64,000 bases of DNA, taken from NCBI RefSeq assembly GCF_006345805.1, contig NC_042997.1, positions 167,710,001 to 167,774,000 of the forward strand. Direction: 5' to 3'. A program made the translations under genes and the position numbers. Each line of letters starts with the position of its first letter. Positions within the stretch are counted from its first letter, which is position 1. Below the pieces are notes generated by a model that worked only from the letters and a program-made list of their open reading frames with translations, had not been told where the DNA came from and made no database searches. The stretch comes from Octopus sinensis (taxonomy: Eukaryota). This document shows, one piece after another, positions 1 to 64,000 of the stretch.

Positions 1-849
1 TATACAATGTTTTGTTCAACAGTAATATTTGTTTATATATCTAAATGTTAGAATATTAATTTTTATAAACCTTGTTTTGAACTAATTTTGTTATTCTACC
101 AATTTGCAAGTTTTTGGTTTGTTTAAATAATGATGTAATGTTGATTTGAGAATGTATTAACCTGAACCTTGGAGTAATCTACAAGCCTTTATTCTTTTAC
201 AGTTAATATTATAATTAGCCTTACATCATGTATTGAGTACTTTTTCATTGTGTTTTGATAAACACACACACACACACAAGACAAGGGATTATATAGAAAA
301 CCTAAATTTTTCACTGAGAGTTATGCTGTTGCTTTCTAGAAGTAGCAGTTAAATCTCCTTCAGATAATACCTACTGTGTTAAAAAAGAAAAGGGCACATT
401 AAATAATTTGTCCTATGTATCACTAAAAAGGAGAGATGGTCAAAGTTGGAATGCCTTTTAATTATAGACCTGCTCATTCAGGGTTTTCTTGAGCTTAAAT
501 AACAACTACAACAACCACACACACAGGAGGTAAAATAAACAAAGTCAAACTTACAGAAATATACTCAGACTGTTTATATTTGGCAAACATAAAATAAAAC
601 AATATTTATGTACAAACAATACATTAGATCCCTTGTGAATCATGCTAGCCTTGCTTGGGTCTCCTTAATCTTTGTACAGAAAATCCAAAAAGACAACAAG
701 GTATACAAAATAATGCCATTCACAACCTCACAGGTTATATATAAACTCCCAAAGACCACCTACTCAACTAAACAAAAATTACAATATATAAAGGACCACT
801 TTGACAAGTGAGGGGCCCAGTCTGTGTCTGCAGCAAGTTGCAACCACCT

Positions 850-1330
850 CTACAGTTTCTGCCACTAAGTTGATAATCACTGACAAATACTCCAGAACAC
901 TATATCTTGCACTCAGTCAAAATACTCAGCTATAACATTAATAGCTTCATTTGACCTGAACACCATGTTAAGATTGCATACAAGTGATTGTAAGTGCAAA
1001 GTAACAATACCTGTTGAATTTTGTCCAAGTCCATCTTGCCTACTTCTGCTGCGGCCATCACTAACATTTACAGGCGTATCAACCAACAAAAGTGTCTCTA
1101 CATGATCACTTGATTTACTAGAAATAGCAGCCTAATATATCTCAGTTCACACTGAACCATCATAGACAAGGAAGACACATGATGAACCTCCGTACGTCTC
1201 TGAATGTGCTCGAAATATCAGATCTTCTGCAAACCACATGTTATCATCTTCAAGAAAGAACATATTATGCATTGTTGCATTAATCTGTAAATCACACTTA
1301 GTTGTTGTAGTTAGAGTACTTACATGCAAT
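850..1330 (-). mobile_element. Degraded LINE (RTE-like) reverse-transcriptase remnant
   Basis: Minus-strand ORF 1147-1329 contains WFAEDLIFRAHSE, resembling the RT LFADDLxxxAHSE motif; no continuous frame. Confidence 0.35.
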
Positions 1331-1477
1331 GGGTCTGCTCTCTTACAGCTAACCAGGGGTTACATAACAAGTTTTTGCATTATAGAACTTGCTTTATGAT
1401 TTGGTAAAAATAAAGTCAGAAATTAACTCTTTAAAATATTTTTTGGTAATTATTATTTTATTTTTATACTTTTCCAG

Positions 1478-1585
1478 CATTGGAATGTATTCCAGCAAGT
1501 TCCTGAAGTATTCATTCTTGTACCAGCTTTGTTAGGTTTGAAAGGCAACCTTGAAATGACCTTAGCATCTCGGCTTTCTACACAG
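1478..1585 (+). CDS. SLC41A1: SLC41 exon ([36 protein letters not shown])
   Basis: ttccag acceptor, gtaaga donor, 108 nt, phase 0/0. Confidence 0.95.
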
Positions 1586-4500
1586 GTAAGAGTTACTTTG
1601 AAGAAGGTAGAAGTATCCCATATCAAAACAAAGCCTTACTATATCTTTCACTGATAGCTCTGAACTACTCAGACCAGTTGTTTACAGTGTGTGTGCACCA
1701 TGTATATTGTGCACTGTCTATAGTTAAGAGTTGTACTGTGATATTTTGATGCAAGTTAGAATATGATAAGATATATTAGAAAAAGTAATTGCATATGTAT
1801 TGGTGAAATGCAATGTGCATGTCCATCTCTGTTTTAAAACAATTTTAATATACATTTTCCATATAATAAAACTTTTAAAAAGCTAATGGCATGTTGTAGC
1901 AGTTTTAGCTCTTTATTTATTGTACTGGGAACTGAAAAATGTTGAAAATTGCTTAGTCTTGCCTGACTTTTGCAAACCATTCATTCACCATTCACTTCCT
2001 TAGCCCCCACCAGAATGCAGAGTAACTTGATCTTGTTTAATCCTTTAATCCTAATCTGGCCATATCTGGTCCACATATTGTTTTACATTAAAATTGACCA
2101 GATCCAAACTCTTACCCATACCCTACATTCTAAAAATATACAAACACACCATTGGAATCTTGAAGCTACATGATAATGTTTGATTAATTCAAATCAGTGT
2201 GAACAAATAAGTAATACATTTATTTGACAAAGAAATCTGAATGCTAAAGAACTAAGAACTAATTTAAATTGAAGTATAAATTTCCCTTCAACTAAGATGA
2301 AACACTAAATTCAAGAATAGCAAAATATGTTTGGTTTGTAAAATGAAAATCCTGTGGTACCCTGGGGTAAAGTTTACATAATAGTTTCAGATTTCCAGAG
2401 GAAATCTGAAAGATAAATGTTCTAATGCATGTATTAAGAACCAAATCAGTTATCTGCCTGTGAGTTTGAATCCAGGAAAAAAAGTCACAGTTACTTTTCA
2501 TCATGATCATCATCATCGTTTAATATTCACTTTCCATGCTGGCATGGGTTGGACGATTTTGACTGAGGGCTGGCGAACCAGATGGCTGCACCAGGCTCCA
2601 ATCTTGATCTGGCAGAGTTTCTACAGCTGGATGCCCCTCCAAATGCCAACCACCCCGAGAGTGTAGTGAGTGCTTTTTACGTGCCACCAGCATGGGGGCC
2701 AGTCAGGCGGTACTGGCAATGACCTCGCTCGAATCTTTTTACACATGCCACTGGCACAGTTGGTAACGATCACGCTTGAATGGTGCCCTTTTATGTGCCA
2801 TGGCATGGGGGCCAGTCAACTGATTTAAAGAGGTTTTCCATTTCATTGCTTTTATTTAGGTTATAGAATAAACATGATTGTTTTTCACATATATTGTCAG
2901 TTAATTAGTAACTTAAAATATTACTTGTTTAATTGCTTTAACTATTATTTATGTTATTTAAATAGCATTTAACGTCTTTCCTCATGACTTTATTTTCATT
3001 TTCTGCGAGTACAACTAAATTTGACTACCATTACTATAACTATATTTAAATACTTCTTAAATTAACAAGTGTTTGCCTTTTGGACTGTAGCTTAGTAAAA
3101 GCCTTAAAACTATGTAAAATAAAGGCTTGTGAGTTCAGTCCCAGCTGAAGCACTTGTACACAGATATCAGGCAACAAGAATAAGCAGTCATATATACCTC
3201 AAACATCTTAAAATATGAGGCGATGTAAACCTGACATTGTTCTAAGTTGCATACATATGCACTTGCATGTACATTTTGTAATTAGTGCACAAAAGGTTAG
3301 TGCCTAAAATAATGTGATAATTAATAATTATACATTAATTGCAGACAATTTTATCATTAGAGAAATTATTCTCGGATTTTAGTAAACATTGACTACTAAA
3401 AACATAGGACCTTGATGTATATCAGGCATGGGCAACCTTTTTACAAGAAATGGACCACATGGGACGTGGATCATCATCAGGCTGGCCACACTACTAAAAA
3501 ACTTCAAAGTACTCTTTCATTAGGCATGTCATTCAAAAAGTTTTGCTGCTGGCTGATATATAGAAAGATGGGATGGTCATGGCTAGATTGACCTGGTGTA
3601 AATATAATGCCTGTTGTTAAATAAGTATAGATTATACTGTCTAAAGTTTAGTGTTTCACTTAACAAAGTATGAGGTTAAAAGTCTAAAACTGTTCTACCA
3701 GTTCTGTCCTTCAGATTTCAACATTGAAGGCTGAATGTACTTTCCTTTTAAAACTAACAATTCCCAACAATGCCATATCTCTGTTGTGCAATATTGTTTC
3801 ACAATGTCTTACAATTATTCAATATTAAACATTTTTTTAAAGAACAGAGCTATTATGTTAGGTGCTGTCATACATATTTTTTACATAAATAAGTATAGTT
3901 ACTAATATTCCAGTAGAATTCTTTATGAATAATATTGAAAACATCATCATCCTTTAACGTCTGCTTTAAGAAACTCTTAAAAGGTGATGGATCTCCAAAG
4001 CTGGAGACTTTTCTGGATTCCATGCACAAAGTCACTGGACTATCATCATCATCATTTAACATCCGCTTTCCATGCTAGCATGGGTTGGATGATTTGACTG
4101 AGGTCTGGCGAACCAGATGGCTGCACCAGGCTCCAATCTGATCTAGCAGAGTTTCTACAGCTGGATGTCCTTCCTAATGCCAACCACTCTGAGAGTGTAG
4201 TGGGTGCTTTTACGTGCCACCGACACAAGGGCCAGTCAGGTGGTACTGGCAACGACCACGCTCATATGGTGCTTTTTATGTGCTGCCTGCACAGAAGCCA
4301 GTCCAGCAGCACTGGCAACAACCTCATTTTAATGTTTTTTCACGTGCCACCAGCACAAGTGCCAGTAAGGTGACGCAGGTAATGATCACGCTTGAATGGT
4401 GCTTTTTATGTGCTACTAGCACAGAAGCCAGTTTGTTGCTCTGGCAACGATCACGTTTGGATGGTACTCTTAACGCTCCACTAGCTTGGATGCCAGTCAT

Positions 4501-7500
4501 CGAATTTGATTTCGATTTCAATTTCACTTGCCTCAACAGGTCTTCGCAAGCAGAGTTTAGTGTCCAATGAGTTTAATTAGAACAAAATCAGTTGTGCAGC
4601 ATTTATTTATCTATCTATCTATTTATGGTTGTTGACAATCTGAATATCAGATTTTTTATGTGTTATGATTTCAGTTTAAGTGATATTATTTCTTGCTTTT
4701 ATTCTATTTGAGAATATCTGAGTTGGGGGTTTGACTTCATTAATTTCTGTTTATATATGATAAAAGGTTAATGATCACAAATGTTATAGAGGTATGTTAT
4801 CTGAAGGTCACTTTTTGCAACTTGATATAGAGCTGCTTAGTTTAATAACTGTAGTAGAGATATTAATTTTGATAAGTTTCAATAGAGTAGAAATGAAATT
4901 ACGTAAGCGTTGATAAAATTACTTATTTGGAAAATGGTAGTGATTGGCTGTTTTAAAAAAAAATATTAGTTGGTGTGTGTAGGTGAGTACTCTTAATTGT
5001 TATCTTTATGTAACAACTGTGAGGTCATTTACACTAAGGTGAAAGAGTAACACAGAAACTGAAGAGGAGTCTTGTTAATGACCCATGTGAATGAATCAGT
5101 AAATTAGTTTGCATCAGATAGTGAAGCTGATCCAGTAAGTGTGAGGTTGTGTAAGCTGAAAGTTGCAACAAGAACAGAGTCCAGTTAATTATGCTGTCAG
5201 TCAAATAGTAGCAGAATAGAATAGTCTGTGAAAAAAAAAATGTACTTTACTACTCAAACTGATATAAAGAATTGTCATAATGATTTTGAAAACTTTATTT
5301 ACTTTGTTCAAAAGTTGTTATATCAAGTAATTCTGTGCGAGGCAACAGCATGACAGCTGTTATGGGTTCCATGGGAAATTTATTAATCCCTCCCAGGTGT
5401 TAACTGTTTCTCTTGTCAATTTTTATGAAGTAAAGTATTTAATCTACCACAGTTAATAGGCCTTCTGTTTCCATCTTGATGTGTTGATTTTATTACTTTC
5501 AATATTTGCCTTCCAATGTCTTTTGTGTATTTCATAAACCAAGTATACTTATATACTTAGGTATGAGAAACTTACATACTCCGCATACTTACCGAAATTT
5601 TTTTTCACTGAAATTGTTCAACAAATGTTCATATCAATTATGAATTGCTTGGCGATTCATATAAGGCGGCGAGCTGGCAGAAATGTTAGCACGCCGGGCG
5701 AGATGCTTAGTGGTATTTCGTCTGCCGTTACATTCTGAGTTCAAATTCCACTGAGGTCGACTTTGCCTTTCATCCTTTCAGGGTTGATAAATTAGGTACC
5801 AGTTACGCACTGGGGTCAATGTAATCGACTTAATCCCTTTGTCTGTCCTTGTTTGTCCCCTCTATGTTTGGCCCCTTGTGGGCAATAAAGTATGAATTGC
5901 TTGGGCTATGATATATGTCTACACAGTAAAAGAATAAATAGATAACTTTAACTTATAGTATAATTTCCAGTATAATGGATTTGTGAGATTTTACGTTGTA
6001 ACAAATCCCTCTCCCATTGCACACATACCCCCCCCCCTCTTTACACATATCTTTATAAAGTGCTTAAGAAGTACAAAATATTACTTAAATTCTGTCAGCC
6101 TATAGTTAAACTCTTGGGAAATTCTAAACACACATGGACATCCGTTTTTGAAGATATGAGCATCTACATATGTGTGGTACTTTCTATAATGTTTCCACTT
6201 TGTTACTGGGTTGAAGTAACTTTAGCACCATATATATTTATAGTTAGAAAGTAAGTTCATATAAAACTGTTTTAACCATATCACATCCTTGTAATATATA
6301 CTCTTACTCTAGATTCTCAAAATTATTTGATACTCCTGATGGTAGATTTATTTCATGCCCCTGGTAGAAGCTCTGTTTCATAACCTTAACCCTTTCATTA
6401 CTGTATTTATTTTGAGATGCTCTGTGTTTCTTTCAATTACTTTAAATATAACAAAGAATTTAGTAAAATAACTTAGTTATCATTCAGCTAGTATTAGGAA
6501 CATAAATTGTGACTAAGGTTTGGTGGAAGATTTTAATTCAAAACTTAAGAAAACAAGACATTTGTACTCAGAGCCAGAGCTGGTTTCAGCCGGGTTGGTA
6601 ACGAAAGGGTTAAACATAGCTAAATTTTCCTGGTATAGAATACCTGTAAAAATATGAGAGCGTCACAGGAGTTAGATGAGATGGTTATTTATAACATATA
6701 CTATAATGTGATTTATACCATATACTATAAGGTGAGATATAATATATACCATAACAATTTCATCTCAATTTATGATATTGTTTCCAGGTTTAAAAACAAA
6801 AACAGAAAAGCAATTTTATAGTTAGTATATATTTTAGATTGTATTTTCTAATTTAAAATACTGTTAATGTGCCTCTAAGTATTCCTTTGCTTTTTTTCAG
6901 ATCTTTAATCGTTTCTTCTGTGAGAACTAATATTTTTATCTCTTGCCTAACTATTTCTTCTTAGTTCATCTTATGTTTGATGTACCTTTTGTCCAGTATC
7001 TTCCATTATCATTTTTGATTACAGCTTCACCTGCATACATCACCTATTAACCTTGTATTCACCTGACATTCCAGCTTTAAAATGGTATCATAAATGATAC
7101 TATTTTATATTATACCTTGTTCATTTTGAAGATAAATGCCATTGCTGTAAAAGAATCTCTTTTGATGAAGCACATCTTAAAAATCTGTCTAAATCTCTGT
7201 TTCGTTTCAGTCTAACTTAGGAAACATGGAAACGAAGAAGGAGCAACTGAAGATGATTGGAGGTAACATAGCCTTAACTCAGGTAAATTACAAAGATTTT
7301 TTTGTTTGTTTTCTTTTATCCTTTTATTTGTTTAAGTCATTTGACTGCAGCCATGCTGGAGCACCACCTTTAGTTGAACAAATCAACCCCAGGATTTATT
7401 CTTTGTAAGCTTAGTACTTATTCTATTGGTCTCTTTTGCTGAACCATTAAGTTACAGGGACATAAACACACCAACATAAACAGGGACATAAACACACACA

Positions 7501-10500
7501 TACGATGGGCTTCTTTCAGTTTCTGTCTAACAAATCCACTCACAAAGCTTTGCTTGGCCCAAGGCCATAGTAGAAGACACCTGCCCAAGGTACCATGCAG
7601 TGAGACTGAACCCGGAACCATGTGGTTGGTAAGCCAGCTTCTTACCACACAGCCATGCCTGCACCTTTTTTTTTTTTTATGTAATAGATCTTAACGATTC
7701 ATTGGTATGTCTCCATTTGTGTTCACTTGTGTGCTCAACTGTTAGCATGTCCTCTTTGATTTCCAAAATTACTTTACATTCTATATCATTTTACATTCAG
7801 TTATCCTTCAACAGAAAATAAATCATTCGACAGTGGCAGAATTTTCAGTTTCTTTGCAGCATTTTATTTTCACAGGATCAAAGTTTCAGCAATTGCATGA
7901 TTCTCAAGACAATTTTATAGGTAGTACATATGCTAGCACCATTTTGCTGATACACCTGCCCACTCTGATCAAATTGCATATATCCTACCCAAAATATGGT
8001 TGTTCTGTATATGCTAGATCAGAATGATTAGCTCTAAAATATCTTATGAAGTTTGGTTTGATAGAACTTTGACACACAGCTTTGTTTTCCAAGTCCTTTC
8101 ATTCCTTTTTCACATTATTGAAACCAAATTCTGTTGGGTGTATATTTTAGCTGTTAGTTGACTGATTATACAGGCAGATACTCCAAATTCATCTTGGAGT
8201 ATTAGAACAGTATTATGCATTACTGATCTCATCAAAAATATTTTTTGTTAATCATTTCAGCAGAATTTTTTAACCAATGCACAGAAATTTTATGAAAATA
8301 TAAGGTTTCATGATGTTCAGAGCTTGCTGGCTTCTAAAACAAACAAACAAAAAAAAACAATTTGGTAAAGGAAGCAGTCAAAATGGTGAATAGTTATAAA
8401 TGAATCAAATCCTTTTTAATATACAGTGATGACACATGACACCTGTATGCCAGGTTTACTAAGACACATGAGTTGGCATTTGACTGGTTGTGATTACTTT
8501 GAAATTTCAGTGTTTTTATAAACTACATACATTCACAATTTCTCTTCTATGTTAGGGGTATGAGTAACTTAGTTTGAGAATGCCTGCTCTATAGAGTAAA
8601 ATGGCAAGTTATATGAAAGCTAATTAGTTACTTACTAAGACTAATTAGCATATCTAAAAATGAGAAAGATCATACAATGACATTGCCTAAATGCTGTCTC
8701 TGATAATGTTATTTTTTCATCAGACTACAATTGATAATCTTTATATTTCATTTTCTAGGCCCAAGCCATTGTTGTTGGGTTTCTTGCCTCCTTGGTTGCT
8801 ATGATTATGGGATGGATACCTGAAGGTAAATTTAACCCCTACCATGCACTACTGCTGTGTGCTAGCAGCATGCTAACTGCATCTATAGCTAGTTTTATTC
8901 TAGGTAAGGTGATTTTTCATCACTCTTTTTAATTTCTTTTTTACTTGTCTCAATTTTTAAGATAATTTTTATTGTTTCTTTTTTTTTTAAGTTTTCTTTA
9001 ACACATGTATACACAAATGTATTTATATACATTCACATGTTTCTTGTATTTGTTTGTGCTGTAAATATTTTAAAATCTCTTCCTCCTCCTTTTCTGCTCA
9101 TATTCAATAGAAGGGCATAAAGTTTCTATATTTGTAACTGAGAAAGACTATGATACTGTTTCAATTTGAAATATATACACATATACACTGGCACACACAA
9201 ACACATTATATAAATACATACACATACTCCAATGAGCATTTCATCAGTGCTACTTATCTTGTTGAGTCATCAAAGACCATTGATAACTTAGTATTGAAAT
9301 GACTGAAAGACACCAACAAGATATAAAGATTATCACACATGATATGTCAGCAAGCAACATTTAATGTACACATATAATGTATGATTGTGTTAATGTCCTC
9401 TTTTTCATTTTCAGATGGGTCAGATAATTTTGTCATGCAGAAAATTGCCTTATTTTAATCATGTCTCTCCCAACCTACCTACACAAACCACCGACCTTCC
9501 TACATGCAACTTGCCCTTCTATCTCACAGCCTACTGTCACTCATTAGTCTTTCACCCATTGTCCATACCTCCTTCTATGCCCCTATTGTTCATCTTTCAA
9601 TCACTTCCTTCACTGTACTGTACTCTAGATCTCATCTGACCACCAAATATATTTCTTCTAGTGTAACTAAGGATGCTACCATAACTATCAGCTCATCTCC
9701 ACTATTCATTGGTTGATGGACAAACAGGGAAAAGTGTAAAAGAACATTGCCAATTACATTAATAAATTATTTGAGTATCACTGCTTTGTATAATACAATC
9801 TACAGGGGTTGGAGAAAATAATGGAAACACCTTAAAATTTCAAAAAAATTAATTTTGATATGGAGTAGGACCACCTTTGCAGTAATTACAGCTTGAATTC
9901 TATGATGTATAGAGTCGCAGAAAGTTTGAATTGTTTCCAAAGGAATTTTTGTCCATTCTTCAGCTAAAACAGTCTCCAGTTTTTGTAGTGATGATGTTGG
10001 AGGAAATCGACTTCTTACATGTTTTTCTAAAATGCACCATAAATGTTCAATAATATTGAGATCTGGGGAATGTGGTGGCCAGATAAGATGTTCAACTTCA
10101 CTAAAATGTTCCTCATGCCATTCAGTAACAACTTTAGCTGTGTGAATTGGTGCATTATCATCCTGAAAGATTGCATTTCCCTTCAGAAACAGTTCCACAA
10201 GCATAGGATGAATTTGATCAGATACAATGCTTAAATAGTCTTGACTATTAATTCTGCCAGGAAGGGAAACCATTGGGCTGGCAGATTTCCAAGATATAGC
10301 CCCCCCCACCACCACCACCAGACCATCACAGGTCCTCCATGTTTAACAGTTGGAAGAAGGCAGTCTGGGTCAAATGCTTCTTTTGGCTGTGTCCACAGAT
10401 ATACATGGCCGGTGGTTGGAAATAAGGTAAAGGATGACTCATCCAAGAAAATAACATTCTTCCACTGCTCTAGGGACCAATTCTATTGGTTTTTACTCCA

Positions 10501-13500
10501 CTCTAAATGCTTTGCAACGTTTGTTTTAGAAAGTAATGGTTTTCTGGTTGCAGCTCTCCTATGAAATCCGGCTTTGTGCAGCTCCCAGTGAACAGTTTTG
10601 TGGAAACTGGGTTCTCGAGGTGGTCATTAAGCTCTGCAGTAATTTTGGGAGGTGTACTTTTGTGATCCTTTCTAACAATTTGCATAAGAGTCCAACGGTC
10701 CCTATCTGAAAGTTTTGGTTTCCTTCTGGAGTTTTGTTTCGATGAGGAGGTTTTTCCTTCTTTCTCAAAGGCTGTCATTACTTTCAAGACAGTACTTCTT
10801 GATATACCAAACATTTCAGCTGTTTTTGTTACACTAGGGCCTGCCATACAAACAATTTAATAGATATTTCAAAATTATGATGCTAGGTGTTTCCATTATT
10901 TTGTCCAACCCATGTATTTGTTGATAGCACTATACAAACTTCATGAAGTCCTATAACAATACTACTCTTACTTGAACAATGAACTAGCAATTTCATAAAA
11001 TTTATGGAGTTACCATCTCAATTTGCCAAAATATTTCAGTATATTTCCAAAATATTAGTGTTGGAATCAGAATATTAAAATTAACAAGTGAGCCTCCTAC
11101 AGCTTTGGCCATTCAAATAACAACCACCAAATCAACCATCTGCTGCTTTTCACATAAATGTTTGGAATAAATTCTGGGTTATTTTTCCCAACTTTTACCT
11201 TGTTCTGTAATATAAATAGCTCACTTCTCGATTATTTCAATATTTAATTTTCATTTGAAAGGCTTCTAGAGCAGTTGTATTGTTTAATTAAAACATAGAA
11301 TGGGAAGCAAACCTAAAAGTATTTTACTGTCTCTTAATTCATCCTGACTTGAAAATAGTAGTACAATGTTGACATTGATTCAACTGTCTATATCTTTTTC
11401 CTATTTCTAATCAGTATCCACTCCATAGAAATTCTTTTAAATTTATTTGTATGCAGAGATGCAGCACAAAGTTTTGTCAGTGAACAGGTCATGGTCTCAG
11501 AGCGACGAAAATATTTTGACAAATTAAATTTAAATGTTGAAGTGAATCTAACGGTTTTGTGTGTTTCTTAAATGGCTTATAAACGCCTTCTACACTGCAA
11601 TTGTATTTGTATGTAATAATCTGCTTACCAACCATAAATATATGCTATTTTTTTCATGCAGGGTCTGTAATGGCTGCTTTAATACTCTTGTCCAAAAAAT
11701 GTCACATAAATCCTGACAATGTCGCCACTCCAATAGCAGCCAGTCTAGGGGATCTTACAACACTGTCTTTATTGTCTACTATTAGTCATCTTCTTTATCA
11801 TTCAATTGGTACGTCAATATTTCTCTCTTTCTTTGCTTTGTTGTTGTTGATGTTGCTGCTGCAGAAATGGAGCACCAAATAAAATTAAAACCTTGCATTA
11901 TTAAGTTTCATTCCATGGCATTCTGTACCCAACTTTGCTTTTCATTCCCTTCAGGGTTGCAAAAATAAATACTAATTATACAGAAATACTAGTCATGACT
12001 TAATTGATTATACTCATTCTCTAAAGTTAAAAATTAATATTAATGGTTCCATTTTAGTGGCAAGGACCATATAGCAGCAGGTTAAGGTTCTTACCTTTCA
12101 ATTCCTAATTGAAGCTATTCCACTTGACTTATATTATCAGGTCATCCCATAAGTTCTGTCCAAATTTTGAATAAAGAAAACAAGTGATCAAATGTTATAT
12201 TTAATTGAAATTTAATCACCAGTCTACTTTCCCTGATTATATACGACTTCCTTCCATCTATTTACAATCTTTTTAATCCCATCAATGTAAAACTCTCTTG
12301 GTTTCAAAGCGAAGAACTCTGAAATGTCAGTTTTGACCTCCTCCTGGTTTGCGAAAGTTATGTCCCCCAAATGATTCTGTAAACTATGAAACAAATGGTA
12401 GTCTGAAGGGGCAAGGTCGGGAGAATAAGGTAGATGATGAATTTTTTCCCAACCAAGCTCTTTGATCTTCTGTGATGCGATTTTTGCAGCATGGGGTCGC
12501 ACATTGTCCTGATGAAACATCACTCCTTTTCGATTCATTATAGTGGGTCTTTTTTTCTTCAAAGCTTGGCTCAAACGCTCTAATTGCTGACAGTAGATTG
12601 AGCATTGATTGTTGCATTAGGTGGTAACAATTCAAGGTGAATTACTCCTTTGCAATCCCACCAGATAGAGAGAAGAATCAGTTGTGGTTGAGCTTTTTCC
12701 CTTTTACCAAGCCACTGTTTACAATGTTTAACATTTCGATAGAAGATCTATTTTTTGTCACCAGTCATAAGTCTATCTAAAAAGGGTGAAATGAGTTCGC
12801 GAGAATGGAGAGAGGAGCAGATGTCAACTTGGATTTGTGGTTGCTTTCAGACAATTCATGAGGCATCCATTTTCCAAGTTTAGGAACCTTTCCAAGTTGT
12901 TGAAGATGACGATGAACAGTTGTATGGTTTGAACTAAGCTTTATTGCTACTTCTTCAACTGATAATGCAGGATTTTCTTCAAGTAATGCCTCTAGGAGCT
13001 TATCATCAAACTCAACTGGACGTCCTGTTCAATCTTCATTTTCAAGGCTGAAATCTCCACTTCTGAATTTTGCAAACCATCTTCTGCAAGTTCTTTCATT
13101 CAAGCATTCTTTCCCATAAACTGAGTGTATGTTTCAAGTCGCTTTGGCTGCAGAGTTTTTTTTTTTTTTGTACTCATAAAGCATTATGTACTTTAAATGC
13201 TCTTTGGATACTTCTATGTTAGAAAGGGTTTTAATCAAAGAAATTTTAATTCTGTTATTCTGTAAAATAATATTTGATTAGTTTAAATGTACACAAATGC
13301 ATAAAAAGAATTTCAAATTCCATTAGACATTTTAAAATATTATTAAATTTCATTCAATTTAAAAAAAAGTAAAATCGGACAGAACTTATGGGATGACCTA
13401 ATACTAATTATATTAAGGCAGGGTATGCTTTTCCTACTTTCTCAACTCCTCTATAGCCTATTGCCTATGTCAGAAATCCTTGTTTTATTCACAGGGTCGT

Positions 13501-16500
13501 TGGGACAGTATTAATTAGATGTTTTGTGATATTTGGTCCAGTGATTCATACTTCTGAATGCAGCAGTTAAGCATCCATCATTGCCAAGGCCAAGGAAGGT
13601 CGAAATCACATGATCAGGTAGTCTTGATGCTGGAGGTGGTAGGGATTTATCTCTATGTTAGCAATATAAACAAGAGTGCATTTTGCACCAAAAGCCAATA
13701 TTAGAGTTTTTCTTATGGTACTTACCACAGTATGGTTTGTTCTAACAGAACAACCACATTTAAGTGGGGATAAATATTACCCCTTGGTAAACAAAGAGTC
13801 CCAAATCTACTTTTTAGTGTTCTGAAATCAATAAATACACCACAAGTATACAAGAATACATTTACTGGACTATATTGCCCCCACTTCCAATGAGTGTAGT
13901 GAAGTTGATTTGCTGGACTGTATTACATCCATCCATAATGAATACTGAGGTTATATGGAAGAAATCAGCATTTATTCTGTTACCATTTGCTGGTGCCAAT
14001 TCAGCTCTTGATAAATCTGCAGCCTCTGTGTCTTTTAAAGGGGTTGTATGAAATCCTTTTTATCACAGTGTACTTAACAGAATGTATATAAACTGTAATA
14101 AGCCAGCTGAGATACTTATGCTACCTTCTTTAGACACCCAAGTTCAAGTTGTCTTTATGTCAAATTTGCTCTTCATCTTACAGTGTCTATAAAGTAAGTA
14201 CTGCTAATATATTGGTGTCAATTTCAATTGATGAAATTTTCTCCCCTACAAAACTGTTCTTATATTTAATCGAAATAAATTGTCATCAGCAATATCAAGG
14301 TGAGGAAGTAGCAGAAAAGGCAGGGTGCAATGTTTAGTTTCATCCCTTTATGTTCTGAGTTCAAAACTTGCCAGTGTCAATTACCTTTTATCATCTCTAG
14401 TGTTCATGAAATACATACCAGTTGTAGACTGTGATCATTTCTATCACTTTTATCCTCATCTCACAAATTTGTGGCAGGGTTTGAAAGATAGAACTCAGAC
14501 TTATGAGAAGTTTCCTACATAGTCACTTGATTTGCTTTTAACAGCAGCCAAATCTCATAAATTTCATCTTACCATCTTAAAATGGGAATGTCGCATTGAA
14601 TAATATCATCCTGGATACAGTTCTGAAAAAAGATTGGATAGTCATGACTAGAATGCTTTTGATAGGTCTGTATAATCAAAGCTATCTTAATGCTAAGCAT
14701 CATCATCATCAGCTGCTGCAGCAGCATTTTCATGCCTCTGTCATTGTGTCAAATGATGCATTTTCAAAAATTGTTTTAATTATTGATTTTTATATATTTT
14801 TTTTCATCTGATATTTGTTTACTTTTATTTGCAGAGAGTCAAATTTGGCTTGGTCCGTTCATTATAACACTTTTCATCTTACTTACGCCATTATGGATCT
14901 GGGTGTCTAGCAAAAACAAATATACATGTGAAGTACTATATACAGGATGGACACCAGTTATAAGTGCTATGGTTATAAGTAGGTTAGTATAAGTAGCACC
15001 TTTTTCATTACTACCTGGTTTGTCACTCTTCACTGGTTGCTGAAAAGATTTCAAATATTTCCAGGTAATGTGACTGATTAAAGATTTGCTGACTTAATCA
15101 TCTATTGTTTGAGATATTTTGATTATTAATCCCATGGTATGTGAACTTTCAGCAATTTGATTCAAGTCCTATAGCTTGTGAATGATTTAACATTTAACTC
15201 ATGAATTATTTCTCACTTACTAAAATAATTGTGACTTGTGACTTTTTAATACCTTCAGAAGTTCCAAAGATTTGGCTTATGTCTTATGGCTTTTTAAAGA
15301 CTTAGTCACCTTGTTTCTAGAGAATTCAGTCAATATCGATATTTATGAAAGTTCAATCACCTTAGTGTTCTACTACTGTAGAGACTTAGAAACATCTTGC
15401 AAGTGCAGTCAGTCTAAAACTCTGCATACTGGATGCTAGTAGGTTTCAGGAGAGAATGTGCACCATTTTGGGGCCTTCTTCTCAATGGCTTTACAGTGCA
15501 CTGGCTCCCATCACTGATGTGTGGCTCTACCTATTGTTTTGACTGACTACTATTCAACCTGAAGTCCATTTCAGGATCATCACCTCTCCAGCTAGGTTTC
15601 ATCATTCCTTTTCAGTCATATTCAATGGCTGGTCCTCTCAACTGTCACCTGGGTCTCCTTCAAGATGGGAGGTGGAATAGGGAATGGTTCACTACCTTGC
15701 TTAAAGTCACTTTGCTCTACCAATAATGACAAGATATGATCTTGTACCATATTGTATTGAGTTATTATAAAACCACAATGAAAAATATTACTTTAATTAA
15801 AAGATTATCTTTTCCTCCTTCAGCTATTAATGATAATTAAAAGTAGGATTAGTAATTCTACTGTATGTGATTGATTTAAGTGGATTCTTGATGAAGTTGT
15901 TTGGTTCACAGCATCAATTTTAAATCCTGTTGGAAGAGTTTCAAGTTTAGCAAATTTTGAAAACTATTTAAGAAATCCTTTGAAAATCCTATTTTAATAC
16001 ATGTGGTGACAGTAAGGACTTTTGATTGCAGAATATTATTGTTTCAATAAAATCTATGTACAAGAAATAATTCACATAAAAAAGTGTCTTGATTAAGATT
16101 ATAGAAATAAAAAATAAAAGCATCATACTCATCTCTTCTTTTCTTTGTTTATTACAGCATTGGTGGTTTAATATTAGACTTTACTGTATCTAACTACCAT
16201 GGTATTGCTGTCTTTCAACCAGTCATCAATGGTTAGTAGCTTCTTTATTATTATTATCACTATTGTAAGAATGAATGGATTGGCAGAGTTGTTTGAATGT
16301 TGAATAAAATGCCTAGTAGTATTTGTTCGAGTTCCTTGGGTTCTGAGTTCAGACCTTGTTGAACTTTGCATCTCATCCCTTCACATTTCATCCCTCCAGA
16401 TAAAATAAACTACATGCCAAGTACTGGGGTTTATGATACAGACTAACCCCCTTCTACAAAACTATCATTTAAAGTTAGTGAAAGGCAGAATTATCATTAT

Positions 16501-19500
16501 CATTATCAAGGGTAATTGATATCAGAAAAAATAGAGCAATGCAGTAACTGCCTTGTAGTACTTAGCTATGTTTCTTCATTGAAATCTCAATAGAGTTGAC
16601 TTTGCTTTTTATACTTCCAGAGTCAATAAAATAGCACCAGTCTGGAACATAATCCAGTCTTCTTATGATCACATCAATGAGATATAGGCTTCACTGTACT
16701 TATTTTATTACTTAGAAAATAACAAGAACGTCTTTCTTGTTAACTTTTTGATATTTCATGCATTTAACTTTTTCTTGCTGATGATGTATCTTGAGCAATT
16801 TGTATAGAGATAGCTTACAATTTCTGCAAGACTGTTCCACTGTATAATTTTATTTTGCCATCTGAATCTTTGTTTTATTTATTTATTCTTTTGTTGTTGC
16901 AGGTGTTGGTGGCAACCTGGTAGCAGTCCAAGCTAGTCGTTTATCTACAGGTTTACACAAAATCAGTACCCCAGGACATTTACCTTCACACTTACACAGT
17001 GGGTGTCCAAACCCTATTAAGAGTTTTTGTGGGTCTCGTAAGTATAACTTGGCTTGCACTTGCTTGCCACTAGATTATCTTACTTTCACTGTAATACCTC
17101 TCTCATCATTAAATACTAATGACCTACCATACTTTCCTTACATCACAGTATCTCAAACACACCTGTTGCATTGTCCCACTTTAACACTAACAAAAACTCA
17201 CTGGAAAGTAAGAGCAACTTTTACATGGTTACACAAAGCAGTCAAACCTCCTAATCAACCCTGTCATCTTGAAAGTTGTATACATACATTGGATAATTTA
17301 GTTTTAGATACATATACCTGAAGTTAAGATGGAATAGTCATGATGGATCGCCTATGATCATAGATTTCCATGGTTAAGTGACACTAAACAGCAACAACCA
17401 AGAAGGAATCTTCACAAGATCATTCAATCTGTTGGAAATAGCAGTCAAATCTCCCTTCAAATCATACACTACTGACTAAAAAGAAGCTTAAACTTGAAAG
17501 TGTAGTCTTGGATACATTATTCCTGAAAGAAGTAATCAATGGCCACATTTAAAATAACTTTGGTGATAGGTTTGCTTAATCAGGACCAATGGCTAAATAA
17601 CTACACCACCCTTATCACTGCTGCCATCACCACACCAGATAATTCCTTAACCTACTAACACACAAGCCACACAACATCCCATTATCACCAACAACTATAC
17701 CACACTACATTATTCTATTATCAACACCATAGACACACATCATATTGTATGACTACCAACATGTATTGCATACCATATCCTACGACCAATGCCATGAGTC
17801 TCTGCATGGTTGCTGGATGTGCTACAAATAGCAGCCATGTCTCTCTCAAATTACACTCTACCATACAAGAAGAGGACATTGGATAATGTGATCCTGAAGG
17901 TGCTGTGCCTAGGATGAGATGGGCTGGGTTAGAATATCATTGGTCATGGATCTGCTTGACCAGGGCTAGCATAGGGCTAAACAACAACTGGCATACACAC
18001 ATGCAGCTTCACATTACAGGTGCAATAAAATATGGACAACCTTCAAAAACTATAGTGAAGACCCCGATGGAAGACATTAAGTCCATGACTGCTGATGAAC
18101 TTATAATACAAAGAGTGAATTGGACATGTGATGTGTTTGTCATCGTGTCCAGTACAGTTACAAGTTATAGTCAACATATGAGGTTAATAATGATTTTACA
18201 AAGACATGCTCCACTGTCACATTCACATTAATTACTGCCATATATGAAGGAATTATTTGACTTCAGCTCTATCAAGAAACTCTTAAAAGGTGATGGATGT
18301 CCAAAGCTGGAGACTTTTCTGGATTCCATGCACAAAGTCACTGGATTGTCATCATCATCATCATAATCATCATCGTTTAACATCCACTTTCCATGCTAGC
18401 ATGGGTTGGACGATTTGACTGAGGATTGGTGAACCAGATGGCTGCGCCAGGCTCCAATCTGATCTGGCAAAGTTTCTACAGCTGGATGCCCTTCCTAACG
18501 TCAACCACTCTGAGAGTGTAGTGGGTGCTTTTACGCGCCACTGGCATGAGGGCAGTCAGGCGGTACTGGCAGCGGCCATACTCAAATGGTGCATTTTATG
18601 TGCCACCTGCACAGGAGCCAGTCCAGTGGCACTGGCAACGACCTCGCTCGAATGTTTTTTCACGTGCCACCAGCACAAGTGCCAGTAAGGTGACGCAGGT
18701 AACGGTCACGCTCGAATGGTGATTTTGAAAATATTCTGTGATAAATCAGAGATGATTCAAAGAGCTGTGTTAATGGAAATATCTTGCCTGATTTTGGAGG
18801 TCTTCATCCTGATCTCAATTTAACCTATGCTTCTAACCTCATCAGTGAACATTCTTTTACAGTGTCTCCAGTCTGTTGCAGATTCACTCTCCTAATTACA
18901 TATCTTTTTATCTTCAGATGTTGACTCAAAGTCATCCCGGGTGATGCTGTTCCTTGTTATCCCAGGTCATCTGATCTTCATGTACACAATATCATTTATG
19001 ATGGCTGGCCACACAACCATAACTTTCATCTTTGCTTCCATTTATCTTACCACTGCTCTCCTTCAGGTAAGCTATCCTATTCCAGTAAGGGAAGTAATCT
19101 GCGTTAATGAATTTGTGTAGCATGAGTAGTATTTCAGAATGTTGGGATGCATTGAGATTTAAGCCTTTGTGGAGCTAGTGATTGTGTTTGGCTTGGTAAA
19201 CTATTTGAGGTTATGTTGCAAGTGAAGTAGTAACAAGCCAGCTATGTGTTTGTGATGAGTACGTTGGATGTAGTGGTGTGTGGTAGGAGTTGTGTTGATG
19301 TGATGTTTCATGCTTGTAAGCTGGAGATGTTGGAGTATGATGAAGACAGTGGTGTTTGTTTGAAGTAGAAAATAGGGAAGTGGATTAAGATTTTTGGAAT
19401 GTGTGTGTGTGTGTGTTGACCTGAGATTACATACTGAGATTTCACTTGGGTTGCTAGGCCTTGCAACAGTGCATGAGTAATAGTATGCTGTGTGGTAAGC

Positions 19501-19805
19501 ATGTCCAACCCATACTGGTCTGATGGCTATAGTGTGTGTGTTTGTGTGTGCACAAGTACACATATAACAAATAGTACTTGTTGCTAAAACTAACCAAAAT
19601 CTGCCTTTTATCTTGCCAGGTTGCCTTACTGCTCTACATTGCCAACTGGATGGTCATACATATGTGGAAGAATGGAAATGATCCAGATAACTTTGCTATT
19701 CCTTACTTAACAGCTATTGGGGATTTAACAGGGACTGCATTCTTGGCTGTTGCCTTCCACATCCTTTATCTGATTGGTGACCGTGATGCCGATGTTGGTG
19801 ATTGA
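1478..19805 (+). CDS. SLC41A1: SLC41 (MgtE-like) Mg2+ transporter gene, 3' nine coding exons; 5' exons outside window
   Basis: Exons 1478-1585, 7211-7282, 8759-8903, 11662-11808, 14835-14982, 16158-16231, 16903-17037, 18918-19066 and 19620-19805 join in frame (1164 nt) through GT-AG introns. Family motifs: [68 protein letters not shown]. Paralog assignment (A1/A2/A3) cannot be resolved from this alone. Confidence 0.95.
2499..2820 (-). repeat. RTE-type LINE 3'-tail repeat, copy 1
   Basis: (CAT)n tail at left, conserved TTCCATGCT.GCATGGGTTGGA and GGATGCCCTTCC..A.GCCAACC motifs, internal GTGCCA..CTGGCAA subrepeats; shared with copies at 4042, 18348, 26225 and 32517. Confidence 0.7.
3968..4039 (+). 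pseudogene. Phosphoglucomutase-like coding fragment ([24 protein letters not shown])
   Basis: 71/72 nt identical to 18274-18345; translation resembles the PGM segment FDF..IK.LL...DAMHGV.G. Confidence 0.6.
4042..4570 (-). repeat. RTE-type LINE 3'-tail repeat, copy 2 (PGM-like flank at 3968-4039)
   Basis: Same family as 2499-2820, with more subrepeats. Confidence 0.7.
5665..5890 (+). mobile_element. tRNA-derived SINE, family A
   Basis: GGCGGCGAGCTGGCAGAA head, B-box GAGTTCAAATTCC; 14-bp flanking direct repeat TATGAATTGCTTGG (5639-5652 / 5891-5904). Confidence 0.85.
6390..6609. mobile_element. piggyBac-type MITE
   Basis: 12-bp TIR CCCTTTC(A/G)TTAC at both ends; TTAA at 6386-6389 and 6610-6613. 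Confidence 0.8.
7211..7282 (+). CDS. SLC41A1: SLC41 exon ([24 protein letters not shown])
   Basis: tttcag acceptor, gtaaat donor, 72 nt, phase 0/0. Confidence 0.92.
7312..7665 (-). mobile_element. tRNA-derived SINE, family B (CORE-like)
   Basis: Reverse complement of the element at 55197-55616; GCACCTTGGGCAAG CORE-like motif; CpG sites decayed. Confidence 0.8.
8759..8903 (+). CDS. SLC41A1: SLC41 exon ([24 protein letters not shown]...SIASFILG)
   Basis: ttctag acceptor, gtaagg donor, 145 nt, phase 0/1. Confidence 0.95.
9803..10914 (-). mobile_element. Tc1-like DNA transposon with DD36E triad, frameshifted
   Basis: 29-bp TIR CA(G/T)GGGTTGGA(G/C)AAAATAATGGAAACACC, TA at 9801-9802 and 10915-10916; transposase pieces in ORFs 10503-10847, 10231-10446 (DESSF) and 9800-10318 (QDDNAPIH..36 aa..SPDLNIIE). 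Confidence 0.9.
11662..11808 (+). CDS. SLC41A1: SLC41 exon ([34 protein letters not shown]...)
   Basis: atgcag acceptor, gtacgt donor, 147 nt, phase 1/1; MgtE PxxxxLGD motif. Confidence 0.95.
12137..13401 (-). mobile_element. Mariner (DD34D) transposon, degraded
   Basis: TIR T(C/T)AGGTCATCCCATAAGTTCTGTCC, TA at 12135-12136 and 13402-13403; ORF 12224-12574 HQDNVRPH..34 aa..[13 protein letters not shown]. Confidence 0.9.
14835..14982 (+). CDS. SLC41A1: SLC41 exon ([10 protein letters not shown]...[13 protein letters not shown])
   Basis: ttgcag acceptor, gttagt donor, 148 nt, phase 1/2. Confidence 0.93.
16158..16231 (+). CDS. SLC41A1: SLC41 exon ([25 protein letters not shown])
   Basis: ttacag acceptor, gttagt donor, 74 nt, phase 2/1. 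Confidence 0.94.
16903..17037 (+). CDS. SLC41A1: SLC41 exon ([19 protein letters not shown]...[10 protein letters not shown])
   Basis: ttgcag acceptor, gtaagt donor, 135 nt, phase 1/1. Confidence 0.95.
18230..18345 (+). pseudogene. Phosphoglucomutase-like coding fragment ([38 protein letters not shown])
   Basis: Translation from 18244 resembles animal PGM1 (M.EIFDF..IK.LL....KL...DAMHGV.G); one inferred 1-nt deletion near 18240; abuts a (CAT)n repeat tail. Confidence 0.65.
18348..18722 (-). repeat. RTE-type LINE 3'-tail repeat, copy 3
   Basis: Same family as 4042-4570. Confidence 0.7.
18918..19066 (+). CDS. SLC41A1: SLC41 exon ([20 protein letters not shown]...YLTTALLQ)
   Basis: cttcag acceptor, gtaagc donor, 149 nt, phase 1/0. 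Confidence 0.94.
19620..19805 (+). CDS. SLC41A1: SLC41 last coding exon ([10 protein letters not shown]...[19 protein letters not shown]...DRDADVGD*)
   Basis: tgccag acceptor, TGA stop, family-typical C-terminus. Confidence 0.96.
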
Positions 19806-21002
19806 ACATTCACTTCCTTCTGTTCATATTTTTTTTTTATCTCCTGATTATATTTTTTTTACTCTTTTCAATGCTTGTTTCATATTTATGTGTGCATTTG
19901 TAATGTATGTGTGCATATAATCACACATATATTGCTATCCGTCAAATGCACACAGACGTATACACACAATATATATATACATATACATATATGTATATAT
20001 GTATGTATTAATTGGTAAACATTTGTAAATAATATTATTTTAAGTTAAAAATATAACAAACTCTAACACTTACAAATATATACTGATTAATATTGTTTAT
20101 ATATAAAAACTTTTAGCTGTTAATTTATGTGTGTGTATATATTCAAGACTTCAAGACCATTTGGCCATTGAAACATTGATCTGACGAGGATTTCTGTAAT
20201 GGATGCGGAAATATATTTTCCACTTGGTGGTGACCGATTCTATGTTGTATATAAATAACAAAAGAGAAAAAGACATGATATTTCATATTCATGCTCTTTG
20301 CATTTGTTTGTGCATTAATGCATGCAACCATTATTTCAGAGTGTGGCTTGTTATGAATCCTTTCTGGCCATTATTATGGTGTGTTATCAACTTCTTGCAA
20401 ATTCTATGGCTAACAATTATTTTCCATGGATTTTGTGAGATATTTTATGTAACCAAGATTATACCACAAAAGTTGAATTTTCTAAATACTTCAGGACTAA
20501 ACAGCTGCTAATTCTTTACAAAGTACAAATACATAACACACACTGTGAATTGTATTATCAGAAAAGGCCTTCCTACTGAAATCGAAGTCTTCACTTTTAA
20601 CTAACTACATTAATCTACAGTTGTGTGTGTTCTTTGCCCTTCCTTCTGATATTGTAAAAGCTTCCGCAAGTTTACTAACTAAGCTCTATTTTATTTAATA
20701 CATAAAATTTACTTCCTTTTTTTTTACCCCACTTTTCATATCTCACAATGGGTATTTCTTGCCTGTAAAACAGAATCCAAAGAGACTGGTTAGTTATATT
20801 TGTATTATCTTGTGAAACCAACAAAAGGAGTACAGTGAACTTGCCGTAGGAAGTAGAAAATCCAATAGAGAAGTTGACAAGAGTGAAATTAAAACAAGCG
20901 AGCAGAATATCTTTTTCTGACACAAAACTTTCCATTTAGTACATTATTCCAAATAGCACTTTGGGATTGCCATACATACCTAGTTGGTGTCTTTTGAATA
21001 TA

Positions 21003-22447
21003 CACCCAGAACCATGCTAATAGCTTAGGAGTGAAATTTAGGATTTCTCAGTTTTCTGTGAATCGATTTTGATAAAACTTTTCCCAGCTGGTTTGCACAC
21101 TATGGCAATATCATTGTTATGTTTTCATTATTCTGTGTAATGTCCTTTCTTTTTATTTCAGATTCTTCAGAAAATGAAGGGTAATGATACATATTAAGCA
21201 TACATTGAGTATATATTTAACAGAAAACCATAATATTATACCATTTATTGACATGATGAATTATTTAGCCACATGAGTGCCATTTCGACAGATAACTTCA
21301 AAAATCATATTAGTCATGGAATTTGTCAACTTCTTAATAGTAGCAGGTTGGACTGCCTCTACTGAAGCTTTGATGGTCACCCATAAGACATCTTTCAACA
21401 TAAATTGGTGTCCATTTGGCATAAACATCTTGTTTAATGATGGTCCAAGCATTTTCAATAGGGTTTGAGATCCAGAGATGCTAGTGGCTACACCATCGAC
21501 CTTTCACCTTGTGTGCTGTAAGACCCTAGTAATGTTTGGGTGGTTCTAGGAGAGTGGGAGGGAGCATTGTCATGCATAAATACGAGATTCCTTAGAAGTG
21601 ACAGCAGTATGTCATCTAGCCAGGGATCCAAGACCTCCTTCAGGAGATTGCAGTAGGCGGCTGCAGTCACTTTAGCCTCTTCAGGTACTTTGACTGGGCC
21701 AACTAGTCTGTCCCCAATGATACCAGCTCACAACGTGAGTCCTCCACCCTGTTGTTGAGATTGTAAACATTGGTGATGCTCATCTCCAAAATAGACCCAA
21801 CCATCAGGTTCGTCAAGGGTTACCCTGGTTTCGTCAATGAACAGAACACAACTCATGTATAACATTATGTACTTTTGGGCCCATTGAAGATTCAAACTCC
21901 TGTGTGGAGGTAGTTTCAAGGGTTCTTGCATGGAAGCCATGGTTCTGAAGATGCAATTTCTGGTGGTTTTCAGTACATGAGGAAGTCCAGAAGCAGTGAA
22001 AATGGCTTTGTTTGTTTGTCCAGGTTTCCCACATGACTTGTGGCCTAAACTCCCTAAATTCCTTAAATGCTTAGCTGATACAATCATGGAGGTCCCACAA
22101 TTGGATCATTTCTTCCTTGGCACTCATGTGGCTAAATAATTCATTATGTCAATAAATGTTATAGTATTATTATGGCTTTCTGTTAAATATAAACTCAATG
22201 TATGTTTAATATGTATCATTACTCTTCATTTTCTGAAAAAAATTTCTAGATGGGCTATTAGTGTGGTTCACCCAAAAGCTGAAGGATCTAAAATAGAAAA
22301 GAAAAGACGTTACACAGAATAATGAAAACATAACAATAGTGTTGCCATAGTGTGCAAACCAGCTGGGAAAAGTTTTATCAAAATCGATTCACAGAAAACC
22401 AAGAAATCCTAAATTTCACTCCTAAGCTATTAGCATGGTTCTGGGTG
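21003..22447 (-). mobile_element. Tc1-like DD37E (TRT-type) transposon remnant with ~280/330-bp inverted arms
   Basis: Arms 21003-21282 and 22118-22447 start CACCCAGAACCATGC, TA at 21001-21002 and 22448-22449; transposase pieces FIDETRVTLDEPDGW, QQQGGG, FMHDNAPSH..37 aa..DLNPIE (after correcting one stop and a +1 A). Confidence 0.88.
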
Positions 22448-25400
22448 TATGTACTAACTGCACCAAAAGTAATCAATTTTACTGTGCTTGCCCCACTTCT
22501 GCCATGGGGAACCCTCATATGCTATCAGATTTTATCAGCAAAAAACCCTTCTTCCTTCTCCATTCTTACAGAATACTTGCACAGTTATGTACACTTCTTG
22601 AAATATATTGATTATTTGACAAGAGAAAATGATTAACCAACAGCTCATGTTAACTAAGGTAGAAAAAATTGTTTGTTCAGCTAATATTTACTTTTCATTT
22701 AGAAACCTTATACAACATGCACACACACATACACACATGAACTTGGCAGCATAATTTCCTTCAACATGCTTTGTTATGTTTAAAAAATGGATTGCTCATA
22801 GCTAGAGTGCCATTCATGATAGGTCATTTTAGTATGTGCTGCCCTTTGGGTTAAATCACACCTATATTGAGTGCTACACTCAAAATGTTCTACAGTTCAT
22901 AATGAACGAAAGATATTATTGGAAAATGGGCAGAATGCCACAATATACTTGGTCTATGATTATCTCCATGGATCCACTGATTTGGATCATTTTACAGCAA
23001 TAGACAGAGGAGGCCAAGAGTAGCAACTAGTTTAGTATTGGTCTCCTCTGTCCTTGCCATCTACCACCCATTGTGTTGTCATATTTGTATCTTTAGACGG
23101 CTGTCGAATTGTTTCAGCCTACACAATGTGAATCAAACCTGATAACTTTTGAAAATCTTATGGATTTAATAGAACTGGTAACATAAGAATCTTTGAATTA
23201 CTCATTTAAGCATAGAGTATCTTTCATGTAATTCTATACTATATTTATGCATTTCTTTATTGGTTAGTCAGTAACTTAACAGATTTTATAATATTTCATT
23301 ACTATCAAAATTTCTACCATAATATTTAATTATGTTATATATTAATGTTTAGTACAATGTTTCTTAAGGTGGGGTATGGAAACGTTTTGGTGGAGTGTGA
23401 GTTACTTCAGAATGGGGTGTAAGTAACAAATGAATAAATCTTGCAATGAAGTTTTAATTAAAACTTCTTTTGTATATATATCTATGCTGTAAGTTGGCCA
23501 TTTACAGTGAGGATCATGTTGTTTTTTGTTTTTTTTTGAAAATTGAAGTGGGATGTGGGACAAAAAATGATTATAAACATGGTCTAAAATAATTGATAGT
23601 GATGGCGATAACATCAGTTTAGTTAGGTCCCTTACATTCTGAGTTCAAACTGTGCCAGGATCTGTAAGAAGAAATATATTTGACTGTATCAGTTCTCTAT
23701 AGATCTGTGATCATGTGTCACTATTTTTTATATTGTATTATATATATTATTCTTTTATTGTGTCAATCATTGGAATGTAGCCATGCTAAAACTCAATCTT
23801 CAAAAGTATCTTGTAGTTTAGTCTGCTGCTGTTTTACCCATCTATATTCTCAAACTCACCTGTTGGATGTAAAAGAAAGTAACTTCACTTCTGTATCAAC
23901 ACATGCACACAGACATGAGCGCGCGCGGTATTACACAGCTTCCATTTATCAAATTTGAAGGTATTGGTCAACATGAAGCAGTGGAGGAAACACTTGTCCA
24001 AGGTGCTATGCAGTGGGATCAAACTTTAAACCACATAGTTGAGAAGCAGATTTCTTTGATGTAGTTCTGTACAATTTGAGCATCTGTAGGAAAACATGTG
24101 AGCTGGGAGAGAAGTTTGCACATCTGAGGTAGAATGACTTGGCAAAGCCAGGAAGTGAAAATCAGCAAGGATGCCGATGAGGAGAAAAACAAAAAGCTGT
24201 GGTGGAATGGAGTAGAAGTGGTATGCAATTTACTAATTCAGGAAAACAGAGGTGGTGTGTTAGCTGCAGAATGACAAAGAAGGAAAACAGAGCAACTGAA
24301 CCAGTTGTTCTAACTTGTTGGGGATTTAGTCTTCATCAATGAATTGGGTGGTTTTGATATGGTTTAGCATGTTTATGTGTGATATTGCCATCCTAGATAT
24401 GAAAATAGAATGTTGACAATTGATCAGTGCTCAAGTTTTATCTAGTCATAGAACCAAGTCTTAATCTATCCTACAAGCTATTTTACTGCATCACTGAAGA
24501 TTAAGGTGGTCATCTACCAGAATTGTGAAAGTTTGGGACTTACAACTTGAAGTAATTGTTCTGGCTCTTTGTGTTCTGAGTTAGAATCCATCTGAATCAA
24601 CTTTGGTTTTCATCCTTCCAGGGTTGATAAAATACCAGTGAAGTACTAAGGTGAATTCTGCTTTCTTTTTCTCTCCCAGAATTAGCTATTTGAGCTTGAG
24701 ACTCAAAAATCATACAAAGAAACCTCAGAACTTGGCAGGCATGGATAAACCAAGGTGCTGTAGAGTACAGAATGGTTCCCTTTCTTCCTCAGAATGGTTT
24801 TCTCTTGATTACAGCTAATTCTTTTTTTTTTTTAAACAAAAGTCAGGTAATTTGCCATTTGATGTACTATAGAAAAATAATAATAGGATGTATTGTTCAT
24901 TACCCAATCTACACAATTGTTGGATTAATACTGGGCATCTACACAGATTTATACAATCTAGCTGGAGAGTAGAGCATGCATGGTTGTAGTTTAACTAAAG
25001 CAGATTGAACCCCACTACATAAAAATTGTGATCCTATGGTTGTCAAGCTCACAGAACAAAATATGTTGGTATAATGTCTCTTTAGAAGGAACTGAGTACT
25101 ACAGGTAACACAGTTTCCAGCAGTACCATGGAGATCACAAGGTTAAAAGAGAAATACAGAATGCTTTTAGCAGTAATATTTTCAATTTCTTAGAACAGTT
25201 CTCATGAAAATGATCAATAGAGATAACAGCTCAAATGAATTCCACATAATGATTTTGGTTCACTTTATCAATATTCATAGATAAACTAATAAATTGGCTT
25301 TTATTCATTTGACATCTGATAGACAGAGAGAGAGAGATCAGCAATAACATCTGGAGTTGTTTTTGCTATTGTCTTTTTATTTATTTTTAGATGTTTCAGC

Positions 25401-25956
25401 AAATTTTTTTGTTATTAAAAAAAAATCAGAGCATTGACTTGTTTCCATCATGCATATTTGCATTCATATGCTCTATTTTAAAACAAATCCCTGCTGTATG
25501 TGTAGAGTGTGTATGCTTGCATGTATTTATTTATTCTGTATATATCACATTTCATGAGCAATAGTATCATTGGTTACAGGTGTTTAAAAGGTTAGTCACT
25601 GGTTCACCATGTTTATGATAGCGAAAGGAAGTATTTGTGCAACTTGAGTGAAACAAATACCACATATGTATTTTAGTTTGAAAGCATCGCGGTTATCAGT
25701 TTACCGGCCATTGTTTATATCTTTCACTGATATATATTGAACAAAAGACACTCAGACAAATACACATCCATATACATTTATGTATGTATGTATGTATGTG
25801 TGTGTGTGTAAATGTGCATTGGAGAATGGGAAAAAGATAATGAATGTATAATAGTTTTCAGTTGTTCAGTTACTTTGTTTTCATCAGGTAGAGCCTTCAT
25901 AACAAAGTAAATACTCTATCAAAATGTTTCATGGTATTCTACCAGGAAATATTTCA

Positions 25957-26655
25957 GGTGGCTGTGTGGTAAGTAGCTTGCTTACCAACCACATGAGGTT
26001 CCGGGTTCAGTCCCACTGCATGGCACCTTGGGCAAGTGTCTTCTACTATAACCAAAGCCTTGTGAGTGGATTTGATAGACAGAAACTGAAAGAAGCCCAT
26101 CGTATATATATGTATGTGTGTATATATTTGTGTGTCTGAGTTTGTCCCCCCAACATCGCTTGACAACCGATGCTGTAACTTAGCAGTTCAGCAAAAGAGA
26201 CCGATAGAATAAGTACTAGGCTTACATCATCATCATCATTTAGCATCCGCTTTCCATGCTAGCATGGGTTGGACGGTTCAACTGGGGTCTGTGAAGCCAG
26301 AAGGCTGCATCAGGCCCAGTCTGATCTGGCAGTGTTTCTACGGCTGGATGCCCTTCCTAACGCCAACCACTCCGTGAGTGTAGTGAGAGCTTTTTACGTG
26401 CCAGACGGAGCTGGCAAACGGCCACAGACGGATGGAGCTTTTTACGTGCCACCGACACGGGGGCCAGGCGAGGCTGGCAACGGCCACGATTGGATGGTGC
26501 TTTTTACGTGCCACCGGCACGGGGGCCAGGCGAGGCTGGCAACGGCCACGAATGGAGAATAAAAGAATAAAAATAGTTTCTGGGGTCTATATGCTTGACT
26601 AAAGGCGGTGCTCCAGCATGGCCACAGTCAAATGACTGAAACAAGAGTAAAAGAG
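25957..26655 (+). mobile_element. SINE family B interrupted by an RTE-type tail repeat (26225-26552)
   Basis: Head and body 25957-26224; 3' end resumes ~26560-26655 (GGCGGTGCTCCAGCATGGCC...GAGTAAAAGAGT). Confidence 0.75.
26225..26552 (-). repeat. RTE-type LINE 3'-tail repeat, copy 4 (CpG-rich, young)
   Basis: (CAT)n tail; tandem TTTTACGTGCCA..GGCCAGGCGAGGCTGGCAACGGCCAC units. Confidence 0.7.
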
Positions 26656-28479
26656 TATGTTCTTTTCAGATAAACGAAGGCAAGTAGAGTAATTTGTTAA
26701 TGCAGGGTTATGACAATTTGCAAATTGTTTGGATTGAACAACAAATAATGAGCAGTCCAGCATCTCAACCACTCAACTCTCATAAAAGCTATAGCAGTGA
26801 CATATTTTTTTGATATTTGAAGAAATTTTCCTTAAATGATCACAAAAATTGAAATTGATTTTTTAGAGAAGGAATCTAAAATTTTGAGATGTTCTTTTGT
26901 TATTGACACTGAAGACCAAACCAATTTTGTGGATTCAGACTATCAGTAGAATTTACCCTACCCTGATTCATTCAGTATTTTCATGTGATTTTTATTCTAA
27001 TTTCTATAGCTTTATAGTTTTGGTTAACTCGCTGCCTTTCTGATCCTGCTTTAGCTTGTCTGCATAACCTAGTTCTTCCTTAGCCTTCTTAATGCTTTAC
27101 TACCATGTTACAGCACTTTGTACCCAGTTTGCATTTCTGAAACATATCAGGCTTTTTCTAGATTGCTTAGCTCCACTTCTAATTTCAGATTCCAAGACCT
27201 GATGCTAAAGTCATTCCCATTTAACCATTACATATCCTTTACCTCACTTTGAATAAAGAATCACAGACACATTCCAAAGTCTAAATGCTGCTATCACCAC
27301 TATACTGTAGATACTGGGCTTCATCCTAAATACTTGCCACCTCTATGGATATTGTCCTATAACTGGGATTTATCACACCTAATATCACCTTTTAAAGTGG
27401 AGCAGTTGAAGAGAAACTGTATTTTTTATATACAACTGAATTAAACAGTGTGATTGTTCAAGATGATGTTTCAATTCAACTCAAAATTTCAATACACTGA
27501 CTTTAGGCAATGTCTTTGAGATAATAATTCACTGTGATAGACTAAGAAATGATGTCTTAAAACAGTGTCTTACAACTGTTGCCTTACACAATTGCTGAAG
27601 CATTAAGGATATGATGATGCTTCATGACTAAGGCCCATGCTGGGGCTTGAAAATGGTGCTGTAAGTGACTCTCAGGATATTCATTAGCATACTTAATCTG
27701 CTATAAATAAGTTAAAACTACTCAACAGTAGTGGGGAGTTCTTCAATGTTCCTAGATTTACTATATAGTTCTGTGGTGGCCCATGTTATGATTGTCTGTG
27801 CACCATTCGTTTTACTTTAAATGATTTTACAAGCATAGAAGTTCATCTGAATATCAAATACTTTTAAAATATAAGTTAAATCATCATTATCATAGTTCTT
27901 AGTTCCTACAGCCATGAACAACATGCTTCAGATATGTTTACAGTATGCAATCCAGCTTTGTTATTGACTACTAACAAACATATTATATCATTGTGTGAAA
28001 TTCTAGTTCTTTTACTGACTCTGGAACATTAGAACCTTTTTTACTCATAAAATTTAACTTAACCTAAATCTTTCATCATTTACAGTAAATTCTATTATTT
28101 TTAAAATATTCAAAATGGTAATGATGTTGACTTATGAATTACAAATCTGCTTATGTTTGTTCTATACATTGCTTTAAATATATATTTTTACTATAGGAAA
28201 AAAAAAAGCTAAAATCTATTGTTTGGGGTGGTGTGTTTAGAAAATGAAAAAAAAAAAAATGAATGTAGAATCTGGGGGTAAAATACCTGTTTTGAATCTG
28301 TATTATAATGAGGTGTGAACAGCTGTAAATAATAAAACTTCCAGATGGTTGATGAATCAAGAATGGGGAAAAAACAAATTAAAAATCAATATTACATGAA
28401 ATTGTGTTCAGATGAACTTATATGGAATTCTATATGAGGAAAAATAACAGTTAAAATAAATGGGGAAAAGCGAACAGAT

Positions 28480-28660
28480 TGACCAATCCGACGATTGCTC
28501 ACATCGATGCAAAATGGGTCAAAACGATCGTTGTGTGCAATAAAATTTCTTGTATATTCCATTTTTCGTCTCTATCATTTGTTATATACTCAACGAACAC
28601 TGAGGAATTCCTGAAGCAGATCCAGTGACAATTGTGTAAATATTGTAGATGACGTCAGGT
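28480..28660. promoter_or_regulatory. Candidate promoter at the CpG-depleted/CpG-normal boundary
   Basis: CCAAT at 28483-28487, full CRE TGACGTCA at 28650-28657, abrupt return of CpG; no transcript evidence. Confidence 0.3.
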
Positions 28661-28723
28661 AGTATCAGAATTGAACGTGCTTCAGTTAACTGCTCGGTAC
28701 ATTTTCATTGCTTAAATTATATA

Positions 28724-29590
28724 TTGGGTCATCCCATAAATAATGTTTTTTTCTTATTTTTCAAAATTAAGATAAAGTTCTTTTAAATCTAAAATATACT
28801 CTCCTTCATTTTCTACAATGCTCTTCCATCTATCTGGCAGGCTTGCAAGGCCCCTCTTCCAAAATTCACTTGTCCGTGACGAAAAATACTCCTCCAGTAC
28901 TGTTCTGACTTTGTCGACAGAATTCATATTTTTTCTGTCCAAATGATTCTGAACACTGCGGAATAAATGATAATCAGATTAGGCAATGTCCAGCGAATAT
29001 GGTGAGTGGAGTATCGTTTCCCGTACAAACTGCTCCAGCCTTTGGAATGTCATCCTTGCTCTATGTGGTCAAGTATACAGACTCGGAAAGATTGTAGGAA
29101 CCCATTGACCCAATTTGTTGTCTTTTTCGATCGCACGCAGGTGACAATGAATAATTGAATAACCAAATTCAAGTTTCTCTGCTAATTCCTCAACAGTTAC
29201 GGTGGAATTTTGTCCCACCAGGTTTTGCAAGACATCCTGGTCGAACTTTACAGATCTTCCAGGATGAGGTTCGGAATTTCTGGAACCACCGTTGATACTG
29301 GCTTACTCTTATTGTCCAATCCCCATAAACTGCATTAATATTCCTCGCATTTTCCGTTGCGTTGTTGCCTTTATTGAATTCATAAAGCAAAATATGCCGA
29401 ATATACTCCTTTGTCACTTCCATTGTAGCTTTGAAAAAGTAACTGTTAAAATCGAACCTGCACTAAGGACACAAGGTAAAATTACTACCTGCTTTTAAAG
29501 CAAGTAGATGCAGGTAGTTTATTCCGTCTCCCTCCGACTTTTTGTTCATGCAATTGAAAAAAAACCCTCATTATTTATGGGATGACCCAA
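28724..29590 (-). mobile_element. Internally deleted mariner transposon
   Basis: 22-bp perfect TIR TTGGGTCATCCCATAAATAATG, TA at 28722-28723 and 29591-29592; N-terminus MEVTKEYIRHILLYEFNKG (29190-29423), C-terminus ...RWKSIVENEGEYILD (28754-28942). Confidence 0.9.
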
Positions 29591-29935
29591 TATATATATA
29601 TATATATGATGTATGAATATATACAACAGAAAGTGGTACGCAACACATTTAGTACGAGTTATATATATTTTTAACAGTTTGACTCAGCTCCATAGGACAT
29701 AATTTTATGGGCACGTAGGGTGGATCCGTCTCATCAGATTACTGGAAAAGAGTAAGAGATTTAAGATGGTTTCCATCGATCAGCTCAGGGCATGCGATGT
29801 TAATGATGTGGAAGCGACACTAACTCCTCTTTATTCTTAAGCCCAAGTCCTCGGAAATTAATTTCACAAGAAGCTGTCGTCACTTTGGCGGCAAGATGTA
29901 GTATAGTATATTTAGTAACATCAGTTCGTTGTATT

Positions 29936-30198
29936 GTGCAGGCACGTGGCCTAGTAGTTAGAGCAGTGATCGCGGGTTCGAATCTCAGACTGGGCGATGT
30001 GTGTTTATGAGTAAAACATCTAAGCTCCACGCGGCTCTAGCAGAAGGTAATGGCGTACTTCTGCTGACTCTCGCCACAACTTTCACTCTTTCCTCCTGCA
30101 TCTAGCAGCTCACATGCGACGGACCGGCATCCCGTCCAGGTGGGGAATCTATACGTCAATGAAACCGGCCCTTATGAGCCAGGCATGGCTCGAGAAGG
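29936..30198 (+). mobile_element. tRNA-derived SINE, family C, with conserved central domain
   Basis: A-box TGGCCTAGTAG, B-box GGTTCGAATCT; GCGACGGACCGGCATCCCGTCCAGG core resembles V/Meta-type SINE domains (from recall). Confidence 0.6.
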
Positions 30199-30389
30199 TA
30201 GGGTGGGTGAGTTGGCACGGGTCAGTAGATCGGTGGTCGTTCGGTGAAGTATTAACATTAATAGCAGTAGTCTTTATATAGGAACTGGGTCAAAAATGAG
30301 GCTTGATGATCAACATAGTGGGGGCTGTAGTCTATAGAGACGACAGGGATTAAATATCCTGCTCTAGTGTGAGGGACAGTCAGGCCTAG

Positions 30390-31470
30390 AATATATCTGA
30401 ATTATCAGCTGCCAATAGTTTGAAGTTCATTAACAAGGCATACCTCTGGTGGCAACAATAACATAGTTCATTCTTCCTGTTGATGGATACTGCAGGATTG
30501 TGGAATATGTGTAGTTTCTCGCAGAGCAAGGGAGAGAGCTGACAACTGCGAGTTCTAGGTGAGGCGCCCATTAATACTTTCGAGTAATTGCGTCCCAACA
30601 TAAGAGCCAGACGGTCTTTAGAGATCTTAGCTAAGAAGGACCAATCTGGCATTCTTTTTCAGGAATGCTCAGTCACATCCACAATGAAAATTTGCCGATA
30701 AATAAAGCTTTTGTCTTCTATAATCTTTGCTATTGTTGCAGGTAACTTGACCACAGCTACTATGTCCGCCGATGTATATTCGCCTAGGACCCTAACTATA
30801 TGAAGATTGTGTCGCTGCCAGAATCACCAAAACCATCTTGAACTGGCCTAGAAATTTTCTGTCATGCTATTACCCTCTTATGGTTGTTATACAACGAACG
30901 CGCTTTCTCTTGAATTATAATCTGGCTTACGGGAGTGTGCTGGTAACTCTGCCGTTCAAACCAAAGACAAAGAAGCTGGGGTTTTTTTCCGTGGACGATT
31001 TTGCTAATTTTCTTATTGGTTATGGTGATCTTCATCTCCCGACCAGTATCTTAGATGACAATCAAATCCTTTGTTTACCATGGATAATAGCAAATACTTA
31101 TTTCTTTACTACACACAAGGGGCTAAACACAGAGGGGACAAACAAGGACAGACAAACGGATTAAGTCGATTATATCGACCCCATTGCGTAACTGGTACTT
31201 ATTTAATCGACCCCGAAAGGATGAAAGGCAAAGTCGACCTCGGCGGAATTTGAACTCAGAACGTAACGGCAGACGAAATACGGCTACGCATTTCGCCCGG
31301 CGTGCTAACGTTTCTGCCAGCTCGCCGCCTCATGGATAATAGCGAATACCATCGTTAGACTTAAGCCACAAGCACGCGCTATCACTACCACCTTTTCTGC
31401 GAAGGAATAGTATGGCACTTAATACTACCAGGATTAGATCTGGCAACAGGAGCTTTCTTGTGAGCATAGT
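30390..31470 (-). mobile_element. pogo/Tigger transposase fossil, interrupted by a SINE
   Basis: Minus-strand frames give VIARACGLSLTMVFAII (HTH), LWFERQ..TPVSQIIIQEKARSLY (CENP-B type), QIFIVDVT..KRMPDWSFLAK..SKDRLALMLG; many stops and frameshifts; TIRs not found. Confidence 0.8.
31098..31330 (-). mobile_element. SINE family A inserted in the Tigger fossil
   Basis: Full head and tail; TSD CATGGATAATAGC(A/G)AATAC at 31079-31097 / 31331-31349. Confidence 0.9.
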
Positions 31471-32551
31471 GTATGAAAAAAAGCTCAAATTTATACTCAG
31501 TAAGTACAAACACACATTTGAAATTTCTGGTACGAACTACAATGCTACCTCTCCGTGGAATACTGGAACTGTTGCCCCGTAACTTGTATAAATAAAAGTA
31601 AATATTGTAATTATGTACATTAAAAAAAAATTCTTTTATCTATTTTAACAAACGATTTGTACATAGTCTCTACTTCAGTATTAGTTTTTAGGATTTCCTA
31701 AAAAGTTTTATGCTTTCAAATATCTTTGCCGAGACCGGATGCAAAACTGATTGATGTTAAGGTTTCTATTTTTCATTGATGTCTTTAAAAAAAATTACAA
31801 AAACAAGAACAAAACAAAAAAAAAAACCCCCGTTGAGTCGGAAACTGAGGTACATGTATATATTCTTTCTCTCAATAAACCGGTTTTACGATAAGGGAAA
31901 TCACTCCCAAAGTACCTTAATACCAAATTTTCAGTTTTTGACAAGGTAAACAATTTACGTTTCGGGGTATCTCAGAAACGAGGAAGAAGCTTCTTTGATA
32001 GTACTTATAACTACTACAAAATAGAATAGGAAACGAATATAACCTTATATGAGTGCTTAAAGTGATTATTGCGAATTGCTTTAGTTTGGACGCATGATTT
32101 CAGTACCTATCGATAGACAAAGAACACGGAAAATTAGAGTAGTCTCCCTTTCTCCCCCCCCCTCATCACCATAAATGTGCGTCCAGTCATACTCTGAGTT
32201 TTATAGCTGTATTGACTGGAGTCACGTAAACAAAAGCCATTATCATATTCATCATGTCTAGATTAACATATAACAAAAACAGGAAGAGACATAATTCTTC
32301 TAAGTGGATAACTTGGTTGGCATTTGTTTTTTGGTGGGGAGGGGGTCAAAATATTACTGACTTGTAAGTATAAATGTTAGTTTTTTCATGCAACTCAAAT
32401 TCACCTGGCATCTTTACAAGATATAGGTGTTACCATAGTCTGTAAATTTAACTGCATTAGAATTCAGATCTCTATTATCAATTCATGTTTTTCCTCCTCC
32501 TCCTCCTCGTCGTCGTCATCATTTATCGTCCGTTTTCCATCGACAGGAATT

Positions 32552-32770
32552 CTTTTCTACTCTAGGCACAAAGCCCGAAATTTTGGCAGCGAGAGGGGGG
32601 GGCAATCGATTATATCGACCCCAGTGCATAACTGGTACTTATTTAATCGACCCCGAAAGGATGAAAGGAAAAGTCGACCTCTGCGGAATTTGAACTCAGA
32701 ACGTAACGGCAGACGAAATACGACAACGCATTTCGCCCGGCGTGCTAACGTGTCTGCCAGCTCGCCGCCT
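32552..32770 (-). mobile_element. SINE family A (alternative tail) inserted in an RTE-type tail repeat
   Basis: Perfect 19-bp TSD TTTTCCATCGACAGGAATT at 32533-32551 / 32771-32789. Confidence 0.9.
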
Positions 32771-33021
32771 TTTTCCATCGACAGGAATTAGCAAGTCAGA
32801 AAACTGCACCAAACTTTGCTATCTGATTTGACATAGTTTCTACGGCTGGATGCTCTTCCTAACGTCAACCGCTTACAGAGTGTACTGGGTGCTTTTTATG
32901 TGGCATCAGAAGTATTGAGGTCATTAAGTAACTTACAAGACAAGGCCCTTCAAATGTAGTGGGAGTAGTATTGAGGGACAGAAACAGATGTTTTGCAGTG
33001 GAGAAGGATAATTGCTGCCTC

Positions 33022-33054
<33 letters not shown>

Positions 33055-34199
33055 AGGTCTATGTTATTAGAGAGAGTGATGGATAGATAGTTAAATTTGA
33101 TGATGCAACAATACAAGTTCAAACGTTCAGTTTTTGTCTTTTTCTTAACACCATTGAGGAAGAAATTACGATGTTTTAAAAACCGTCATTTATAGTATAT
33201 TTTTAAAACTGTTGCATAAGCGTCGCTTCAGTATCGTAAAAAAAAAATCTTTCCCTCCAACCTTTCTGTGAATTTTATCTGCAGTGATACAGTTTTTGAA
33301 TTCCTAGTGTTTTGTTCTGTTATCGACATATTCATAAAGAATTCAAAGTATAGTATAAATGTATCTGGAGGTGGGAGTTAGCAGTTATAAATTGATTTGT
33401 TTACGTTTTGAAAATATGTCCTCTGATGTATTTCTATGACTATAGTGACTGACAGATGTCACCAGTTCGAATCCAGCCTGTTTGACGACTTATCTAAATT
33501 GCTAAGTACGTGTAGTGGATCTTGCATGCATGAAGTAGATTCGACCCACCGTAGCCAAATTTAAATCAACACTGCTACAGAACTTTTCCCACGGTGGAAC
33601 AATGGTTTTTCTCTGACAGCAGTTTTTACATCTTCCTGATGCCTTTAGCTAGGCCGAAATTAATGTCTTCACACTTGACCCTTTCTAACCTCTTCTACTT
33701 CACCAAAAGCTAGAATAGATAACAAGACCACTAACTAAATCTATTGATCTCAATGATATATCTATCCTTCTGGATCTTTATATAAGCAAGCATACCCCAA
33801 GCAAAATTCAGTTAGCCACCGTCGATGACGACTCAACGAGGTCTGGCTGACCAGCTAGAATCTTGGTCAGAGGGAGAAAGCAACTGTGAGACAAGACCCT
33901 ACAATTCTCTCTAGCACTAATTCTGTTCTCTTACATCATTCTATCGCTATCATTCTATTACTACAAACTATTCGTATACGCCAAACTATGTAATGAAACA
34001 TTCTACCGCATCAAACTTTACTTTGCATGCTTTTGGATTTATCCTAACCTGTCCGTCGAGGCAAGGTATTGTAACGTAACGGTAAAAAAATACTTTCTTA
34101 AAACTTTATGCATTGTCCATCTTTCACAGCTTACAACATGCAATTATAACAACAAATCTTTATCGTCACGCCAGCTGACTCCCACATATAATATCGTTT

Positions 34200-34620
34200 A
34201 CCAATCAATTTAAAACCGTTACATACGCATCGAATTCGTACTACAGCTTACCATCCTGTTGTGTGTAGTTTGGGTTCTAATGGGATAGACAACCAAATGA
34301 AAACCATTGTTATTGTTACGTGTTTATTTTCTATTCGTGATACACGGACTCGACATTCAGCGTAGTAATACATTATATACTTTACACACAGTTTGTACTA
34401 TTCACTAACAAAATAGTGCCAAGAGTGGGGATGCACGTATACACATAGATATGAATGTGTAACACATCCCATATCTAACGCAATGGTAGAATGTTTTCAT
34501 CGACAGCTTAAAGCAGCTTTACTAGCACATTCCGATTCGGATAAATGGTTAGAAGCTCCGTCGATTGTGTAACTAGGTTTACGTACTACTGTTAAAGAAG
34601 CCCTAGGGGATCTAGTCTTT
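34200..34620 (+). mobile_element. Old Gypsy integrase fossil
   Basis: After removing the solo LTR it reads RIRTTAYHPISNAMVECFHRQLKAALLAHSDSDKWLEAPSIV*LGLRTTVKE, matching the Gypsy integrase TTAYHPxxNGMVERFHRQLK region. Confidence 0.75.
34257..34464 (-). mobile_element. Solo LTR (208 bp)
   Basis: TGTT...AACA termini; 5-bp TSD CATCC at 34252-34256 / 34465-34469; TATATAA and AATAAA on the minus strand. Confidence 0.8.
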
Positions 34621-35117
34621 CTCATTCGTAAAATCAGTCCCACTTAATTTTGCTCAGATTGCTTTCATTTTTGGTGTATCGCTACAACTCTGAACTTTGA
34701 TTACGATCAACCAATTACTTTATCTCGTAAATGAAAGAATCTGATGTTAAAGCTGGGAAATTTAGGTAATTTTAACCAATCAACATACAGCGTGGCATTA
34801 GCATCTTGTTACCATGTCAACAGGACGCTGTGTTGTGGTTCACTTCGTTGTTGTTTCACTGTTGTCTGCGATTTCGTTGTCCACTTCACTGTTGTCTGTG
34901 ACGCACGTTGTTCGATGTTGATTTTTTTACAATTGATTCTTCACACCACAAGTTTCTTTTCACCTGCGTGTTTTGTTTTAATTTTTCTGTGTTAGTATAT
35001 TACATATTTTTCTGTGTGTTAGTATTTTTCTGTAGTTATTCTTATCGTAGTTTACAAATCCAAACATGAAAACGTTACTCAACTTTGGAGTTTTGGAGAC
35101 AGTCGCCTCCTTTTCAC

Positions 35118-35124
35118 ACACACT

Positions 35125-35170
<46 letters not shown>

Positions 35171-35215
35171 ACACAACACACACACACACACACGCGCGCG
35201 CGCACACGCACACAC
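35118..35215. repeat. (CA)n microsatellite
   Basis: Direct reading. Confidence 0.95.
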
Positions 35216-35649
35216 GCTTGCCGGTAAAATTTCCACTTATTTCTTATTTTTATTTTATTTTATTATTTTTTTATTTATTGATTTATGGCAAAAATGAATT
35301 TCATGTCAATGATTACTTTACAAAGCTACACCAATATGCCAAATATGAAATGAGTTAGAACAAAATTTGAAGAAATTGAAAAGTGGCATCCAAACAAAAA
35401 ATATCCCCCTTCACTCCTTCCAGTCTACCTGACAAGATTTGTTGCCTCCGATGTAGGAAACAGCGGATAATATTTTCACTGTTACTTACGAATAGTGGCC
35501 TGACTGAATAACTAATCCAGCATATGCAACTGAAGCAGTATTAAGTTAAAATAGCCATCTATTCATCATACTTAATGTACATACAGCGTAAGTAGGCCAG
35601 TCAATGTAGTATTTGTCCTGAGAAAATATATCTTATAGTCTCGCTGATA

Positions 35650-35886
35650 AACATACAACATACATGCATACATACACATACATACATACATAATATACAT
35701 ACTAATAATACATACATACATACATACTACATACATACATACATACATACATACATACATACATACATACATACATTACATACATAATACATAATACATA
35801 CATACTTACATACATCATACATACATACTACTGTATACATACATAATACATACATACATACATACATACATACATACATACATACA

Positions 35887-35918
<32 letters not shown>

Positions 35919-35967
35919 CATACATATACATATACATACATACATACATACATACATACATACAGAC

Positions 35968-35999
<32 letters not shown>

Positions 36000-36091
36000 A
36001 TATATATATCGGAGTGAGAGGGAAATCGTGGACTGCAGTAATTCGCCTGTCAACAGTGAATATACATTTAATACATTTAGTATGACGCATA

Positions 36092-36120
<29 letters not shown>
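35650..36120. repeat. (CATA)n/(TA)n compound microsatellite
   Basis: Direct reading. Confidence 0.95.
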
Positions 36121-36122
<2 letters not shown>

Positions 36123-36139
36123 CTTACAATGGCACCTGT

Positions 36140-37795
36140 AACAAAACACGTGTCACTAAAGAATATTACAACCGAATAAAGAAAATTTGGACCTCATAAC
36201 TCTCTGCATTCAATAAAACAGTGGCCCACAATGTGTTTGCAGTGCCAGTACTCATACCAACATTTGGGCTGCTTGATTGGACGTTTGATGAGATCCCAGT
36301 CATTGATGTGAAAACCAGGAAGATACTAATAAGCACACATAATTTCCACATAAACAGTAACGTAGAACCGCCTCTACCTAAAACGAAAACAAGGCGGCAG
36401 AGGCTTAACCTCGATCCAAAATGCCTTTGCATGTCGCGTCATATCCCTTCGGCAACATCTTTTAACCACCAAGTGTCAAAGTGCATCCCTTGACCAAGTT
36501 TGCATGCATGAGGCTGATAATTTCATAAGACTTGGAAGGCAGCTCCTTGAGCAACACTGTTTGTCTGATAACTTAGAATACATGCCCAAAGAAGTCACAC
36601 GACTCCACCGCAACCTATCATCACATGAAAGGATGAGCCCATATGAGCAGAAGACTATGCATGGATATATTGGTAGAAAGCTCCGTAATGATAGTAACAT
36701 CGATCATCAAAGCGGTTTATCATGGACGAATAGCCGGATTACTACCTCCCACATTGAAGGGTATGCGTTTGCAATTCAAGAACAGGAAATATCAGCCAAG
36801 TACCTGATGCATAAAATGGATAGAGGTGCAAGAAAAGCCGTAAAATGTGACAACTGATTCAGACTTTGTGGAGCTCACACTGAAGAATGTCACCCACATC
36901 ATAAGCAGTTACCCGAAAATGTCATTAATGGTATTATCTACCAATGAAACATGACGTTGTAGCTAGGATACTCTATAATGAAATCCGTCGGGAGGATAAT
37001 CCCAAGGACAAAGAAATAAGAACCCACAATATGGTAGAAGCCATAGCCACTCATAATGGTGACATGTACCAGCGAAAAACCTCAAAAAAAATGTAAGCAC
37101 AATAAATCTCTCTCTATATAAACGGCAGTTTGTCTGTCTGCGTGTCTGTGTGTCTGTTAGGTTGTACCCTCACCCTGACCACGGCTTTCAACCGATTCTG
37201 ATGAAACTTGACACACACATAGCCCAATGTCATAATTCAAAACTAACGCAGCGAAAATTTTGAAAGTTCCCCCAGTTCTCAAAAAAATTGATAAATTCGA
37301 CATGGGGTCGAGAATCAGAAACACAAACCAGACTGTCTAGGGGACGCAACTCGACCTTTTTAACTCAAAAAAATTTACCATCATTTTTTTCCCATTTTTT
37401 TGCTATTTTTTGGCTATAACTCTCTAAAAATGCTTTATAGTTATTTCCCTTACAAACCCGAGCAACGCCGGGCGATACTGCTAGTCTGATATAATATTTG
37501 GGATAGAGAAGAGAAACTGTGCACAGTTGTGGAAATTAGCTGCCCATAAAGCTGTAGATCAGTGAAAAAGAGAACACCTATGCTGAACTATTAAGAAATC
37601 TGCAGTTATTCTATTCAGATTACAAGTTCAGGTTTATACCTGTAATTATTGGAGCCCTGGGATACGTAACACACTGCCTAATACCAATCTCAAAACCAGA
37701 AAGTAGAAAGCTAATTCGAAGACTACAGATCCAATCCATCACTGGGACTGTAAAAATCTGTAAGACTTTCTAAAAGTTTATCATTCAGATATATA
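36140..37795 (+). mobile_element. 5'-truncated RLE-type non-LTR retrotransposon (R4/Dong-like), degraded
   Basis: Post-RT region (AHNVFAVPVLIPTFG, FAIQEQEI), degenerate CCHC (xRLCGAHTE..THIISSx) and RLE-like HNK(P>S)DI..WDREEKLCTVVEISCP...FIPVIIGALG; flanked by microsatellites. Confidence 0.75.
37107..37484 (+). mobile_element. Non-autonomous Helitron-type element (378 bp)
   Basis: A|TC start, 3' hairpin CCCG-AGCAACGC-CGGG at 37457-37472, CTAG|T end, no TSD; removal restores the LINE sequence. Confidence 0.85.
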
Positions 37796-37802
37796 TACTA
37801 GC

Positions 37803-37878
<76 letters not shown>

Positions 37879-38250
37879 CTAGCGTTGCCCAGGATAACTC
37901 TCAATGGAGTAGTCGTTGAAATGAACCGAAAGACTTCTGTCAAGCACGACTATAGAAATAACTATTTACAGGTGTTGGCCCTAAAGAGGGCCTTTGAACG
38001 TTTACTATGAAAAATCTTTGTGGCGGTGCTGCCAGTAAAGACGAATCCAGTGATAGCAATTTGTAGTTGGTGGTCCTGAAGAGGATCTTTTAACGTTCAC
38101 TTTGAATTATCTCAGCGGCGGTGCCGCCATCAAAGATTAATCCGATGGTACCAATTTAATCTTGGTGGCCCTGAAGAGGACCTCGGAGCGGTAGAGTTGT
38201 CAGCAAAGACGACTCCGATTAGAGGTAGTGGCCCTTAAGAAGTCCTTCAC
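37879..38250 (-). repeat. Helitron-like 3' remnant containing a ~95-bp degenerate tandem repeat
   Basis: CTAG followed by a partial GCGTTGCCC.GG hairpin at left; GG(C/T)CCT(G/A)AAGAGG units at 37977, 38072, 38167 and partial 38230. Confidence 0.45.
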
Positions 38251-38376
38251 ACCACTTTGGTGTGTCGTATTTGCTTTGCTTGTTATTTAAGATTGTAACC
38301 TAGAAAAGTATGTAAAAGTCGGTGGCCACTTTTGTCTATTGCTGTTAGTTGTACTTCCAAATGCCTATCATTTATT

Positions 38377-38503
38377 CTTTTGTACTCAGGGCACAAGGCC
38401 CGAAATTTTGGGGGAATTAGATCGCAACTGGTACTTAATTTATTCTCCCTGAAAGGATGAAAGGCAAAGTCGAATTTGAACTCAGAACGTAAAGACAGAT
38501 GAA
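38377..38503 (-). mobile_element. 5'-truncated SINE family A
   Basis: 18-bp TSD AAATGCCTATCATTTATT at 38359-38376 / 38504-38521. Confidence 0.8.
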
Positions 38504-39269
38504 AAATGCCTATCATTTATTGACCTCGTGAAAATTAAGTGTCGTATCTATGGGCATAACTCAATTGGAACCCTCCAATCCTTCAGCTTAACACCATATC
38601 GACTCTGCTGTTTGCAGTTATCCAGTTGCTGTACTTACTTGATACGATATCATCTCTGTTCAAGTAGACCTAAAACCGTTCCAACTGTGACCATCTCTTC
38701 TTTTCAGGACATACTTTATATCATATTACATTATTCAAATTATTCAATGTTTTTCCTTTGCTTTTTTATTAGGAAGAGAGTCGGATGTAATATCAGTGAG
38801 ATTTGGTTGTTATTTCTAGCAGGCCGAGCGTCCACATAGAGGCCCATTCACTCGGTTTATGTTAGTTGTTGTCAAAGAATTGTGGCTGAGCTGAGTAAAC
38901 AAGGAAACAAAAATGATTTGCAACATAAACAGGCATGTTAGAACACGATGACACACAAGCAGTAAGAAATTAAGCTTGTGATAAAGAAATACTTGAGCAG
39001 TTTAAAAATCTTTTAGCAAGACTGTAATAATGGTTGTAAATACGTAGATTGCGAGGGTTTCTTAACAATAGCATGGGAATGAAATGTCTAATAAAAAGAA
39101 ATAGTTAGAAATATAAAGTGAAAGAATAAAGATAATTAAATACGAGCTGTACAATACATACGCGCGCGGATTTTTCGGTCAAGTTCTGCGTAATGAAATA
39201 TATAGAAGAACAGTCAGACAAAAAAAAAAGTATATTGAAATGGCACACCTACACACCTGTGTCTCTAAT

Positions 39270-39594
39270 TTTGTTTCTTCATAACTTTCAGAGAAATGGG
39301 TATTTTTTAATGAATTTTTTTTCAGGTGGTATAGATTCCAATTACATCGGGATTTAATGCGAAAAAAATAATTGATGAACATGAATACATACATACTGAC
39401 ACACATCATATTTATATCTACAAAATGAAACCTAAAAATTTTGAAAAAACAATGTGATATGTGTTATTTTGTACGCGTCTATGTTTTTCTTCATGTTAAA
39501 TTCCGATATAATCGGAATCATCACTATCTGAAAGGTATTTATAGAAAATGTCATTAAAAATTACCCATTTTTCACAAAGTTATGTGGAAACAAA
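39270..39594. repeat. Old imperfect inverted repeat (MITE/foldback remnant)
   Basis: 39270-39357 and 39497-39594 are approximate reverse complements (CATAACTTT...AAATGGGTA.TTTTTAATGA...GATTCC.ATTA.ATCGG.ATTTAA). Confidence 0.5.
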
Positions 39595-39839
39595 GTTGGG
39601 GAGGGGACATACTTGTGTCAGTATCCCAGTATAGTAATAATTTATTTTGCCAGATATAAGACCAGTTTCTTCATGAAAATTGAAAAACTATCGTCAGTTG
39701 AATCAACTCCAGTATCTTTGAGGTACTATTGTTTACTAACACTTCATCCACGAGATGGAGAATGAATTCGATCTTGAACACAAAACCTACAAGCATTAAA
39801 TAATGCCATAAGGTAACAATTGTCTAAGTGCTGAACTGT

Positions 39840-40445
39840 TTCTTATTTCTTTATTGCCCACAAGGGGCTAAACATAGAGGGGACAAACAAGGAGAGACAC
39901 AGGGATTAAGTCGATTACATCGACCCCAGTGCGTAACTGGTACTTAATTTATCGAGCCCGAAAGGATGAAAGGCAAAGTCGACCTCGGCGGAATTTGAAC
40001 TCAGAACATAGCGGCCGACGAAATACCTATTTCTTTACTACCCACAAGGGGCTAAATACAGAGAGGACAAACAAGGACAGACAAACGGATTAAGTCGATT
40101 ATATCGATCCCAGTGCGTAACTGGTACTTATTTAATCGACCCCGAAAGGATGAAAGGTAAAGTCGACCTCGGTGGAATTTGAACTCGGAACGTAACGGCA
40201 GACGAAATACCTATTTCTTTACTACCCATAAGAGGCTAAACACAGAGAGGACAAACAAGAACAGACAGACGGATTAAATCGATTATATCGACCCCAGTGC
40301 GTAACTGGTACTTATTTAATCGACCCCGAAAGGATGAAAGGTAAAGTCGACCTCGGTGGAATTTGAACTCAGAACGTAACGGCAGACGAAATACGGCCTC
40401 GCATTTCGCCCGGCGCGCTAACGTTTCTGTCAGCTCGCTGCCTTA
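39840..40445 (-). mobile_element. Tandem SINE family A trimer (one head, three ~180-bp bodies)
   Basis: Units joined at GAAATACC|TATTTCTTTAC; tRNA head only at 40390-40445. Confidence 0.9.
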
Positions 40446-40482
40446 ATTGTTTAACTGTTTCTGTCACACTGAATGTAACAAC

Positions 40483-40757
40483 TGTGGTTGATGAAAGGAG
40501 CACAACGGAAACAAGGAAATAGGAAACAGAAGTGCAATAAGGTCTTACCTGACAGGGGATGAAGTCGGATGGCCTTCAGCCAACTTGCTCGCGTGTTGTC
40601 GTCTCGGTGCCTTGCTGGGGTCTGCCGCAGCCGGTCGATGCCGCACGTGCGTTGAGTCACTCGCTTCCGCTTCCGCCGGCGCATGCGCCCTGCAAGACCT
40701 GTAAGCATCACTTCCGCTCCCGCCCGTCCCGTCACACTCCTTCATCACCACACCACA
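40483..40757 (-). repeat. 3' LTR
   Basis: No difference from 44447-44721 on base-by-base reading. Confidence 0.95.
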
Positions 40758-40766
40758 CGCCCCCCT
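40758..40766 (-). other. Polypurine tract AGGGGGG(CG)
   Basis: Immediately upstream of the 3' LTR on the element strand. Confidence 0.8.
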
Positions 40767-40793
40767 GATCTATAAATCACTGAGCCGGCTTCC

Positions 40794-43700
40794 TCACTCG
40801 CTCCCGCACCCGAAACTGGTTTCATAATCAGCCAGCCAGGGAGGAGGGTGCCGCTCCCTCTGTGGTCGCAGCGCGACCCTAGGACTTGTTTCTGGTGTGT
40901 TGCTGTCGACCTCGTCATCCTGTCGGTTGTTTTCGTCCTGCCCACTGTTGCTTGTCCCATCCTCTGGGGCATGGACAATCCTCCGTATGTCCAAAACGTG
41001 GCGTGGCATACCATCGATGGAGATGTTATTCTTCGAATTTACGGAGGTTATTGTCCCCTTTCCCCATTGCGATGTACACCGTGCGTTTGGGGGTTTTACC
41101 CAGACTTCCTCCCCGACCCGCACGAAGGCGTGCTCTTCCTCTGCCCCGGGTTGCATTGATTTAGTACACGGATGCCTCCACTCGTACCTGAATATTGCTC
41201 TGTGTGGCACCGATTCCTCAGCCTGTCCGGATCGGGGAGACAAGTTGTACCAAAAAACTGCTTCAAGCGGCGAAATGTGCCCTCTTTCCGCTATGGCCTT
41301 GACTGTCCGATGGTGCCTCTCCACGATCCCGTTACCGCCCGGCCTATACGCTGCTCTGAACAAGCGTCGCACGTTCCACCGATCAAGCATAACCCTCAAT
41401 GCTTCCGAACGAAATGCCGCCCCGTTGTCCATCAGTAGTTCTTCCACGGGACCTCTCTCTAAAAATATCCCGTTCAGGATCTGCACGATCTCGTCAGCAT
41501 TGCCCGATCTCAACTCCCTCCAAATGGCCAGCCGGCCCGGCCCACAGTCGACCATGGAGAGGTACGTTCGCTGACGGTAGTGTGTCACATCCACAGCTAG
41601 CCTTTTCCAGTTCTGCTCCACGGAAAGGCTTCCCTGTTCATGCCCACACGGAGCAGGGTCGATGGACTGACACCTGTCGCAGCTCCCGACCACCTTCCGG
41701 ACGCTTCTCCTGGTCACGTCAGCATCAATCTTTTTTGCCAGATACAGGGTCCTGTCCACAACCAGGTGATGCATAGCGTGCAATTTCTTCAGCTCGGAGT
41801 CATCCAACCGACACGCCGCAGCTATCCCTCTCCGCGCCTCCTCCGGTTCTTCCAACCACGCCCTTTTCACCCTGGTCAGTACGTCCGCCTTGTTTTTCTC
41901 CGAAGGCACGAAGACCACGTTCAGCTTCAGTCCGAATTCGGCGATCAGTTCACCTAGAACTCCTAGACGGCGCTTCACTAACATCTCCGCAGCACCTTTC
42001 GTCCGCACTCTCCTGTCACCGGTGATCACTGATCCTACCCAGCCAAGCACAGTGGCCGAATCCGTCCGCATTTCAATCGTGCGCAGCCCCCATTTCAAGG
42101 CCAAGTTCACCCCTTTCAGCAGCGCGTCTAGTTCGGCGACATTGATGTGGTTGAAATCATCTGCTTTCCGAAGCCAGGCCGCGTCCTCCACCGCAGTGCC
42201 TTCGATTGCCAACACCACCCCTATCGCTATACTGCTAGCATCACACCAGACAGTCCCGCATTTCGTCCTGGGCACGTACCAGTTCCCCCTGGCCGGGTCT
42301 TCCGCTCTTGTCCTCTCTAGGATCTCCTGCATCATCGCCACCGTCCCTTCTCCCACCTTGTCGCCCCACCTCTCTCCTTCTGCTCGTCTCTTGGTGTAAC
42401 TACACGCCGTGCGCAGCCATCCAGCGATCGGGTAGTGACCGACCAACTTCCCACACACCGAGAACAGCTCTCTCCTGCTGACGCTGGAACTCAGCTCTGG
42501 GATTTCATTTCCTCTCCGGAACACCAATTCACCTGATCTATCTCTTCGCAGCTTCAGCCCCAGCGCGGCTCCCCCTTCAATCGACTCCGGCGGCTTAGCA
42601 ATCAGTCCGAACTTCTCCAGATGTCTCACTACCTCGTCGGCTGCCACTACAGTTTCGTCCACCAAAATGTCGTCAATGTAGGAGCTGGTGGCCTTTCTAA
42701 TCTTGCCGTCTTTCCCTAGGACGGACCTAAGCACTGCCGACATGATCTTCGGAGCAGAATTCAGCCCGAAACCCAGCCTGGTTAGACAGTACGTCCGGCC
42801 CTTGTACCGCACCAGCTGATATCGCCATAGTTTGTCGCTCACATGGAGCTGCAAGTATGCCGATCTCAAGTCGACAATCGTCGCTGCCTCAGTCGACTGT
42901 CTCCACTTGCGTAATGCCTCACCACAAACGTCTGTCGCCTCACCTCCCGTGTGACACGATATGTGCTGGTTTAACTCCCTGAAGTCCAGCACCGGTCTGA
43001 CTTTTCCCTTCGTAGGCTGCACCACCGCCATCAGGGGTAGCACTCCGCCCGCTACCTCCTCCTTCCAAGGGACAAGGATCCCTTCCTCGATCCACCTCTC
43101 GACCTCGTCTTCAAACTCAACCCTGGCGTGGCCTTTCAGAGTATGCTGGTAACAGCTCACCCTGTTCTCCAGTGTCGGGGGCTCGTCCTTCCATTTCCAC
43201 TCTATCGTCCACCGCTGACCATCGAAGTCCTTGTCCTCGATGGTGTAAGCGGCGCCGTCCCTCGCGGGGCTCTGTTCCCTCTGGTGATCCTGACTCGCAG
43301 TGCACGACGCCCCCACGCTTCCGAACGTGACCTTATTTCCCACAACGCTGACGCCACCGAGGCAGTTGATGGCGTCCATCCCCATAACCACATCAACTCC
43401 ATTTATCACGCGTTCGGCCACAATTGCCTGTAGCCTTAGCGTCGCGCCGCGCACCACTATCTCTACCGTGCTGCTGCCTCTGCAACGGATTTCGCTGCCG
43501 TCGACCGCCCGGACACTACACACCCCGTTCCATTCCTTCGTCACCAGGGTGGTCGTACAGCCCGTATCCACAAGGGCCTTGAACGTCTCCCCCTCGGCCT
43601 CCACGTCAATCACTGGCAGTGTCTCCAATAGCGCCTCTACTCGTTTGAGGGGAAAGTTCGAGAGGCAGCAACTTCCCCGCGGTCGTTTCCCTGGCCGCAA
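40794..43700 (-). CDS. pol: Pol polyprotein (protease, RT, RNase H, integrase), reached by -1 frameshift
   Basis: LVDTGC protease; RPVLDFRELN, DLRSAY, GFGLNSAP and YIDDILV in RT; CDAS..HINVAELDA..TDS..NKADVLTR in RNase H; HH..C..C, AVDVTH, DNG, NGIVER in integrase; no internal stop. Confidence 0.95.
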   Translation of the reverse strand: MRPGKRPRGSCCLSNFPLKRVEALLETLPVIDVEAEGETFKALVDTGCTTTLVTKEWNGVCSVRAVDGSEIRCRGSSTVEIVVRGATLRLQAIVAERVINGVDVVMGMDAINCLGGVSVVGNKVTFGSVGASCTASQDHQREQSPARDGAAYTIEDKDFDGQRWTIEWKWKDEPPTLENRVSCYQHTLKGHARVEFEDEVERWIEEGILVPWKEEVAGGVLPLMAVVQPTKGKVRPVLDFRELNQHISCHTGGEATDVCGEALRKWRQSTEAATIVDLRSAYLQLHVSDKLWRYQLVRYKGRTYCLTRLGFGLNSAPKIMSAVLRSVLGKDGKIRKATSSYIDDILVDETVVAADEVVRHLEKFGLIAKPPESIEGGAALGLKLRRDRSGELVFRRGNEIPELSSSVSRRELFSVCGKLVGHYPIAGWLRTACSYTKRRAEGERWGDKVGEGTVAMMQEILERTRAEDPARGNWYVPRTKCGTVWCDASSIAIGVVLAIEGTAVEDAAWLRKADDFNHINVAELDALLKGVNLALKWGLRTIEMRTDSATVLGWVGSVITGDRRVRTKGAAEMLVKRRLGVLGELIAEFGLKLNVVFVPSEKNKADVLTRVKRAWLEEPEEARRGIAAACRLDDSELKKLHAMHHLVVDRTLYLAKKIDADVTRRSVRKVVGSCDRCQSIDPAPCGHEQGSLSVEQNWKRLAVDVTHYRQRTYLSMVDCGPGRLAIWRELRSGNADEIVQILNGIFLERGPVEELLMDNGAAFRSEALRVMLDRWNVRRLFRAAYRPGGNGIVERHHRTVKAIAERGHISPLEAVFWYNLSPRSGQAEESVPHRAIFRYEWRHPCTKSMQPGAEEEHAFVRVGEEVWVKPPNARCTSQWGKGTITSVNSKNNISIDGMPRHVLDIRRIVHAPEDGTSNSGQDENNRQDDEVDSNTPETSPRVALRPQRERHPPPWLADYETSFGCGSE
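43633..43691 (-). promoter_or_regulatory. -1 programmed ribosomal frameshift signal (slippery site + H-type pseudoknot)
   Basis: G GGA AAC in gag phase (43685-43691), 6-nt spacer, stem 1 GGGGAAGTT/AACTTTCCCC, stem 2 GCCTCT/AGAGGC. Confidence 0.8.
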
Positions 43701-44401
43701 TCACGGGCAATGTGCCCTGTCTGCCTGCATCGATAGCAAACTGGGCCCAGCTGCGTACAGTCCCGCGCCATGTGCGGTCCCTGGCATTTAAAACATCGTC
43801 CTGAGAACGGCCGCTCTCGTTGCACGGTGGGCTTCCGTACCTCTTTCTCGGGACGTCGTCCGTCTTTACGCGCCTCCGTCACCGCCATCGCTATCCCCTT
43901 CCGCCCTGAGTGTCTCGTCAACCCGCGAGCATGAGTTACAAGCTCTCTCAATGGCATCTTTTTGACCCCGGGCAGTTGTTGTAGGTGAATCCCTACATCG
44001 TCGGGGAACCCATTTACGAATGCCAGTCGGGCTGCTCTCTCCAGTCCTTCTCCGGCAAACCCGGCCAGAGTCGCTAGCCTTCTAGCTTCCGCCGCAAAAT
44101 CATCCACCTGGCCTCCCGCCCACCTGATTGCACCCAGCTTAGCGAAAGCTGTGTACTCGCATTCCGTGTATGCGTCACACAAGCGCCGCTCTATATTCCC
44201 ATCGCAGAGCCGTTCTTTTTCGTCCATTTCTAGGTAAAGCGACAACGCACTTCCTTCCAAATACAGGGCCATAAGACTCGCCACGTCGCTTATGCCCTGC
44301 AGTCTCGCCACCAGCCTGATTTTCTGAATCCAGGCCACTACATCGCCTTCGCCGTTAAAAGGTCTGACGACGTCACTGGCGATCCTAATTTTTGCCGACA
44401 T
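43637..44401 (-). CDS. gag: Gag (254 aa, two zinc knuckles)
   Basis: CFKCQGPHMARDC and CYRCRQTGHIARDC; overlaps pol in the -1 frame. Confidence 0.93.
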   Translation of the reverse strand: MSAKIRIASDVVRPFNGEGDVVAWIQKIRLVARLQGISDVASLMALYLEGSALSLYLEMDEKERLCDGNIERRLCDAYTECEYTAFAKLGAIRWAGGQVDDFAAEARRLATLAGFAGEGLERAARLAFVNGFPDDVGIHLQQLPGVKKMPLRELVTHARGLTRHSGRKGIAMAVTEARKDGRRPEKEVRKPTVQRERPFSGRCFKCQGPHMARDCTQLGPVCYRCRQTGHIARDCGQGNDRGEVAASRTFPSNE

Positions 44402-44434
44402 CGTGTTGAAAAAAAATGTGAACGCTGACTAAAT

Positions 44435-44446
44435 GCCGAAATAGCT
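44435..44446 (-). other. Non-canonical primer-binding site complementary to tRNA-Phe nt 1-12
   Basis: Element strand AGCTATTTCGGC directly after the LTR CA; its complement GCCGAAATAGCT is the 5' end of vertebrate/insect tRNA-Phe(GAA) as recalled. Confidence 0.65.
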
Positions 44447-44721
44447 TGTGGTTGATGAAAGGAGCACAACGGAAACAAGGAAATAGGAAACAGAAGTGCA
44501 ATAAGGTCTTACCTGACAGGGGATGAAGTCGGATGGCCTTCAGCCAACTTGCTCGCGTGTTGTCGTCTCGGTGCCTTGCTGGGGTCTGCCGCAGCCGGTC
44601 GATGCCGCACGTGCGTTGAGTCACTCGCTTCCGCTTCCGCCGGCGCATGCGCCCTGCAAGACCTGTAAGCATCACTTCCGCTCCCGCCCGTCCCGTCACA
44701 CTCCTTCATCACCACACCACA
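44447..44721 (-). repeat. 5' LTR
   Basis: TG..CA, followed on the element strand by the PBS and a ~33-nt leader to the gag ATG. Confidence 0.95.
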
Positions 44722-45499
44722 ACAACGTCGAACAGGGAGTGAGGATTACTAAAACAAAAGGTGTCTGTTTCCTTTAAGCCATCATAAAAGACAGAAATTT
44801 GAAGATCTCTGGAAATGTAACTTCAACAGTTTCTCAGGAGCCCGTTTATTTAAACGAAAGTTTAAATAAAGAAATGGCAACAGTAATAGTGATTTATCTT
44901 ATTAGCTACTAGATTCAAAAGATTCAATAAAATACAAAGAACATTAAAGACAATGGGGTTTACAATATGTATGGACATGAACTAAGTCATTTTAAAAGCT
45001 AAACGTTGGGAGGGGTGAAGCCATAATATAATAGACGGATTAAAAATTTAATGGAACATGAAGTAAGTATAAAATAAACTGTTTCTGAGATAGGTTCAGG
45101 GATTGAAATTTGGCTGAAGGATTATCCGGTAAAAGAATGAAACTGAAAGTGACCTCGGCAGGGTTTGAACTCAGATCATAAAATGTTGGATGAAACGACC
45201 ACAAGGCATTCTCCCATCATACTAACGGTTCTGCAAATTCACTACCCTTAAATAAAAAATACATAATATATAAATACACAATAATTAAAATGATTTAAAG
45301 CTGAAAACCATGTAAAACATATAGGGCTAGCCGCCCGCACACGGGTGGGAACTTATGGATTAGGCTGGACTGGAGCTCCCCACAATTCTACCCTAGTCCT
45401 TGTACAGAGTTCTGTTGCATCCCAAAATACCGGGTTATGAATATCCTATTGAATTCGGCTGCTTTTTGTTTCATGCTTTCCTAATTCCACAGTAAGCAC

Positions 45500-46560
45500 T
45501 TTATTAATATTCTGCCTTTTACACGTTTATAATTTTTGTCTTTAAAAGGCTCTTCCAAAACTATTTCGCCTATAAGCTCGTATGACGATGTAATAAATGT
45601 ACCCAGTACCTCTTCGCTACCAGTCACAATACTGTGAATTCCACGATGCTTTAATGGGAAGGTGGAACCTCCACACTTTTACATCATTTTTTTAGCTCCC
45701 CTCCCCTTTTTTTGCATCTTATATTTTCAGCGAGGGTTTGAAATCCTTGGTCTTTTTGCATCCCCTCATGTTGCTCACAAGACGATAGGGTGGTGCTGCT
45801 GGTTGCTACGGTCGGGGAACAGGGTATCCGCTAACATGTTTTCAAAACTGTATACAGGATAACCTCCTCCAGCATTTCTGGAGTTGTGACTGAAGCTACC
45901 TTCGAAACTATGGTGGGGGCTGCTGATCTTGTTGCTGTCCCAGTTGTTCTCCACTACTTTCCTCTCTTCTCCGCTTTCTTGCTGTATTTTTTTATTTCTT
46001 CAGAGCAAAACGTCCTCAAGGCGTTTTTACCACCATATCTATAACAATTAGTCCTTTGGATTTTTTCGGTTTGAACGGCAGTTTTTAACGTAATTTCTAG
46101 GTAACTAAAAAATCTTAAACTTCGTATACTGATAGAATGTATTTATAAAACATCTTTTTCTCTTGGTTTTATTGAGAAAATTCTATAGTTTGTAAGATAT
46201 TTGTTGTTTTTTTCTTCAATTTCTGCAATTTCAACCAATCAATTACGTCCATTGAGGTAAAAAAAAAACATTCTGTGCCGTATGAATATGTCCCTCGTTT
46301 AAGAAACAGATTGGCTTTATTTACATTTGTGAAGAAAAAGAAGATACCCTTCCCCCACCCCTAACCCTAACCCTAAAACAGATTGAAATGCAATAGATCG
46401 ATACTAGGGTCATATTTATGAGTGACAATTTCATATGACACCGCTAGAAAAAATTGCCGTTCAAACCGAAAAGATCAAGTCCTTTCGTTCGGCACCATCA
46501 GTCTTATGCTCTTTGTCACTTAACCAAGCAAAGTTCTGGTTTGGCCCTGTAGCTTTCGAA
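45500..46560 (-). mobile_element. Degraded LINE ORF1-like remnant, split by a MITE
   Basis: Degenerate knuckle CYRYGGKNALRTFC followed by a low-complexity T/A/S-rich tract; many stops. Confidence 0.35.
46058..46477. mobile_element. MITE with ~29-bp TIR and 8-bp TSD, carrying (CCCTAA)3
   Basis: TIR (T/G)GAT(C/T)TTTTCGGTTTGAACGGCA; TSD AGTCCTTT at 46050-46057 / 46478-46485. Confidence 0.8.
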
Positions 46561-47029
46561 GGTGATTAAAACTTGCACATTCATTTTCATTTCTCCTAAT
46601 CACATGTTTCTCTTCGGTACCTCTGCGCTTACCACCCACCCATATTGTAATACGGAAATATCGACCAGCTAAGGGTGATCAGTTTTTGTTTCAAACATTA
46701 ATGGTTTCTTTTACAATATTTTAAAATTATTTTGTTTTTGTCACTTTTCTCTCTAATAATCAAGACTTATATTTGAGAGCCGGTTTTTACCAATATTTTG
46801 CGTTGAATATCAATTAACAATACTAAAAGTAAACTATATAAATGTCTTTTTTCACGGCCTGACAAAGGTGGGAGAAAAATTAATAACAAACAACTTAACT
46901 TTCTTTAAATCAATTCCAATAATTTAACGAAGAAAATGCCATGAACTTTCGGAACAGTATCACAAATATTAATTCGGAAACGAGAGTACTGTGAGGTATA
47001 CCTGGAAAACACATAAGCCAATAATAATG

Positions 47030-47722
47030 GTTTCAAGTTTTGGCATAGAGCCAACAGTCTTAGTCGATTACCTTGACCCCAGTGCTTAACTGGTACTTAT
47101 TTTACTGACTTGAAACGGATTCAAAGCAAAATCGATCTCGGCAGAAATCGAACTCAGAATACAAAGAGTAGGAAAAAATGTCGCTAAGTATTTTGTCCCA
47201 TGTGTTAACGATTCTACCAGCTCGCAACAGAGGTGTTGCTAGGTTCTAAAGTTAGTAGGGAGCGAACATATAAAAAAAGGCGCCGTGACACATACCAAAC
47301 AATTTTTAATTCATTTCTCTTATATTGTACGAAATGTTTCATTAGTTATAATATATACAATTGTATTCTACGTTCATTAATTTCATGTTTCAGTAACAAT
47401 GTCATTGCGTATGGAACTTAAAACTACTGAAATAGGTGTGCTTTGAAAAAGATGAAACTCCACGGAGTCTTCCAGGTTATGACGTCAGGGTTTGTTTTGT
47501 TTCTTCAGATATCAGAAGCCTCCGACACAACTAAGGAGATTCAGCAGACAATTAAAAAACATGAAAGGTCAGTCAAATAGAGTAATAATTCAATAACTAC
47601 TTCGACCCCAGTGTTTCGCTGATATTTGATTTATCAACCTCGAAAGGATGAAAAGTAAAGTCGACCGCGGTGGAATTTGAACTCAGAACGTAAAGACGAA
47701 CGAAATGCTAACCCGTCGACTG

Positions 47723-47765
<43 letters not shown>

Positions 47766-48335
47766 TTAATAATAGTTTCTACTAAGGGGCTAGTTAATTA
47801 CATAGAACACCAGTACTTGACTGGTACTTATTTTATCGAACCCAAAGAGTGAAAGGCAAAATTGATCCCGGTGGAATTTGAACATACGCTAAACATTTCT
47901 TCAGACACGCTAATGATTCTGCCAGCTCGTTACCTTTATAATAAAAACGGCTTCTAATTTAGGGACAAGGAAATGAGTTTACTAGATATCGTCGATCCCA
48001 GCATTTGACAGATACTTTATTTATCGACCTTGAAAGAATGAAAAGCAAAGTATCGGTGTGACTGGAATTTAGAACGTAAAGAACCGGAATAAATGCTGCA
48101 AGGCATTTCCAATCCAACACCTTTAACAAGTATTTCTCCAAGAGAAAAACAAAAACCATAACTGAAAAACCCACAACTCACTTTTGAGGGAAGATGGATA
48201 GATCGATTATATCGATCCCAGTGCTGAACTGGCTTTTTATTTTATTGACCATGAAGCGATGAAAGACAAAGTTGATTTCGATGGGGTTTGAATTCATAAT
48301 ATAAAAACTGGAACAAACACCAATGATCTAACGAT
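47030..48335 (-). repeat. Cluster of about five degenerate SINE family A remnants plus (TAA)n
   Basis: Recurrent GACCCCAG..CTGGTACT..GGATGAAAG.CAAAGT..GAACTCAGAA pieces near 47030, 47590, 47800, 47985 and 48190. Confidence 0.65.
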
Positions 48336-48659
48336 TCTAAAAATCCATAGATGTCGTTATTGTCTTCTTCTTCTTCTTCTTCTTCTTCTTCTTCCAATCA
48401 GGACTCACGCCATTAGAATAATCTCTAATTCGAGCCTACTTTAAGCTACTAAGAATGTGTATGGCAACTTGAAGATCTACCCACCACACGCGATAGACTG
48501 GCGGTTGCACAGGCGCGAAAGCTACATTGTTATCCTCATTCCGTAAACAGTGGCTTTTAACGGGTGGAGAGCTGAACCATCCTGGGGCACTGAGGATTCG
48601 CAATCTAGACTAGGGGCTGAAAGTTTACCACACCATAGTGGGTTACACCATGGTTCTTT

Positions 48660-48865
48660 TGCTTTGTGGCAGAAGTAGGAAGAAAGAGTGAGAGAAAGTT
48701 GTGGTGAAAGAGTACAGCGGGGTTCTCCCCCACCCCGCGCCAGAGCCTCGTAGAGCTTAGGTGTTTTTGCTTAATAAACACACACAATGCTCGGTCTGGG
48801 AATCGAAACCGCGTTCTTACGATCGCGAGTCCGCTGCCCTAACCACTGGGCCATTGCGCCTCCAC
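48660..48865 (-). mobile_element. tRNA-derived SINE family C, 5' part
   Basis: Reverse complement starts GTGGAGGCGCAATGGCCCAGTGGTTAGGGCAGCGG, B-box GGTTTCGATTCCC; body shared with 29936-30198. Confidence 0.75.
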
Positions 48866-49627
48866 TTGTTGGTGGTGCTGGTGGTAGTGGTCATAATGAT
48901 GATGATAGTGATGGTATTGGTAATGAGTATTTCGTTTTCTTTCCGTAGTTCATTTATGAAGCCCATCAAGTCCACATTAGATGTTTTGAGTACTCTGAGC
49001 TCAATGTCTTACAAGTGAGTTGTGGGATTCTCAGTCATGGTTTCTTCTGGGAGAAAGTTGGATTTTCTTTTACCCTTTCCCGCTTGCTTTCTCTTGAGAT
49101 TGAGTTTTCTTCTTGGAGAAGTTTTCTTGCTCTACTCTCTGAACTCTGTATCTGTTTCTTTTCCATGTCCACCCTGTTGTTACAAAATATTAAGGTGGCA
49201 CTAATGGTTATGATTGATGTGGATCCCTTAGTCGTCATACTTTTGGTCCTGAGCCATGAGGTGAGTTTTTAAAAACCATTTTCGGCACCTTTTGCTTGCT
49301 GTTGTTGCTGACTCTACTCTTGTTCGTTGCTCTCCTTCCTCCATATCTCTCCCTCCCCTTCAAACCCTCCTCTTTTTCTTTTTTCCCTCTCTCTCTTTCT
49401 TGTTCCCCATTTCAGAAAACCCGTTAAGTGGGATTTACCTCTGCAAGTGTAACAGCTGATCATTCTGCCATACATCGCCATACTCATTTTTAAAATTGTT
49501 TCTGCACTAACGACCGGATATAACCCGAAATAACTCTATAGTTTTCGAAAATCACTAGAACTTGATAATTTCATACTTCCGGTCACATAATCATTTTTCG
49601 TAACCTCTGCATTTATAACCTACCATA

Positions 49628-50019
49628 GGCGTAGGAGTGGCTGTGTGGTAAGTAGCTTGCTTACTGACCACATGGTTTCGGCTTCAGTCCCACTGCGTGG
49701 CACCTTGGGCCAGTGTCTTCTACTATAGCCTCGGGCCGACCAAAGCTTTGTGAGTGGATTTGGTAGACGGAAACTGAAAGAAGCCCGTCGTATATATGTG
49801 TATATATGCTTGTGTGTCTGTGTTTGTCCCCCCAACCTCGCTTGACAACCGATGCTGGTGTGTTTACGTCCTCGTAACTTAGCGTCTCGGCAAAATAGAC
49901 CAATAGAATAAGTACTAGGCTTAGAAAGAATAAGTCCTGGGGTCGATTTGCTTGACTAAAGGTGGTGCTCCAGCATGACCACAGTCAAATGACTGAAACA
50001 AGTAAAAGAGTAAAAGAGT
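49628..50019 (+). mobile_element. SINE family B, full length
   Basis: GGCGTAGGAGTGGCTGTGTGG head, internal TA/TG tract, (AAAAGAGT)n tail. Confidence 0.9.
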
Positions 50020-50039
50020 ACCTATATTATGCTAAAAAC

Positions 50040-50830
50040 GTGACGACTTGGGGAAACAGTGTCACAGGCTGCTACTGCCTTCACTGCAATTGCCGTGATT
50101 TTATAACAATGGTCTATCATTTAGTGTCCTCTAAATTCTGACGTTATCTCCTCCTCAATCAGCAGATTATTCTCTCCAACTTTCAAATAATTTAGCAAAT
50201 CCATCAGGAATTCGTTGACGTTTCGAACAACTATGAACTGAATGTAATTCTAAGGAGATTGGGACACATTTCCTTGTATGTCTTACTTACATTCGATCTG
50301 GAGTGGGTTTTATCTTTTGTTGATTGGTTCTTTTTCATGTGTTTTTGTTTGGTATCCTTGATAGTTTCCCACCTTTTCTTCAGTCTTCATTTCTTTTTCA
50401 TCAGTGTAAGACGATGAGATTTATTGTTGGTTGTTACCTCTAGTTAGCTCTTCTGGTGGGGAGCAGCCTCCTCACATTTTTGCTGCTCTGCCTCTTCGTC
50501 AGCTTCTGATACCCGCGATACTAAAGACGAGACGGTTCCCTCTGGCTGGGCAAGTGATCGGAGCTGCGACCGGTTGTACTGCAATAGCAGTAACTGCTGC
50601 CGTAGTTTTCGGAACTATTATTGTTTCTGCTGCATCTGCCATTACACATGTTTCCCTTATTTCCTTTGATTCTCCCTTGGAAAGAAAGTCTTCAAGTGAC
50701 CCTCGCTTTCACACGTGTAAACAGCAGAGCTTTCTGCCCGCCACTTTCAGTCTGACTATTTTCCTTTCTTTCCCCATAATGGGATACAGCTCTGTGATGG
50801 CCTTGTGGTTTTAGAAGGTTCCAGGAGGCT
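50040..50830 (-). mobile_element. Degraded LINE ORF1-like remnant
   Basis: YTCESEGHLKTF zinc-knuckle remnant followed by an E/K/T/A-rich tract. Confidence 0.35.
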
Positions 50831-51487
50831 ATCAATACCTTCATGCCCACGCAGACTCACCCAATCACGTGTTGTTGAGCGTTAACTCCACGAAACCCAC
50901 CTGCCCGTACTATACCTGTCAAGTGTCAACGACCGTCCCATCTCTCTTTCTCCCCCCCCCCTCTCTTTCTCATACACGTCAAGTGGTAAACTTAAATGAT
51001 AACACACTTCTGTCCTCGACTGAGTCAACGAGGAAGTTTCAACGTGGTCGTATGACACGCTAGAAATAGCCACAAAATTCCCTCAAATAACATCCAACCG
51101 TCTTCAAGAAGGAAGGAAACATTGGTTACTTTAATCCTAGACATGCGAAAGTTACCGACACTTATTTATGGAACGTCTTTGATTACTGGTATGTTCAATT
51201 AAGGGCCAGGGAACTAAAAGGAAACAAAAACTCGACTGGTATTTGATTATTGCGACATAATCTAAGAAAGTGTTTGTCATGAAGTACAACATTGACTGAA
51301 CCTTGGGTGGAGTGGTGACGCATTGACAAAACGGTCAGCTGATCTACAGCTTAGTTTTTGTCCAACTTTAACTCCAAAATAATCCCTAAATAAATCATAA
51401 CCACTGTTATAACAAGCATAAGGATTTTGTGATAATTTTCTTTGCAACCCCCTTCTGACAAACACTTCAGTGAGATGGTAACCAACA

Positions 51488-51537
<50 letters not shown>

Positions 51538-51876
51538 GTGTTTGTGTACTTGTGTACTTGTGTGTATATGTGTGTTGAAAATAGTGTATGTGTAAATTTG
51601 TGAAATAATGTGTCTCAAGTGAGCGTGTGCGTATGAACCATTGCCTTTATTTGTGTGTGTGCGTGCGTGTTTGGGTATCCCTTTGAATGCATGTGTGTGT
51701 GTGTGTTTGTGTGCGCGTGTATGTGTGTCGGTGTATTCGTGAATCATGAATACATTGAATGAGCAAAGACTTTTTATACATTAGTATATATGTGGTTTTA
51801 AATAGTAGTTAGAGGGTGACAAGGCAATCATAAGAACTTTGCAGCCTCTCTCTTTGATCGGCGATATTGTCACAGA

Positions 51877-52107
51877 GGCGGTGAGCTGGCAGAAACGTTA
51901 GCACGCCGGGCGAAATGCGTAGCCGTATTTCGTCTGCCGTTACGTTCTGAGTTCAAATTCCGCCGAGGTCGACTTTGCTTTTCATCCTTTCGGGGGTCGA
52001 TAAATAAAGTACCATTTACGCACTGGGGTCGATGTAAACGATTTAATCCCTTTGTCTGTCCTTCTTTGTCCCCTCGATGTTTAGCCCTTTGTGGTAATAA
52101 AGAAACA
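51877..52107 (+). mobile_element. SINE family A, full length
   Basis: 14-bp TSD GATATTGTCACAGA at 51863-51876 / 52108-52121. Confidence 0.92.
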
Positions 52108-52576
52108 GATATTGTCACAGATCAGCTCAAACCAAGGCATCACAACTGCTGGTTAAAATATGCCTCAAAATTGTGGAAAACGGTGGTCTGGGCCGGTTGC
52201 TTTGAACAAAGTGAACTCCTCGCGCCCACGCGTATGTGTGTGCGCAACCGTTTCATTTACTAATCGTTGCTTTAGTCGTTGAACTTGAGGCTGCACTGGG
52301 ACACAGCTTTCAAGAGTTTAGTCGATCAAATCGACATCATCGGACATCGTCGAATCGAGTACGCATTTTCACTTTGGTACTTATTTCATTGAAATTTATT
52401 TGTCGAACCGCTATGTTACATGGCATCATGTAAAAATACAAAAATACTGTTTGGTAGACCGGTGCAAGCTTGAATATAGACAAGGACATCAACAATATGG
52501 ATAATATATTAATAAATATGATTTACTATGTCGTGTGTGATTTAAGTCCGTAATACTCAATCTTATTCACGCTTTC

Positions 52577-52652
52577 TTCTTCTTCTTCTTCTTCTTCTTC
52601 TTCTTCTTCTTCTTCTTCTTCTTCTTCTTCTTCTTCTTCTTCTTCTTCTTCT
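52577..52652. repeat. (TTC)n microsatellite
   Basis: Direct reading. Confidence 0.95.
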
Positions 52653-53616
52653 TTCCCCTCTTCCTCTTTCTTCCACCACCTCTTCATCCTTTCTATTTTG
52701 GTGTAGATTCACTAGATTTTACGTAGAAGTCTACCTCCGATGAAGCTTACCACTCTTCTAGTTACATCTCTTTGCGGTCTTTTTATGGTTGCTTACATCT
52801 CATCTCCCTCCTGGCCAGTGACGTATATTTGATGGAATCTTTCTAAAGCTTTCCTGGTTGGACCGTGATTTTGTTCGTGTCATTAAGATACGTTTTTGTG
52901 TGATAAATGTCTTTGGAGGTTCATTCACTGCCAAGGTCCATGATGACGAAAATAACTCTAACTGTTCCTTAAGATGCTAACCGAATAAATGGAGAACCTC
53001 TATACAGTAGCTCGAAGTCCGGACTGCTAGAAATAACCGGCAAATTTCTCTCAAAATCAATACCTATGTTCTTGAAAAATAAACATTGCCATGTTACATA
53101 TACACTCGCGCGCGCACAGGCACACACACAATACAACTCAAATTGCTATTTCTATAAATGTTTTTAATGATCTTCCGTGCGCTTCAGACTATCGCAAAGC
53201 ATATGGCCGTAGATGCGGGATGAGCCAAACATGTATGCGCATTATACCCTTACGCCTTACTATCCCTAAAGGTGCAGATTCCAAACCGTTTCCACTTGAT
53301 TTACTGAAACGAAAGGATCTCAGCACTGATATAGCATATTCATTTTGATGATGATCTTCCTGATCTCAAAAGTGGCAACACCACACACACAATTTGTTAT
53401 GTTTTGCAAAGTTCGGAAGAAAAATTTCTGTTATGTGCTATAAAAGAAATCCAACGAAACACACAGAAATTAATCAATAGTTGCCGACATGGTTATAACA
53501 TGACGTAAGGTTAATTTCATTGGAGAATGATGAAACGATTGTAAACGAGGTATTAAAATAATTTGCTAACTACATTCTTCGATATTTGTTATTATATCCA
53601 TCCATCCATCCACACA

Positions 53617-53663
<47 letters not shown>

Positions 53664-54299
53664 TATATTTCAAGTGTCATTGTAGCCATTTAGTCGTTTA
53701 AAATACAACAAAACTGTTATATTCACTTCCATTTATTTCTTAATAGTATTGGTATTTATGAAACCTTTAAGAAATGAAACCTTTCAGTCGCGTGGTCGCA
53801 GACAAACGACAAAACATATACTTTATTGGACAGCAGAATCAAGAAATAAATTATGGTTAATGTAATAGCTTTTGTGTTCTTTGGTGGCTAAGATAACTTT
53901 TCCAATGTTGTATTAGCTTCATTTTTAATATATGATCTCACATTGAGTCAGTCAACATCATTGGCTTCGCAACGATTTTAACACTGAGCGTTCCAGTTGT
54001 TCAATCGACTGAACAATTTTTTCATTGATTTATAAGTAGCTGAGTGTTCTAATGTAACCCGTAACCAGGCAAAGAGTGACTGCAGCAAAGCTGATTCCTT
54101 GAATCATGGGTACAGTTTCTCTACAGATCGAGTTTATGTTTACTGAGCTTCTCTCACAAGCCTTGAATCCAAGATGAAACTATTGCAGAAGTCACTTGCT
54201 CAAGACTGTATGCAATGTAACCGAACTCGAAACCTCTACATTGCTGCCAGTATGTATACACACACATACATGCAGAGTCATACATATATAGGCACACAT

Positions 54300-54918
<619 letters not shown>

Positions 54919-55196
54919 ATGTAGGGGAGAAATAGGGAGATTGAATGGGAGGGTAAAAGAAAGTTAAGAGGTCATGTCAGAGATAAGGAGAGAATTAAAA
55001 ACTGAAAGGGTAACAAATCTACAACCACACACACACAAACAGATACATAGGCACTCACACACTCATGCAGACAAGCATAGACATACATATACACATATCA
55101 CACAAAAACATATACAAGTATATAAGCACACTGAAATACATATACAGACCCACAGAAATACAGTTACGTACACATACACATACAGACACACATAGT

Positions 55197-55616
55197 GGCG
55201 CAGGAGTGGCTGTGTGGTAAGTAGCCTGTCTACCAACCACATGGTCCGGGTTCAGTCCCACTGCGTGGCACCTTGGGCAAGTGTCTTCTACTATAGCCTC
55301 GGGCCGACCAAAGCCTTGTGAGTGGATTTGGTAGACGGAAACTGAAAGAAGCCTGTCGTATATATGTATATATATATATGTATATGTGTGTATATGTTTG
55401 TGTGTCTGTGTTTGTCCCCCCTAGCATTGCTTGACAACTGATGCTGGCGTGTTTACGTCCCCGCTACTTAGCTGTTCGGCAAAAGAGACCGAAAGAATAA
55501 GTACTGGGCTTAGAAAGAATAAGTCCTGGGGTCGATTTGCTCGACTAAAGGCGGTGCTCCAGCATGGCCGCAGTCAAATGACTGAAACAAGTAAAAGAGT
55601 AAAAGAGTAAAGAGAG
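55197..55616 (+). mobile_element. SINE family B, full length
   Basis: Closely similar to 49628-50019. Confidence 0.9.
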
Positions 55617-56309
55617 TTATGTATTCAATAATATATTAACAGCCATAATCAAATAACTATACACAGGCGGCGAACTGGCAGTCATGCATATTCAGGCAAC
55701 CAATAACAGATACGCATTCACCACATAATCGTATGACAAACAAATTGACACACACAGACATACGCATACACATACGTACATTCGAACAGCTTACATGCAG
55801 ATACGCATACCACACATAATGAAATACCTACTAACTTTTACACAAATAAATACCCAACACGTTGTTTGTTATACATGCACATAGTCTGATACTGAGAAGT
55901 TGTTTCATAAACATATACACACACACATACAAACACAGGTAAATAAAGTTTTCTTTTCAGAACCGGAAACATATTGAGAACTCGGTGTTGAGCGAGGGAG
56001 GTTCAAAATACAGATATGTCGTGTATGTGACAAAGAAAGACATAACGAAAGAAAGAAAAAAAGAAAAAAGAAAGTAAGAGTGGGAGGGATACGAAGTGGG
56101 ATTATCATACAAACGGGGTGAGACATCACAAGTACCAGGGGTTACTTATGCTGACGGACGTAAAATTTGGGTGAACCGAAAGAGAGAGAGAGAGAGAGAG
56201 ATGCCACTGCTCCACGTAAGTTTTATTGTTTTGTTAGTTGTTATTGTTAAACTCCGGTTCAACCTTATTATCAAAAGTGTTTCAACTGGAAAAATCTCGT
56301 CGTCTATAT

Positions 56310-56311
56310 TT

Positions 56312-56378
<67 letters not shown>

Positions 56379-56703
56379 GTGTGTGTGTGTGTGTGTGTGT
56401 GTGTATGCGTACTCTTTTACTTGTTTCAGTCTACTCTGGCCATGCTGGAGCACCACCTTTAGTGGAGCAAATCGGCCCCAGGACTTATTCTTTGTAAGCC
56501 TAGTACTTGTTCTAGCGGTGTTTTTCGCCGAACCGCTAAGTTACGGGGACGTAAACACATCAGCATCGGTTGTCAAGCGATGTTGGGGGGGGGGAGAAAC
56601 AAGCACAAACATAAACACACAGACACACACACACGCACACACATGCACACACACATATATATATATACACATACATACATAAACATATATGTATGTATAT
56701 GCC

Positions 56704-56755
<52 letters not shown>

Positions 56756-57044
56756 ATATACACATATATAGATATGCATATATATGTGTATATATAGATA
56801 CATGCATATAAATATATATATATATTTATACAAGATAAGAAAATGGAGAAATACATCTAAATCAAATATCAATTACCAGATAATACTCAATCCCATACTT
56901 TATTAAACCACCACATAAGAGACTGTAGGGTTAAATATAAAAAGCAGAACAAATCAGTGTACATAAAGGAATGTACATAAAAAAGTGTACATAAAAGAGT
57001 AATATATCCCATGGCGGGTTGCATTTACAACCTCTATCTCATTT

Positions 57045-57137
<93 letters not shown>

Positions 57138-57215
57138 TGTATATATACATACATACATATCAATATGTATATATACATACATACATATCTATATGTATAT
57201 ACACACATACACACA
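56310..57215. repeat. Microsatellite block ((TCTA)n, (TA)n, (CA)n) with a family B SINE 3' half (56410-56620, -)
   Basis: Direct reading. Confidence 0.8.
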
Positions 57216-57229
57216 CATACGCTGGTTTT

Positions 57230-57860
57230 AATAAATAAAAAGAAAGATAGGTAGAAAGAGTGACGCAGGAAAAAAAGGATTGGTATTAAGGATAAAATAA
57301 GGTATATATATCCTTAATACCGATCCTTGTTTTCCTCCCTCACTCTCTCTACCTCTCTATTTATTTTTCTTTCTTTTTACCCCTTAATAGCCACCTCCTC
57401 TACCACCTCCGCGTTTATTTCTGGGTATTTACACTATTAAGACTTTAACCTACATGGATTTTATGGACTAACATCTACACGATCGGATTGTTGAACTGTG
57501 AACTTTTATGCTTCTTTTTTCTTCTCTTTCTTCATCTCCTTATTCCTTTTCTCCTGTCCCATCTGTCGTCCCTTTATTAATCTATACCCTTCTCATTTTC
57601 CCTATTTGTCTCAGATGACGGAATATCCCATACTCTGGGATATCTCAGAAACGGCTGTAAGACTCAATTTTTCCAATAATAATAACGTATATGAATTGAG
57701 ATGTTTGTCTTGCCTTAACTTTCGTTGTCCTCTTTTACAATTATATATCCGCTATATTGGAAACCTACAATGGTTCCATATCTCCTGTATCGGCTATAAC
57801 ATTGGAGTCCTGGCAATCCGTTATAGCACTTACCCCGCGTACCTAGAAGATCACTTGTGA
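57230..57860 (+). mobile_element. Penelope-like terminal-repeat remnant with a long hairpin and a degenerate hammerhead
   Basis: Hairpin 57230-57366; CAGATGA..stem..GAAAC-GGCT-GTA-AGAC at 57606-57668. Confidence 0.4.
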
Positions 57861-57877
57861 ACTAAACCGCCATATTT

Positions 57878-57919
<42 letters not shown>

Positions 57920-58143
57920 TTAATCAGCCGAAATTGCGAGGATGATCCGGTTCTTGAAAAGGCTTCAAATGAGCCGTCCGTGTTTTTTTTTTTGTATCGT
58001 CTATCTGGATGTTTTGTATCCCCTAGTTGTCTGGATGTTTTGCGTTCTTGTCCCATTTGCTTAAAATTACTAAGTCTCTCTAAAGGAGATTACGGCAGCG
58101 TTACTGGAAATTAATAGTTATCGCCATACTAATATGGCAGTCT

Positions 58144-58179
<36 letters not shown>

Positions 58180-58190
58180 TCAGTAATAAT

Positions 58191-58899
58191 AGGGTTTAGC
58201 AACGATTTGCCTCACCACACACCGAATTTAGAAATAGCAGTCAAAGAGTTATAGCTATTCTTTCTACTAAAAGGGAGATCTCAGTAAAACCACAGCACTT
58301 GAAAGGCAAAGACGGACAGGCAAGAGAGAAAGAAATGACGGCAATCTATCATACAATTTTAAGTCACCTACGGACATACGTTTCGAAATTAAGTTTTAGG
58401 AAAGCATAAGAATTAGATAATTATGTCTTACCCAACTTCTTTTCTCATCAGCGTAGGACACTACAATTATGAATAATTGTATATTAAATTTCGAGGTACT
58501 AGAAGACATCATCTCAACTCAGTATCAGAGCGAGCTAAAGCCGTTACCAGTATCACCAAATTCAAAGTGTGAATGAAAGTTTGTGTCACCAACCCCCTCC
58601 CACCAGCGTGCAGCCAAGACAAGATGTTGTGGTCATTTACTGGGATGAAATATGGTTATCAGTAATAATATAGGGTGAAATTAATTAATTTGGAATAATC
58701 ATTAATTTCACCAAGTAGATTTGTGACTTAAAATTGTATGATAGATTGCCGTCATTTCTTTCTCTCTTGCCTGTCTGTGTTTGCCTTTCAAGTGCTGTGG
58801 TTTTACTGAGATCTCCCTTTTAGTAGAAAGAATAGCTATAACTCTTTGACTGCTATTTCTAAATTCGGTGTGTGGTGAGGCAAATCGTTGCTAAACCCT
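58191..58899. mobile_element. Foldback/MITE with 177-bp near-identical inverted arms inside (TA)n
   Basis: 58191-58367 and 58723-58899 are reverse complements with ~2 mismatches; TA arrays on both sides. Confidence 0.85.
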
Positions 58900-58909
58900 T
58901 AATTACTTA

Positions 58910-58955
<46 letters not shown>

Positions 58956-59535
58956 TCACATAGAATAATATATCTCTTAAAATTAATCATCAGAGGCAAA
59001 TAGCACGCAGCTATATAACACATGCGTACATTCCTTACTTTGTACTGAAAGTGTAAGCAAATTTTATTCCTCTACTCGTTAGGTTATATTTTGTGCCTTC
59101 TTCAGTTGAACTCAAGGTAGATGCAATGGCTAAATACATTAGTATTTTCATTGAAGTTGAAAAACATTGAAAACTACGTTTGTCAAGCATCAAAAAGCCT
59201 TTACTGAATTATGTATATTGAATTTCAGGCATTAAATAAGCATTTTCACAATTATATGGAAGTTATTTACCTTTTATATCTAAGTTTCAATATTTATAGT
59301 TTTATATTGCGTAAGTACCGAGTCATTGGAAAGCTCTTAATTTGAAAGATTATTATTTAAAGAAGATCTACTACTTCTATAACTATTGGTATGCTGTTAA
59401 TGTTCACTGTCGACAACGTTATACGATTCGAATTACAGGGTTTGCAGGCTAAATTTGACAGTTAGTATAATAAGAAAAGAAAGCACAGTATCCCATCCAA
59501 AAATAAAAGTATTTTAAAAAATCAAAAAATATTTA

Positions 59536-60920
59536 CGAGGTTGGGAGATAATAGTTTACTCAAAGTAGCCGCCCTCAGCTCCCACCATAACTTTGAGATG
59601 GCTCTAGAACCTGGCGCATGATTTTCTCACTGTTTCCCTGGAGAGATCATCAAACACCACTTTGATCTTGAGCACCAGTTCGGCCTTGATGTTGTAGGTA
59701 GAACGACTGGTGTCTTTCTGGTATCTTTCTCAACTGCATCCTACACATAGTAATCCACGGGATTACGATCAGAGGAATTGCGAGGCTAGAAACTGGGGCT
59801 GGTGTAGTTGAAGAAATTCTCCGACAACCACTTCTGACTCTTTCCGGAGTAAAGGAGCTGAATCATCCTGCCACACATATGGTTTTCCAGTGGCAACCCT
59901 CTCCAGTGAGGATTTGACCACAGTCTATAACAGCTTCACATAACCGCTTGAACTGAGCGTAAAATCCTGTTAAAAAATTTGAGGTAGCATGACATCATCC
60001 TCACTGGAGGCATACCCAAAGACCATTTGTTTTCTACTGGCCACAACTTCATAGTTTCAGTTTCAGCCATCCAGGTCACATCTTACAACCTTTATAGGGT
60101 TCACATAGCACTGAGCCGCAGTCATGATGTCGACATTTTGAGAATCATCATGACACAGGTAATTCTTTTTCAATATTCAGATGGCTTCCAAGGCGGCGAG
60201 GTGGCAGAAACGTTAGTACGCCGGGTGAAATGCTTAGCAGTATTTCGTCTGCCGTTACGTTCTGAGTTCAAATTCCGCCGAGGTCAACTTTGCCTTTCAT
60301 CCTTTCGGGGTCGATAAATTAAGTAAATTAAGTACCAGTTACGCACTGGGGTTGATGTAATCGACTTAATACTTATGTCTGTCCTTGTTTGTCCCCTCTA
60401 TGTTTAGCCCCTTGTGGGTAATAAAGAAACAGGTATTTCGTCTGCCGTTACGTTCTGAGTTCAAATTCCACCGAGGTCGACTTTGCCATTTATCCTTTCG
60501 GGGTCGATTAAATAAGTACCAGTTACGCACTGGGGTCGATATAATCGACTTAATCCGTTTGCCTGTCCTTGTTTGTCCCCTCTGTGTTTAGCCCCTTGTG
60601 GGTAGTAAAGAAATAGGTATTTCGTCTGTCTTTACATTCTGAGTTCAAATTCCGCCGAGGTCAACTTTGCCTTTCATCCTTTCGGTGTCGATAAATTAAG
60701 TACCAATTGCATACTGGAGTCGATCTAATCGACTGGCCCCCTCCCCTCAAAATTTCGGGCCTTGTGCTTAGAGTAGAAAAGAATATTCAGATGGCTTCCA
60801 GTCCCGTATGTCAGGTAACTTTTTCCCAGCTACAACTTTAATCTTTGTGCTCTTCAATGCCGTCGACAGTTTACCGATACAGCAAGCTGTTCTCGAAAAA
60901 GGGAGGCATATGAGATCGTC
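59536..60920 (-). mobile_element. maT-type (DD37D) transposase fossil, internally deleted, interrupted by the SINE trimer
   Basis: MVFGYASSEDDVMLP...KPYVWQDDSAP..SGKSQKWLSENF..NPVDYYV..AEGGYFE; D-37-D spacing inferred after restoring a small deletion; right end not defined. Confidence 0.8.
60191..60781 (+). mobile_element. Tandem SINE family A trimer inside a single TSD
   Basis: 19-bp TSD AATATTCAGATGGCTTCCA at 60172-60190 / 60782-60800; one head, three bodies; the last body has the alternative tail. Confidence 0.92.
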
Positions 60921-61078
60921 AAATCTAGCCCGAACACAATGTAGTTGATAATGAAAATACTTTTGTTTGCTGCTCCAAATAATTATGAAAGGTATTTGTG
61001 TTTGGCTTTTAATGGTAGTTGTTTGGAAGATTTATCCAATATCTAATTCCAGAAATTGCAATTATATTTATCTCCAAA

Positions 61079-61290
61079 CTAGCAGTATCGCCTGGCGTTG
61101 CTCGGGTTTGTTTCAACACTTTAGAATTGGAATTTTTGAAAAGTAAAAATTTTGCATTATGTAGCTTGTTATTGTCTTTAAGTGAACATTTTCTGGTTGA
61201 AATACACCGAAAAATGGCGACACAGCAGTCAAAAAATCGTAAAAAATTGGGATTTTCATAGAAAAAAAGCACCTTTTTTATCTAAATAAT
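61079..61290 (-). mobile_element. Helitron-type 3' end remnant
   Basis: Reverse complement ends CAAACCCGAGCAACGCCAGGCGATACTGCTAG|T, as at 37453-37484; interior differs; 5' end not found. Confidence 0.65.
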
Positions 61291-61690
61291 TTTTGGTTCG
61301 ATTTGAATTTTTCTTCTACAGAAGGAAGAGCAAGCCTTCTTCTATCATACTCTCAATTTTGATCAACTTGCACCGCAGGGTCTCGGGAGAGATAGTGTTA
61401 GTTGAAGGCTACCAAACCTGCCAAACACAGACAACTTCAGCTTTATATTTATCTCTAAATAAATCTTCCAAGCAACAATGTTGTGTTGTACTGAGGAGCT
61501 GGTGATTACATGTGTAATAGCTTATATAAATGTATGACACAATCATTTCCAATAGTGCATTAGAGGAGGAGGGGGGTCATTGTTCATTAGATATTTTGTA
61601 GCAATCTCTTGTGCTTAGATTGCAAAAATGTAGTTTTCAAAATGTGACATGCTGTAGGAGTTTCATGTTCTCAGTCAATATTAGCATCAT

Positions 61691-62105
61691 TACTTTTTTA
61701 CTCTTTTACTTGTTTCAATCATTTGACTGTGGCCATACTGGAGCACTGCCTTTAGTCGAGAAAATCGACCCCAGGACGTATTGTTTGTAAGCCCAGTACT
61801 TATTCTATCGTTCTCTTTTTGCAGAACCGCTAAGTTACGGGGACGTAAACACACCAGCATCGGTTGTCAAGCGATGTTGGGGGACAAACAGACACGCAAA
61901 CATATACACACACATACACATAAATATATATATACATATATACGACGGGCTTCTTTCAGTTTCCGTCTACCAAATTCACTCGCAAGGCTTTGGTCGGCTC
62001 GAGGCTGTAGTAGGAGACACTTGCCCAAGGTGCCACGCAGTGAGACTGAACCCGGAACCATGTGGTTGGTAAGCAAGCTACTTACCACACAGCCACTCCT
62101 ACGCC
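61691..62105 (-). mobile_element. SINE family B, full length
   Basis: Reverse complement of the 55197 type. Confidence 0.9.
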
Positions 62106-62596
62106 TCAAATTTCTAAAATTTCTAAAAATATATTAATTCATATGTTGTTGGCATGAGGGGCCGCATAAGTTATATCAAGCGACTCACGGAAAGCTGTCT
62201 GTATTGATCTCAGACCTCTTTCCTTCTATTGTTCTTCTACATTGAACCTATCTTTATAGCTAGTCGCATAAAAGCTTCTAACTGATATTAGAATCTTACG
62301 AGTTTTATTATCAATGCAGCAATTTGTTTTCTATTGCTTAGTCAAATATCTCGAAAGTTGCATCTAGTATTAAAGATACATTTAGATATTGTCATGTATG
62401 AAGAGAGATTAGGTTGCCATATTTTAAAATGTCCTTTGAAATATTCTTTGGTCATAGTCTCTTTTCGTCTATACTTAGGTATTTGTGGTACTTATTATGT
62501 GAAGCACAGACAATAGAAAGACCTATCAGGAATGAACATTTCTTTTGACTAAATTCCATCCATGCGTCAATTGAAAACGTCCAGCTGTTACTCATA

Positions 62597-62800
62597 CGAA
62601 AGGGTGCGGGAAAGTTTCTGGCTTTGGGTAAAAGAAAATACTGGTGGATCAGTTAATTATAATTTTATTCAACACATTGCCCCCATCAGATTCACACACT
62701 TATTGCAGAGGTCCTTTCTTCTAAGCCTTGTAAAAAAACTTGGAAGGTTGGGGCTCCAAACAGGCCTTTCACAATATCCTTAACGCCAGCAACTTTTCAG
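62597..62800 (-). mobile_element. Mariner 3'-end fragment
   Basis: TA + terminal sequence; minus strand encodes a degenerate ...KCVNLxGxYVE*-type mariner C-terminus. Confidence 0.55.
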
Positions 62801-62824
62801 CAACACTTCGTATTTGTAGGTGAT

Positions 62825-62990
62825 TCTGTAGTGACGCTATACAGCGGCGCGCGCGCGCACCGTCCATTCCTGTTTCGCGCGTGCGGATTGGTGCTTTCAC
62901 CACCGGAAGTAGGAATTTGCTGACGGGCGTTTGGCTTGTATGGCGAAGGGAAGGTGAACCTTAAAAGGGGTCCGGAGTGATAGTAGCAGC
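62825..62990. promoter_or_regulatory. Candidate TATA-less CpG-rich promoter
   Basis: (CG)n run, ATTGG (reverse CCAAT) at 62887-62891, CCGGAAGT (ETS) at 62903-62910, TGACG half-sites; no recognisable repeat or protein. Confidence 0.4.
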
Positions 62991-63844
62991 AGGCAGTGAC
63001 TTGAGACATGGCTATCGAAGGTACAACACGTATATTCTCTCTGTCCGAATTTGATAGCAGTCGGCCGAAGATTTTAACCAAATTGTTGCCGACCACATCA
63101 TCTTCCCTGTTCCGGACGCCATCTTTGACAAGTGTCGTTTTGCATTTGAACACTTTCTTATTTTACAGCGATAAGGTTCAGCTGAGACACATCAATACCA
63201 AAGGGATGCCAGATACACCAATTATCTGTTACCACATAAGAGAATAAAGTAGTTATATATATTTTACGTTTGCGTCTTGTTTGTTTCTGACGGGTAGAAT
63301 TCTGGATTATTAAAGCAACGGAAAGTGATTGCTTCTCGCACCCCCAAAAGGTCCAGAGAAGATATTCACATTCTCGTTACAATTCGAATTAAAGAAAAAA
63401 ATTATGGGTTATATTGATGTTTATTGCTATTGAAGCTCGTAAACTTAACTTTGATATAAAAATAATTACTGTGGATTTATTGCTAAACTAAACAGAATTA
63501 TAGGTAGACTATCATCTGGGAGTATACTTTTTAAAAAACTTATAAAATCTGGGACTTATAAAGGTGAGAATGAGCAGAACTTTCCAAACCTTTCAATACC
63601 AGCTAAGACAGTGGGAAATTTTGTCAAATAAAGTGATTCCTGTGATGCTAATTTATGTATTTTGTCGCAAGTTATTAATTGGGTGTTAATTATCTTATTT
63701 ATTCACAAGATTTATTCTGAGAGTGCAGCTTAATTAGAAACTATTTGGCACATGCTCGTATTTCTGTCTTTTCATATATTTGCCCATTAATCATAATATT
63801 TTAGGGCTCGCAGTAATCTTAAACGCAGAGCCTAATCGAACAAA

Positions 63845-64000
63845 TTGACCCTAATACTTATTTTTAAGTATGGTACTTATTTATCGATATCTTTTTGTTA
63901 AGCCGCTAGGTTACGGAATCGTTAACAAATAACCACCTGTTGTCAAACGGTGACAAGACACACACACACATACACACACGCTCACACACATGTATATACA
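63845..64000 (-). repeat. Degenerate family B SINE 3' part, truncated by the window end
   Basis: TAAG..TGGTACTTATT..GCCGCTAGGTTACGG..TGTCAA pattern. Confidence 0.55.

Follow-up and report, generated by a model that had tools for sequence, protein, structure and literature searches.

We describe a widespread family of LTR retrotransposons, found in molluscs, crustaceans, nematodes and uncultured eukaryotes, in which 12 nt complementary to the 5' end of a tRNA lie directly after the 5' LTR, at the position of the primer-binding site (PBS). Three primer sources are known for LTR elements: the 3' end of a tRNA, the cleaved 5' half of tRNAiMet and the self-priming of Tf1. Judging from the sequence comparisons presented here, the primer of this family probably consists of the first 12 nt of a host tRNA, cut to leave a 3'-OH, and the RNase H of the element would be the probable cutter. 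With a confidence that falls a little short of even, we further propose that priming with an RNase H-excised tRNA 5' 12-mer is common to the whole family. It would then be a third mode of using a tRNA as primer and the trans counterpart, possibly the precursor, of Tf1 self-priming.

The element that led to this family lies on the minus strand of the window (the whole 64-kb stretch of DNA that was analysed), at 40483-44721. Sequence analysis showed that it is structurally intact over its 4,239 bp, and that it is bounded by a direct repeat of 275 nt that is 100% identical between its two copies in the window (Table 1). The pol ORF is in the -1 frame relative to gag and overlaps it by 64 nt, and the heptamer G GGA AAC inside the overlap is likely the -1 frameshift site for Gag-Pol. 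The RNase H active site is intact (D487, E523, D547 and D606 of pol), as are the HHCC motif and the residues D704, D758 and E794 of the integrase. In an alignment of 27 relatives, the catalytic residues of the protease, RT (YIDD), RNase H (DEDD) and integrase (HHCC and DDE) are invariant. Polypurine tracts in the relatives are similar to that of the window element (..atcagggggg..). No third ORF or env was found in the window element, in which the pol stop codon lies 37 nt before the 3' LTR.

Table 1. Features of the LTR retrotransposon in the window. Positions are those of the window and sequences are given on the element strand.
Feature	Position	Strand	Remarks
Target-site duplication, upstream copy, GTTGT	44722..44726	-	Identical to 40478-40482
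5' LTR, 275 bp, TGTGG...CCACA	44447..44721	-	100% identical to the 3' copy
Putative PBS AGCTATTTCGGC, complement of tRNA-Phe(GAA) nt 1-12	44435..44446	-	Adjoins the LTR terminal CA; position and length recur family-wide
Short leader from PBS to gag ATG, without TGG; unconserved in relatives	44402..44434	-	
gag, 254 aa, two CCHC zinc knuckles	43637..44401	-	gag relatives in 45+ loci (tblastn)
Candidate -1 frameshift slippery heptamer, G GGA AAC	43685..43691	-	In gag frame, inside the gag/pol overlap
pol ORF, 968 aa: protease, RT (YIDD), DUF7047/connection, RNase H, integrase	40794..43700	-	
Polypurine tract region, AGATCAGGGGGGCG	40758..40771	-	Directly 5' of the 3' LTR
3' LTR, 275 bp	40483..40757	-	Direct repeat
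Target-site duplication, downstream copy, GTTGT	40478..40482	-	

The G+C content of the element is ~56% (window 40001-44000), compared to 34-39% in the surrounding genome. Given this contrast, the complete identity of the LTRs and the preservation of the ORFs and catalytic residues, the insertion appears to be very young and intact. The G+C difference and the identical LTRs also suggest that the element arrived very recently, perhaps through horizontal transfer. Other repeats are present in the vicinity. Three tandem copies of a 184-bp unit (~90% identical) occupy window positions 39844-40394, 90 bp from the 3' LTR of the element, and related copies are located near 47069 and 47598. This unit, together with the flank at 40380-40480, resembles what we take to be an abundant octopus SINE-like repeat. 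A dispersed repeat of ~400 bp, found at 49624-50020 and 55191-55609 (~90% identical), ends in both copies in (AGTAAAAG)n-like units and has the appearance of a SINE, not of two LTRs.

On the element strand, AGCTATTTCGGC (44446..44435, followed by A at 44434) starts directly after the terminal CA of the 5' LTR (44447). There is no TGG anywhere in the 45-nt leader that precedes the gag ATG of the window element. The reverse complement of the 12-mer, GCCGAAATAGCT, has a single occurrence in the 64-kb window when one mismatch is allowed and is hence absent from the LTR. It is identical to the first 12 nt of the published human tRNA-Phe(GAA) (PMC11706605). No tRNA gene was found in the 64-kb window, and the 12/12 match is thus to the human tRNA-Phe, from which that of the host may differ. 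We take the same tRNA-Phe 5' end to be present in insects and other metazoans. A random 12-mer at a fixed position would match any of ~50 tRNA 5' ends with a probability of ~3e-6 (50 x 4^-12), and a chance match was rejected because the junction recurs across the whole family, as detailed below. The first-pass annotation of this DNA had reported a PBS directly after the terminal CA of the 5' LTR, devoid of TGG, without a complement in the LTR and with a 12/12 match to nt 1-12 of tRNA-Phe(GAA), and had deemed chance an unlikely explanation. All of this was borne out.

A search of a protein collection retrieved 589 relatives of pol (E<=1e-10), most of them encoded on ~4-kb contigs from metagenome and read-archive assemblies, and no relatives were found in IMG/VR. 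The gag of the window element itself had no entry in the protein collection. The named genomes retrieved in this first search were those of Argonauta, Petrolisthes and Oratosquilla, and a second search, using a distant family member as the query, added Macrobrachium, Amphibalanus and Trichuris. We examined 76 metagenomic loci and 10 loci from named genomes. In ~55 of these related loci, comprising nearly every locus that includes the 5' flank of gag, AGCTAT-NNN-GGC comes directly after the LTR end ...ACA. The gag gene starts 0-60 nt after the 12-mer in the relatives, and only rarely at ~200 nt. Across 41 non-redundant junctions, the information content is high over ACA and the adjoining AGCTAT-NNN-GGC, and falls to background level from position 13. 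Because part of the 12-mer served to find the junctions, its own conservation is in part a circular result. This does not apply to the ACA that flanks it, to its placement with respect to gag or to the abrupt loss of conservation after it. No TGG-type or other conserved site was detected between the LTR and gag in the ~55 loci, and in the many relatives whose gag ATG follows within 0-4 nt there is no space for another PBS. Ordinary TGG sites or unconserved sequence at this position in relatives, which the first-pass annotation had regarded as contrary to its reading, were also looked for: none of the ~55 loci has a TGG, and the 12-nt block behind the 5' LTR keeps its position and length in them.

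Nine complete copies flanked by clean 5-bp duplications (the window element, L001, L002, L003, L080, L081, L082, L084 and L086) allow the LTR end to be set from the 3' LTR, and in all of them it abuts the 12-mer. Given that the U5 boundary is where minus-strand synthesis starts, the 12-mer would be the PBS, with the 3' end of the primer pairing with its first base. The LTRs cannot be aligned between relatives, while the PBS is both conserved and host-specific.

Several copies show peculiarities of their own. The identical LTRs of L001 (Argonauta hians) end in ...GATCAAG (1969-1975 and 6025-6031), not in ...ACA, and the duplication is clean; the tRNA complementarity of this copy could reach nt 13, with the LTR boundary still after nt 12. 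The 5-bp duplication TCAGT is common to L001 (1620-1624/6032-6036) and L081 (280-284/5113-5117), also from Argonauta hians. These copies belong to different element lineages on different scaffolds, and the shared TCAGT may reflect a target preference or a coincidence (~1 in 1,000). In L085 (Macrobrachium rosenbergii, 5950-5970), the 3' LTR lacks the terminal CA and there is no matching duplication, indicating a truncated or rearranged 3' end. Many of the ~4-kb metagenomic contigs (L005, L007, L011, L015, L017, L020, L021, L023, L028 and others) are circular permutations of the order pol-LTR-PBS-gag or contain two PBS copies, which are 4.0-4.1 kb apart in L015 and L021. Such contigs could represent tandem arrays with a shared LTR, one-LTR circles or the assembly collapse of multi-copy elements. 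Two relatives (P0165 and P0169) were deposited as proteins of Gammaproteobacteria MAGs, under the name 'aspartyl protease family protein', an assignment almost certainly due to eukaryotic contamination of the bins.

The constant parts of the PBS correspond to G1-C3 and U8-A9-G10-C11-U12 of a tRNA, and its variable middle corresponds to nt 4-7. This pattern mirrors the variation among tRNA 5' ends. L036 carries AGCTAGCCGGGC, exactly complementary to human tRNA-Lys(CTT) nt 1-12, and L049 and L050 carry AGCTATCCGGGC, exactly complementary to tRNA-Lys(TTT) nt 1-12. CGCTACCGAGGC, present in L051, matches elongator tRNA-Met with one mismatch, and its first PBS base has changed from A to C, fitting G12. 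GCCTAGATAGCTCAGT begins bacterial tRNA-Phe(GAA) genes (6/10 checked) as well as tRNA-Met genes, and the GCCGTG and GCCGCG types begin tRNA-Thr or, less often, tRNA-Phe genes in the viral and prokaryotic sets; the look-ups for these three types covered bacterial, prokaryotic and viral genes. At the sequence level, all the variants that were looked up correspond to genuine tRNA 5' ends, and the tRNA species in the real host is settled only for the matches to universally conserved animal tRNAs. The possibility that all the variants represent the tRNA-Phe of different hosts was weakened by the GCCGTG and GCCGCG types, mostly tRNA-Thr, and by the two types that are animal tRNA-Lys. The first-pass annotation had proposed tRNA-Phe as the partner, which fits the window, octopod and barnacle elements; other lineages match tRNA-Lys(CTT) or tRNA-Lys(TTT), and one is Met-like. 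The outcome of the comparison that it had suggested was favourable, as the variable middle switches to other tRNA 5' ends and follows the host taxon.

The loci themselves contain few tRNA genes: in the 86 eukaryotic and metagenomic loci, only one was detected, a tRNA-Val(CAC) gene near an Oratosquilla oratoria copy (L080 595-667, minus strand, equivalent to L087 8095-8167), ~196 bp upstream of the 5' LTR and so far a single case. We take the tRNA-Phe of C. elegans to begin with GCCUCGAUAGCU, in which case the PBS of Trichuris would be a perfect Phe match. For the malacostracan type, GCCUAGAUAGCU, we know of no matching animal tRNA. That Malacostraca have a tRNA matching the CTAG type is a prediction. 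We also searched 15 Phe-type loci for a second conserved contact with tRNA-Phe in U5, the leader or U3, comparable to those of HIV and Ty3, and found none at a consistent position. A possible 16-bp helix, allowing G-U pairs, between the gag start and nt 59-74 of tRNA-Phe was observed in L042 (802-817) and is absent from the other Phe-type loci.

The RT-RNase H tree and the corresponding identity matrix show two clades, with 44-51% RT-RH identity between them. In clade A, the Phe type AGCTATTTCGGC is carried by the window element and by two different Argonauta elements, while AGCTATCTAGGC is found in Petrolisthes (L002), Oratosquilla (L080 and L082) and the metagenomic locus L003. The window element clusters with the Argonauta elements at 68-69% RT-RH identity, which, taken with the octopus-like repeats near it, points to an octopod host. 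In clade B, the barnacle Amphibalanus has the Phe type, Trichuris has AGCTATCGAGGC, and a second Petrolisthes lineage (L086) and Macrobrachium (L085) have AGCTATCTAGGC. Among the named hosts, AGCTATCTAGGC is restricted to Malacostraca, where it occurs in both clades (twice in Petrolisthes, in Macrobrachium and in Oratosquilla, summed up as four species). The PBS type thus appears to follow the host and not the phylogeny of the elements. The acquisition of the same PBS by malacostracan elements of both clades argues for a host-encoded primer, as neither an element-encoded partner nor a fixed cis signal would predict host tracking. Among the metagenomic loci, the Phe type was found in at least four separate places of the tree, interleaved with other types, which suggests that PBS switching is frequent.

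We also assessed the affiliation of the family. A Pfam scan of 27 members detected DUF7047 in 27/27, located between the RT and an RNase_H/RVT_3-type RNase H. The Ty3/gypsy RNase H models (RT_RNaseH and RT_RNaseH_2) matched 0/27 members, and the BEL/Pao domains Peptidase_A17, DUF1758/DUF1759 and DUF5641 were found in 0/27 at E<=0.1. Assignments to Ty3/gypsy, BEL/Pao or copia were therefore discarded, as the scan of these 27 members revealed no hallmark domains of any of them. The TGT...ACA LTR termini and the 5-bp duplications are present and are also typical of BEL/Pao. Sequence searches against the PDB retrieved retroviral integrases and RTs only, none of them from Ty3. An AlphaFold (AF2) model, with a pLDDT of 73.7, aligned best with HIV-1 PR-RT/p66 and with the foamy virus PR-RT-RNase H, over 660-820 columns. 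As modelled, the RT-connection(tether)-RNase H arrangement is of the retroviral type, and the family is treated here, on the basis of these models, as an unassigned, env-less, retrovirus-like lineage of LTR retrotransposons. Its general architecture is shared by the Odin elements and lokiretroviruses, which have gag-pol but no env and combine a retrovirus-like RT with a tether and a newly acquired RNase H (PMC9040795). Odin retrotransposons were found only in sea anemones (Actiniaria) after a screen of 1,710 protostome genomes, and the paper that describes them (Wang and Han 2022) mentions no PBS (PMC9040795). As Odin was reported from sea anemones only, the family is probably distinct from it.

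The mechanism that we favour would start with the pairing of the PBS with strand 1-7 of the acceptor stem, U8, A9 and nt 10-12 of the D stem of a host tRNA. The partner would be tRNA-Phe(GAA) for the window, octopod and barnacle elements, and tRNA-Lys or others in the remaining lineages. The acceptor and D stems would be opened on annealing, presumably with the zinc knuckles of Gag as a chaperone. The RNase H of the element would then cut the RNA:RNA duplex after nt 12 of the tRNA, in a Tf1-like reaction acting in trans that would leave a 3'-OH and a 5'-phosphate, and RT would extend the 12-nt RNA into U5. Plus-strand strong-stop synthesis would later copy the primer up to its 5' end, regenerating the PBS. 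This copying would explain why the conserved block is exactly 12 nt long and ends at the tRNA end. The observed part of this scheme is the anatomy, from which we infer the enzymatic steps, that is, the cut and the extension, as well as the intact tRNA as the source of the primer and the element RNase H as the cutter. The DNA is equally compatible with a 10-nt primer followed by 2-nt processing by integrase and with a 12-nt primer followed by blunt-end integration; the A to C switch in L051, a single lineage, favours 12 nt. Some considerations count against the mechanism. It would be energetically costly for a mature, modified tRNA to open its acceptor and D stems, and cleavage of an RNA:RNA duplex by RNase H is, to our knowledge, known for Tf1 only. 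The ...CAAG end of the L001 LTRs, in place of ...CA, is another point against it, and so is the negative search for a second conserved contact between tRNA and element.

Alternative primers, listed under the label ALTERNATIVES, were weighed against this mechanism. The same pairing could be made by a short 5' tRNA fragment (tRF) produced by the host and captured by the particle, with no cut by the element. The comparative evidence would be the same as for the mechanism above, and 5' tRFs are generally known to be abundant in animals. However, the described tRF-5 molecules fall into classes of 14-16, 22-24 and 28-30 nt. On a 12-nt site their 3' nucleotides would remain unpaired, and RT cannot trim these. 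Many of the nucleases that generate tRNA halves leave 2',3'-cyclic phosphates, which are not extendable. The uniform 12 nt, from nematodes to octopods, is also more easily accounted for by a measuring cut encoded by the element, and we consider the capture of pre-made fragments unlikely. We assign a still lower probability to the 5' end of a different pol III transcript with a tRNA-like head, such as the RNA of a tRNA-derived SINE. The 12-mer does span the start of the box A region common in these SINEs, octopod and crustacean genomes are SINE-rich, as the flanks in the window illustrate, and the malacostracan GCCUAGAUAGCU, for which such a SINE RNA is a conceivable primer, is without an animal tRNA match known to us. 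Nevertheless, three of the variants are exact 5' termini of canonical, universally conserved tRNAs, the Phe type is common to octopods and a barnacle, hosts without shared SINE families, and GCCTAGATAGCTCA was not found in any locus examined.

The remaining two explanations dispense with a tRNA as the primer. If the 12-mer served packaging, dimerisation or translation control, priming would take place elsewhere and the likeness to tRNAs would be incidental. The role of the 12-mer in priming is deduced from sequence, and its proximity to the gag start codon (0-60 nt) would suit such functions. This reading is very improbable, since the U5 boundary, by definition the start of the minus strand, abuts the 12-mer in the nine complete copies, there is no other conserved or TGG-type site from the LTR to gag, and neither switching among exact tRNA 5' ends nor tracking of the host in two clades would be seen with a packaging signal. 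Self-priming of the Tf1/sushi kind, in which the first 11-12 nt of the transcript of the element fold back onto the PBS, is suggested by a short PBS that adjoins U5, lacks TGG and approximates the length of that of Tf1. It would require a complement that is missing from the LTR and from the whole element in the window, and the LTRs of the relatives are unalignable. The reverse complement of the 12-mer, with up to two mismatches, was found in the 700 nt upstream of 0/45 sites, and anywhere on the sense strand in 1/42 loci, compared to 13% for shuffled 12-mers. With no self-complement in the window or in the relatives, self-priming is excluded at the sequence level, and we regard it as the least credible of the explanations considered.

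The proposed excision of a tRNA 5' end shares traits with each of the known priming systems. It is closest to that of the Tf1/sushi group, studied in S. pombe Tf1 by the Levin laboratory. Both have a short PBS (11 nt in Tf1, 12 nt here) that adjoins U5 and lacks TGG, and an RNA's extreme 5' end serves as the primer in Tf1 and would do so here. In Tf1, its release with a 3'-OH is attributed to an RNase H cut at the end of an RNA:RNA duplex. They differ in that Tf1 uses its own transcript in cis, so that R begins with the complement of its PBS, whereas the primer here would be the 5' end of a host tRNA and changes with the host. Moreover, Tf1 is a Ty3/gypsy chromovirus, whereas the present family has a retroviral-type RT-connection-RNase H. 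In copia, 1731 and Ty5, the primer is also a 5' tRNA fragment generated by internal cleavage and not the CCA end. That fragment, however, measures ~39 nt and has its end in the anticodon stem-loop, in contrast to the 12 nt ending in the D stem proposed here. It always comes from tRNAiMet and is bound to the PBS by its 3' part, whereas here the pairing would cover the whole fragment down to nt 1 and involve tRNA-Phe, tRNA-Lys or others. No complementarity was found between the 12-mer and the printed human tRNAiMet. Canonical priming from the tRNA 3' end, as in retroviruses, Ty1 and Ty3, likewise relies on a host tRNA and on a PBS at the U5 boundary, which the PBS of Ty1 also abuts. The PBS is regenerated from the primer, as it would be here, and this would account for the perfect PBS matches in young copies. 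The canonical PBS, however, has TGG at its start and is complementary to the last 8-18 nt at the tRNA 3' end, CCA included, a type of site absent from the ~55 members of the present family. Because the paired segment is the 3' CCA end, canonical priming needs no cleavage.

In the open-access full texts searched, no paper described a PBS that is the complement of the 5' end of a tRNA, and the junction sequences reported here were not printed in the texts searched, although older or subscription work could hold such a description. An oversight would be explicable, since standard PBS finders compare tRNA 3' ends only. LTRdigest-style searches, which rely on those ends, would call such elements PBS-less, creating a blind spot in annotation. 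The proposed pairing predicts tRNA 5' ends in the hosts, namely GCCUAGAUAGCU in Malacostraca, GCCUCGAUAGCU in Trichuris and GCCGAAAUAGCU for the tRNA-Phe of octopods and of the barnacle. If the proposal is true, silencing by 3' tRFs directed at the PBS would miss these elements, and 5' tRFs could act on them instead. It would also mean that the 5' end of a tRNA can be invaded and cut to measure, and the cleavage of RNA:RNA duplexes by a retroviral-type RNase H would become testable outside Tf1. Priming from an excised tRNA 5' end would then be a fourth answer to how LTR elements are primed, used by a large and widely distributed family, and a plausible bridge between tRNA priming and self-priming.
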